A stretch of 19,329 nt of DNA, from the IMG/VR virus record IMGVR_UViG_2802429248_000011, positions 1 through 19,329 of that record. One strand, given 5' to 3'. Under the pieces are notes generated by a model that saw nothing but the letters and a program-made list of their open reading frames with translations, had not been told where the DNA came from and made no database searches. Below, one piece after another: positions 1 to 19,329 of this stretch (the stretch's first letter is position 1; each line of letters begins with the position of its first letter). A program made the position numbers and the translations under genes. The stretch is from a virus. Its lineage: Duplodnaviria > Heunggongvirae > Uroviricota > Caudoviricetes.

Positions 1-462
1 ATCCCGTTTCAGGAAATCAACATGTCGGTTTTCCAGTTCCGGAAAACGCCGCTGTACCGAGAGAGGGATCCCGTCAAGAATACTGGCAATTTCACCTGCG
101 ATCCGTGACAGCACGAAAGTACAGAATGCGGTTTCCACCACTTCTGCGGAGTCTCTGGCATTCTTCAGCTCCTGGGCGTCAGCCTGCGCACGCGTAAGTC
201 GATGGCGTTCGTACTCAATAGTCCCAGGCTGGAGATCTGCCTCGCTGGCAGCCCTGTAATCCTCAACCTCTTTACGGAGTTTTTCATTTTCGATATCAGC
301 TTCCCTCTGCGCATACCACTGAATTGCCATGGCGGTATCAAATACAGATTCAACGCCCTTACCACCTCCGGAGACGCAAGGGAGTCCCTGAGACTGCCAG
401 CGTTCAATCGTTCGCGGATCCACGTTGAAAATTTCGGCAAGTTTCTTTTTATTAACCTTCAT
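1..462 (-). CDS. nu1: Terminase small subunit (Nu1-type); N-terminal 154 codons, 3' end runs off the window
   Basis: It is missing from the ORF track because no stop falls inside the window. My minus-strand translation from the ATG at 462-460 stays open to position 1: [154 protein letters not shown]. From about residue 55 onward it matches lambda Nu1 as I remember it. The N-terminal winged-HTH part differs. It lies directly beside cos. Confidence 0.93.
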
Positions 463-486
463 GAAACAGTCTCACAATAAATACAG

Positions 487-600
487 GGTCCGACATGAAA
501 GTGCCCGAAAATGACTTTTTTAGGCGTTTTCATGTCGGACCTTTTACGGATTCGATATTAGAAAAAACAGATAGTTATGTTCGAGAAGTACCGACATGAT
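487..600. repeat. cosB-like terminase-binding repeats (three R-type sites)
   Basis: ggtccgacatgaaa (487-500) and its perfect inverted copy tttcatgtcggacc (528-541) flank an A/T-rich spacer. A third copy in the same direction as the first, accgacatga, lies at 590-599. The R3-spacer-R2-R1 arrangement between cosN and the Nu1 start mirrors lambda cosB, but the repeat sequence is not the lambda one. Confidence 0.7.
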
Positions 601-638
601 TTTCCCCGGAAAATTTTCATAAATAGCGAAAACCCGCG

Positions 639-650
639 AGGTCGCCGCCC
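639..650 (-). other. cosN, 12-nt cohesive-end sequence (GGGCGGCGACCT on the minus strand)
   Basis: The plus strand reads aggtcgccgccc. On the minus strand the context is ...gcgggtcctttccggcgatccgacaggttacg|GGGCGGCGACCT|cgcgggttttcgctatttatgaaaattttcc. This matches the lambda right-end/left-end junction from memory. Confidence 0.9.
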
Positions 651-922
651 CGTAACCTGTCGGATCGCCGGAAAGGACCCGCAGGCGTTCTGGTTTATTC
701 GCAATGAATTCAATATCTGACAGACCTGAATACACGTCCTGTTTCTTCCACCCCCGCACAGGACTGGCGAGCATGAGGGACAAACCCGCGCACCATAAAC
801 GCGGTAAAAACCCGGTGTGCATCGTTTTTGATTATTCCCGCACACTCACGCAGAAGGAATTCCCCGTCGGGCTACGGTCATGGTTAATGCGGGAATACAG
901 CGACGATACTGCGCATGATGTG

Positions 923-1472
923 TCAGACTTGAATACCCTTATCGAATCCCGGTAATAAAAACTGTCCCTGTCTCTCCAGGCGTTTCAGCTTTGCAAGCAA
1001 TTGAGGTTTTTTCGTTCTTCCCCAGCGATTGAGCAGCCGGCCAGACATACTGGCGACATCCTTCTCTTTCATATACTCCAGCATTATGGCGTTGCGTTCT
1101 GCTTCATAACTTTCGCTGTACTTACGGAGTTCTGCTGACATCCAGTTAAAGGCATTTATATAGGCCTCTTTAACGGCGTCGGCTTTTGCGCCATTAAATC
1201 CCATGACCAGCATAACGAAGCCACTAAAGTCCATGCGGTAGTAAATCTGTTTCTTGTCGAAAATCCCTAATTCATTGATTTTTTTCGGCAACGCAAAAAT
1301 GCGCGCTCCGGAAATCTTCAGAGCAATGACAATTTTTCAGCGCCCTCAATACGTCCGCGTGACGCTTACCAAAAGCCTTTGCGATCTGGAAGGTGTCAGT
1401 TACCGGTTGACCTTCTGCTGCGGTAACTAACTGGCGAAAGTCAAAGTCATGATTCACAATTAATTCATTCAT
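923..1472 (-). pseudogene. Rha-family phage regulatory protein, split by a frameshift at an A7 run
   Basis: The N-terminal part runs from the ATG at 1472 to the TGA at 1274-1272: MNELIVNHDFDFRQLVTAAEGQPVTDTFQIAKAFGKRHADVLRALKN...HFCVAEKNQ*. The Rha-like continuation is in the neighbouring frame (923..1291): ..KKINELGIFDKKQIYYRMDFSGFVMLVMGFNGAKADAVKEAYINAFNWM... The junction sits on a 7-nt homopolymer at 1279-1285. Removing one A gives a single ORF of about 182 codons. Confidence 0.7.
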
Positions 1473-1622
1473 GGCGTTACCTGCTACTTCGAAATGAACC
1501 TTTGCCGCACAGGAAACCAGCCCACCGAGGCTCGCCAGCACTAACTGGTATCCTCAAAGGCCCATTCCAAAGGGTCAGGTTCGGTGGTTATTGTGCGCTG
1601 CGGTGCGCGGTGAAATACCTAT

Positions 1623-1648
1623 ACAAAAACGCCCCGCATCTGCGAGGC
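1623..1648 (-). terminator. Putative intrinsic terminator downstream of Rz
   Basis: The minus strand reads gcctcgc-agat-gcggggc followed by gtttttgt. The stem is 7 bp with one mismatch. Confidence 0.45.
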
Positions 1649-1690
1649 ATTTTCCTGAAAGTCACTTGTTAAATTTCAGTGAAATTAAAA

Positions 1691-2128
1691 TTATTTTAAG
1701 CACTGCGTCCTAATGTACTCCTGCAAGTAGTTAACCTGCGCGGTTATCCTGTCGATTCCACTTCGGAGACGGTAATAATTGAGTTCAGCATCTGCTGTAA
1801 GTCTTGGGCTTTCTCCATCGCCCATGCCGCTGGCTCCGGTCTTTGACTTTGCACAGGAGGCGGCGACTTGCAGCCGCTTACGCCCAGCAGAAACATCATC
1901 ACGGAGACTTTCGATAGTCGCGTTAGCATCAGCAAGCTCCTTTGTATATCTGGCATCGAGTTCTGCTACATCACGTTGACGCTTCTGCATATCAGCGATG
2001 ATGGATGTGGCTTTATCGCGCTGGTCTTTGTAGGCGATGGCGTTATCACGGTAATGATTAACAGCCCATGACAGGCAGACGATGATGCAGATAACCAGAG
2101 CGGAGATAATCGCGGTTACTCTGTTCAT
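1691..2128 (-). CDS. Rz: Rz, i-spanin (inner-membrane spanin subunit)
   Basis: The start [31 protein letters not shown]... is almost identical to the lambda Rz N-terminus from memory. The ATG at 2128 overlaps the endolysin TAA (TAATG). It is the last gene of the S-R-Rz cassette. Confidence 0.9.
1744..1929 (-). CDS. Rz1: Rz1, o-spanin lipoprotein embedded out of frame inside Rz
   Basis: [20 protein letters not shown]|[16 protein letters not shown]... has a 19-aa signal peptide and lipobox Cys20, followed by a Pro-rich mature part. An AAGGAG SD lies 7 nt upstream of the ATG at 1929. The embedded architecture matches lambda Rz/Rz1. Confidence 0.85.
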
Positions 2129-2622
2129 TACTGACCCCACAAACAGATTTCACGCTCAATCTCACGACGAGTCATGAGACCTTTCCATTGCTTACCGCCA
2201 GCATATGTCCAGCGACGTAGCTGATCACATGCGCCTTTGATATCGCCCTGGTTTATTTTGCGAAGAAGCGTCGATGTTCTGAAATTGCCAGCACCCACGT
2301 TGTAAACGAATGAGTAAAGAGCGCCGCGCGTTGTTTCCGGTATATCGACTTTGATGTACGGGTTAATTTGTCTGGCGACAGTGGCAAGGTCTTTATTCAA
2401 GAGTGCTTTGCATTCTGCTTTGGTATACGTTTTACCGAGCATGATGTCTTTTCCTGTATGCCCGTGACATACAGTCCATACACCAACAATATCTTTGTAT
2501 GGTATGTAGCTGACACCTTCCAGACCATCGTTACCACTTGGGCCAGTGATTAACACTGATGCTATAGCAATTGCTCCGCCACCAATAGCAGCAACAACGG
2601 CTTTTCGTAATGATGGAGGCAT
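2128..2622 (-). CDS. R: SAR endolysin (phage 21 R / RrrD-type lysozyme)
   Basis: [27 protein letters not shown] is a Gly/Ala-rich SAR segment. It is followed by [23 protein letters not shown], the E-D-T lysozyme motif. The sequence is close to K-12 RrrD/YdfQ as I remember it. Confidence 0.93.
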
Positions 2623-2837
2623 TATTCACCTCTCGCAGCCTTACGCCTGTCTTCTTTAATCTTGAAATAAAGATTTGTCAGATACGTCAGCAGGCCAAAA
2701 ACCAGGCTACCCAGCACACCGATTGCAGCCCACTGTGACGGAGTTACTTTATCGAGTAACTGCAATGCCCAGAAACCAGCATTACCCGCCGATGTGCCAT
2801 AGGCAACACCTGTTGTTAACTTATCCATTGATTTCAT
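2622..2837 (-). CDS. S: Class II (pin)holin, S21 / EssD/EssQ type, with dual-start motif
   Basis: [26 protein letters not shown]...[19 protein letters not shown] has two Met codons (M1, M4), two TM segments and a charged C-terminus. A GGTGAGGA SD is present. The stop overlaps the start of R. Confidence 0.92.
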
Positions 2838-3056
2838 ATCCTCACCCCGATGTACACGGATGGTGCAATATGTTTGAAAATATCGGAGTCTACGGGGTAG
2901 TTTTTACAGCACACGTTGTTCTCAACGGCGCTAAAAAAACATACACATTAAAAATGTGGTTAATTATTTTGAAAGAAAATCATATATTAATTAATAATAC
3001 GAGAAATGTTTTCATATTTAGTGTACTGTATACGGCCATTTATACAGGAAAAGCCT

Positions 3057-3227
3057 ATGTCAGAACGTAAAGACTCAAAATCACGCCGTAATTATCTCGT
3101 TAAATGTTCCTGCCCAAACTGCACCCAAGAGTCAGAACACAGTTTTTCAAGAGTACAAAAAGGTGCCCTTTTGATCTGCCCTCATTGCAACAAAGTATTC
3201 CAGACAAATCTTAAAGCTGTAGCCTGA
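3057..3227 (+). CDS. 56-aa zinc-ribbon miniprotein (YnfU-like)
   Basis: MSERKDSKSRRNYLVKCSCPNCTQESEHSFSRVQKGALLICPHCNKVFQTNLKAVA contains CxC-x2-C ... CPHC. An AGGAAA SD lies upstream of the internal ATG at 3057. The upstream 17 codons of the tracked ORF look noncoding. The resemblance to Qin YnfU is from memory only. Confidence 0.65.
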   Translation: MSERKDSKSRRNYLVKCSCPNCTQESEHSFSRVQKGALLICPHCNKVFQTNLKAVA

Positions 3228-3286
3228 TTGATTTTATTCGCAACAAGTATTTTTTATATTTTAATAATATATTTAAAGCAGATAAT

Positions 3287-3312
3287 AAAAAACCCGCCTG
3301 AGCGGGTTTAAT
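3287..3312. terminator. Bidirectional intrinsic terminator
   Basis: aaaaaacccgc-ctga-gcgggttta. On the minus strand the stem is followed by ttttttatt (strong). On the plus strand it is followed by tttaatatt (weaker). Confidence 0.7.
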
Positions 3313-3590
3313 ATTGTGGTGCTTTTTGTGAGAGTCATCCACTTACGCACTTTGTTTTGCTATGCCAGCAGTTAGCTTCTGCTGTAAAACTATTCATGCA
3401 GCAAACCTGCACTTCACCACAATGGTTAGCATACTTTTCCTGATTAAGTTATTACCAAATATGCTGGCCATTGTTTCATGTATTGGACCGCCTTACTCTT
3501 TATTAAAGAGATCCAATATTCACCACTCTGTCTGTATCTCCACTCAGGCATCAGCCTTCTTCGTTATCGTATACAGACAAACTATGAATT

Positions 3591-3806
3591 TTAATCATTA
3601 ATGATGACATTTGCTGCTGCAGGACCTTTAGCACCACTCTCTACAGAGAAGGTAACCTTTTGACCTTCAAATAAGGTTCGATAATTATCATTCTGAATCG
3701 CAGAAAAATGCACAAACACATCTTTACTACCATCAACAGGAGAAATAAAGCCGAAACCTTTATCAGCGTTAAACCATTTTACTAAACCAGTCATTTTATT
3801 TGACAT
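3591..3806 (-). CDS. cspB: Cold-shock protein CspB
   Basis: [71 protein letters not shown] carries the RNP1/RNP2 motifs and is near-identical to K-12 CspB from memory. Confidence 0.95.
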
Positions 3807-4002
3807 TCTACATTCCTTAACTTGAGCCTTTCGGCATAAATGGTTTGTATAACAGAAACGACTTCGTACTTAATTGGAGAGACTCAAAGAAGGAATAAGT
3901 GAATAACACCTGAAATGAGAACTGCTTTAGTAAACTACTTCGTATATCGTCTGTTCTTCAAACCGACGCAATCATTAACGCATAGTTGAACATATGAAGC
4001 AA
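3807..4002 (-). promoter_or_regulatory. cspB promoter and long cspA-type 5' UTR with cold box
   Basis: The minus strand reads TTGCTT (4002-3997), 17 nt, GTTAAT (3979-3974), then cggtttgaagaacagacgat (3965-3946). This parallels the cspA cold box cggtttgacgtacagac. The gccgaaaggc element lies near the SD. The leader is about 160 nt. Confidence 0.6.
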
Positions 4003-4105
4003 TGTTTATTTTAGACATCCAGCCATCTTCAACCCCATCAAAAAACTATAGCTTTCTTCAGGAACGTGTGTATAGTGCGCCAAGTTATCAGTATTAAGGA
4101 ATTTT

Positions 4106-4318
4106 TTGTCCCGTAAAATGACAGGAATTGTCAAAACCTTTGACTACAAAAGCGGCAAAGGTCTTATCATACCATCCGATGGCCGTATCGATGTCCAGCT
4201 GCACGTTTCTGCTCTCAATCTCCGCGATGCAGAAGAAATTACCACAGGATTACGCGTGGAATTTTGCCGAATCAATGGTCTACGTGGACCTTCAGCTGCC
4301 AATGTTTATCTTTCATGA
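4106..4318 (+). CDS. cspF: CspF/CspH-family cold-shock-domain protein (TTG start)
   Basis: [80 protein letters not shown] lies 5 nt upstream of the TTG. It is divergent from cspB, as in Qin. I cannot tell cspF from cspH without an alignment. Confidence 0.85.
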
Positions 4319-4372
4319 GCTATATTAAAGCTTTTACTTTAAGCCCCATCGGATCACACATGGAGAGTTTTT

Positions 4373-4462
4373 ATGAATAACCCCGTCTGCCTTGATGACT
4401 GGTTGATTGGCTTTAAAAGCTTATGCTGTACTTTGGCCGTAATAGCTCTGCTAATAATATAA
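4373..4462 (+). CDS. Possible 29-aa hydrophobic peptide
   Basis: A GGAGAG SD lies 5 nt upstream of the ATG. The product is [29 protein letters not shown], with a C-terminal TM-like stretch. It is below the ORF-track cutoff and I translated it myself. Confidence 0.3.
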
Positions 4463-4610
4463 TAAGCAGACTCATTGTGTTTAGGGACATTGTACTGGAA
4501 GAAAACATTTTAAACATCAGGCAAATAACTAAGTCACCAGCTAAATAATAAGTTAACAGACATGGGTCCCGGGATGAGGTTCAACATCACCATTGCCCCA
4601 TTTAAAGCAC

Positions 4611-4645
4611 AAAACCCGCTCATCAGCGGGTTTTCTAATTTCTTT
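4611..4645. terminator. Intrinsic terminator (bidirectional)
   Basis: aaaacccgct-catc-agcgggtttt is followed by ctaatttcttt on the plus strand. The minus-strand reading is followed by ttttgtgcttt. Confidence 0.65.
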
Positions 4646-5089
4646 CTAAACATCAGATATACAAAGCCCATCATTGAGGGAATCTTATCCATATTTTTTG
4701 AAAAATGCAAGCATCACGTTGCCATCTTCATTGAAAAACCTTTATCGTGTTACTTTTATCAATTGCACTTCAGCATAGAGTTATCCCAGGCAGCACTTTA
4801 AAGACTTCTACATTACACACACCTTGTCTCCCCTTCTCGTCATATCTGCAAGACCGATATGCATGACGCAGTACATACGCTGAACTGCTTTATCCATCAG
4901 CATATTCTAGTGCTAAAGCGACTTCAGTAGCAGAAGCAAAATTCTGCTACTGTGCCAAACAGGAGTAAACGTCATTTTATGTAATGTTGATTGAGTGGTC
5001 ATAGTATCACCTCAATAACAGCTCTTCGCCCTATCATTGAAAGCATATCTGCTATAATTAAAAAGCCACTTAACATCAGGACTTCAAAC

Positions 5090-5275
5090 ATGACTTCAAA
5101 TCAATCTGAAAACGAAATAGTTAATACTGTCAAAAAATATGCATCATGTGCTGACGATGCTTTGCAGGCAGGCAAAGAAAACGTTAAAGATAAATTTAGA
5201 AATTATCCACTGACTAGCGTGGTGGTCGCTCTAAGCATAGGGTTAACGCTTGGTTTTATTATTGGCAGAAAATAA
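5090..5275 (+). CDS. Short DUF883 (ElaB/YqjD/YgaM-like) tail-anchored membrane protein, 61 aa
   Basis: MTSNQSENEIVNTVKKYASCADDALQAGKENVKDKFRNYPLTSVVVALSIGLTLGFIIGRK. The C-terminal ..NP-x4-V-x-ALSIGLTLGFIIGRK resembles the DUF883 membrane anchor. An extended -10 TGcTATAAT lies at 5050-5058, and an AGGA SD lies 8 nt upstream of the ATG at 5090. Confidence 0.65.
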   Translation: MTSNQSENEIVNTVKKYASCADDALQAGKENVKDKFRNYPLTSVVVALSIGLTLGFIIGRK

Positions 5276-5332
5276 TCTTAAGCCTCCCATAAGTCGTACA
5301 CAATCACATCTACCAATTAATGTTCCATTAGT

Positions 5333-5360
5333 AAAAAACCACCTCCTGTGGAGGTGGTTT
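5333..5360 (-). terminator. Strong intrinsic terminator (minus strand; weak on plus)
   Basis: ccacctcc-tgt-ggaggtgg is a perfect 8-bp GC-rich stem (5339-5357) with A/T extension. The minus-strand reading is followed by tttttt. Confidence 0.75.
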
Positions 5361-5411
5361 AAGGATAGCAACAAAACACAACCTACTTTAAACGGCTATA
5401 TTCTGCTATAT

Positions 5412-5531
5412 CTAAATAATAGGTTCTCTTTTATCATCCGGTGAAAAAGGGTTCAATGGTTGCCCCTCATCAGGACGCTCAACGGGCTCATCATCAGGCT
5501 TACGGTCATCAAAATCTGGATGTTCTGACAT
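5412..5531 (-). CDS. Possible 39-aa acidic, Pro-rich micro-protein
   Basis: My translation is MSEHPDFDDRKPDDEPVERPDEGQPLNPFSPDDKREPII. An AGGGTGG SD-like element lies upstream. The ORF ends 52 nt before the 5333-5360 terminator. Confidence 0.35.
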   Translation of the reverse strand: MSEHPDFDDRKPDDEPVERPDEGQPLNPFSPDDKREPII

Positions 5532-5566
5532 ATTCCACCCTAGTATTTTTATGCAGGAAAGATTAT

Positions 5567-5674
5567 TTACTCTTTCCGGTTGTCTTTTTTATTATCCTTA
5601 CCCTTACTATCCTCATTGTTTTTATTCCTGTCATGAGATTTTTCATTTGAATCACTTACATATAATGTATTCAT
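5567..5674 (-). CDS. Possible 35-aa highly charged micro-protein
   Basis: My translation is MNTLYVSDSNEKSHDRNKNNEDSKGKDNKKDNRKE. A GGAG SD lies 5 nt upstream of the ATG at 5674. It sits just upstream of the 39-aa ORF on the same strand. Confidence 0.3.
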   Translation of the reverse strand: MNTLYVSDSNEKSHDRNKNNEDSKGKDNKKDNRKE

Positions 5675-6051
5675 GGGGACTCCAGTTTTTTAACAGCACA
5701 ATGCTGTATCTGTAATTATAGATGCAATTAATCATTATGGTATGTATGTTTCATGCACAAATCAGAAACGCATCTAGTGCTTTAATTAATATGGATTTTA
5801 TTGCTGTAGATTTACAAAAATTTTCATAATTAACCAGCAATATAAGACAAATATCTCATAACATGAGGGAAATCAAGCTCATTTAAAGCAATTTATAATT
5901 TTCATCCTACTATTTTCCCTACACTGCCAACACCAGTTTCGTCGCAACACTCTGACAAGACACCTATAAAATCAGTTTCGTTATCACCTTAATTTTCTTC
6001 ATGGGTAACAAACCGGTAATACATCGATAGCCTGATTGATGCACGTTACTG

Positions 6052-6153
6052 TTACCTCTTCCCTGCATCAGGATGGCTTCCCAAGATGATATGGTTAATC
6101 ACACTGGAACATTCACGCATAACCGTTTCCTTCATATCCTGCCGTTTTAGCAT
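6052..6153 (-). CDS. Possible 33-aa ORF in the Q-downstream leader
   Basis: A GAAGGGGA SD lies 6 nt upstream of the ATG at 6153. The product is MLKRQDMKETVMRECSSVINHIILGSHPDAGKR. There is no other support. Confidence 0.2.
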   Translation of the reverse strand: MLKRQDMKETVMRECSSVINHIILGSHPDAGKR

Positions 6154-6403
6154 GTCTTTTCCCCTTCTTGTTAATATCAATGACTAACACAAATCTAAAA
6201 AAGCCAGCAATGTAAAAAAACTGCATTCACGGCAACCAGAATGGTTACCGTTCTGCACAAAGTTTATGTCCACAAAAAAACCACTCTGCGCGGCTTATTG
6301 ATATTTTCCACCGGTATGCATATAAGGCTCATCATTGGAAAACTCTTTGCACGTTTCCTTAGAAAATACAATCGTTATGTCGCCATCGTTCGGTGAAAAT
6401 CTT

Positions 6404-7156
6404 TTATCTTGTCACTTTTCTCAGTTGTGCTTCTGCATACGCTTCTTCCTGCCAGCACTTTGTTACCAGTTTATCAATGACGTCCGCATACCCCTTGTAC
6501 CACTGATAATCTGTCAGGTCCGGTACCAACTTCTGGACATGACGTCGTGCCAGTGTGGTCGGTAAACGACTAAACCTGTTTCCATTACAACGCCCACAAA
6601 TCTTATAAACCGGTACGCCATGAAGCCGGGTTCTTTTTTCATCCAGGACAATACCTTTACCCTTACACCCTCTGCACGCTGTGCTGACTTCGCCCTTACC
6701 ATGGCAATGCTGACATAGTTCCTTCCCCCATTCTTCCTTGATAACAGATTCCCCACTTCTGTAGTGTTTCACCACTTCGCGCAATACATTATGAAATCCC
6801 GTACCTGCACAATGTTCACAGCGAGCCTTACTTGCCGCAGACCTGGAATAATCAGCAAAGGCAAAATTCACAAGGTAAGGGATGATCTGTAACCGGGTTT
6901 CTTCACTCAATTTGTTCAATATCGGGTTATCCAGTGCCATCGCGTAATTGAGCAGACCTTCAATCGCAAACTGAGGGTTCTGAACACCAACTTTTGCCAG
7001 AAATAAGGCAAACCCAAGCGGTGCTTTCGACTGCACCATCCCCTGCGCAGCCATCACATCCGTAATTGTTAAACCACCAGAGCCTGTCGCCGGTGCGTCA
7101 TCGCTCAGTTTTGGTGATTTCGGGGAGTAATATTTCGGTAAGACTTCAAGGTTCAT
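6404..7156 (-). CDS. Q: Late-gene antitermination protein Q (QuuQ-like, 250 aa)
   Basis: The start MNLEVLPKYYSPKSP has a GGAGA SD 6 nt upstream. The tracked ORF start at 7198 has no SD and overlaps the upstream gene. There are four Cys-rich repeats, and the position upstream of the lysis genes is typical. The length matches K-12 QuuQ from memory. Confidence 0.85.
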   Translation of the reverse strand: MNLEVLPKYYSPKSPKLSDDAPATGSGGLTITDVMAAQGMVQSKAPLGFALFLAKVGVQNPQFAIEGLLNYAMALDNPILNKLSEETRLQIIPYLVNFAFADYSRSAASKARCEHCAGTGFHNVLREVVKHYRSGESVIKEEWGKELCQHCHGKGEVSTACRGCKGKGIVLDEKRTRLHGVPVYKICGRCNGNRFSRLPTTLARRHVQKLVPDLTDYQWYKGYADVIDKLVTKCWQEEAYAEAQLRKVTR

Positions 7157-7169
7157 GCTCGTTCTCCAC

Positions 7170-8165
7170 TTACGCCAGCACGCCAATTGCCAGCGCACGA
7201 TCGATAAAACGAAATATCAGCTTCAGCTGGGAGCCATACTTCTCTTCAAATGCCACGGTATCCGCATGCAGCTCGTCGTGATGCTTTCTGCACAAAGGCA
7301 ACACAAAGAGGTCATGCGCTTTTGTAGCCATTCCACCCTGACCGTGGCCTATCAGGTGGTGGGGATCATCAGCAGGCTTTCCACAACATGCACACGGCTG
7401 TGTCTTAACCCAGCGCGTGTACTTTTCGTTAACCCAGCGGCGACGTTTGGGGCGTAACATAAAAGACTCCGGCGACTCCGGATCCACTTTCAGCGCCAGC
7501 ACCTTTTTCGCTTTATCCTGGATAATGCTGGTGGCAGGAACCGAAGGCACAAGGTCACTTTCCCGGGTGACAGACGGCACAACAGGCTTCGGTAATCTCA
7601 GTGCCTTACGGGCTGCACTTTCCGGTAAGGCATCCGCCAGGTCATTACGAATCAGCCACCAGCACAGTTCCGGCATTGTCACAACGTGACTATCATCAAA
7701 ACCGAGATCCCGACGCACAACAGACAACACCCAACGGGCACAGTTATCCGTTGCCATTGATTCCAGCCGTTCCGTGAACTGATCGCGCAGCTGGTTATCG
7801 CAGTGCCAGCACAGACGGATTGCGCCCGGGGCGTGTCGCATTGTGGTCATGTTCTCGCTGTGCCAGTCGGAATGAGGCCACTGGCAGCCCTTTTCACGAA
7901 GTAACCAGCTTTCAAGACATTCCACGCCACCAGCACGACGGATCACTGCCTCATTGCGGAACACGGCCCGAACGGCAGGATCATCCGCCAGCGGTTGTGA
8001 TGCCGCCGGAACGGCACCACTGGCGAAAGATGAATAACGCTCCGGCTCAGGCTCCAGCAGGACACGCCCCTGCATAAACAGGGGCATCAGCTCTGAACCT
8101 GGCCTGAACAATACGATCCCCATACGCGGGGCAATTTCAGGGGTCAGCAGTGCTCTCACGGTCAC
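7170..8165 (-). CDS. DUF968 / YdfU-like protein with C-terminal HNH-type zinc motif (start uncertain)
   Basis: ...WVKTQPCACCGKPADDPHHLIGHGQGGMATKAHDLFVLPLCRKHHDELH... is an HNH-like motif. The gene order Q / ydfU-like / rem-like is the same as in Qin. The annotated start is a GTG with no properly spaced SD; see the finding on the upstream homopolymer. Confidence 0.8.
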   Translation of the reverse strand: MTVRALLTPEIAPRMGIVLFRPGSELMPLFMQGRVLLEPEPERYSSFASGAVPAASQPLADDPAVRAVFRNEAVIRRAGGVECLESWLLREKGCQWPHSDWHSENMTTMRHAPGAIRLCWHCDNQLRDQFTERLESMATDNCARWVLSVVRRDLGFDDSHVVTMPELCWWLIRNDLADALPESAARKALRLPKPVVPSVTRESDLVPSVPATSIIQDKAKKVLALKVDPESPESFMLRPKRRRWVNEKYTRWVKTQPCACCGKPADDPHHLIGHGQGGMATKAHDLFVLPLCRKHHDELHADTVAFEEKYGSQLKLIFRFIDRALAIGVLA

Positions 8166-8211
8166 CTCAGCGAACGGTATTGCATGAACGCAGAAGAAAA
8201 AAATTCAGCCA

Positions 8212-8469
8212 TCACGCAGTAAACTCCTTCACCAGCGTTTCAAACTGGCTTACCTGGCCTTCCAGTTCCGCCACGCAATCCACCAGCTCATCCACCGCCT
8301 TTTGTGTGCGGTGTTTTGCCTGCAGCAGATCACGCAGCGCCGGAGTAAGCTGCTTGCAGAGCGTATCCTTTGCCACGCTCGTTTTTTCCATCTGTTCAGC
8401 ACAACGAAGCATCTCCTGTGCCTGCCGACGAAGTTGTTCCGGTGAAACAGTGGTTGTTCTGTTATTCAA
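8212..8469 (-). CDS. Small helical protein, Rem-like (85 aa, TTG start coupled to the helicase stop)
   Basis: MNNRTTTVSPEQLRRQAQEMLRCAEQMEKTS...ELEGQVSQFETLVKEFTA is coiled-coil-like. The TTG at 8469-8467 overlaps the helicase TGA at 8468-8466. The position matches rem in Qin. The identity is from memory and not verified. Confidence 0.6.
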   Translation of the reverse strand: MNNRTTTVSPEQLRRQAQEMLRCAEQMEKTSVAKDTLCKQLTPALRDLLQAKHRTQKAVDELVDCVAELEGQVSQFETLVKEFTA

Positions 8470-9866
8470 AATAAACGCTCCGTTTTACTGCCCGACATGC
8501 GTTTATTGCTGTATCTGCGCGGATTGCCCGGAGTCATGGGTGTGGAAAGAACCCGGGCACTCTCCTGGTCCACAGGCAGAAAATGTCCGTTATAAAAACG
8601 CCGGTAAATCGTCCCCAGAGAACCGTTACGTTGTTTCGTGATATTGATTTCTGCGATGCCCCTGGCCTGCGTATCCGGGTTGTACACTTCATCCCTGTAA
8701 AGCATCAGAATGATGTCTGCATCCGCCTCTATTTCTCCGGAATTTTTCAGGTCCGAGTTCATGGGGCGTTTATTGGGTCTGGATTCCACGCCGCGGGAGA
8801 GCTGGCTAAGAGCAATCAGCGGAAAACCGCCGGATTTTGCCAGGCTTTTAAGTCCCTTTGAGATTTCCCCCACCGCAAGGTCGTGACGCCCCGTGCTGCG
8901 GGTTTTAATCAGGCCGAGGTAATCGACCACCACCAGCGCCGTTTCCGGGTGTTTCATCCGGTGGTGCTTCGTGGTTGCACATATCTCATCAATGGTCAGG
9001 TTTGCCTGGTCCACCATCCAGATATTACGCCCCGTCATTCGTCCCACGCCCTGCGAGAAACGCGCCCAGTCTTCATCTTCAAAACGGGCAACAGACTTAA
9101 GACGTGATACCGGCATTCCTCCAGCCGCAGACACCATACGTTCACCAATCTGGATGTTCGACATCTCCATGGTGAACAGAAGCACACCATGCCCCTGCTC
9201 AGTCACCTTGTCGATGATGTCCAGCGCAAGTTCGGTTTTCCCCATCGAAGGACGGGCGGCAATGAATACCAGGTCTCCGGGCTCCATACCGCCCGTTTTT
9301 GCGTCCAGTTCATCAATACCGGTCATCAGCGCCCTGGATTTCTCCAGTCCCTGATTGCGGCATTCAACACGGTCGACCACTTCCGGAAGGACATCATCAA
9401 TGTGAACCGGCTGAATGACGCCCTTTCCTGTCGACAGTGTGACCATCATGTTCTGCGCATCCTTCAGAGCATCCTCGGCTGCTTCACAGGTATGCGCATC
9501 ACGTAAATTCTGTAATGCTTCAGTCAGTGTTTTTTCTGCATCGCGCAGTGCGGCATTTCGCCGCAGCGCTGCAACATAGTGCTCCAGTGAAGACTTCACC
9601 CAGGTTTTACGCCCGGTGTCGGTAATCACCGGGGCAAGTTCCGGCATCTCATTGCACAGCAGCACGGGGTCAATGACGCCGGATACGCGAGCCTGTCTGC
9701 AAATCCCCGCGTAAATATCCCTGTACTGACGCACGAAAAAGACATCCGCCGGAAGCGTGGCCAGAATATCCATCACTTCCGGATCAGCCCCACGCAGAAA
9801 AAACGCGCCAATCACGGCACCTTCCAGGTCATCGTTACGCCATGCCGGATTTGTCGTTTTTGTCAT
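8466..9866 (-). CDS. Replicative DNA helicase, DnaB family (P22 gp12-like)
   Basis: The Walker A motif is IAARPSMGKTELALD. Typical DnaB C-terminal motifs are present (LVVVDYLGL, SQLSRGVESRPNKRP, ADADIILMLYRDEVY). The start MTKTTNPAW at 9866 overlaps the upstream stop (ATGA). The 13 extra codons in the track are unlikely. Confidence 0.92.
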   Translation of the reverse strand: MTKTTNPAWRNDDLEGAVIGAFFLRGADPEVMDILATLPADVFFVRQYRDIYAGICRQARVSGVIDPVLLCNEMPELAPVITDTGRKTWVKSSLEHYVAALRRNAALRDAEKTLTEALQNLRDAHTCEAAEDALKDAQNMMVTLSTGKGVIQPVHIDDVLPEVVDRVECRNQGLEKSRALMTGIDELDAKTGGMEPGDLVFIAARPSMGKTELALDIIDKVTEQGHGVLLFTMEMSNIQIGERMVSAAGGMPVSRLKSVARFEDEDWARFSQGVGRMTGRNIWMVDQANLTIDEICATTKHHRMKHPETALVVVDYLGLIKTRSTGRHDLAVGEISKGLKSLAKSGGFPLIALSQLSRGVESRPNKRPMNSDLKNSGEIEADADIILMLYRDEVYNPDTQARGIAEINITKQRNGSLGTIYRRFYNGHFLPVDQESARVLSTPMTPGNPRRYSNKRMSGSKTERLF

Positions 9867-10753
9867 GCTGCCACACCTCTGATATGCGCACGGTAGCTTT
9901 CCCAACCAAACACCAGGCAGTTACACCCACCATCAGTAACGCGATCCACAATCCGTTCACCAATGGATTCTTTAAGCTGTTCAAACGTCAGGTTGCTGAT
10001 CAAAATTGTCGGTAAAACGCTTTCGTAACGCGCATTTATGATTTCCTGCAGGATGGTTATCTCTGTAGGCGTGCCGAACTGCACACCAACCTCATCAATG
10101 ATCAGCAGGTTCAGTGAGGCGAAATGAGCGAGAACTTCATCCTCGGTACGCTCTGAATTGTGGCGCCAGGTATTTTTCACAGCGCGGGTCAGTCGCATAA
10201 CATCCGTAATTTCGACGGTCGCCTGGTGGTGGCGAATAATATTTTTTGCCATTGATACAGCCAGATGATTTTTCCCGGTACCACAATTGCCAATCATGAC
10301 CATGCTGGTACCCGCAGCAAGACACTTCTCCCATGAACCGGCATAGCGCCGACAAGCCTCAAGATTTCTCTGTGCGTCAGCATTCACCGCCTGATAATTC
10401 TCAAACTCGCAGTTCTGGAAGCGGCGGGCAATACCAGCCCTGTCGAGTAATTCATGAACTTTCAGGATGCGTAACGCCTCCTGTACCTGATCCAGCTCAT
10501 TCGCAATGCAGGTCGGGCAACCAGACACCCGTTTGATGGTTTCCCCACGAACATCTGGCCCTTTCAACACCAGACGTGTGTATTTCCCGTGTTTCTCACA
10601 CTCAGCAGTATCCTCGCTTGTCAGCCAGTGTTCACAGCGCCACGGACGCTTCCCGACACGGGCAAACTGCATCTCCTCCTCCAGTTCCGCCCTGCGGTTG
10701 AGCAATTGCGCTTTGTCGTGTTGTGCGTAGTGTTTTTTTAACTGTTCAAACAT
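9863..10753 (-). CDS. DnaC/IstB-like AAA+ ATPase (helicase-loader type) with Cys-rich N-terminal extension
   Basis: The Walker A motif is GNCGTGKNHLAVSMA and the Walker B motif is LLIIDEVG. The N-terminal ~90 aa carries C40, C52 and C79-P-T-C82. A GAGGTGA SD is present. Confidence 0.85.
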   Translation of the reverse strand: MFEQLKKHYAQHDKAQLLNRRAELEEEMQFARVGKRPWRCEHWLTSEDTAECEKHGKYTRLVLKGPDVRGETIKRVSGCPTCIANELDQVQEALRILKVHELLDRAGIARRFQNCEFENYQAVNADAQRNLEACRRYAGSWEKCLAAGTSMVMIGNCGTGKNHLAVSMAKNIIRHHQATVEITDVMRLTRAVKNTWRHNSERTEDEVLAHFASLNLLIIDEVGVQFGTPTEITILQEIINARYESVLPTILISNLTFEQLKESIGERIVDRVTDGGCNCLVFGWESYRAHIRGVAA

Positions 10754-10772
10754 TGTTCATCACCTCGAAAAA

Positions 10773-11582
10773 TCACCAGTTGAAGTTCGTTGAACCGTAG
10801 TCCTGCTCACTGAATCCCGAGATCGGGAGGCCGGTAGTTCGCCCACCTCCGGGAGCGGCTGGCTGTTGCCAAGATTCCTCGAAGTGACGATCGGGTCCAA
10901 AGAACGTCGCAGCCTGCTTCACGAACTGTGTGCCGATATTTCCGGTAGCTCGTACCCAGGCGGCATACCGCTTCACGCCATCAAGCATGGTCTCCGGTTT
11001 TATTCCCTCCCTGATACGGGCTTTCCAGGCTTTGAAGGCTGCTGACTTGGAATTGCCACCGGCACGTTTGGGATATTCCTGCCAGGCCTGTTCAAATTCC
11101 GGTGAATATTCCTGTCGGGCAGAACGCGCTGGTGCAGACGCGTCAGCGGATGCGCCAATAGTTGATTCATTGACTGGTTCTTTGACTGGTTCAAAAGAGT
11201 GACTGGTTCTGGGTGAATCTCCTGCACTACCCCCTAGTGCAACTCCTGCACCACCTGGTGAATTTGTTGCACTAGGTAGTGAATTATTTGCACTACCACC
11301 TAGTGAATCTTTTGCACCATCAAGACGAAGAAGATAAATATTGCTCGAGTTGCCTTTTTCACCTTTCCGGGAAACTTTTTTTACCAGTCCCGATTCACAA
11401 AGAGCCGTAATATGATTCATCACAGAACGTTTGCTAATCTCGCACTGATCAGCAATATGCTGATAGCTGGGCCAGCACTCGCCCTGATCGCTGGCATTAT
11501 CAGCCAGCTTAATCAGAACCAGTTTTCGCAATGGATTCCCCACACGAATTTTCATCGCTTTAACCATCAGCTCCATGCTCAT
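10773..11582 (-). CDS. Replication initiator (lambda O-like role): N-terminal wHTH, low-complexity linker, C-terminal replication-protein domain
   Basis: The N-terminal HTH is LVLIKLADNASDQGECWPSYQHIADQCEISKRSVMNHITALCESGLV. A Gly/Ser/Ala linker is encoded by the iteron DNA. The C-terminal EFEQAWQEYPKRAGGNSKSAAFKAWKARI is typical of phage replication proteins. It lies directly upstream of the loader and helicase. Confidence 0.85.
   Translation of the reverse strand: MSMELMVKAMKIRVGNPLRKLVLIKLADNASDQGECWPSYQHIADQCEISKRSVMNHITALCESGLVKKVSRKGEKGNSSNIYLLRLDGAKDSLGGSANNSLPSATNSPGGAGVALGGSAGDSPRTSHSFEPVKEPVNESTIGASADASAPARSARQEYSPEFEQAWQEYPKRAGGNSKSAAFKAWKARIREGIKPETMLDGVKRYAAWVRATGNIGTQFVKQAATFFGPDRHFEESWQQPAAPGGGRTTGLPISGFSEQDYGSTNFNW
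11171..11340. repeat. Origin-like iteron array inside the initiator gene, followed by an A/T-rich stretch
   Basis: tgactggttc occurs three times (11171, 11183, 11200). Four 17-20 bp dyad-symmetric units follow. They start at 11223 (tgcactaccccctagtgcaa), 11247 (tgcaccacctggtgaat), 11268 (tgcactaggtagtgaat) and 11289 (tgcactaccacctagtgaat). A half unit lies at 11313. The period is 21-24 bp, and the array is followed by gaagaagataaatattgct. Confidence 0.7.
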
Positions 11583-11803
11583 AGAGCACCTCCCAGGCGT
11601 TTAAACATTTTTCCGGACTGAAACGCCATCAACGGATAGCTAATGGTGTAGTTACGCCCCAGTAATTCACACACAACTTTCTGGCTTTCGGTGCTGACCA
11701 GGCAAACCCGCAGAACGTGACCGTTGCTGGTGGCGAACCACTGCCCCACACGGGGGCAACGGTTGTATCGGTGATACAGGGAATTAACGATGTAGCGGAT
11801 CAT
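11579..11803 (-). CDS. Hypothetical 74-aa protein
   Basis: A GGAGGTG SD is present. ATGA overlaps occur at both ends, so the ORF is translationally coupled within the PR-type operon. Function unknown. Confidence 0.6.
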   Translation of the reverse strand: MIRYIVNSLYHRYNRCPRVGQWFATSNGHVLRVCLVSTESQKVVCELLGRNYTISYPLMAFQSGKMFKRLGGAL

Positions 11804-11994
11804 GGACGCACCTCCGCCGTAGTTACGTATTTAACCGGGCTACCTTTCATTGAGATGGTTTCACACATCTCTGCCGCTTTCAGTTCCGCCGTTTTTCTGG
11901 ATTTATAGCGACGGTGCCAGACAGATACATCCGTGCGAACTGATACATCGTTTCTGTATTCCGTAGTGGAGATGATGATTTCGTAACTAATCAT
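11800..11994 (-). CDS. Hypothetical 64-aa protein
   Basis: The start MISYEII at 11994 has a GGGAGG SD 6 nt upstream and an ATGA overlap with the upstream stop. Function unknown. Confidence 0.6.
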   Translation of the reverse strand: MISYEIIISTTEYRNDVSVRTDVSVWHRRYKSRKTAELKAAEMCETISMKGSPVKYVTTAEVRP

Positions 11995-12353
11995 GGGCGT
12001 ACCTCCCATTGATTACGGCGAAAAGCAGTGTGATTCAGGCTGGTTTCAGCCTCATGGAATGCTCCAATGCAGCTCTCGTAGTACCGCATTGTGCGTAGAC
12101 TTAACCCAAGCTGAAGCATCATCAGGCCATCAAGGGTGATGTAATAACCACGCAGGGAGTCACCATAGATGTGGTAAGTACCCGGTATGAAGTTGCGGGT
12201 AAAAAATTCGCGCGAGCAGTTCAGATACTCGATTTTGTCGACGATGTTCTGGTGCATGCGCTTAAAGTGGCAGGCAACATGCAGGGAGAAAATAACAGCT
12301 TTGCCGTTGACGACTTCGATTTTGAGGAATGGGGAAGTTGGGACTGTAGCCAT
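11991..12353 (-). CDS. Rha-domain-only protein (120 aa); a longer upstream start is possible
   Basis: The start MATVPTSPFLKIEVVNGKAVIFSLHVACHFKRMHQNIVDKIEYL...YYITLDGLMMLQLGL follows the Rha pattern. An AAGGAGG SD lies 8 nt upstream of the ATG at 12353. The frame stays open up to 12887, but the upstream part overlaps the previous gene, contains terminator hairpins, and the ATG at 12653 has no SD. Confidence 0.65.
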   Translation of the reverse strand: MATVPTSPFLKIEVVNGKAVIFSLHVACHFKRMHQNIVDKIEYLNCSREFFTRNFIPGTYHIYGDSLRGYYITLDGLMMLQLGLSLRTMRYYESCIGAFHEAETSLNHTAFRRNQWEVRP

Positions 12354-12517
12354 GATGGCAGCCTCCTTGATCGGTGAAAAACTTCCACCACCGGAGCTGC
12401 GAAACTCATGGGTGGTGAACTGAACAGGGTTCGCAGTACCGGCGATCAAGGAAACCGGCGAGCCTTTCGGCTCCCCTGCCCAGCCCACCATAATTCTGGC
12501 GTGCGTGAGCGCAGACG

Positions 12518-12540
12518 ATAAAAAAGACGCTGGCGCGTCG
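12518..12540 (-). terminator. Weak intrinsic terminator candidate within the PR-type operon
   Basis: The minus strand reads gacgc-gcca-gcgtc followed by ttttttat. The stem is a short 5-bp GC-rich one. Confidence 0.35.
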
Positions 12541-12676
12541 TATATCGCCTTGATCAATTCCGGGCTGCGACCCCCGGCACCCGCTTTATAAGGTGCTGGA
12601 ACAGTGTAACGTCCCGAAATTACAGAATCAATATTTTGGCTTGAAACATTCATATGCTTACTGGTATTTTTACTAA

Positions 12677-12766
12677 CGCAAATGTTCTTGGATGTTACTG
12701 GCTTACTTCTTTGTGAGGTTGCCTTTACTAACGTTGAGCGAGCCGGGTCACTACCCGGCTTTTTTT
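12677..12766 (+). ncRNA. Candidate oop-like antisense RNA (promoter, ~90 nt, strong terminator)
   Basis: The promoter reads TTGAAA (12641-12646), 18 nt including TG, then TATTTT (12665-12670). The terminator is gccgggt-cact-acccggc plus T7 (12742-12766) on the plus strand. That orientation opposes the surrounding operon. The T-run ends on the stop codon of the upstream Rha-like gene. Confidence 0.4.
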
Positions 12767-13473
12767 CACCGCTGCCAACCAATAACCTGAAATAACCCCA
12801 TTTTCGGGTGATACCAGCGAGTCCCTCGCGGTTCTGCTTCCGCCATAACCTGATGGAAAGCAGCCATAAACGGTTCCACGGCAACAATTGCGCGACGTGA
12901 CAACAATCCGTCCGGCGTCATGAACTCATGGGTGTCTGTAGGAATTTGATAAGCGTTCACCAGATTGCGGCATTTATCATCTGACAAACCGGTTTTCGCT
13001 TTCAGTTGGCGATATCCGGCATAGCCCTCACGAATGTTGCCCTTTTTGATTTGCTCAACTGTTTCGGCAACGTGGCTGACTTTTTCTTCCACCTGAGTGA
13101 TCCGTTTCTGCTGACGAACAGCTTCAAGAGCCATCGCGGCAACCATTTCGATTTCGCTCATTGGCTTACGGATCTGTTCTTCCAGTTCGCGCCAGCGATC
13201 TACTAGGCGGGCTGTGAATTCGGGACAAAGCTGTGCGACGACAATGATGCTGTCGCGCTTACCTTGTTCGCCTTCGAAGATGTAAGCACCTACATTTCGT
13301 TTTAATCCTAAGTTGTTGATTATTTCGAAATTCGCCATTGGCGCACTTCGAATAATCCCCTTATCCATGAGCCTTTCAATGCTGCGCTTAACATCTTTGT
13401 GTTGGCTGCCCACCAACTCTGCGATTTCAAGGCTGGTCATGGATGCTTTGCCGTTAAAAATTGCGGTGTTCAT
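12766..13473 (-). CDS. Rha-family regulatory / antirepressor-like protein (235 aa) at the cII position
   Basis: ASMTSLEIAELVGSQHKDVKRSIERLMDKG...YIFEGEQGKRDSIIVVAQLCPEFTARLVDRWRELEEQ. An AGGAGA SD is present, and an ATGA overlap joins it to the Cro-like stop. Confidence 0.8.
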   Translation of the reverse strand: MNTAIFNGKASMTSLEIAELVGSQHKDVKRSIERLMDKGIIRSAPMANFEIINNLGLKRNVGAYIFEGEQGKRDSIIVVAQLCPEFTARLVDRWRELEEQIRKPMSEIEMVAAMALEAVRQQKRITQVEEKVSHVAETVEQIKKGNIREGYAGYRQLKAKTGLSDDKCRNLVNAYQIPTDTHEFMTPDGLLSRRAIVAVEPFMAAFHQVMAEAEPRGTRWYHPKMGLFQVIGWQR

Positions 13474-13733
13474 TGTTGGTCTCCTGTGGGCTTGTCATCC
13501 TCTGTGTGCGCTAAGCTTGGATGTGGAAAAAGCTCTGGTAGGTCTGGACGAAATTCATACGCTTGGATCTTTCCGTCGACAGCTGCAACCAATAACGGCA
13601 CAAATTCTGGTGAAATCTTGTTCTTGCAGTTCAACCAATCGCAGACTGTTGACTGGGCCTTTCCGCATCGCTTGGCTAAGGCTTGCTGACTTCCAAGAAT
13701 CTCAATAGCTTTCTCTATGGCTTTATGTTTCAT
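13470..13733 (-). CDS. cro: Cro-like HTH regulator (YdaS/DUF1019-type), 87 aa
   Basis: MKHKAIEKAIEILGSQQALAKRCGKAQSTVCDWLNCKNKISPEFV... An AGGAG SD lies upstream of the ATG at 13733. It is divergent from the CI gene across the operator region. The tracked start at 13784 would lie inside the promoter. Confidence 0.85.
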   Translation of the reverse strand: MKHKAIEKAIEILGSQQALAKRCGKAQSTVCDWLNCKNKISPEFVPLLVAAVDGKIQAYEFRPDLPELFPHPSLAHTEDDKPTGDQQ

Positions 13734-13755
13734 AATCGCATCTCCTATTGAACGC

Positions 13756-13822
13756 ATAATAACAACAGGAAAAGCGATATTCAACGTTAAACCTAGAACA
13801 TTTATCGGAAAGCCGATAGACT
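13756..13822. promoter_or_regulatory. Divergent PR/PRM-type promoters with three 16-bp operator-like sites
   Basis: The minus-strand promoter is TTGAAT (13784-13779), 17 nt, TATTAT (13761-13756). The plus-strand candidate is TAGAAC (13794-13799), 17 nt, TAGACT (13817-13822). A perfect palindrome TATCGGAAAGCCGATA lies at 13803-13818. Two related sites, aacaggaaaagcgata (13764-13779) and caacgttaaacctaga (13782-13797), each match 11/16 to one of the clearer operator sites. Confidence 0.65.
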
Positions 13823-13852
13823 AGCCAAGATAGAGAGGGGAGGAAAATCGCA

Positions 13853-14545
13853 ATGACATTTTCAGAACGACTTGATTTAGCTATGCGCAACGCAAAATTT
13901 ACGCAAGGTAGGCTGGCCAAAGAAGTGGGTATGGCTCAGTCCAGTGTCAATCAACTACTTAACAAAGCCAACGGTTCCAGAAAAACAGTCGAAATAGCAA
14001 AAGTTTTGGGCGTTAACCCGGAATGGCTCGCATCGGGTGTTGGCCCAATGGAAATCGTGACCTCTGCAGACTCACACCAAATACGTAACATTTCTGAAGA
14101 TTGGGTTACTGATTCGTATGTCGTGGATGTTTTAGACATCAGATATAGTTGCGGACCTGGCAGTTATAACTCTGATTTTCCTGACATTGTCAGATCTATA
14201 GCGATAGAACCAGGATACGCATCAAGAGTTTTTGGCGGCAGACCAGCATCAGCAATCAAAGCAATAAACGCCCACGGCGACAGTATGAAAGGCACAATAG
14301 ACCCTGAAGACTTGGTATTTGTAGATGTATCAGTTCGCACATTTAATGGTGATGGTATATACGCCTTTACATACTCTGGAACATCGCACATCAAAAGACT
14401 TCAAAAAATCAAAGATACTCTAACGGTGATATCTGACAACCCAGCTTACAAGGATTGGGCTATCGAACCGGAAGACTTTGAACAACTTCACATTGACGGA
14501 AAAGTAATTGTCAGTTGGCCTATGACACTACACCGTTTTGCATAA
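13853..14545 (+). CDS. cI: CI-type prophage repressor (N-terminal HTH, C-terminal S24 LexA-like autopeptidase)
   Basis: The HTH is FTQGRLAKEVGMAQSSVNQLLN. The S24 motifs are HGDSMKG (Ser nucleophile) and HIKRLQK (Lys). A hinge Cys-Gly (YSCGPG) is a possible cleavage site. A GGAGG SD is present. Confidence 0.92.
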   Translation: MTFSERLDLAMRNAKFTQGRLAKEVGMAQSSVNQLLNKANGSRKTVEIAKVLGVNPEWLASGVGPMEIVTSADSHQIRNISEDWVTDSYVVDVLDIRYSCGPGSYNSDFPDIVRSIAIEPGYASRVFGGRPASAIKAINAHGDSMKGTIDPEDLVFVDVSVRTFNGDGIYAFTYSGTSHIKRLQKIKDTLTVISDNPAYKDWAIEPEDFEQLHIDGKVIVSWPMTLHRFA

Positions 14546-14563
14546 GCAAAAATCATTTAACCC

Positions 14564-14589
14564 GCCCACTCTTAAGTGGGCTTTTTTTT
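14564..14589 (+). terminator. Intrinsic terminator after cI
   Basis: gcccact-ctta-agtgggc followed by T8. Confidence 0.85.
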
Positions 14590-14595
14590 GGAAAA

Positions 14596-14638
14596 AATCG
14601 ATAAACCGATTGACAGGCGAAATCGGTAAACCTATTAT
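14596..14638 (+). promoter_or_regulatory. PL-type early promoter with two overlapping operators
   Basis: The promoter is TTGACA (14610-14615), 17 nt, TATTAT (14633-14638). The operators are AATCGATAAACCGATT (14596-14611) and AATCGGTAAACCTATT (14621-14636). They are related to the palindrome at 13803-13818. Confidence 0.8.
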
Positions 14639-14687
14639 TATGGCATAGGTATCGAACTCACCAAAGCAATTATAGAGGATGAGAAAA

Positions 14688-15185
14688 ATGTCATCGTATA
14701 TGGGGTTACCAACAAATCAGCACGATGCTCTTGAGAATATTCAGCTCTTAGTCGGGGCTGGTGCACTACTGTATAGCAGCAATAACCCTGAGTTAATTGA
14801 ACTTGCCAGCTCCATCCTGGCTGTAACTCAAAAATATAGCCTCACAGCGTCGCGTTTATGCAAACAAAATTTAGCTATTAATTCCCAGAATCGGATTAGC
14901 ACTCAACGCGAAGCCTGCGGCTTAACAACCGCCGAACTCGCCAGGCTGCTCGATCTCGATGAAGAAATTATCATCCAGTGGGAGAGCGGAGAGTATGAAC
15001 CAACCATCAGCATGCTTATCCCACTGGCAAATATTCTTGGCTGCGATCCGATGTGGCTGTTAACTGGCGAGGTTACTCCTCCGGAGCAACCAAAAAGTGA
15101 GGAGCAGCAACACCATGACGCATCTCAACAAGTTTGCTCCTTATCTCGCGAAGCTCTTCTACGGAAGAACCAATACCAATGGTGA
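14688..15185 (+). CDS. XRE-family HTH protein with unknown ~75-aa N-terminal domain; first gene of the PL-type operon
   Basis: The HTH is ISTQREACGLTTAELARLLDLDEEIIIQWESGEYEPTISMLIPLANILGCDPMWLLTGE. An AGAGG SD lies 9 nt upstream of the ATG at 14688. The tracked ATG at 14679 abuts the SD. The last ~36 codons are low-complexity and overlap the convergent 86-aa gene. Confidence 0.75.
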   Translation: MSSYMGLPTNQHDALENIQLLVGAGALLYSSNNPELIELASSILAVTQKYSLTASRLCKQNLAINSQNRISTQREACGLTTAELARLLDLDEEIIIQWESGEYEPTISMLIPLANILGCDPMWLLTGEVTPPEQPKSEEQQHHDASQQVCSLSREALLRKNQYQW

Positions 15186-15333
15186 CATAATCACCGCTTC
15201 GCCCCTCAAGGTACATGCGAACATTTTTATCAATCATTGCGGAAACAGTCTCAATATGAAAACACTTCTGAGACTCGCTATATAGCAGAACATATAAGTC
15301 AGCTGAGGAAGCCGTGAAAAAGTTCGAAAACAT
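15073..15333 (-). CDS. Hypothetical 86-aa protein encoded antisense within the PL-type operon
   Basis: MFSNFFTASSADLYVLLYSESQKCFHIETVSAMIDKNVRMYLEGRSGDYVTIGIGSSVEELREIRSKLVEMRHGVAAPHFLVAPEE. A GGAGA SD lies 6 nt upstream of the ATG. A perfect TATAAT on the minus strand lies at 15365-15360. The gene fills the only sizeable gap on the plus strand, and its sequence looks globular. Confidence 0.6.
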   Translation of the reverse strand: MFSNFFTASSADLYVLLYSESQKCFHIETVSAMIDKNVRMYLEGRSGDYVTIGIGSSVEELREIRSKLVEMRHGVAAPHFLVAPEE

Positions 15334-15679
15334 AACTGCTCTCCATGTTGATGACTTTGATTATACAAACCCGGAACTTCTCCCGGAGGTTGTAAAGGCA
15401 ATAGATGTTGCCGATATAGTGATTAGAGGAAAGAGAATCGTCAAAAACAGGCTCGCATGCACTTCAGGAGCAATGACAGAAACAACCTCACAACAAGATG
15501 ATTATGAAGGCATTTGTCTGGAGCCGGACTCATTTGCGGTAAATGTTTATCATTTATTGCATGCAACACAGGTATTACATATGTCAAGTAATCACGAAAC
15601 AAAAACACTTGGCAGCGAAATTCTGAATTTTGCATGTGAATATGCAAAAGCTGCTGCCGAAAAAGAATTAGCACAATAA
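15314..15679 (+). CDS. Hypothetical acidic 121-aa protein (GTG start)
   Basis: A GAGGA SD lies 4 nt upstream of the GTG. There is no in-frame ATG upstream, and the frame opens at 15272. Function unknown. Confidence 0.6.
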   Translation: MKKFENITALHVDDFDYTNPELLPEVVKAIDVADIVIRGKRIVKNRLACTSGAMTETTSQQDDYEGICLEPDSFAVNVYHLLHATQVLHMSSNHETKTLGSEILNFACEYAKAAAEKELAQ

Positions 15680-15757
15680 CAATAAATATTCCCTGAATGT
15701 TTATTACGGTTTTATCGCCGGGGATTGTTGCAACCTTTATTCGCAGGTGATTATGTT

Positions 15758-15871
15758 ATGACTTTCCTGAAACATAAGGCATCGTATAAAACTGCCTGCC
15801 TCATTGTACAACATGGAGATTCTTATCTTCATATAGCCAACCTGTATTTGCGCAAAGCATATGGGAGATAA
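15758..15871 (+). CDS. Possible 37-aa ORF
   Basis: An AGGTGA SD lies 7 nt upstream of the ATG. The product is MTFLKHKASYKTACLIVQHGDSYLHIANLYLRKAYGR. It ends just before the start of the next gene. Confidence 0.3.
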   Translation: MTFLKHKASYKTACLIVQHGDSYLHIANLYLRKAYGR

Positions 15872-15875
15872 GTCA

Positions 15876-16064
15876 ATGGAAGAAAAACAACAAAACATAA
15901 CACATAAAAAAGTAAGAGTGTTGCTAACCATTGAAAATGGGAAGGTAATTCACTCAAAACATCTGTTGGATAATGAATTTGTTGGCTGCATGGATACATT
16001 TTTGTTGGTGGTAAAAAGAGCGGGTTACACTATTATTCCACCAGCAAAGGAGCAAACATTATGA
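15876..16064 (+). CDS. Hypothetical 62-aa protein
   Basis: The start MEEKQQ at 15876 has a GGGAGA SD 7 nt upstream. The stop overlaps the next start (ATGA). Confidence 0.6.
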   Translation: MEEKQQNITHKKVRVLLTIENGKVIHSKHLLDNEFVGCMDTFLLVVKRAGYTIIPPAKEQTL

Positions 16065-16642
16065 ATCATTCAGAGTTCCGACCAGAAGTTACGCCACACG
16101 GTATAAAAATTGGCAATACAACCATAGATTATGCCGAGGCCGTACAGCGACTTAATGATGGTGAATACGATAATCCAAATTCTCAAGGTTTAAGAATTAT
16201 GCAGTGTATTGCTGAAGCCGATGATGCCGGATTACTGGGACGATTTTCAGTCGATATGAAAGTTGCTCAATGGCGATGGCTGTATGTGACAACATTTATA
16301 AATGAAGAGGAAGACAAGAACGGCACCATTGATATCCCTAACGATAATGGAACTACAGATCGCGCAGTTATTTACAAGGGTAAACATGGTTGCCTGAGTA
16401 TCTACCCAGGGCCACTTCGCATTGCCCTGCAAAACCATGTCGAATGGAGATTCATTGAAAAATATGGCGAAGCTGAAGGCATGGGGCGAGTTCTGTTTCT
16501 CTATCAAAAAATGCTCATCGCAGATCCTGATAATGGCTTCATTGTCTCTGCTATGGGACGAGAAGGGCTTGAACTTCTTCTGGATGAAATGATTCACGAT
16601 CTGAATACTCATGGTATGCCAGAAACACCATTGGCACATTAA
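16061..16642 (+). CDS. Hypothetical acidic 193-aa protein
   Basis: This is the longest ORF of the early-left block. It has an ATGA overlap with the upstream gene. I recognise no motif. Confidence 0.7.
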   Translation: MNHSEFRPEVTPHGIKIGNTTIDYAEAVQRLNDGEYDNPNSQGLRIMQCIAEADDAGLLGRFSVDMKVAQWRWLYVTTFINEEEDKNGTIDIPNDNGTTDRAVIYKGKHGCLSIYPGPLRIALQNHVEWRFIEKYGEAEGMGRVLFLYQKMLIADPDNGFIVSAMGREGLELLLDEMIHDLNTHGMPETPLAH

Positions 16643-16644
16643 AC

Positions 16645-16926
16645 ATGTCAAATCAGAATAAAATTAATGTATTTCAGGTTGAATCAAAACATAAAACACC
16701 TGTGATAAAACACGTTCGCCGCCATACACTCATCTATACGCCAGAAGAGTTTATGGCAATTCCAATGATAAAGAAGTTTATTCGTGATAATCCCGATCAC
16801 ATTGCTATAGATAAACATAACGGAGAAATAATGTTATCACGCGAACTTGCCGAAATTTACTGTAACGTGAATAACGGTAAAAAATTGAAAAAGGCAATCC
16901 GAAAAAAATCAGGAGTAACAAAATGA
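16645..16926 (+). CDS. Hypothetical basic 93-aa protein
   Basis: It starts 2 nt after the previous stop. The C-terminus is Lys-rich (KKLKKAIRKKSGVTK). The stop overlaps the next start (ATGA). Confidence 0.65.
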   Translation: MSNQNKINVFQVESKHKTPVIKHVRRHTLIYTPEEFMAIPMIKKFIRDNPDHIAIDKHNGEIMLSRELAEIYCNVNNGKKLKKAIRKKSGVTK

Positions 16927-17291
16927 ATAGCATCGAGACACAATGTTCCTCATCTGAAGTTATGAACTATGACCCGAATCTGACGTTGTACGGACGCATG
17001 GCAAAACAAACTGTTCTATTAACTTTCGGGCTATGGGAATACCGCGAAACATTCGAAGTTTCTGTCGGCGGCAATCTGACCGGACTGGATGTTATCAGTT
17101 GCGCCATTGAAAGCCTGTACGCAACGCTGCCTTATGAAGAAGTCGAGGATGAGCGCGATATCATAGCCACCATTAATATCGGCGGCATGGAATGCAAGGA
17201 TGAAAACCTGAACGGAGAACTCTGGCTTGCCGGGATGCTTATCTCGGCAGAAATCATCAGTATTGAACCCGCTACAAACATACGACTCTGA
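16923..17291 (+). CDS. Hypothetical strongly acidic 122-aa protein
   Basis: It is coupled to the upstream gene. There are many Asp/Glu residues (...YEEVEDERDII...ECKDENLNGE...) and few basic residues. Confidence 0.65.
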   Translation: MNSIETQCSSSEVMNYDPNLTLYGRMAKQTVLLTFGLWEYRETFEVSVGGNLTGLDVISCAIESLYATLPYEEVEDERDIIATINIGGMECKDENLNGELWLAGMLISAEIISIEPATNIRL

Positions 17292-17322
17292 AGTTCTCAC
17301 AACTCAGGGAGCAGGAGAAAAA

Positions 17323-17565
17323 ATGTTCGCTTTGATTAATCAGGGGCAACTGTATACCGATAGTGCTGGCTACCCGATAAAAATTATTCGCTGCATAAAC
17401 AACACTGTGTTGTACAGAAGAATGGATGGGCGAACACAGTCGGTAAAAATAAACGATTTTAATGAACTGTTTGAACGAATCGATCACCAGGAATACCGAC
17501 AAATTCTGGCAGAAACAGAGCAGGAAGCTCATCTGAAAAAATTACGGGTCATGAAAAGGAAGTAA
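17323..17565 (+). CDS. Hypothetical 80-aa protein (possibly DUF4222-like)
   Basis: The start MFALINQGQLYTDSAGYPIKIIRCINNTVLYRRMDG has a CAGGAGA SD 5 nt upstream. The 32 extra codons in the track overlap the previous gene. The family assignment is from memory only. Confidence 0.6.
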   Translation: MFALINQGQLYTDSAGYPIKIIRCINNTVLYRRMDGRTQSVKINDFNELFERIDHQEYRQILAETEQEAHLKKLRVMKRK

Positions 17566-17568
17566 AGA

Positions 17569-17715
17569 ATGAATAAAGCGTTTGAGCTATGGGTACGCCA
17601 GCGTTACGGCAATCGCTATGACCTGACGCGAGATGTTGACGGTTTCCACTGTCGTGAAATTGTGAAACGAATGTTTGAAGTGTGGTGTTACTGTCGTGGA
17701 CTGAATGTTGTGTGA
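17569..17715 (+). CDS. Possible 48-aa protein
   Basis: My translation is MNKAFELWVRQRYGNRYDLTRDVDGFHCREIVKRMFEVWCYCRGLNVV. An AGGAAG SD is present. The ORF exactly fills the gap before xis. Confidence 0.45.
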   Translation: MNKAFELWVRQRYGNRYDLTRDVDGFHCREIVKRMFEVWCYCRGLNVV

Positions 17716-17723
17716 GGTAATGC

Positions 17724-17960
17724 ATGGGCAATGTGATTCAACTGGCTCCCAATGAATGGGTTTGTGAAAGCGTTCTTATCGCAATTACCGGGCTCAAACC
17801 AGGCACAATTCTTCGGGCCCGGAAAGAATGCTGGATGGTTGGAAGAGAGTATATTCACGTATCACCAGACGGTAATCCAAAGCCTTCCAGCGAATGTATG
17901 TATAACAGAAAAGCAATAGATGCCTGGGTCGCTTCAATGAAAAACAAACAACCTGGGTGA
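17724..17960 (+). CDS. xis: Excisionase (XisR / DUF1233-type)
   Basis: MGNVIQLAPNEWVCESVLIAITGLKPGTILRARKECWMVGREYIHVSPDGNPKPSSECMYN... resembles Rac XisR (YdaQ) from memory. It lies immediately upstream of int. Confidence 0.85.
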   Translation: MGNVIQLAPNEWVCESVLIAITGLKPGTILRARKECWMVGREYIHVSPDGNPKPSSECMYNRKAIDAWVASMKNKQPG

Positions 17961-18015
17961 TTTAATGCCATGAAATATGTAAGCTCGTATCGCTCTTGGG
18001 CGTCTGGAGGTATGA

Positions 18016-19329
18016 ATGGATAAAGTTAAATATCCAACAGGCGTCGAAAACCACGGTGGCACATTGCGCATCTGGTTTAATTTTAAAGGTAAACGTGTCA
18101 GGGAAAATCTTGGTGTCCCTGACACTGCCAAGAACAGGAAGATTGCCGGAGAACTGCGGACATCGGTATGTTTTGCCATCCGCACAGGAAGCTTTGATTA
18201 TGCTGCACAGTTCCCTGACTCCCCTAACCTTCAGGCTTTTGGGGTAAGTAAAAAAGAAATTACGGTGAAAGAACTTGAAGAAAAGTGGCTGGATCTGAAA
18301 CGAATGGAAATCTCTGCAAATGCATTCAATCGTTATGAATCCGTTGCAAGAACGATGGTCCCGAAAATTGGAGGTAGCAGACTGGTGTCAACGGTGACCA
18401 AAGAGGAATTGCTGTATATCAGGAAAGATTTGCTGACCGGATACCAAAATCCAACAAAAGGTAAGGCTCCGGTAAAAGGGCGAAGCGTTATCACAGTAAA
18501 TTATTACATGACGACAATCGCTGGAATGTTTCAGTTTGCTGCAGATCACGGTTACTTAGAAGCAAATCCCTTCCAGGGAATTAAGCCTCTTAAAAGAGCC
18601 AGGGCAGAGCCAGATCCGCTAACTCGTGACGAATTTATTCGCCTGATAGATGCTTGCCGACATCAGCAGACGAAAAACCTGTGGTCATTGGCTGTGTACA
18701 CAGGAATGCGTCACGGTGAACTGGTCTCCCTGGCCTGGGAAGATATCGATCTGAAAGCAGGAACTATTACTATCAGGCGCAATTATACGAAACTCGGTGA
18801 GTTCACTCTACCTAAAACTGAAGCAAGTACAAACAGGGTTGTGCATCTTATCCAGCCCGCTATCAGTGTCCTGAAAAATCAGGCTGAAATGACAAGACTG
18901 GGTAAGCAGCACAACATCAAGGTTCAACTACGTGAATATGGACGTTCAGTGAATCATGAATGTACTTTCGTGTTTAACCCCCAGGTGGTTAGAAAAAGCA
19001 AACAGGTCGGTTTTATCTACAAGGTAGATTCTATTGGCGACTCATGGGAAACAGCCATTAAGCGTGCGGGCATCAGGCACCGGAAAGCATACCAGTCACG
19101 ACACACTTATGCGTGCTGGTCATTATCTGCCGGAGCAAACCCAAGCTTCATTGCCAGCCAGATGGGCCATGCAAGTGCCCAGATGGTGTTCAATGTATAC
19201 GGAGCATGGATGACTGACAGTAATGCAGAACAGATCGCAATGCTGAATCAGAAGCTGGCAGATTATGTCCCAATGATGTCCCATGGTCACCAAAGTGACA
19301 CAAGAGACTTATTAAAATCAGTGGGTTAG
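18016..19329 (+). CDS. int: Tyrosine integrase, Rac IntR-like
   Basis: A GGAGG SD lies 5 nt upstream of the ATG. Catalytic-domain motifs are present (TGMRHGELVSLAWEDI; YQSRHTYACW; GHASAQMVFNVYGAW with the Tyr). The N-terminus MDKVKYPTGVENHGGTLRIWFNFKGKRVRE resembles IntR. The stop is the last codon of the window, so the att site is outside it. Confidence 0.95.
   Translation: MDKVKYPTGVENHGGTLRIWFNFKGKRVRENLGVPDTAKNRKIAGELRTSVCFAIRTGSFDYAAQFPDSPNLQAFGVSKKEITVKELEEKWLDLKRMEISANAFNRYESVARTMVPKIGGSRLVSTVTKEELLYIRKDLLTGYQNPTKGKAPVKGRSVITVNYYMTTIAGMFQFAADHGYLEANPFQGIKPLKRARAEPDPLTRDEFIRLIDACRHQQTKNLWSLAVYTGMRHGELVSLAWEDIDLKAGTITIRRNYTKLGEFTLPKTEASTNRVVHLIQPAISVLKNQAEMTRLGKQHNIKVQLREYGRSVNHECTFVFNPQVVRKSKQVGFIYKVDSIGDSWETAIKRAGIRHRKAYQSRHTYACWSLSAGANPSFIASQMGHASAQMVFNVYGAWMTDSNAEQIAMLNQKLADYVPMMSHGHQSDTRDLLKSVG

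Follow-up and report, generated by a model that had tools for sequence, protein, structure and literature searches.

A Qin-type Q-S cargo island with a mosaic insert between Q and the probable late promoter

Late control in lambda depends on a compact Q cassette made up of Q, PR', the QBE, a sigma-dependent pause element, tR' and the 6S RNA. At lambda PR', AACGAT occupies positions +1 to +6 and is followed by GGG (PMC4005639), and the Q-dependent cassette presents a pause hexamer, an intrinsic terminator and the holin operon in that order (PMC9388147). Like lambda 6S RNA, StxS, an Hfq-binding sRNA, is a short PR'-tR' transcript that is made constitutively in lysogens (PMC7547250). Among described Q-S regions, that of Qin in E. 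coli K-12 (ydfT/quuQ, ynfS, cspF, cspB, ynfU, essQ) and that of phage 2H10 have a single PR' and approximately 277 bp from the Q stop to ynfS. Synthesis of the ynfS product in K-12 has been demonstrated by epitope tagging (PMC6001520).

Here we describe an interval (2838-6403) within a window of 19,329 nucleotides, the whole stretch of viral DNA that was analyzed (IMG/VR record IMGVR_UViG_2802429248_000011). The interval is a Qin-family Q-S cargo island (ynfU, cspB, cspF, ynfS) with a 1.66-kb mosaic segment between Q and the probable late promoter. A first-pass annotation had called it an AT-rich, moron-type island of opposing genes without long ORFs at the classic lambdoid Q-S site, and that description holds. 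Q stops at 6404 and holin S begins at 2837, GC content is 0.374 as against 0.478 in the rest of the window (Q, 0.473; lysis genes, 0.477), the longest wholly internal ORF is 94 aa, and the low-GC cargo, with genes in both orientations, includes the Qin cspB/cspF set. The full content comprises ynfU, cspB with a cspA-type leader, cspF, ynfS, a 61-aa ORF, two micro-ORFs and three strong hairpin terminators. Terminator-like sites in a consensus scan number 9, compared with 2.8 +/- 1.5 expected from shuffles, and promoter-like sites in the interval are not above chance (13 found, 13.9 +/- 3.9 expected).

In its half nearest S (2838-4799), the interval is the Q-S cargo annotated in K-12 Qin, with 95.8% DNA identity across an alignment (2621-4799) that extends from S via PR' into the terminal 57 nt of Q. 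The order and orientations of the genes, the terminators and the PR'/tR' unit match those of Qin and 2H10, and the proteins are 97-100% identical. Three genes lie on the plus strand, antisense to late transcription: ynfU (3057-3227), for a 56-aa zinc-ribbon small protein (Pfam YnfU, E=2.5e-31; K-12 identity 55/56); cspF (4106-4318), for a cold-shock-domain protein (Pfam CSD, E=2.8e-21; 68/70 to K-12 CspF); and ynfS (4373-4462), for a hydrophobic 29-aa small protein (Pfam YnfS, E=4.7e-23; 29/29). The cspB coding sequence (3591-3806, minus strand; CSD, E=1.3e-31; 69/71 to K-12 CspB) shares the orientation of the late transcript and, with its long cspA-type 5' leader, occupies 3526-3967 on that strand (Rfam RF01766, cspA thermoregulator, 157.9 bits; threshold 78). 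The first late gene encodes a class II holin S of the essQ/essD type (2622-2837, minus strand; Pfam Phage_holin_2_1, E=4.4e-34; 71/71 to K-12 EssQ). At the other boundary, Q is of the ydfT/quuQ type (6404-7156, minus strand, in its annotated 250-aa form; full ORF 6404-7198; Pfam Antiterm, E=1.2e-53). Its product belongs to the lambda-Q family and matches lambda Q itself (PDB 7UBM, E=2.4e-37), carries an extra DnaJ-like CxxCxGxG zinc-finger segment (Pfam DnaJ_CXXCXGXG, E=3.7e-8), and shares 97% identity with SfV Q and 94% with K-12 YdfT.

The module consisting of the Q 3' end, PR', the pause element and tR' is present twice, as direct repeats D1 and D2 spaced 1662-1664 bp apart. The first-pass annotation overlooked this duplication and sought PR'/qut only beside Q (6200-6403), where the module is a decayed relic; the intact module lies 1.66 kb downstream. 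The relic, copy A, directly follows the intact Q on the minus strand (6275-6403; 6461-6275 with the Q 3' end). Its promoter equivalents are a -35 TTGTAT (6371-6366), a 17-nt spacer and a -10 AAAGAG (6348-6343) that lacks T at -12 and at -7. It retains AATGAT at 6336-6331, and its weak hairpin (6296-6278, -8.5 kcal/mol) is followed by a T run. Measured against four reference modules (SfV, K-12, 2H10 and PhiR42_1), copy A is changed at 12 of 29 positions from -35 to -10 and at 10 of 28 in the terminator; the promoter changes take in most of the presumed Q-binding spacer and differ from every reference.

Copy B (4604-4741, minus strand; 4799-4604 with the Q remnant) has none of these defects, with 0/29 and 0/28 changes against the same references, and is the probable functional late promoter unit. 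It comprises a -35 TTGCAT (4710-4705), a 17-nt spacer (4704-4688) that is the presumed Q-binding element, placed by analogy with lambda, and a -10 TAAGAT (4687-4682). From a predicted +1 at 4675, a lambda-like sigma-dependent pause element, AATGAT (4675-4670) then GGG, leads to a tR' hairpin (4634-4611); the RNA is predicted to end at 4607 and thus to be short, approximately 69 nt. Promoter scores are 12.2 bits for lambda, 10.3 for K-12, 8.8 for copy B and -0.7 for copy A, and the copy B hairpin reaches -17.5 kcal/mol. Adjoining copy B is a dead Q remnant (4742-4799, minus strand; repeat D1), the last 57 nt of the gene with its old stop codon at 4744-4742, which is 75% identical to 6389-6461, with changes at 11 of 58 positions and no intact reading frame. 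Decay is therefore reciprocal: copy A pairs an intact Q with a degraded promoter and terminator, and copy B pairs a dead Q end with an unchanged promoter and terminator. That the copy B elements stayed unchanged while the adjoining remnant decayed implies selection.

Comparison with relatives points the same way. Of the 80 nearest relatives of this Q in IMG/VR, 79 have the PR' 29-mer (at most 4 mismatches) a fixed 31 nt past the Q stop. The sole exception is the present architecture, which shows 12 mismatches at that position and has a perfect 29-mer 1693 nt downstream. In K-12, an orphan 3' end at 1642356(-), in ...GAGCGGGUUUUGUGC, is abundant in Term-seq data from three conditions; it falls in a hairpin tail identical to that of copy B and marks the homologue of the copy B terminator. 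In the stretch from the -10 to the terminator, the copy B allele of the window shows 12-13 changes compared with other insert carriers, and it occurs only in two IMG/VR contigs. Each changed feature is known in ordinary prophages (TAAGAT in SfV, AATGAT in L023-L028).

Among 5426 complete E. coli genomes, 40 contain the 1.66-kb insert, and so do two phage isolates with this architecture, HannyBb and PhiR63_1. The insert is a patchwork in which relics of phage genes surround an orphan core. Downstream of the copy A tR' lies an SfV orf47-type remnant (6052-6267, minus strand; 76% identity to several lambdoid phages) that includes a truncated 33-aa ORF (6153-6052) and had no match in family searches; 6068-6120 aligns with part of SfV orf48. 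It is followed by a non-coding relic like lambda ren (5916-6035; approximately 73% identity to DNA annotated 'protein ren', no open frame), and 32 bp present in most carriers are missing from the window at 6028. Two micro-ORFs on the minus strand are putatively coding and are omitted by the RefSeq annotation: one for a hydrophilic 35-aa product (5567-5674; GGAG 5 nt before the ATG), annotated as hypothetical in PhiR63_1, and one for an acidic, proline-rich 39-aa product (5412-5531; Shine-Dalgarno-like sequence), with tblastn matches only in HannyBb and PhiR63_1. Family and homology searches find no relatives of either outside this insert.

On the plus strand, a 61-aa tail-anchored small protein (5090-5275, ATG at 5090; RefSeq hypothetical protein WP_000203370.1) is preceded by an extended -10, TGCTATAAT, at 5050-5058, and has distant relatives at 36-50% identity with a C-terminal helix in common. 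Its earlier description as DUF883-like rests on a resemblance that stays below threshold (DUF883_C, E=0.14; 12.3 bits, cut-off 27), as it does in every member of the family (E 0.005-0.2). The first-pass gene calls otherwise stand on both strands, namely the zinc-ribbon ORF (ynfU), cspF, the hydrophobic 29-aa ORF (ynfS) and the 61-aa ORF with its extended -10, and, opposite, cspB with its Rfam-matched leader and the micro-ORFs with their Shine-Dalgarno-like sequences. A non-coding relic of part of a phage rha gene (4820-5014; 79% identity to the PhiR26_1 'Rha protein' region, no open frame) completes the patchwork. The 6028 indel accounts for 32 of the 63 columns that vary across carriers; the other 31 are SNP columns, spread evenly over ORFs and non-ORFs.

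Taken together, these features make it likely that a Qin-type cargo has been combined with an inserted mosaic, such that copy B is the working Q-dependent late promoter and copy A is a relic. An SfV-like Q region would have recombined with a Qin-like late region to give two module copies, after which one element of each pair decayed: copy A would have kept Q and lost its promoter, presumed Q-binding spacer and terminator, and copy B would have lost the Q gene and kept the other three. The insert thereby most likely moved the working late promoter 1.7 kb from Q, to 4710-4682 with a +1 most likely near 4675. This Q should recognize copy B, since SfV and K-12, whose Q proteins are closely similar, have a PR' spacer identical to that of copy B, and since Q is of the lambda family and copy B has the lambda layout. 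Judging from sequence, Q protein made from 6404-7156 would diffuse to copy B, bind the conserved spacer between the -35 and the -10, and, by analogy with lambda and the K-12 Term-seq data, capture RNA polymerase paused by sigma-70 at AATGAT-GGG (4675-4667), rendering it termination-resistant. Transcription without Q would end at tR', and with Q the transcript would extend 1838 nt to S, crossing tR', ynfS and cspF in antisense, the cspB unit and its terminator (3309-3290), and ynfU in antisense.

This arrangement changes what the late transcript must cross. The first-pass annotation proposed that lysis depends on read-through of approximately 3.5 kb and several minus-strand terminators, three of them named; dependence on read-through is supported, and the distance is most likely approximately 1.84 kb, with two strong terminators. 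All three named hairpins exist and are strong, and K-12 Term-seq gives a minus-strand 3' end at the homologue of 4611-4645. If the late transcript starts near 4675, that hairpin (4645-4600, minus strand) is tR' itself and not an additional obstacle. The second lies between the convergent cspB and ynfU (3282-3312, folded region 3320-3275; minus-strand U6 tail, -15.5 kcal/mol), and K-12 Term-seq records only a plus-strand 3' end at its counterpart, at 1641060. The third (5333-5360, minus strand; 11-bp stem, -17.3 kcal/mol, U6 tail) sits between the convergent 39-aa and 61-aa ORFs, and its exact 30-mer occurs in 14 IMG/VR contigs, every one with the same architecture. It and both micro-ORFs most likely lie upstream of the late promoter, outside the late transcript. 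Together with the 61-aa gene they would belong to the tail of the early operon and be self-expressed or silent. As the first-pass annotation suggested, the cargo may be expressed in the lysogen under cold or stress, an expectation drawn from what is known of cspB in K-12. A late promoter just upstream of S, raised in the first-pass annotation as counter-evidence, was also sought, and none was convincing (best candidate 7.1 bits, against 8.8 for copy B).

Three other readings deserve consideration. Both copies might be active as tandem Q-responsive promoters, with the insert genes expressed late from copy A. The pause-like hexamer kept in both copies and the late-oriented micro-ORFs with ribosome-binding sites would fit, and copy A may retain residual weak activity given its hexamer and T run. 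We nonetheless regard this as unlikely, as the defects of copy A count here too, and a strong terminator at 5360-5333, with a complete PR'/tR' unit after it, would insulate the insert from the late operon. It is equally hard to credit copy A (~6371-6343) as the sole late promoter, driving a Q-modified transcript of ~3.5 kb through all three terminators with copy B as an internal relic or booster. Copy A does hold the canonical position of 79/80 relatives and still has TTGTAT, the pause hexamer, and the hairpin with its T run, but its -10 and score are poor, it departs from all references at 12/29 positions although the Q proteins are 94-97% identical, and its sequence is confined to the 40 genomes that carry the insert. 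Finally, the window's prophage may be cryptic, with a split rha gene downstream of Rz, yet the interval is very improbably a decay snapshot of inert debris in which neither promoter matters and the lysis genes are never expressed, as the mostly non-coding relics (orf47, orf48, ren, rha and Q regions) and the even SNP distribution might suggest, because S, R, Rz, Rz1 and Q are all intact, the copy B elements appear to be under selection, and the same interval occurs in two isolated phages.

Overall, this is a known system in a modest architectural variant form. Relative to K-12 Qin and 2H10, the window has 1941 bp from the Q stop to ynfS, the difference consisting of the decayed PR' copy, a 1.48-kb mosaic/orphan segment and the Q remnant. 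SfV is the match on the Q side, with 6123-7400 90% identical to its Q-PR'-terminator-orf47 region and its annotated terminator the counterpart of the copy A and copy B hairpins; however, the promoter (TTGCAT-17-TAAGAT), hairpin, orf47 and orf48 are intact in SfV and degraded beside Q in the window. With lambda, the locus shares a Q of the same structural family and, in copy B, the layout of a pause hexamer at +1 to +6 then GGG, an intrinsic terminator and the holin operon. It departs from lambda in that the probable functional promoter unit stands apart from Q, the predicted leader RNA has approximately 69 nt (194 nt in lambda), cargo of 1.8 kb with genes in opposing orientations separates tR' from S, and Q has a second CxxCxGxG zinc centre. 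A short RNA is predicted to run from a constitutive late promoter as far as tR', and its K-12 homologue has an abundant stable tR' 3' end; this parallels StxS and lambda 6S RNA, although the Qin-type RNA has neither sequence similarity to them nor an Rfam family. Like the stx moron of Stx phages and nmpC of DLP12, the island is a low-GC cargo that sits between conserved late-control and lysis genes and has promoters and terminators of its own; here, in contrast, the cargo consists of cold-shock-domain and small-protein genes, and part of the added DNA probably lies upstream of, rather than inside, the late transcription unit.

The late-promoter module of this lambdoid prophage, which joins the 3' end of the antiterminator gene Q to the late promoter PR', a pause element and the terminator tR', is present twice in the window as a direct repeat with a spacing of 1662-1664 bp. 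Copy A (6461-6275, minus strand) follows the intact Q gene, and copy B (4799-4604, minus strand) follows a 57-nt remnant of Q. The Q stop and the next gene are only about 277 bp apart in K-12 Qin and in the phages 2H10 and SfV, and three elements lie in this gap: TTGCAT-17-TAAAAT (TAAGAT in SfV), CAACGATGGG, and the hairpin AAAACCCGCTGATGAGCGGGTTTT. The layout is shared with lambda PR', where AACGAT, at positions +1 to +6 and with a GGG discriminator-like sequence after it, brings about a sigma-70-dependent pause at +16 (PMC4005639). The mechanism of lambda Q antitermination (PMC9388147) is an apt model for the window, since its Q (6404-7156, minus strand, in an open frame reaching 7198) is homologous to lambda Q over both halves (PDB 7UBM, E=2.4e-37). 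The Pfam Antiterm profile also matches (E=1.2e-53).

We compared both copies with four reference modules, those of SfV, K-12, 2H10 and PhiR42_1. From -35 to -10, 12 of 29 positions are changed in copy A and 0 of 29 in copy B; in the terminator the counts are 10/28 and 0/28. Over the last 57 nt of Q, copy A keeps the frame intact, and copy B has lost it (11/58 changed). The -10 equivalent of copy A, AAAGAG, has lost both the -12 T and the -7 T, and promoter scores fall from 12.2 bits for lambda and 10.3 for K-12 to 8.8 for copy B and -0.7 for copy A. Hairpin energy is -17.5 kcal/mol for copy B (4634-4611) and -8.5 kcal/mol for copy A. Copy B also has an intrinsic terminator shortly 3' of its promoter and a pause element, AATGAT-GGG at 4675-4667 (AACGAT-GGG in lambda), in which a -10-like hexamer at +1 to +6 is followed by GGG. 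The intact late promoter unit does not stand directly after Q, but begins 1.69 kb past its stop.

A 29-mer with at most four mismatches to that of copy B, which is itself identical to the SfV 29-mer, lies exactly 31 nt past the Q stop in 79 of the 80 closest Q relatives in IMG/VR. The lone exception has the window's architecture, with 12 mismatches at that position and a perfect copy 1693 nt downstream, and the copy A sequence is seen only in genomes that carry the insert between the two modules. Since the window's Q shares 97% identity with SfV Q and 94% with K-12 YdfT, it should recognise the presumed Q-binding spacer, between -35 and -10, that SfV and K-12 have in common with copy B, rather than the altered spacer of copy A. 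On these comparisons of sequence, copy B is most likely the Q-responsive late promoter and copy A a relic.

Block comparison indicates that two lineages meet in the window. One block, 2621-4799, spans everything from S to the Q remnant, PR' included, and resembles Qin (95.8% to K-12); the other, 6123-7400, resembles SfV (90%) and extends from Q past the terminator as far as the first part of orf47. We conclude that the module was probably duplicated and that its copies then lost complementary halves, which would leave Q and its target promoter 1.7 kb apart. This arrangement suggests that the DNA between Q and copy B, once part of the late operon, now belongs to the tail end of the early one. 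A duplicated, reciprocally decayed late-control module that parts Q from its promoter is apparently undescribed; none of the searchable paper texts contained the module sequences, and no relevant paper was found on ydfT/quuQ.

The late transcript most likely starts at 4675 in copy B, with 4611-4645 as tR'; this start and that of K-12 (1642422) are placed by homology with lambda. The first-pass annotation had the late transcript reading through about 3.5 kb and several terminators on its way to the holin gene S. From the predicted start the polymerase would have 1838 nt to cover before it reaches the S start codon, and would meet two strong terminators on the way: tR' and, further on, the hairpin of cspB (3309-3290). 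The hairpin at 4611-4645, previously counted as one more obstacle, is tR' itself, and the terminator at 5360-5333 lies upstream of the copy B promoter, as do both micro-ORFs and the 61-aa gene. The underlying idea survives: read-through is predicted still to be required for S expression because no convincing promoter directly precedes S, where a search for a Q-independent promoter gave weak matches only, none above background. The predicted late leader RNA (2838-4675, minus strand) is C-poor and G-rich (16.7% C vs 20.9% G); of 176 windows of 80 nt, it has 1 that is C-rich and G-poor, and the opposite strand has 27. Such low C would disfavour Rho loading on this long untranslated leader, and may reflect avoidance of Rho loading sites.

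The 1.66-kb mosaic insert between Q and copy B is rare. Among 5426 complete E. coli genomes, 40 have its core (4800-6275), each in a single copy of 98.4-98.7% identity, whereas 1912 have the copy-B-type module. Fourteen IMG/VR contigs also carry the core, all with identical architecture. Two isolated phages, PhiR63_1 and HannyBb (the latter from bird faeces), have the insert as well, so it is compatible with a working phage. The 1.48-kb stretch is missing from K-12, 2H10 and PhiR42_1; as extra DNA between conserved phage genes that close relatives lack, and with a deviant composition (GC 0.369 vs 0.478), it resembles a moron in these respects. The insert is a patchwork made up of what is left of orf47-like and orf48-like sequence (6052-6267), a ren-like relic (5916-6035), a 34%-GC orphan core (5015-5915), a rha-like relic (4820-5014) and, at the end nearest copy B, the Q remnant; no relic has kept its open frame. 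A plasmid origin of the orphan core was rejected, the sole match being the 120-bp ren-like segment.

The small ORFs of the insert differ in what can be said of them. The 61-aa ORF is preceded by an extended -10, TGCTATAAT, and probably encodes a real tail-anchored small protein, since distant relatives of similar size exist at 36-50% identity. Its resemblance to DUF883/ElaB-type tail-anchored proteins does not reach the Pfam threshold (DUF883_C E=0.14, 12.3 bits where 27 are needed); it is sub-threshold in three of its relatives too (P0004-P0006, E 0.005-0.2), and the neighbourhood of one distant relative was uninformative, its sole contig being 1.8 kb. Ribosome-binding sites precede the 35-aa and the 39-aa ORF, and no relatives of either were found; a tblastn search of phages with the 39-aa ORF matched only the two insert carriers. 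A coding-constraint test of the micro-ORFs and the 61-aa ORF was powerless, as the carriers differ at only 31 evenly spread SNP columns over 1476 nt (63 variable columns when a 32-bp indel is counted).

That indel belongs to an allele which the window shares with one IMG/VR contig, L011 (99.4% identical), and which departs from other carriers in three features. The first is a 32-bp deletion at 6028, relative to 14 of 15 other aligned carriers and common to L011 only, which falls within the ren-like relic, a short distance 3' of the truncated orf47-like ORF. The second is a different Q 3' end. The third is copy B itself, with 12-13 changes between the -10 and the terminator, including TAAAAT to TAAGAT, TTTTTC to TCCCTC and AACGAT to AATGAT as well as leader changes; its -35, spacer and hairpin are unchanged. 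TAAGAT is the SfV form, and ordinary prophages have AATGAT immediately past an intact Q gene. The substitutions in this patch (4604-4690, minus strand) are mostly transitions, accompanied by a 2-nt insertion. Within IMG/VR the copy B allele is exact in L011 and closely similar in L029, and in those two contigs only; no complete E. coli genome has the combined allele (best 91.8% identity), and it had zero matches among GTDB species representatives.

The S-proximal half of the Q-S interval is the annotated Qin cargo island. The interval as a whole (2838-6403) has a GC content of 37.4% vs 47.8% in the remaining window, and its matches are E. coli Qin-family prophages and the phages HannyBb, PhiR63_1, 2H10 and Tritos. 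The cspB product has a cold-shock domain (CSD E=1.3e-31) and its gene a long 5' leader that matches the Rfam cspA thermoregulator (RF01766, 157.9 bits, threshold 78), as expected of the CspA family. In K-12, cspB is cold-induced. RefSeq names ynfU, cspB, cspF, ynfS and one hypothetical 61-aa gene in the best-matching record and K-12, and the cargo proteins are 97-100% identical to those of K-12; together with the cspA leader, this shows that the gene list and coordinates of the first-pass annotation were correct. Synthesis of YnfS has been demonstrated in K-12 (PMC6001520), and YnfU was identified by initiation-complex ribosome profiling (bioRxiv 10.1101/511675). No tRNA genes, known from Stx phages, were found in 2838-6403, and an Rfam scan of the island at a permissive threshold gave only chance-level matches besides the cspA leader. 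Terminators in the island are clear, and promoter-like sites are no commoner than chance. Each of the three strong hairpins separates a convergent pair of units, these being ynfU/cspB, cspF-ynfS/PR' and 61-aa ORF/39-aa ORF.

Around this interval, the prophage encodes an integrase (18016-19329), a CI-like repressor (13853-14545), a Cro/YdaS-like gene, Rha, replication genes and, immediately upstream of Q, a DUF968/HNH gene. Downstream of Q lie, on the minus strand, the class II holin gene S (2622-2837), followed by the lysozyme gene R (2128-2622), and Rz (1691-2140) with an embedded Rz1 that has a lipobox. Homology to other island carriers begins exactly at the S/R boundary (2621) and stops inside the DUF968 gene (about 7400), and the lysozyme, Rz and replication regions are alleles unrelated to those of other carriers, which argues that the Q-to-S block is a cassette mobile among lambdoid prophages. 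Q itself has about 40 residues more than lambda Q (about 121-160), common to YdfT and SfV Q, with two further CxxC motifs. The resulting four in this family, with a DnaJ CxxCxGxG match, suggest a second zinc centre in the DNA-binding arm. Downstream of Rz, a rha-type gene (923-1541, minus strand) has come apart into two overlapping ORFs (1272-1541 and 923-1291), with the Phage_pRha domain divided between them; this points to a likely frameshift and to a prophage that may be defective in part. In the early region, at 12408-12596 on the minus strand, Rfam matches to C4 antisense RNA (12408-12495, 85 bits) and isrK (12520-12596, 57.6 bits) adjoin within an open frame (11991-12887) with Ash and Rha domains, and resemble a P1/P7-type c4-ant or Gifsy-type IsrK immunity/antirepressor module.

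The K-12 homologue of copy B offers transcript data, in the form of Term-seq 3' ends from Adams et al. 2021 (PMC7815308, supplementary file 1). An abundant "orphan" end at 1642356(-), seen in three conditions, lies inside ...GAGCGGGUUUUGUGC (PMC7815308); it marks the tail of the K-12 tR' hairpin, a hairpin that copy B has in identical form, and maps to window position 4607. A further end at 1642188(-) is antisense to ynfS, which indicates read-through of tR' in K-12. Other ends lie within the cspB leader (1641634(-)), upstream of the hairpin for the main cspB end (1641224/6(-)) and at the cspB/ynfU hairpin (1641060(+)) (PMC7815308). The segment with the orphan end, NC_000913.3 1642422-1642356 (minus strand), is homologous to window 4675-4607, and these starts and ends would give RNAs of 67 nt in K-12 and, by prediction, 69 nt in the window. 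An orphan end this abundant in three conditions implies that the K-12 Qin late promoter makes a stable RNA of about 67 nt, one that is so far unannotated. The predicted RNA contains a AGAAAGAAA stretch and ends in the terminator; no Rfam family covers it, and searchable papers do not mention it. Short PR'-tR' RNAs have precedents in lambda 6S RNA and StxS (PMC7547250). A reading that goes beyond the complementary loss, in which the RNA of about 69 nt is a StxS-like regulator across the widespread Qin family and the window's divergent leader allele a retargeted version of it, is unlikely.

Most of the island is already annotated in K-12, and nothing here overturns present understanding. The significance of the locus is modest overall: a use in annotation, a tidy instance of regulatory evolution and a pointer to an abundant short RNA of K-12. 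For annotation, the lesson is that position by itself is no safe guide to a late promoter: here the Q-adjacent unit is probably a fossil and the working unit probably lies 1.7 kb off, which would alter the set of cargo genes that count as Q-controlled. For evolution, it is a clear small case of complementary decay following duplication of a regulatory module. The lead in K-12 concerns the Qin-type PR'-tR' unit, which about a third of complete E. coli genomes possess (35% for the Qin family) and which in K-12 yields an abundant unannotated short RNA that appears unstudied so far. With respect to known systems, the locus is an architectural variant whose mechanism is that of the lambda Q/PR'/tR' cassette, and not a new kind of system.

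What the first reader, a model, noticed from the sequence alone, without database searches (positions are those of the whole stretch)
12354..12766. A 412-nt spacer in the PR-type operon with opposed terminators: candidate oop-like antisense RNA
What the sequence shows:
- Between the stop of the 235-aa Rha-like gene (12766) and the strongly SD-supported start at 12353 lies a GC-rich stretch with three signals.
- A plus-strand promoter-like element: TTGAAA, 18 nt with TG, TATTTT (12641-12670).
- A textbook plus-strand terminator: gccgggt-cact-acccggc plus T7 (12742-12766). It points against the operon, and its T-run ends on the Rha-like stop codon.
- A weak minus-strand hairpin with a U6 tract (12518-12540).

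Established knowledge: lambda encodes the 77-nt oop RNA antisense to the 3' end of cII, between cII and O.

Inference: an antisense RNA of about 90 nt may control the gene at the cII position or the downstream cistrons. The minus-strand hairpin would be a tR1-like attenuator.

Conflicting evidence: the same region is an uninterrupted reading frame, part of the 298-codon tracked ORF. An ATG at 12653 lies in that frame but has no SD.
Basis: partly seen in the sequence, partly recalled or inferred. Interest (0 to 1): 0.55.

Follow-up and report, generated by a model that had tools for sequence, protein, structure and literature searches.

The report
Prophage IsrK–C4 antisense RNA switch
The supposed spacer is a known phage RNA switch (IsrK plus C4 antisense RNA, as in phages P1, P4 and Gifsy-1) that masks the ribosome site of the next gene. 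The proposed opposite-strand "oop-like" RNA is possible but unproven.

Summary

- **What is there.** The operon (minus) strand carries two curated RNA genes: isrK (12596-12520, 57.6 bits) and C4 antisense RNA (12495-12408, 85 bits). They sit behind a conserved promoter (TTGATT-17-TACACT).
- **How it pairs.** The C4 loop UUUCCUUGAUCG is complementary to the Shine-Dalgarno region of the ATG-12353 Rha-domain gene and to a mimic inside IsrK. These sites co-vary across 19 phage loci. The C4 fold is kept in 459 of 459 pair cells, with 12 compensatory pairs.
- **What it is.** This is the P1 immI / P4 seqA-CI / Gifsy-1 isrK-orf45-anrP switch, which is already known.
- **The long ORF.** RefSeq calls it "ash family protein" (Pfam PF10554). 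It shows no coding signature: pN/pS is 1.02, against 0.07-0.25 for the flanking genes. It is closed by stop codons in 9 of 19 loci.
- **The plus-strand RNA.** It would lie in a separate 130-nt mosaic segment (12635-12766). Its terminator is the best in the window. Its promoter hexamers, a 10-mer and the terminator persist across three diverged variants. A ~90-nt divergent sRNA is therefore possible (about 0.3) but untested. It is not homologous to oop and overlaps no coding sequence.

The parts
12603..12631 (-). Promoter of the isrK-C4 module: -35 TTGATT (12631-12626), 17-nt spacer, -10 TACACT (12608-12603). The predicted start is G at 12596.
   Evidence: A TTGAyn-17-TAnAnT promoter ends 6-7 nt before the isrK model start in all 19 loci compared and in Gifsy-1. 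The block shared with other phages begins here, near 12634. Coordinates checked.
12520..12596 (-). isrK sRNA (RF01394). It has a 5' hairpin; a second hairpin whose loop carries a1 (TCGCAG, 12570-12565); a linker carrying b1 (TTGATCAAGG, 12557-12548); and a terminator hairpin (12539-12526) followed by U6 (12525-12520).
   Evidence: 57.6 bits against a gathering score of 50, with the full model matched (1-77 of 77). An isrK match lies next to C4 in all 18 phage loci, in P4 and in Gifsy-1. Hairpin 1 shows compensatory changes.
12408..12495 (-). C4 antisense RNA (RF01695). It has a 17-bp outer stem and two inner hairpins. The b2 loop is TTTCCTTGATCG (12454-12443), the a2 junction is CTGCGAA (12436-12430), and the 3' tail is CCCA.
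   Evidence: 85 bits against a gathering score of 45, with the full model matched (1-87 of 87). All 27 pairs are kept in 459 of 459 cells, and 12 pairs show changes on both sides. None of 500 shuffles reach this, and slid controls pair in only 33-49% of cells. The many G-U pairs mean the fold works only on the minus strand.
12397..12403 (-). a' target site TTCGCAG, complementary to C4 a2.
   Evidence: Read directly from the sequence. It co-varies with a2 and a1 across loci.
12362..12373 (-). b' target site CGATCAAGGAGG, which contains the Shine-Dalgarno AAGGAGG (12368-12362) of the ATG at 12353.
   Evidence: The 10-mer CGATCAAGGA occurs only here and, as its complement, in the C4 loop. Cognate C4/target duplexes average -32.1 kcal/mol against -23.4 for non-cognate pairs.
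11991..12353 (-). The controlled gene: a 120-aa Rha-domain regulator or antirepressor-like protein.
   Evidence: phrog_995 (transcriptional regulator) 195 bits, with weaker hits to anti-repressor families. Pfam Phage_pRha scores 27.8 bits, below its 29.9 cut-off. pN/pS is 0.07-0.25 in this frame.
12489..12491 (-). AUG inside the C4 5' end, counterpart of the first AUG of Gifsy-1 orf45. Here it is in frame with the Rha gene with no stop codon between them.
   Evidence: It lies at isrK +106, against A107 in Gifsy-1 (PMC4825925 Table 1).
12641..12670 (+). Promoter-like site divergent from the isrK promoter: TTGAAA, 18 nt, TGg-TATTTT.
   Evidence: 9 of 12 matches, which is chance level on its own. 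Between intergenic types A and B the -35 is kept 6 of 6, the -10 5 of 6 and the TG is kept, while the spacer is kept only 10 of 18.
12677..12766 (+). Candidate ~90-nt plus-strand RNA. It comprises a conserved GTTCTTGGAT (12684-12693), a variable hairpin (about 12700-12722), and a terminator hairpin (12740-12761) with T7 (12760-12766).
   Evidence: Folds to -31.8 kcal/mol, z-score -3.69. The 10-mer is kept 10 of 10 and the terminator stems 17 of 18 across three diverged types, while the leader and hairpin 2 diverge. Expression was not tested.
12766..13473 (-). Upstream 235-aa Rha/Roi-like gene, whose stop codon abuts the plus-strand T-run.
   Evidence: Pfam Phage_pRha 34.3 bits; phrog_63 anti-repressor Ant; pN/pS 0.21-0.25.

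Best explanation
Positions 12354-12634 hold an IsrK-C4 RNA switch of the P1 immI / P4 immunity / Gifsy-1 isrK type. It sits in the early rightward operon of an E. coli-type lambdoid prophage, just before a small Rha-domain gene and the replication genes.

Shown here:
1. A promoter (TTGATT-17-TACACT) is placed to start transcription at 12596.
2. The first 77 nt match IsrK and end in a short hairpin + U6 terminator.
3. 24 nt further on lies a full-length C4 RNA with a tRNA-like long stem and a CCA-type tail.
4. Two single-stranded C4 segments, a2 and b2, are complementary to a' (12403-12397) and b' (12373-12362). The b' site contains the Shine-Dalgarno sequence of the ATG at 12353.
5. The same C4 segments are complementary to mimics a1 and b1 inside IsrK.
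6. All three sets of sites co-vary between phages.

Inferred from experiments on P1/P7, P4, N15 and Gifsy-1:
1. Read-through of the IsrK terminator, or transcription arriving from the upstream operon, yields a precursor from which C4 is cut out.
2. Free C4 pairs with a'/b' and blocks ribosome binding at the Rha-domain gene.
3. Through loss of translation, this probably also lowers transcription of the genes behind it.
4. Short IsrK carries copies of the target sites. It titrates or re-folds the C4 region and so switches the gene on.

The 220-aa 'ash family' ORF drawn through this DNA is a conceptual translation of the RNA genes, not a protein under selection.
For: - **Rfam matches.** Both are above the curated thresholds with full-length models: C4 85 bits (gathering 45), isrK 57.6 bits (gathering 50).
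- **Same layout elsewhere.** isrK followed about 24 nt later by C4 is found in 18 of 18 related phage loci, in P4 over its CI RNA region, and in the experimentally studied Gifsy-1 locus between antQ and anrP.
- **Promoter.** It is conserved at a fixed distance in all loci.
- **C4 fold.** 27 pairs, 459 of 459 cells paired, 12 pairs with compensatory changes, 0 of 500 shuffles as good, slid controls 33-49% paired.
- **Pairing sites.**
  - b2 against b' is a 12-bp match over the SD, and the 10-mer is unique in the window.
  - Cognate C4/target duplexes average -32.1 against -23.4 kcal/mol for non-cognate pairs.
  - Cognate C4/IsrK duplexes average -37.8 against -26.3, and the cognate IsrK is the best partner in 18 of 19 loci.
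- **No coding signature.**
  - Variable columns fall 43/42/44 by codon position.
  - pN/pS is 1.02 in the ORF frame and 1.03 and 0.91 in the other two. The flanking genes give 0.07-0.25 in their true frame and above 1 in wrong frames.
  - The frame is closed by stops in 9 of 19 loci.
  - Similarity to the 'Ash' peptide jumps between frames in 5 diverged loci.
- **Literature.**
  - IsrK and C4 are the structural homologues of P4 seqA and CI RNA, and occur in lambdoid prophages (PMC3632133).
  - For Gifsy-1, IsrK terminator read-through, trans-activation by short IsrK, and a processed STnc1160 RNA over orf45 have been reported (PMC4825925).
- **Public annotation.** Some records already label these features as C4 and isrK (Stx2 phage F004, APSE-7).
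Against: - Nothing was measured in this prophage. Expression, processing and repression are all inferred by homology.
- The controlled 120-aa protein is not similar to Gifsy-1 AnrP (E = 0.68). It falls just below the Pfam and TIGRFAM Rha cut-offs, so its role as antirepressor is a guess.
- The module lies inside a longer operon, so how much its own promoter matters relative to read-through from upstream is unknown.
- The published Gifsy-1 model (an intramolecular IsrK/orf45 helix plus translational coupling) and the P1 model (free C4 blocking the RBS) are not identical. The data here cannot choose between them.
- Part of the region may still be translated. The orf45-type AUG at 12491 is in frame with the gene here.
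Confidence: 0.9

Rival explanations
1. This is an addition to the IsrK-C4 switch rather than a replacement for it. The 130-nt segment 12635-12766 would encode a ~90-nt plus-strand sRNA transcribed divergently from the isrK promoter. Its parts would be a promoter at 12641-12670, a conserved 5'-proximal GUUCUUGGAU, a variable hairpin, and a terminator with U7. It could act in cis on operon transcripts that read from the Rha235 gene into the switch, or in trans through the 10-mer.
For: - The terminator is the strongest in the window and works only on the plus strand.
- Across three diverged intergenic types, the parts a plus-strand sRNA gene needs are kept: the -35 is kept 6 of 6, the -10 5 of 6, the TG is kept, the 10-mer 10 of 10 and the terminator stems 17 of 18. 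The spacer (10 of 18), leader (3 of 13) and hairpin-2 region (18 of 41) diverge, and each type has its own stem.
- The plus strand folds better than the minus strand in types A and C: about -30 to -32 against -15 to -25 kcal/mol. The z-score is -3.69.
- phiP27-type loci carry a non-homologous terminator with the same orientation at the same place.
Against: - The promoter match is only 9 of 12, which is chance level as a single site.
- There are only three lineages, all in one narrow context: 79 of 80 matches in IMG/VR lie between this Roi-like gene and isrK.
- The conserved blocks could instead be upstream control sites for the isrK promoter, or elements of the sense transcript.
- Minor variants in type B fit the minus-strand hairpin better.
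- No match to any Rfam family on the plus strand, even at E up to 1.
- No target for the 10-mer elsewhere in the window.
- No transcript data were found.
Confidence: 0.3
2. The plus-strand terminator makes no dedicated RNA. It is an insulator that stops stray antisense transcription coming from the replication/isrK side before it enters the Rha235-cro-repressor region. Alternatively, its hairpin serves the sense transcript as a 3'-end stabiliser. The promoter-like hexamers would then be coincidental, or part of the isrK promoter's upstream region.
For: - Two unrelated sequences provide an antisense-oriented terminator at the same position after the Roi-like gene.
- The promoter-like site is at chance level.
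- The -35-like TTGAAA lies 45-50 nt upstream of the isrK start, where upstream promoter elements or activator sites would sit.
Against: - This does not explain the invariant GTTCTTGGAT 10-mer, or why the exact 18-nt spacing and the TG are kept between types.
- More distant relatives of the Roi-like gene in other genera have no such terminator.
Confidence: 0.45
3. The open frame is real: a 220-aa 'Ash-Rha' fusion protein is made from the ATG at 12653, or a longer form from upstream. RefSeq and several phage records annotate it this way.
For: - The frame is open for 298 codons.
- Pfam PF10554 Phage_ASH scores 66.9 bits on residues 16-107, and several PHROGs families match.
- PGAP and phage annotators call it a gene.
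- In some phages the long ORF starts within 2 nt after, or overlaps by 4 nt, the stop of the preceding gene.
Against: - pN/pS is 1.02, and variable sites are spread evenly over codon positions. The controls give 0.07-0.25.
- The frame is closed in 9 of 19 loci, and other frames are also sometimes fully open in this stop-poor DNA.
- Homology crosses frames in diverged loci.
- The ATG at 12653 lacks an SD and lies upstream of the module's own promoter.
- The Pfam match covers exactly the block from promoter through isrK, C4 and the target sites.
- The Pfam family also matches (59.7 bits) the old conceptual 'cI gene product' ORF of P4, which overlaps the CI RNA. The P4 immunity factor is known to be an RNA (PMC3632133, PMC4825925).
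Confidence: 0.04

Closest known systems
Gifsy-1 isrK-orf45(STnc1160)-anrP-isrJ locus of Salmonella (Hershko-Shalev et al. 2016, PMC4825925)
   Same: - Same order and spacing: own promoter, isrK with a leaky hairpin-U terminator, about 25 nt of spacer, a C4-type RNA, an a' site, then a b' site over the SD of the next gene.
- The AUG in the C4 5' end is at the same position (+106 here, +107 in Gifsy-1).
   Different: - It lies after antQ in the late-regulatory region of Gifsy-1, but between a Roi-like gene and the replication genes here.
- The cargo protein is unrelated (AnrP against the 120-aa Rha-domain protein, E = 0.68).
- orf45 stops on the anrP start codon in Gifsy-1 (ATGA overlap), but here it runs in frame into the gene.
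- No isrJ follows here.
- The a/b specificity sequences differ.
immI operon of phages P1 and P7: c4 RNA, icd, ant (Citron and Schuster 1990; Biere et al. 1992; from my own knowledge)
   Same: - A C4 RNA sits on the same strand as its targets.
- The a2/b2 segments pair with a'/b' over the ribosome site of the next gene.
- a1/b1 copies lie upstream.
- The a/b sequences differ between heteroimmune relatives.
- The stem and CCA tail are tRNA-like, fitting RNase P processing.
   Different: - P1 is not lambdoid.
- Its operon is under the C1 repressor.
- The first controlled gene is icd, followed by ant.
- The P1 upstream a1/b1 region is not described as a separately terminated sRNA.
Phage-plasmid P4 immunity: seqA, CI RNA, seqC (cited in PMC3632133 and PMC4825925)
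   Same: - Rfam isrK and C4 models hit P4 seqA and CI.
- The RNA lies in the leader of an operon that carries replication genes, as here.
- The same 'Ash'/cI conceptual ORF artefact appears.
   Different: - In P4 the isrK and C4 matches are 107 nt apart, against 24 nt here.
- CI acts mainly by causing premature transcription termination.
- P4 is a satellite.
Lambda oop RNA
   Same: - A short RNA gene would lie on the strand opposite to the rightward early operon.
- It would sit between an early regulator gene and the replication genes.
- It would have its own promoter and a hairpin-U terminator.
   Different: - No sequence similarity.
- By my own reading against the cII coordinates (oop itself is not annotated in that record), oop overlaps tens of nucleotides (roughly 50) of the cII coding sequence. 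Here the T-run stops on the stop codon, so no coding sequence is covered.
- Expression here is unproven.
N15 / phiKO2 anti-immunity locus: small processed RNA, icd, antA, antB (Ravin et al. 1999; from my own knowledge)
   Same: isrK and C4 matches lie directly upstream of the icd-antA-antB homologues in phiKO2.
   Different: - It is a linear plasmid-prophage.
- The cargo genes differ.

Membership tests
C4 antisense RNA (Rfam RF01695; P1 c4 / P4 CI type) | Covariance-model score at or above the curated gathering score, with a full-length match | tested here: met
   85 bits against 45; model positions 1-87 of 87.
C4 antisense RNA (Rfam RF01695; P1 c4 / P4 CI type) | Long outer stem enclosing two hairpins, supported by covariation | tested here: met
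   27 pairs; 100% of 459 cells paired; 12 pairs with compensatory changes; shuffle and slide controls far lower.
C4 antisense RNA (Rfam RF01695; P1 c4 / P4 CI type) | Two exposed segments (a2, b2) complementary to downstream a' and b' on the same transcript, with b' over the ribosome site of the next gene | tested here: met
   a2 CTGCGAA pairs with a' TTCGCAG. b2 TTTCCTTGATCG pairs with b' CGATCAAGGAGG, which contains the SD. The sites co-vary in 19 loci.
C4 antisense RNA (Rfam RF01695; P1 c4 / P4 CI type) | Upstream a1/b1 copies of the target sites | tested here: met
   TCGCAG and TTGATCAAGG lie inside isrK. The cognate IsrK is the best partner in 18 of 19 loci. The Rfam c4-a1b1 model itself scored above threshold only in 3 other loci and Gifsy-1, not in the window.
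C4 antisense RNA (Rfam RF01695; P1 c4 / P4 CI type) | Excised from a longer transcript by RNase P, and represses in vivo | not testable with these tools
   Only the sequence prerequisite is seen: a CCA or CCCA directly after the outer stem in the aligned loci.
isrK sRNA (Rfam RF01394; P4 seqA type) | Covariance-model score at or above the gathering score, positioned directly upstream of C4 | tested here: met
   57.6 bits against 50; model positions 1-77 of 77; 24 nt before C4. The same arrangement is found in 18 of 18 loci (about 24 nt apart) and in Gifsy-1 (25 nt apart); P4 has the same order with a 107-nt gap.
isrK sRNA (Rfam RF01394; P4 seqA type) | Own promoter and an intrinsic terminator | tested here: met
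   TTGATT-17-TACACT ends 6 nt before the model start and is conserved in all loci. The terminator is GACGC-GCCA-GCGTC plus U6. This is sequence evidence only.
isrK sRNA (Rfam RF01394; P4 seqA type) | Hfq binding, terminator read-through, and trans-activation of the long transcript | not testable with these tools
   Known for Gifsy-1 only (PMC4825925).
Lambda oop-type antisense RNA | Short RNA gene with promoter and terminator on the strand opposite to the early operon | tested here: inconclusive
   The terminator is strong; the promoter is 9 of 12 with TG; the elements are conserved in 3 types. There are no expression data.
Lambda oop-type antisense RNA | Overlaps the 3' coding end of the upstream regulator gene (cII in lambda) | tested here: not met
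   The T-run ends at 12766, the last base of the stop codon. No codon is covered.
Lambda oop-type antisense RNA | Sequence relatedness to oop | tested here: not met
   The alignment with the lambda oop region shows no meaningful similarity.
Ash protein family (Pfam PF10554) | HMM score above the gathering score | tested here: met
   66.9 bits against 26, on residues 16-107 of the 220-aa ORF.
Ash protein family (Pfam PF10554) | Evolves as a protein: purifying selection in frame, and a conserved open frame | tested here: not met
   pN/pS is 1.02. The frame is closed in 9 of 19 loci. Homology shifts frame in diverged loci. The P4 member of the family is the conceptual ORF over the CI RNA.

The most novel reading that the evidence does not exclude
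The 130 nt between the Roi-like gene and the isrK promoter would encode a previously undescribed ~90-nt sRNA on the opposite strand. It would be transcribed back-to-back with isrK: the two -35 boxes are 9 bp apart. An invariant 5'-proximal GUUCUUGGAU would serve as seed, followed by a hairpin that changes by compensatory replacement and a U7 terminator. Such an RNA could uncouple the IsrK-C4 switch and the replication genes from read-through of the early operon. It could also act on an unknown host or phage target.
Probability: 0.3. Interest if true: 0.45.

Novelty: already known. Interest (0 to 1): 0.25.

Why it matters
- **Annotation.** This DNA is labelled 'ash family protein' in RefSeq. 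A 601-nt query spanning the switch (12300-12900) matched 645 of 5,426 complete E. coli genomes, and the top hits shown were annotated this way. It has also been absorbed into Pfam PF10554 and several PHROGs families. The comparative evidence here says it is an RNA switch. Genome scans should mask it as non-coding and should not count it as a protein.
- **Biology.** The instance shows the P1/P4-type RNA immunity module sitting in front of the replication genes of a lambdoid prophage. Its target-site variants differ between co-resident Stx phages, which bears on cross-talk between prophages.
- **Novelty.** Nothing in the main result is new in kind.

Tried and rejected
1. **Long ORF as a real gene.** Rejected on codon-position spread, pN/pS, frame closure and frame-jumping homology.
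2. **Homology of the plus-strand unit to lambda oop.** None found.
3. **The plus-strand unit in other genomic contexts.** A pattern scan of IMG/VR gave 93 stretches. Of the 80 examined, 79 lie in the same context and 1 is an unrelated chance match.
4. **More diversity from other genera.** Relatives of the Roi-like gene in GTDB genomes gave 8 loci. All share only the C-terminal domain, sit in other contexts and have no terminator, so they do not help.
5. **A second site for the conserved 10-mer in the window.** None found.
6. **Rfam at a permissive E-value on both strands of 12200-12900.** Nothing on the plus strand.
7. **Literature on prophage sRNAs of pathogenic E. coli (Pas sRNAs, HnrS).** These lie in late regions and are unrelated.
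8. **Similarity of the controlled protein to Gifsy-1 AnrP.** None.
9. **Strand assignment of the intergenic hairpins from G-U variants.** Mixed: types A and C favour the plus strand, while type B is neutral or favours the minus strand.
Full report
**1. Observation**

- The plus-strand promoter-like site TTGAAA-18-TATTTT (12641-12670, with TG) matches 9 of 12 positions. Sites of that quality are no more common than in shuffled sequence: 3 against 3.2 expected locally, and 26 against 32 in the window.
- The plus-strand terminator (12740-12761 plus T7 to 12766) is the top-ranked terminator-like site of the whole 19-kb window. Its last T is the complement of the last base of the TGA of the 235-aa Rha-like gene.
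- The minus-strand hairpin with U6 is at 12539-12520.
- The frame is open from 12887 to 11991. An ATG without a Shine-Dalgarno sequence lies at 12653, and AAGGAGG lies 8 nt before the ATG at 12353.
- 'GC-rich' applies to 12354-12634 (55.5%) but not to 12635-12766 (40.9%). The window is 45.8%.

**2. What is really there**

A scan of the window against Rfam found two matches inside the 'spacer', both on the minus strand, which is the strand of the operon.
- C4 antisense RNA lies at 12495-12408 (85 bits, gathering score 45).
- isrK lies at 12596-12520 (57.6 bits, gathering score 50).
- Both cover their models end to end.

A sigma-70-type promoter, TTGATT (12631-12626), 17 nt, TACACT (12608-12603), ends 6 nt before the isrK model start.

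**3. Comparative evidence**

*Distribution.* The block 12337-12634 is shared with 378 phage records, mostly Stx phages. The 130 nt to its right (12635-12766) is shared with only nine. The finding therefore spans two separate mosaic pieces.

*Layout.* I fetched 18 diverse phage loci. Every one has isrK followed about 24 nt later by C4 on the operon strand. Every one has a TTGAyn-17-TAnAnT promoter at the same distance. Every one has a strong SD and ATG 49-57 nt after C4.

*Downstream genes.* These differ between loci: Rha, Ant, Bro-N, icd-antA-antB.

*C4 fold.*
- It is kept in all 459 pair cells of a 17-sequence alignment.
- 12 of 27 pairs change on both sides.
- No shuffle reaches this, and sliding the partners drops pairing to 33-49%.
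- Many pairs are G-U, so the fold exists only on the minus strand.

*Pairing sites.*
- The C4 hairpin-2 loop (b2, TTTCCTTGATCG) is complementary to CGATCAAGGAGG at 12373-12362, which contains the SD.
- The junction a2 (CTGCGAA) is complementary to TTCGCAG at 12403-12397.
- Copies of both targets lie inside isrK: TCGCAG in the loop of hairpin 2 and TTGATCAAGG in the linker.
- The b' 10-mer occurs nowhere else in the window except as its complement in C4.
- Across the 19 loci these three sets of sites change together. Cognate C4/target duplexes average -32.1 kcal/mol against -23.4 for mismatched pairs. Cognate C4/IsrK duplexes average -37.8 against -26.3, and the cognate IsrK ranks first in 18 of 19.
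- This is the pattern of specificity variants known from P1 against P7 (from my own knowledge).

**4. Is the open frame a gene?**

RefSeq annotates a 221-aa 'ash family protein' here, and phage annotators draw ORFs of 220-383 aa through the RNA region. The translation hits Pfam PF10554 Phage_ASH (66.9 bits) and several PHROGs families. The evidence against a protein is as follows.
- Among nine sequences in which the frame is open, variable columns fall 43/42/44 on codon positions 1/2/3.
- pN/pS is 1.02 in the ORF frame and 1.03 and 0.91 in the other two.
- The same test gives 0.07-0.25 for the two flanking Rha genes in their true frame and above 1 in wrong frames.
- The frame is closed by stop codons in 9 of 19 loci. 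The region is so poor in stops that other frames are sometimes fully open too.
- In five diverged loci the similarity to the window's 'Ash' peptide jumps from one frame to another.
- The Pfam match covers exactly the block from promoter through isrK, C4 and the target sites.
- In phage P4 the family matches the old conceptual 'cI gene product' ORF, which lies over the C4/CI RNA match. P4 immunity is known to be carried by the CI RNA (PMC3632133, PMC4825925).

The long ORF is therefore best read as a translation of RNA genes.

One caveat remains. In Gifsy-1 a 45-codon ORF starting at the AUG in the C4 5' end is translated when IsrK is over-expressed (PMC4825925). The same AUG is present here (12491-12489) and runs in frame into the Rha gene. 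Occasional translation of the last 46 codons is therefore not excluded.

**5. Mechanism**

*Shown here:*
- the promoter, the two RNA genes, the fold and the three-way complementarity;
- the overlap of b' with the ribosome site;
- the lack of coding constraint.

*Inferred from P1/P7, P4, N15 (from my own knowledge) and Gifsy-1 (PMC4825925):*
- Transcripts that pass the weak IsrK terminator, or that arrive from the upstream operon, are processed to free C4.
- C4 pairs with a'/b', blocks translation of the 120-aa Rha-domain protein, and probably causes polarity on the genes behind it. Here these are two small ORFs and the O-like, DnaC-like and DnaB-like replication genes.
- Short IsrK carries target mimics, sequesters or re-folds the C4 region, and turns the gene on.

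I compared the experimentally studied Gifsy-1 locus directly. It has the same promoter type, isrK (79.3 bits), a 25-nt spacer, C4 (69 bits), an a' site, and a b' site over the anrP SD. Its cargo protein is unrelated to the one here.

**6. The plus-strand RNA**

In 80 IMG/VR loci that carry the Roi-like gene, this piece comes in three diverged types of 148-158 nt, plus a fourth, unrelated phiP27 type.

*Conservation between the three types:*
- kept: the -35 (6 of 6), the -10 (5 of 6), the TG, the 18-nt spacing, a 10-mer GTTCTTGGAT (10 of 10) and the terminator stems (17 of 18);
- diverged: the spacer (10 of 18), the leader (3 of 13) and the middle hairpin (18 of 41), with each type having its own stem.

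*Other points in favour:*
- The A/T run varies from 6 to 8 but never disappears.
- The phiP27 type has a different hairpin with a T-rich tail, again on the antisense strand at the same spot.
- The plus strand folds better than the minus strand in two of the three types.

This is what a small divergent sRNA gene would look like.

*Points against:*
- There are only three lineages in one context.
- The conserved blocks could serve the isrK promoter.
- Minor variants are contradictory as to strand.
- No Rfam family matches.
- I found no transcript data.
- It is not related to lambda oop, and unlike oop it covers no coding sequence.

I put it at about 0.3.

**7. Verdict**

The main content of the finding is a known RNA switch. 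It is recognisable by curated models and is already annotated as such in some public phage records. The interpretation as an oop-like antisense RNA is not what explains the region. The idea of RNA control of the downstream cistron, and of a leaky terminator, is correct. Interest is low, apart from the annotation artefact and the untested plus-strand candidate.

Noticed in passing
window 12333-12608 (minus strand); P4 locus L194 1669-2085: Pfam PF10554 'Ash protein family', the RefSeq name 'ash family protein' and PHROGs 3960/995/821/6928 all match the conceptual translation of the isrK-C4 RNA locus. The family's P4 member is the old 'cI gene product' ORF that lies over the CI RNA. These look like protein families built on RNA genes.
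   Followed up: yes
window 12489-12491 (minus strand): The AUG in the conserved C4 5' end corresponds to the first AUG of Gifsy-1 orf45. In Gifsy-1 that ORF ends on the anrP start codon (ATGA overlap). Here it continues in frame for 46 codons into the Rha-domain gene, which would give a 166-aa extended form if it is used.
   Followed up: partly
L051 2213-2233 (phiP27-type loci L051, L052, L067): A non-homologous hairpin, GGCCGG-9-CCGGCC with a T-rich tail, sits on the antisense strand directly after the Roi-like gene. This is the same place and orientation as the window's plus-strand terminator, although the next gene (a Bro-N/Ant gene) is on the operon strand.
   Followed up: partly
window 3526-3967 (minus strand): Full-length match to the cspA thermoregulator 5' UTR (RF01766, 157.9 bits). 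It overlaps most of a 71-aa ORF at 3591-3806. This would be a prophage-borne cold-shock gene with its RNA thermometer.
   Followed up: no
window 14564-14638 (plus strand): A strong terminator, GCCCACTC-TTAA-GTGGGC plus T8, follows the LexA-type repressor gene. Right after it comes the best promoter-like site of the window (TTGACA-17-TATTAT, 11 of 12), ahead of a 168-aa ORF at 14679-15185.
   Followed up: no
loci L001-L018, isrK/C4/target sites: The a and b pairing sequences differ between related Stx and other lambdoid phages while the scaffold stays the same, giving many specificity types. The window and phage ASU11 share identical isrK and C4, so they would cross-react.
   Followed up: partly
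window 12760-12766 and IMG/VR loci L020-L099: The A/T run between the Roi-like stop codon and the hairpin varies between 6 and 8 bases among otherwise near-identical loci.
   Followed up: no
L003 1798-1993; L008-L010 upstream of isrK: In other Stx and Salmonella phages a different ~190-nt sequence replaces the window's 130-nt segment. There the long ORF starts within 2 nt after, or overlaps by 4 nt, the stop of the preceding gene. Whether that piece is translated was not tested.
   Followed up: no

What the first reader, a model, noticed from the sequence alone, without database searches (positions are those of the whole stretch)
15314..17715. Recombination/kil/cIII region replaced by a compact operon of nine orphan small genes, several strongly acidic
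What the sequence shows:
- Lambda and Rac carry exo/bet/gam or recET, kil and cIII between the immunity region and xis. Here there are only short ORFs of 37 to 193 aa.
- They are joined by ATGA overlaps or gaps of 2-8 nt: 16061, 16645, 16923, 17569 and 17724.
- The block is AT-rich relative to the replication genes.
- The 121-, 193- and 122-aa products have large net negative charge. The 93-aa product is Lys-rich.
- I recognise none of them except a possible DUF4222-like 80-aa protein.

Inference: early-left accessory genes of temperate phages are a known home for anti-restriction and anti-defence proteins and for host-takeover factors. Some of these are acidic DNA mimics. This block is a plausible reservoir of such functions, or a multi-gene system. 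The apparent absence of a Gam or recombinase equivalent is itself notable.
Basis: partly seen in the sequence, partly recalled or inferred. Interest (0 to 1): 0.6.

Follow-up and report, generated by a model that had tools for sequence, protein, structure and literature searches.

The report
Mosaic early-left accessory genes of phiP27-like prophage
This is the ordinary, already catalogued "dark matter" stretch of small early genes that sits between the repressor and the excision genes of a phiP27-like E. coli prophage: the genes are real, none has a tested function, and they do not form one system.

Summary
Between the repressor and xis/int lies a tightly packed, AT-rich, same-strand run of small genes, and three of them are the most acidic proteins in the window.

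The genes are not orphans and not a unit.
- The block is about 94% identical to ORFs L03-L10 of the Stx2e phage phiP27, to a yecE-integrated Stx2a phage, and to prophages in E. coli genomes.
- Parts of it occur in 681 of 5426 complete E. coli genomes; at least 80% of it occurs in 36.
- Seven products match PHROG families. Two are Pfam DUFs: DUF5406 and DUF4222, the domain of the EHEC regulator RgdR.
- Sub-blocks have very different prevalence (83, 204 and 592 genomes) and different neighbours in other genera.

The complete phiP27 genome carries no annotated recombination module either. DUF5406 relatives in Pseudomonas prophages sit next to Erf/Rad52-like modules, so "replacement" is not the right description.

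No defence, anti-defence or solved-structure relative was found. Confident models of the 193-aa protein and of DUF5406 match no known fold.

New details:
- a real antisense 86-aa gene at the left edge;
- a probably missed 37-aa gene;
- a 68-aa protein paralogous to the N-terminal domain of the adjacent HTH regulator.

Function remains untested. DUF5406, whose acidity is conserved across the family, is the best anti-defence candidate.

The parts
14564..14581 (+). Terminator-like hairpin followed by a T-run, just downstream of the cI-type repressor gene (13853-14545)
   Evidence: 7-bp stem with 5 GC pairs, then TTTTTTTT
14610..14638 (+). pL-like sigma-70 promoter, TTGACA-17-TATTAT (11 of 12 matches). 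Operator-like repeats ATCGATAAACCGAT (14597-14610) and ATCGGTAAACCTAT (14622-14635) flank it and recur in the cI-cro intergenic region.
   Evidence: Repressor control is an inference.
14679..15185 (+). First gene of the early-left operon: a 168-aa HTH_3 regulator. It matches DicA-like and 'CII-like regulator' PHROG families. It has an N-terminal non-HTH domain.
15073..15333 (-). Antisense 86-aa gene (phrog_6104). It is convergent with the HTH gene (113-nt overlap) and divergent from the next gene.
   Evidence: E 5.9e-49.: against phage ASU11, substitutions by codon position 6/3/20 and dN/dS 0.10.
15473..15679 (+). 68-aa acidic protein (net -8, pI 4.58; phrog_4587). It is a paralogue of the N-terminal domain of the adjacent HTH regulator. 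The longer 121-aa form from GTG 15314 (phiP27 L08, phrog_5451) is weakly supported.
15758..15871 (+). 37-aa basic ORF, probably a real small gene that PGAP missed. It is annotated in phage PhiR49_2.
   Evidence: intact and the same length in relatives of about 73% identity, with third-position-biased changes..
15861..16064 (+). 67-aa ORF (phrog_340). The likelier start is ATG 15876, giving 62 aa, 4 nt after the stop of the 37-aa ORF. Its stop overlaps the next start (ATGA).
16061..16642 (+). 193-aa acidic protein (phrog_1515). There is no Pfam family. The AlphaFold model is confident and has no fold match. The family has 133 clusters at 50% identity.
16645..16926 (+). 93-aa Lys-rich basic protein from a rare family. 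It has no PHROG or Pfam hit.
16923..17291 (+). 122-aa DUF5406 protein (phrog_3409), net -14, pI 4.05. Acidity is conserved across the family.
17323..17565 (+). 80-aa DUF4222 protein (phrog_285). It shares the Pfam domain with the EHEC regulator RgdR but is not its orthologue.
17569..17715 (+). 48-aa basic protein (phrog_3871). In many genera it lies immediately upstream of the DUF1233 excisionase gene.
17724..17960 (+). Excisionase (DUF1233)
18016..19329 (+). Tyrosine integrase. In relatives it is followed by the yecE (DUF72) attachment site.

Best explanation
The block is the accessory part of the early-left (pL-type) operon of a phiP27-like, yecE-integrating lambdoid prophage.

**How it is transcribed (inferred).** Transcription most likely starts at the near-consensus promoter at 14610-14638. 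This promoter lies just past the repressor gene's terminator and is flanked by operator-like repeats. No terminator-like site follows on this strand, so transcription can run through an HTH regulator gene and eight small genes into xis and int. The genes would therefore be silent in the lysogen and expressed early after infection or induction.

**What it is (shown).** It is a mosaic of independently exchanged single-gene cassettes, not a system. Each cassette is kept by purifying selection. Tight spacing and ATGA overlaps reflect phage genome compaction and translational coupling.

**How the products work (inferred, untested).** Each small protein probably acts alone by binding a host or phage macromolecule.
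- The 68-aa protein is a free-standing copy of the N-terminal domain of the neighbouring HTH regulator. It probably modulates that regulator by forming mixed oligomers with it.
- The DUF4222 protein is a small basic RgdR-type protein. It probably acts as a low-specificity DNA-associated co-regulator of host genes.
- The conserved-acidic DUF5406 protein and the 193-aa protein probably sequester basic or DNA-binding host proteins. Host nucleases or defence proteins are possible targets.

The absence of a recombination module is seen in every relative examined, not only at this locus.
For: **Identity and context**
- The block is 94-95% identical to E. coli yecE prophages and to phiP27 L03-L10.
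- The same architecture occurs in a yecE-integrated Stx2a phage.

**Operon**
- The promoter matches 11 of 12 consensus positions, after a terminator-like hairpin.
- Operator-like repeats are shared with the cI-cro intergenic region.
- No plus-strand terminator-like site is found from 14582 to 18100.

**The genes are real**
- dN/dS is 0.03-0.36 for every gene.

**Mosaic, not a unit**
- o67+o193 are in 83 E. coli genomes, DUF5406 in 204, and DUF4222+48-aa in 592. At least 80% of the whole block is in 36.
- Among the 21 sources compared (the window and 20 loci, from about a dozen genera), DUF5406, DUF4222 and the 93-aa family each accompany o193 in only two.
- An SPFH gene is inserted in phiP27 and in many E. 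coli prophages.
- PhiR49_2 continues with Ea22/EaA genes.
- In Leclercia and Budvicia, o193 lies upstream of a P4-type primase.
- In Pseudomonas prophages, DUF5406 sits beside Erf/SSB or Rad52-like/SSB modules.

**No recombination module**
- The phiP27 complete genome has none annotated.
- tblastn with lambda proteins finds none in the window or its relatives.

**The 68-aa protein and the regulator**
- phrog_4587 hits o121 residues 57-121 (1.8e-28) and HTH168 residues 3-58 (3.5e-7).
- The CII-like phrog_4836 hits o121 residues 69-114.
- o121 residues 69-115 are 45% identical to the N-terminal part of the HTH gene in L003, E 2e-7.

**DUF4222**
- The Pfam hit is 2.3e-15.
- RgdR is a prophage-borne, non-specific DNA-binding regulator (PMC3378721).

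**Acidity of DUF5406**
- It is conserved across the family: median net charge -13 and median pI 4.18 in 29 members.
Against: - No product has an experimentally known function. All the mechanistic steps for individual proteins are inference.
- The o80-RgdR relationship is visible only at profile level. The pairwise E-value is 0.17, and the RGD motif aligns to QGQ.
- The pairwise similarity between the 68-aa protein and the HTH N-terminal domain within this window is weak: 33% over 39 aa, E 0.002.
- The promoter, operators and read-through are consensus matches only. The antisense 86-aa gene inside the operon could interfere with read-through.
- Translational coupling of neighbouring genes (o67-o193, o93-o122) could still reflect local functional pairs in this lineage.
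Confidence: 0.6

Rival explanations
1. Anti-defence reservoir. One or more products, above all the acidic DUF5406 protein and the 193-aa protein, are DNA mimics or other inhibitors of host restriction, RecBCD or newer defence systems. They would be expressed early to protect incoming or replicating phage DNA, and might compensate for the missing Gam.
For: - The early-left position is the slot that carries ral and gam in lambda.
- DUF5406 acidity is conserved across the family: median net charge -13, pI 4.18. Its calculated pI equals that of T7 Ocr.
- DUF5406 occurs in early operons of prophages from Enterobacteria to Pseudomonas. tblastn also finds it on Enterococcus and Lactobacillus plasmids, which suggests a broadly useful function.
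- The o193 model is confident and its fold matches nothing known, as is common for anti-defence proteins.
Against: - There is no sequence or fold similarity to any solved protein, including any solved DNA mimic.
- Charge density is about half that of Ocr.
- Plasmid-borne copies are all on non-mobilizable replicons. None lies on a mobilizable plasmid, where leading-region anti-defence genes would be expected.
- DUF5406 coexists with full recombination modules elsewhere, so it is not a Gam substitute by position.
- No literature exists on DUF5406.
Confidence: 0.2
2. Functional analogue of the lambda/Stx-phage exo-xis (ea) region. The small proteins tune the lysis-lysogeny decision, prophage induction efficiency and host physiology, rather than countering defences.
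For: - The position next to xis, and the non-essential small ORFs, match the exo-xis region described in PMC3824215 and PMC8614690.
- In PhiR49_2 the same left half of the block is followed by Ea22/EaA genes.
- The first gene of the operon is a CII-like/DicA-like regulator, and the 68-aa gene is a paralogue of its N-terminal domain.
- The characterised DUF4222 member, RgdR, has pleiotropic regulatory effects.
Against: - There is no sequence homology to ea8.5, ea22, orf60a, orf61 or orf63.
- Effects on lysogeny are untested.
- This rival overlaps with the best explanation rather than excluding it.
Confidence: 0.35
3. A single multi-gene system, that is, one co-functioning operon such as a defence, exclusion or toxin-antitoxin module.
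For: - Gene spacing is tight, with ATGA overlaps.
- The gene order is conserved among E. coli yecE prophages.
Against: - Sub-blocks have very different prevalence.
- Partners change completely in other genera.
- Indels of whole genes are tolerated, for example SPFH and the 93-aa gene.
- There are no PADLOC hits.
Confidence: 0.03

Closest known systems
Phage phiP27 (Stx2e-converting) ORFs L03-L10, and the equivalent region of yecE-integrated Stx2a phages
   Same: - DNA identity is about 94% over most of the block.
- The order is the same: repressor, HTH regulator, small genes, xis, int.
- Relatives are integrated next to yecE/DUF72. The window itself ends inside int.
- phiP27 has no annotated recombination module.
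   Different: - The window lacks the SPFH/Band_7 lipoprotein gene and its 62-aa neighbour, which lie between the 93-aa slot and DUF5406 in phiP27 and in most E. coli copies.
- The window carries the rare 93-aa gene, which phiP27 lacks.
- Its HTH regulator and immunity genes are a different allele.
Lambda/Stx-phage exo-xis (ea) region: ea8.5, ea22, orf60a, orf61, orf63
   Same: - Both are runs of small, non-essential early-left genes next to xis.
- The characterised exo-xis genes modulate lysogenisation and induction (PMC3824215, PMC8614690).
- Ea22/EaA genes follow the same left half-block in PhiR49_2.
   Different: - There is no detectable sequence homology.
- There is no adjacent exo/bet/gam.
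- The protein families are different (PHROG 1515, 3409, 285, 3871, 340, 4587).
RgdR (ECs1581), the DUF4222 regulator of type III secretion and motility in EHEC prophage CP-933C/Sp7
   Same: - Both carry the same Pfam domain: 2.3e-15 for o80 and 2.1e-23 for RgdR.
- Both are small basic prophage proteins in an early operon.
   Different: - The pairwise E-value is 0.17.
- The RGD motif is replaced by QGQ.
- o80 is 80 aa; RgdR is 99 aa.
- RgdR sits in a P4-like element upstream of a primase.
Acidic DNA-mimic anti-restriction proteins (T7 Ocr, ArdA)
   Same: DUF5406 is small, has a low calculated pI (4.05, the same as Ocr) and is encoded by an early phage gene.
   Different: - Charge density is half that of Ocr: -0.115 against -0.24 per residue.
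sieB inside the lambda pL operon
   Same: Both are genes on the opposite strand, embedded in the early-left operon. The 86-aa gene at 15073-15333 has this arrangement.
   Different: There is no sequence similarity, the 86-aa product is much smaller, and no function is known.

Membership tests
Pfam DUF5406 (PF17400) | Score above the Pfam gathering threshold over the full domain | tested here: met
   76.6 bits against a cutoff of 25, profile positions 1-116 of 116.: the family-invariant Y16, D17, P18, N19, W38, G50, N51 and others are present.
Pfam DUF4222 (PF13973) / RgdR family | DUF4222 domain above the gathering threshold | tested here: met
   56.3 bits against a cutoff of 27
Pfam DUF4222 (PF13973) / RgdR family | Orthology to RgdR, including the functionally important RGD motif (residue 20) | tested here: not met
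   BLASTP E 0.17, and RGD aligns with QGQ. PMC3378721 shows that residue 20 matters.
Pfam DUF4222 (PF13973) / RgdR family | Regulatory activity on host genes and non-specific DNA binding | not testable with these tools
   Needs expression and EMSA experiments
Lambda Red/Gam/Kil/CIII early-left module | Homologues of exo, bet, gam, kil or cIII between the immunity region and xis | tested here: not met
   no tblastn hit at E<=0.01 in the window or in the related loci.: no recombinase Pfam domain in the window ORFs scanned (the helicase, loader and replication-initiator ORFs are identified only by analogy to the annotated relative).: none annotated in complete phiP27.
Lambda exo-xis (ea) genes | Sequence homology to ea8.5, ea22, orf60a, orf61 or orf63 | tested here: not met
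   Only PhiR49_2, a relative, has an Ea22 homologue.
Lambda exo-xis (ea) genes | Small early-left genes adjacent to xis that are not needed for the core life cycle | tested here: inconclusive
   Position and size fit. Whole-gene indels among relatives suggest the genes are dispensable. Essentiality is not testable here.
DNA-mimic anti-restriction proteins (Ocr/ArdA type) | Very high negative charge density arranged to imitate the DNA backbone | tested here: inconclusive
   DUF5406 has -0.115 per residue against -0.24 for Ocr, and its acidity is conserved in the family.
DNA-mimic anti-restriction proteins (Ocr/ArdA type) | Sequence or fold relationship to a known mimic | tested here: not met
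DNA-mimic anti-restriction proteins (Ocr/ArdA type) | Inhibition of restriction or defence in vivo | not testable with these tools
   Needs phage-rescue assays
Known anti-phage defence systems (PADLOC) | HMM hit to a defence-system component | tested here: not met
   none for the eight block proteins scanned (the 37-aa product was not scanned). Only generic HTH hits for the upstream regulator.
Co-functioning multi-gene system | Genes co-occur as a unit across lineages | tested here: not met
   prevalence is 83, 204 and 592 genomes. Partners differ in other genera.

The most novel reading that the evidence does not exclude
DUF5406, possibly together with the 193-aa PHROG-1515 protein, founds a new family of acidic early-phage inhibitors with a previously unseen fold. 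In this reading it blocks a host nuclease or defence protein and acts as a Gam/Ocr-like protector in phages that lack Gam. Separately, the 68-aa protein would be a dedicated decoy of the N-terminal domain of the neighbouring HTH regulator, forming a tandem regulator/anti-regulator switch.
Probability: 0.15. Interest if true: 0.6.

Novelty: already known. Interest (0 to 1): 0.27.

Why it matters
As it stands, this is a routine example of the uncharacterised accessory genes carried by temperate phages, in a region whose sequence is already deposited for phage phiP27.

Its practical value is as a short, well-delimited candidate list.
- The same cassettes occur in Stx2e and Stx2a phages and in hundreds of E. 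coli genomes.
- One domain family present here, DUF4222, already has a member (RgdR) that rewires virulence gene expression.
- Two others, DUF5406 and PHROG 1515, fold confidently into structures with no known relative.

If any of them turned out to be an anti-defence or host-takeover factor, it would be widely relevant to Stx phage biology. Nothing here makes a long-standing question newly testable.

Tried and rejected
- **Family scans.** Pfam, NCBIfam and PADLOC scans of all products gave only DUF5406, DUF4222 and DUF1233 (xis). There were no defence hits.
- **PDB sequence searches.** Single sequences (o122, o193, m86, o80, o93, o67) and family profiles (A1, A3) gave nothing below E 0.08.
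- **Exhaustive profile search for o193.** It found 133 clusters at 50% identity, nearly all stand-alone proteins of about 190-215 aa. The few longer members and the distant members have no Pfam domain, so domain fusions give no clue.
- **Zinc binding by the 48-aa protein.** Rejected. Only one Cys is broadly conserved.
- **Link to plasmid leading regions.** Rejected. All plasmid hits are on non-mobilizable replicons; the roughly 37-41 kb Klebsiella ones may be phage-like (not checked).
- **Literature.** There are no papers on DUF5406, PF17400 or PF13973. DUF4222 leads only to RgdR.
- **A convincing sigma-70 promoter for the antisense 86-aa gene.** Not found. There is only a perfect TATAAT about 20 nt upstream of its ATG, with no -35 element.
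- **Surface-charge geometry of the models.** Not computable, because model coordinates are not exposed.


Full report
**1. What is in the sequence**

The window is the early and regulatory half of a lambdoid prophage. On the minus strand, in order, lie:
- lysis genes;
- a Qin-like segment with YnfU and two cold-shock genes;
- a Q-type antiterminator, DUF968, a DnaB-type helicase, a DnaC-like loader and an HTH_36 replication initiator;
- Ash/Rha regulators and a cro-like gene.

On the plus strand a 230-aa repressor (annotated LexA-family in an E. coli relative with a 100% identical product; the S24 peptidase domain is on record for the repressors of related loci) is followed by the region in question, then xis and int.

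After the repressor stop codon (14545) come two signals:
- a hairpin with a T-run at 14564-14581;
- a near-consensus promoter, TTGACA-17-TATTAT, at 14610-14638.

The promoter's -35 element is bracketed by ATCGATAAACCGAT and ATCGGTAAACCTAT. Related motifs recur in the repressor-cro intergenic region. I read these as pL and its operators. This is inference from consensus matches.

No terminator-like site follows on the plus strand up to 18100.

**2. Checking the observation**

- ATGA overlaps at 16061 and 16923;
- gaps of 2, 3 and 8 nt at 16645, 17569 and 17724.

GC content per gene is 33-47%, against about 53-56% for the replication genes.

| Product | Net charge | pI |
|---|---|---|
| 121 aa | -8 | 4.97 |
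| 193 aa | -13 | 4.85 |
| 122 aa | -14 | 4.05 |
| 93 aa | +10 | 10.0 |

These acidic products are the most acidic proteins encoded anywhere in the window.

Every ORF shows purifying selection against diverged relatives, with dN/dS 0.03-0.36 and an excess of third-position changes.

Three corrections are needed.
- **A minus-strand gene.** An 86-aa gene at 15073-15333 matches phrog_6104 (E 5.9e-49). Against phage ASU11 its substitutions fall 6/3/20 by codon position, with dN/dS 0.10. It overlaps the 3' end of the upstream HTH gene by 113 nt. An opposite-strand gene inside the early-left operon is also seen in lambda, where it is sieB.
- **The 121-aa ORF is probably shorter.** Its first 53 codons show no coding signature: pooled changes are 3/9/7 and dN/dS is 0.14-1.2. 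The last 68 codons do show one, with dN/dS 0.03-0.27. PGAP calls the 68-aa form. Relatives exist in which a 66-aa gene directly abuts the HTH gene.
- **A probable missed gene.** A 37-aa ORF at 15758-15871 is intact and the same length in relatives of about 73% identity. Its changes are third-position biased: 10/5/17, 9/4/16 and 7/4/15. [quoted passage not shown] It ends 4 nt before the better-supported ATG (15876) of the next gene.

The range therefore holds eight plus-strand genes and one antisense gene at its left edge.

**3. The genes are not orphans, and the region is already known**

- The block is 94-95% identical to prophages in E. coli genomes. Parts of it occur in 681 of 5426 complete genomes, and at least 80% of it occurs in 36.
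- It is about 94% identical to ORFs L03-L10 of the Stx2e phage phiP27, which are annotated "unknown".
- A yecE-integrated Stx2a phage has the same architecture.
- Seven of the eight plus-strand products tested, and also the antisense gene, match PHROG families of unknown function: 5451/4587, 340, 1515, 3409, 285, 3871 and 6104.
- Two are Pfam families: DUF5406 (76.6 bits) and DUF4222 (56.3 bits).
- Only the 93-aa protein is truly rare, with 11 clusters among 5.8 billion proteins.

**4. The block is not a unit**

Prevalence among the 5426 complete E. coli genomes differs several-fold between sub-blocks:

| Sub-block | Genomes |
|---|---|
| o67 + o193 | 83 |
| DUF5406 | 204 |
| DUF4222 + 48-aa gene | 592 (up to six places per genome) |

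I compared 21 sources carrying an o193 relative: the window and 20 loci, from about a dozen genera.
- DUF5406, DUF4222 and the 93-aa family each accompany o193 in only two.
- The 48-aa gene recurs in ten, usually just before xis.
- An o67-like gene recurs in eight, but not always next to o193.

Neighbours change with the host and the element.
- Citrobacter yecE prophages keep the order repressor, small genes, xis, int. The small genes there are almost all different and have no Pfam annotation.
- phiP27 and most E. coli copies have an SPFH/Band_7 gene inserted before DUF5406, and phiP27 lacks the 93-aa gene.
- In PhiR49_2 the left half of the block is followed by Ea22/EaA genes.
- In Leclercia and Budvicia, o193 sits with Bro-N and Ash genes upstream of a Zn-ribbon/Toprim/DUF927 primase and SSB. 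That context is a P4-like element.

**5. The missing recombination genes**

- tblastn with lambda Exo, Bet, Gam, Kil, CIII, Ral, Ea8.5, Ea22, orf60a, orf61, orf63, N and SieB finds nothing in the window or its relatives. The exceptions are int, and Ea22 in PhiR49_2.
- The complete 42.6-kb phiP27 genome has no annotated recombinase or Gam.
- The Pfam scans run on window ORFs found no recombinase domain. The helicase, loader and replication-initiator ORFs were identified by analogy to the annotated E. coli relative rather than scanned here.

The absence is therefore real, but every relative examined shows it, not only this locus. DUF5406 relatives in Pseudomonas and Stutzerimonas prophages lie in early-left operons that do contain Erf+SSB or Rad52-like+Gp157+SSB modules. 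These cassettes coexist with recombination genes rather than replacing them.

**6. Searching for function**

- PADLOC gives no defence hit for any block protein scanned. NCBIfam gives nothing meaningful.
- Sequence and profile searches of the PDB are negative.
- An exhaustive profile search finds 133 clusters (at 50% identity) of o193 relatives. Almost all are stand-alone proteins of about 190-215 aa, and the ten longer or distant members scanned have no Pfam domain.
- DUF5406 acidity is a family trait: median net charge -13 and median pI 4.18 across 29 members. Its charge density, -0.115 per residue, is about half that of T7 Ocr at -0.24.
- Plasmid-borne homologues of DUF5406 and o193 are all on non-mobilizable replicons. 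None lies on a mobilizable plasmid, where leading-region anti-defence genes would be expected.
- No paper mentions DUF5406.
- DUF4222 has one characterised member, RgdR (ECs1581). It is a 99-aa basic prophage protein that activates LEE1 and type III secretion, represses motility and binds DNA non-specifically (PMC3378721).
- The o80 protein shares the domain with RgdR but is not an orthologue. The BLASTP E-value is 0.17, and RGD aligns with QGQ.

**7. A small new finding**

The C-terminal 65 residues of the 121/68-aa protein are paralogous to the N-terminal, non-HTH domain of the adjacent 168-aa regulator. Four results support this.
- phrog_4587 matches both: 1.8e-28 for the 121-aa product and 3.5e-7 for the regulator.
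- The "CII-like regulator" phrog_4836 matches the small protein at 3.3e-4.
- tblastn gives 45% identity to the N-terminal part of the HTH gene in another prophage, E 2e-7.
- The pairwise hit within the window is weak but present, E 0.002.

A free-standing copy of a regulator's N-terminal domain, encoded immediately downstream of that regulator, suggests a modulator that forms mixed oligomers with it. This is inference only.

**8. Best explanation and verdict**

The region is the accessory segment of a repressor-controlled early-left operon in a phiP27-like prophage. It is a mosaic of independently exchanged, individually selected single-gene cassettes.

Its closest conceptual relative is the lambda/Stx-phage exo-xis (ea) region, whose genes modulate lysogenisation and induction (PMC3824215, PMC8614690). 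No sequence homology to that region is detectable.

The most likely mode of action is that each small protein binds a host or phage macromolecule.
- The DUF4222 protein and the 68-aa protein would act on regulators.
- The acidic DUF5406 and 193-aa proteins would sequester basic or DNA-binding targets.

An anti-defence role for DUF5406 or o193 remains possible, at about 0.15-0.2, but nothing found here supports it beyond position and charge. A multi-gene system is effectively excluded.

The finding is real but ordinary. At the sequence level it is already catalogued, so interest is low to moderate.

Noticed in passing
window 15073-15333 (-): An 86-aa gene lies on the strand opposite to the early-left operon. 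It matches phrog_6104 and has dN/dS 0.10 against phage ASU11. It overlaps the 3' end of the HTH regulator gene by 113 nt. PGAP does not annotate it in the closest E. coli genome. The arrangement resembles sieB inside lambda's pL operon.
   Followed up: partly
window 15758-15871 (+): A 37-aa basic ORF is conserved intact, with third-position-biased changes, in relatives of about 73% identity. [quoted passage not shown] It is probably a missed small gene, translationally coupled to the next gene.
   Followed up: yes
window 15473-15679 and 14679-14850: The 68-aa acidic protein is a paralogue of the N-terminal non-HTH domain of the adjacent 168-aa HTH regulator. Together they may form a regulator/anti-regulator pair.
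   Followed up: partly
window 14597-14635 and 13785-13818: Operator-like repeats (ATCGATAAACCGAT, ATCGGTAAACCTAT, CGTTAAACCTA, and the palindrome TATCGGAAAGCCGATA) are shared between the pL-like promoter and the repressor-cro intergenic region.
   Followed up: partly
window 16929-16962: This is the breakpoint where phiP27 and most E. coli relatives carry an extra ~1.1 kb, a 62-aa gene plus an SPFH/Band_7 lipoprotein gene. It falls within the variable first codons of the DUF5406 gene.
   Followed up: partly
L018 3766-12330; L021; L016; L019: In Leclercia, Budvicia and Symbiopectobacterium, the 193-aa family lies with Bro-N and Ash genes directly upstream of a Zn-ribbon/Toprim/DUF927 primase and SSB. 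This is a different, P4-like type of mobile element.
   Followed up: partly
L011 (record labelled Chryseobacterium sp. 18061): A genome labelled as a Bacteroidota species carries an enterobacterial-type prophage segment. It has an o193 relative at 46% identity and the 48-aa gene at 75%. The assembly is probably contaminated or mislabelled.
   Followed up: no
window 3006-4318: An AT-rich segment (36-41% GC) between the Q antiterminator and the lysis genes carries a YnfU-family zinc-ribbon gene and two cold-shock-domain genes on opposite strands. This resembles the Qin prophage of E. coli K-12 (comparison from memory).
   Followed up: no
window 923-1541 (-): Two adjacent short ORFs of 89 and 122 aa each carry part of a Phage_pRha domain, and the second also carries ORF11CD3. 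They look like one Rha-type antirepressor gene split by a frameshift.
   Followed up: no
(H63-H65): tblastn finds DUF5406 relatives at 29-45% identity on large plasmids of Enterococcus durans and Lactobacillus johnsonii. The family therefore reaches well beyond Proteobacteria.
   Followed up: no
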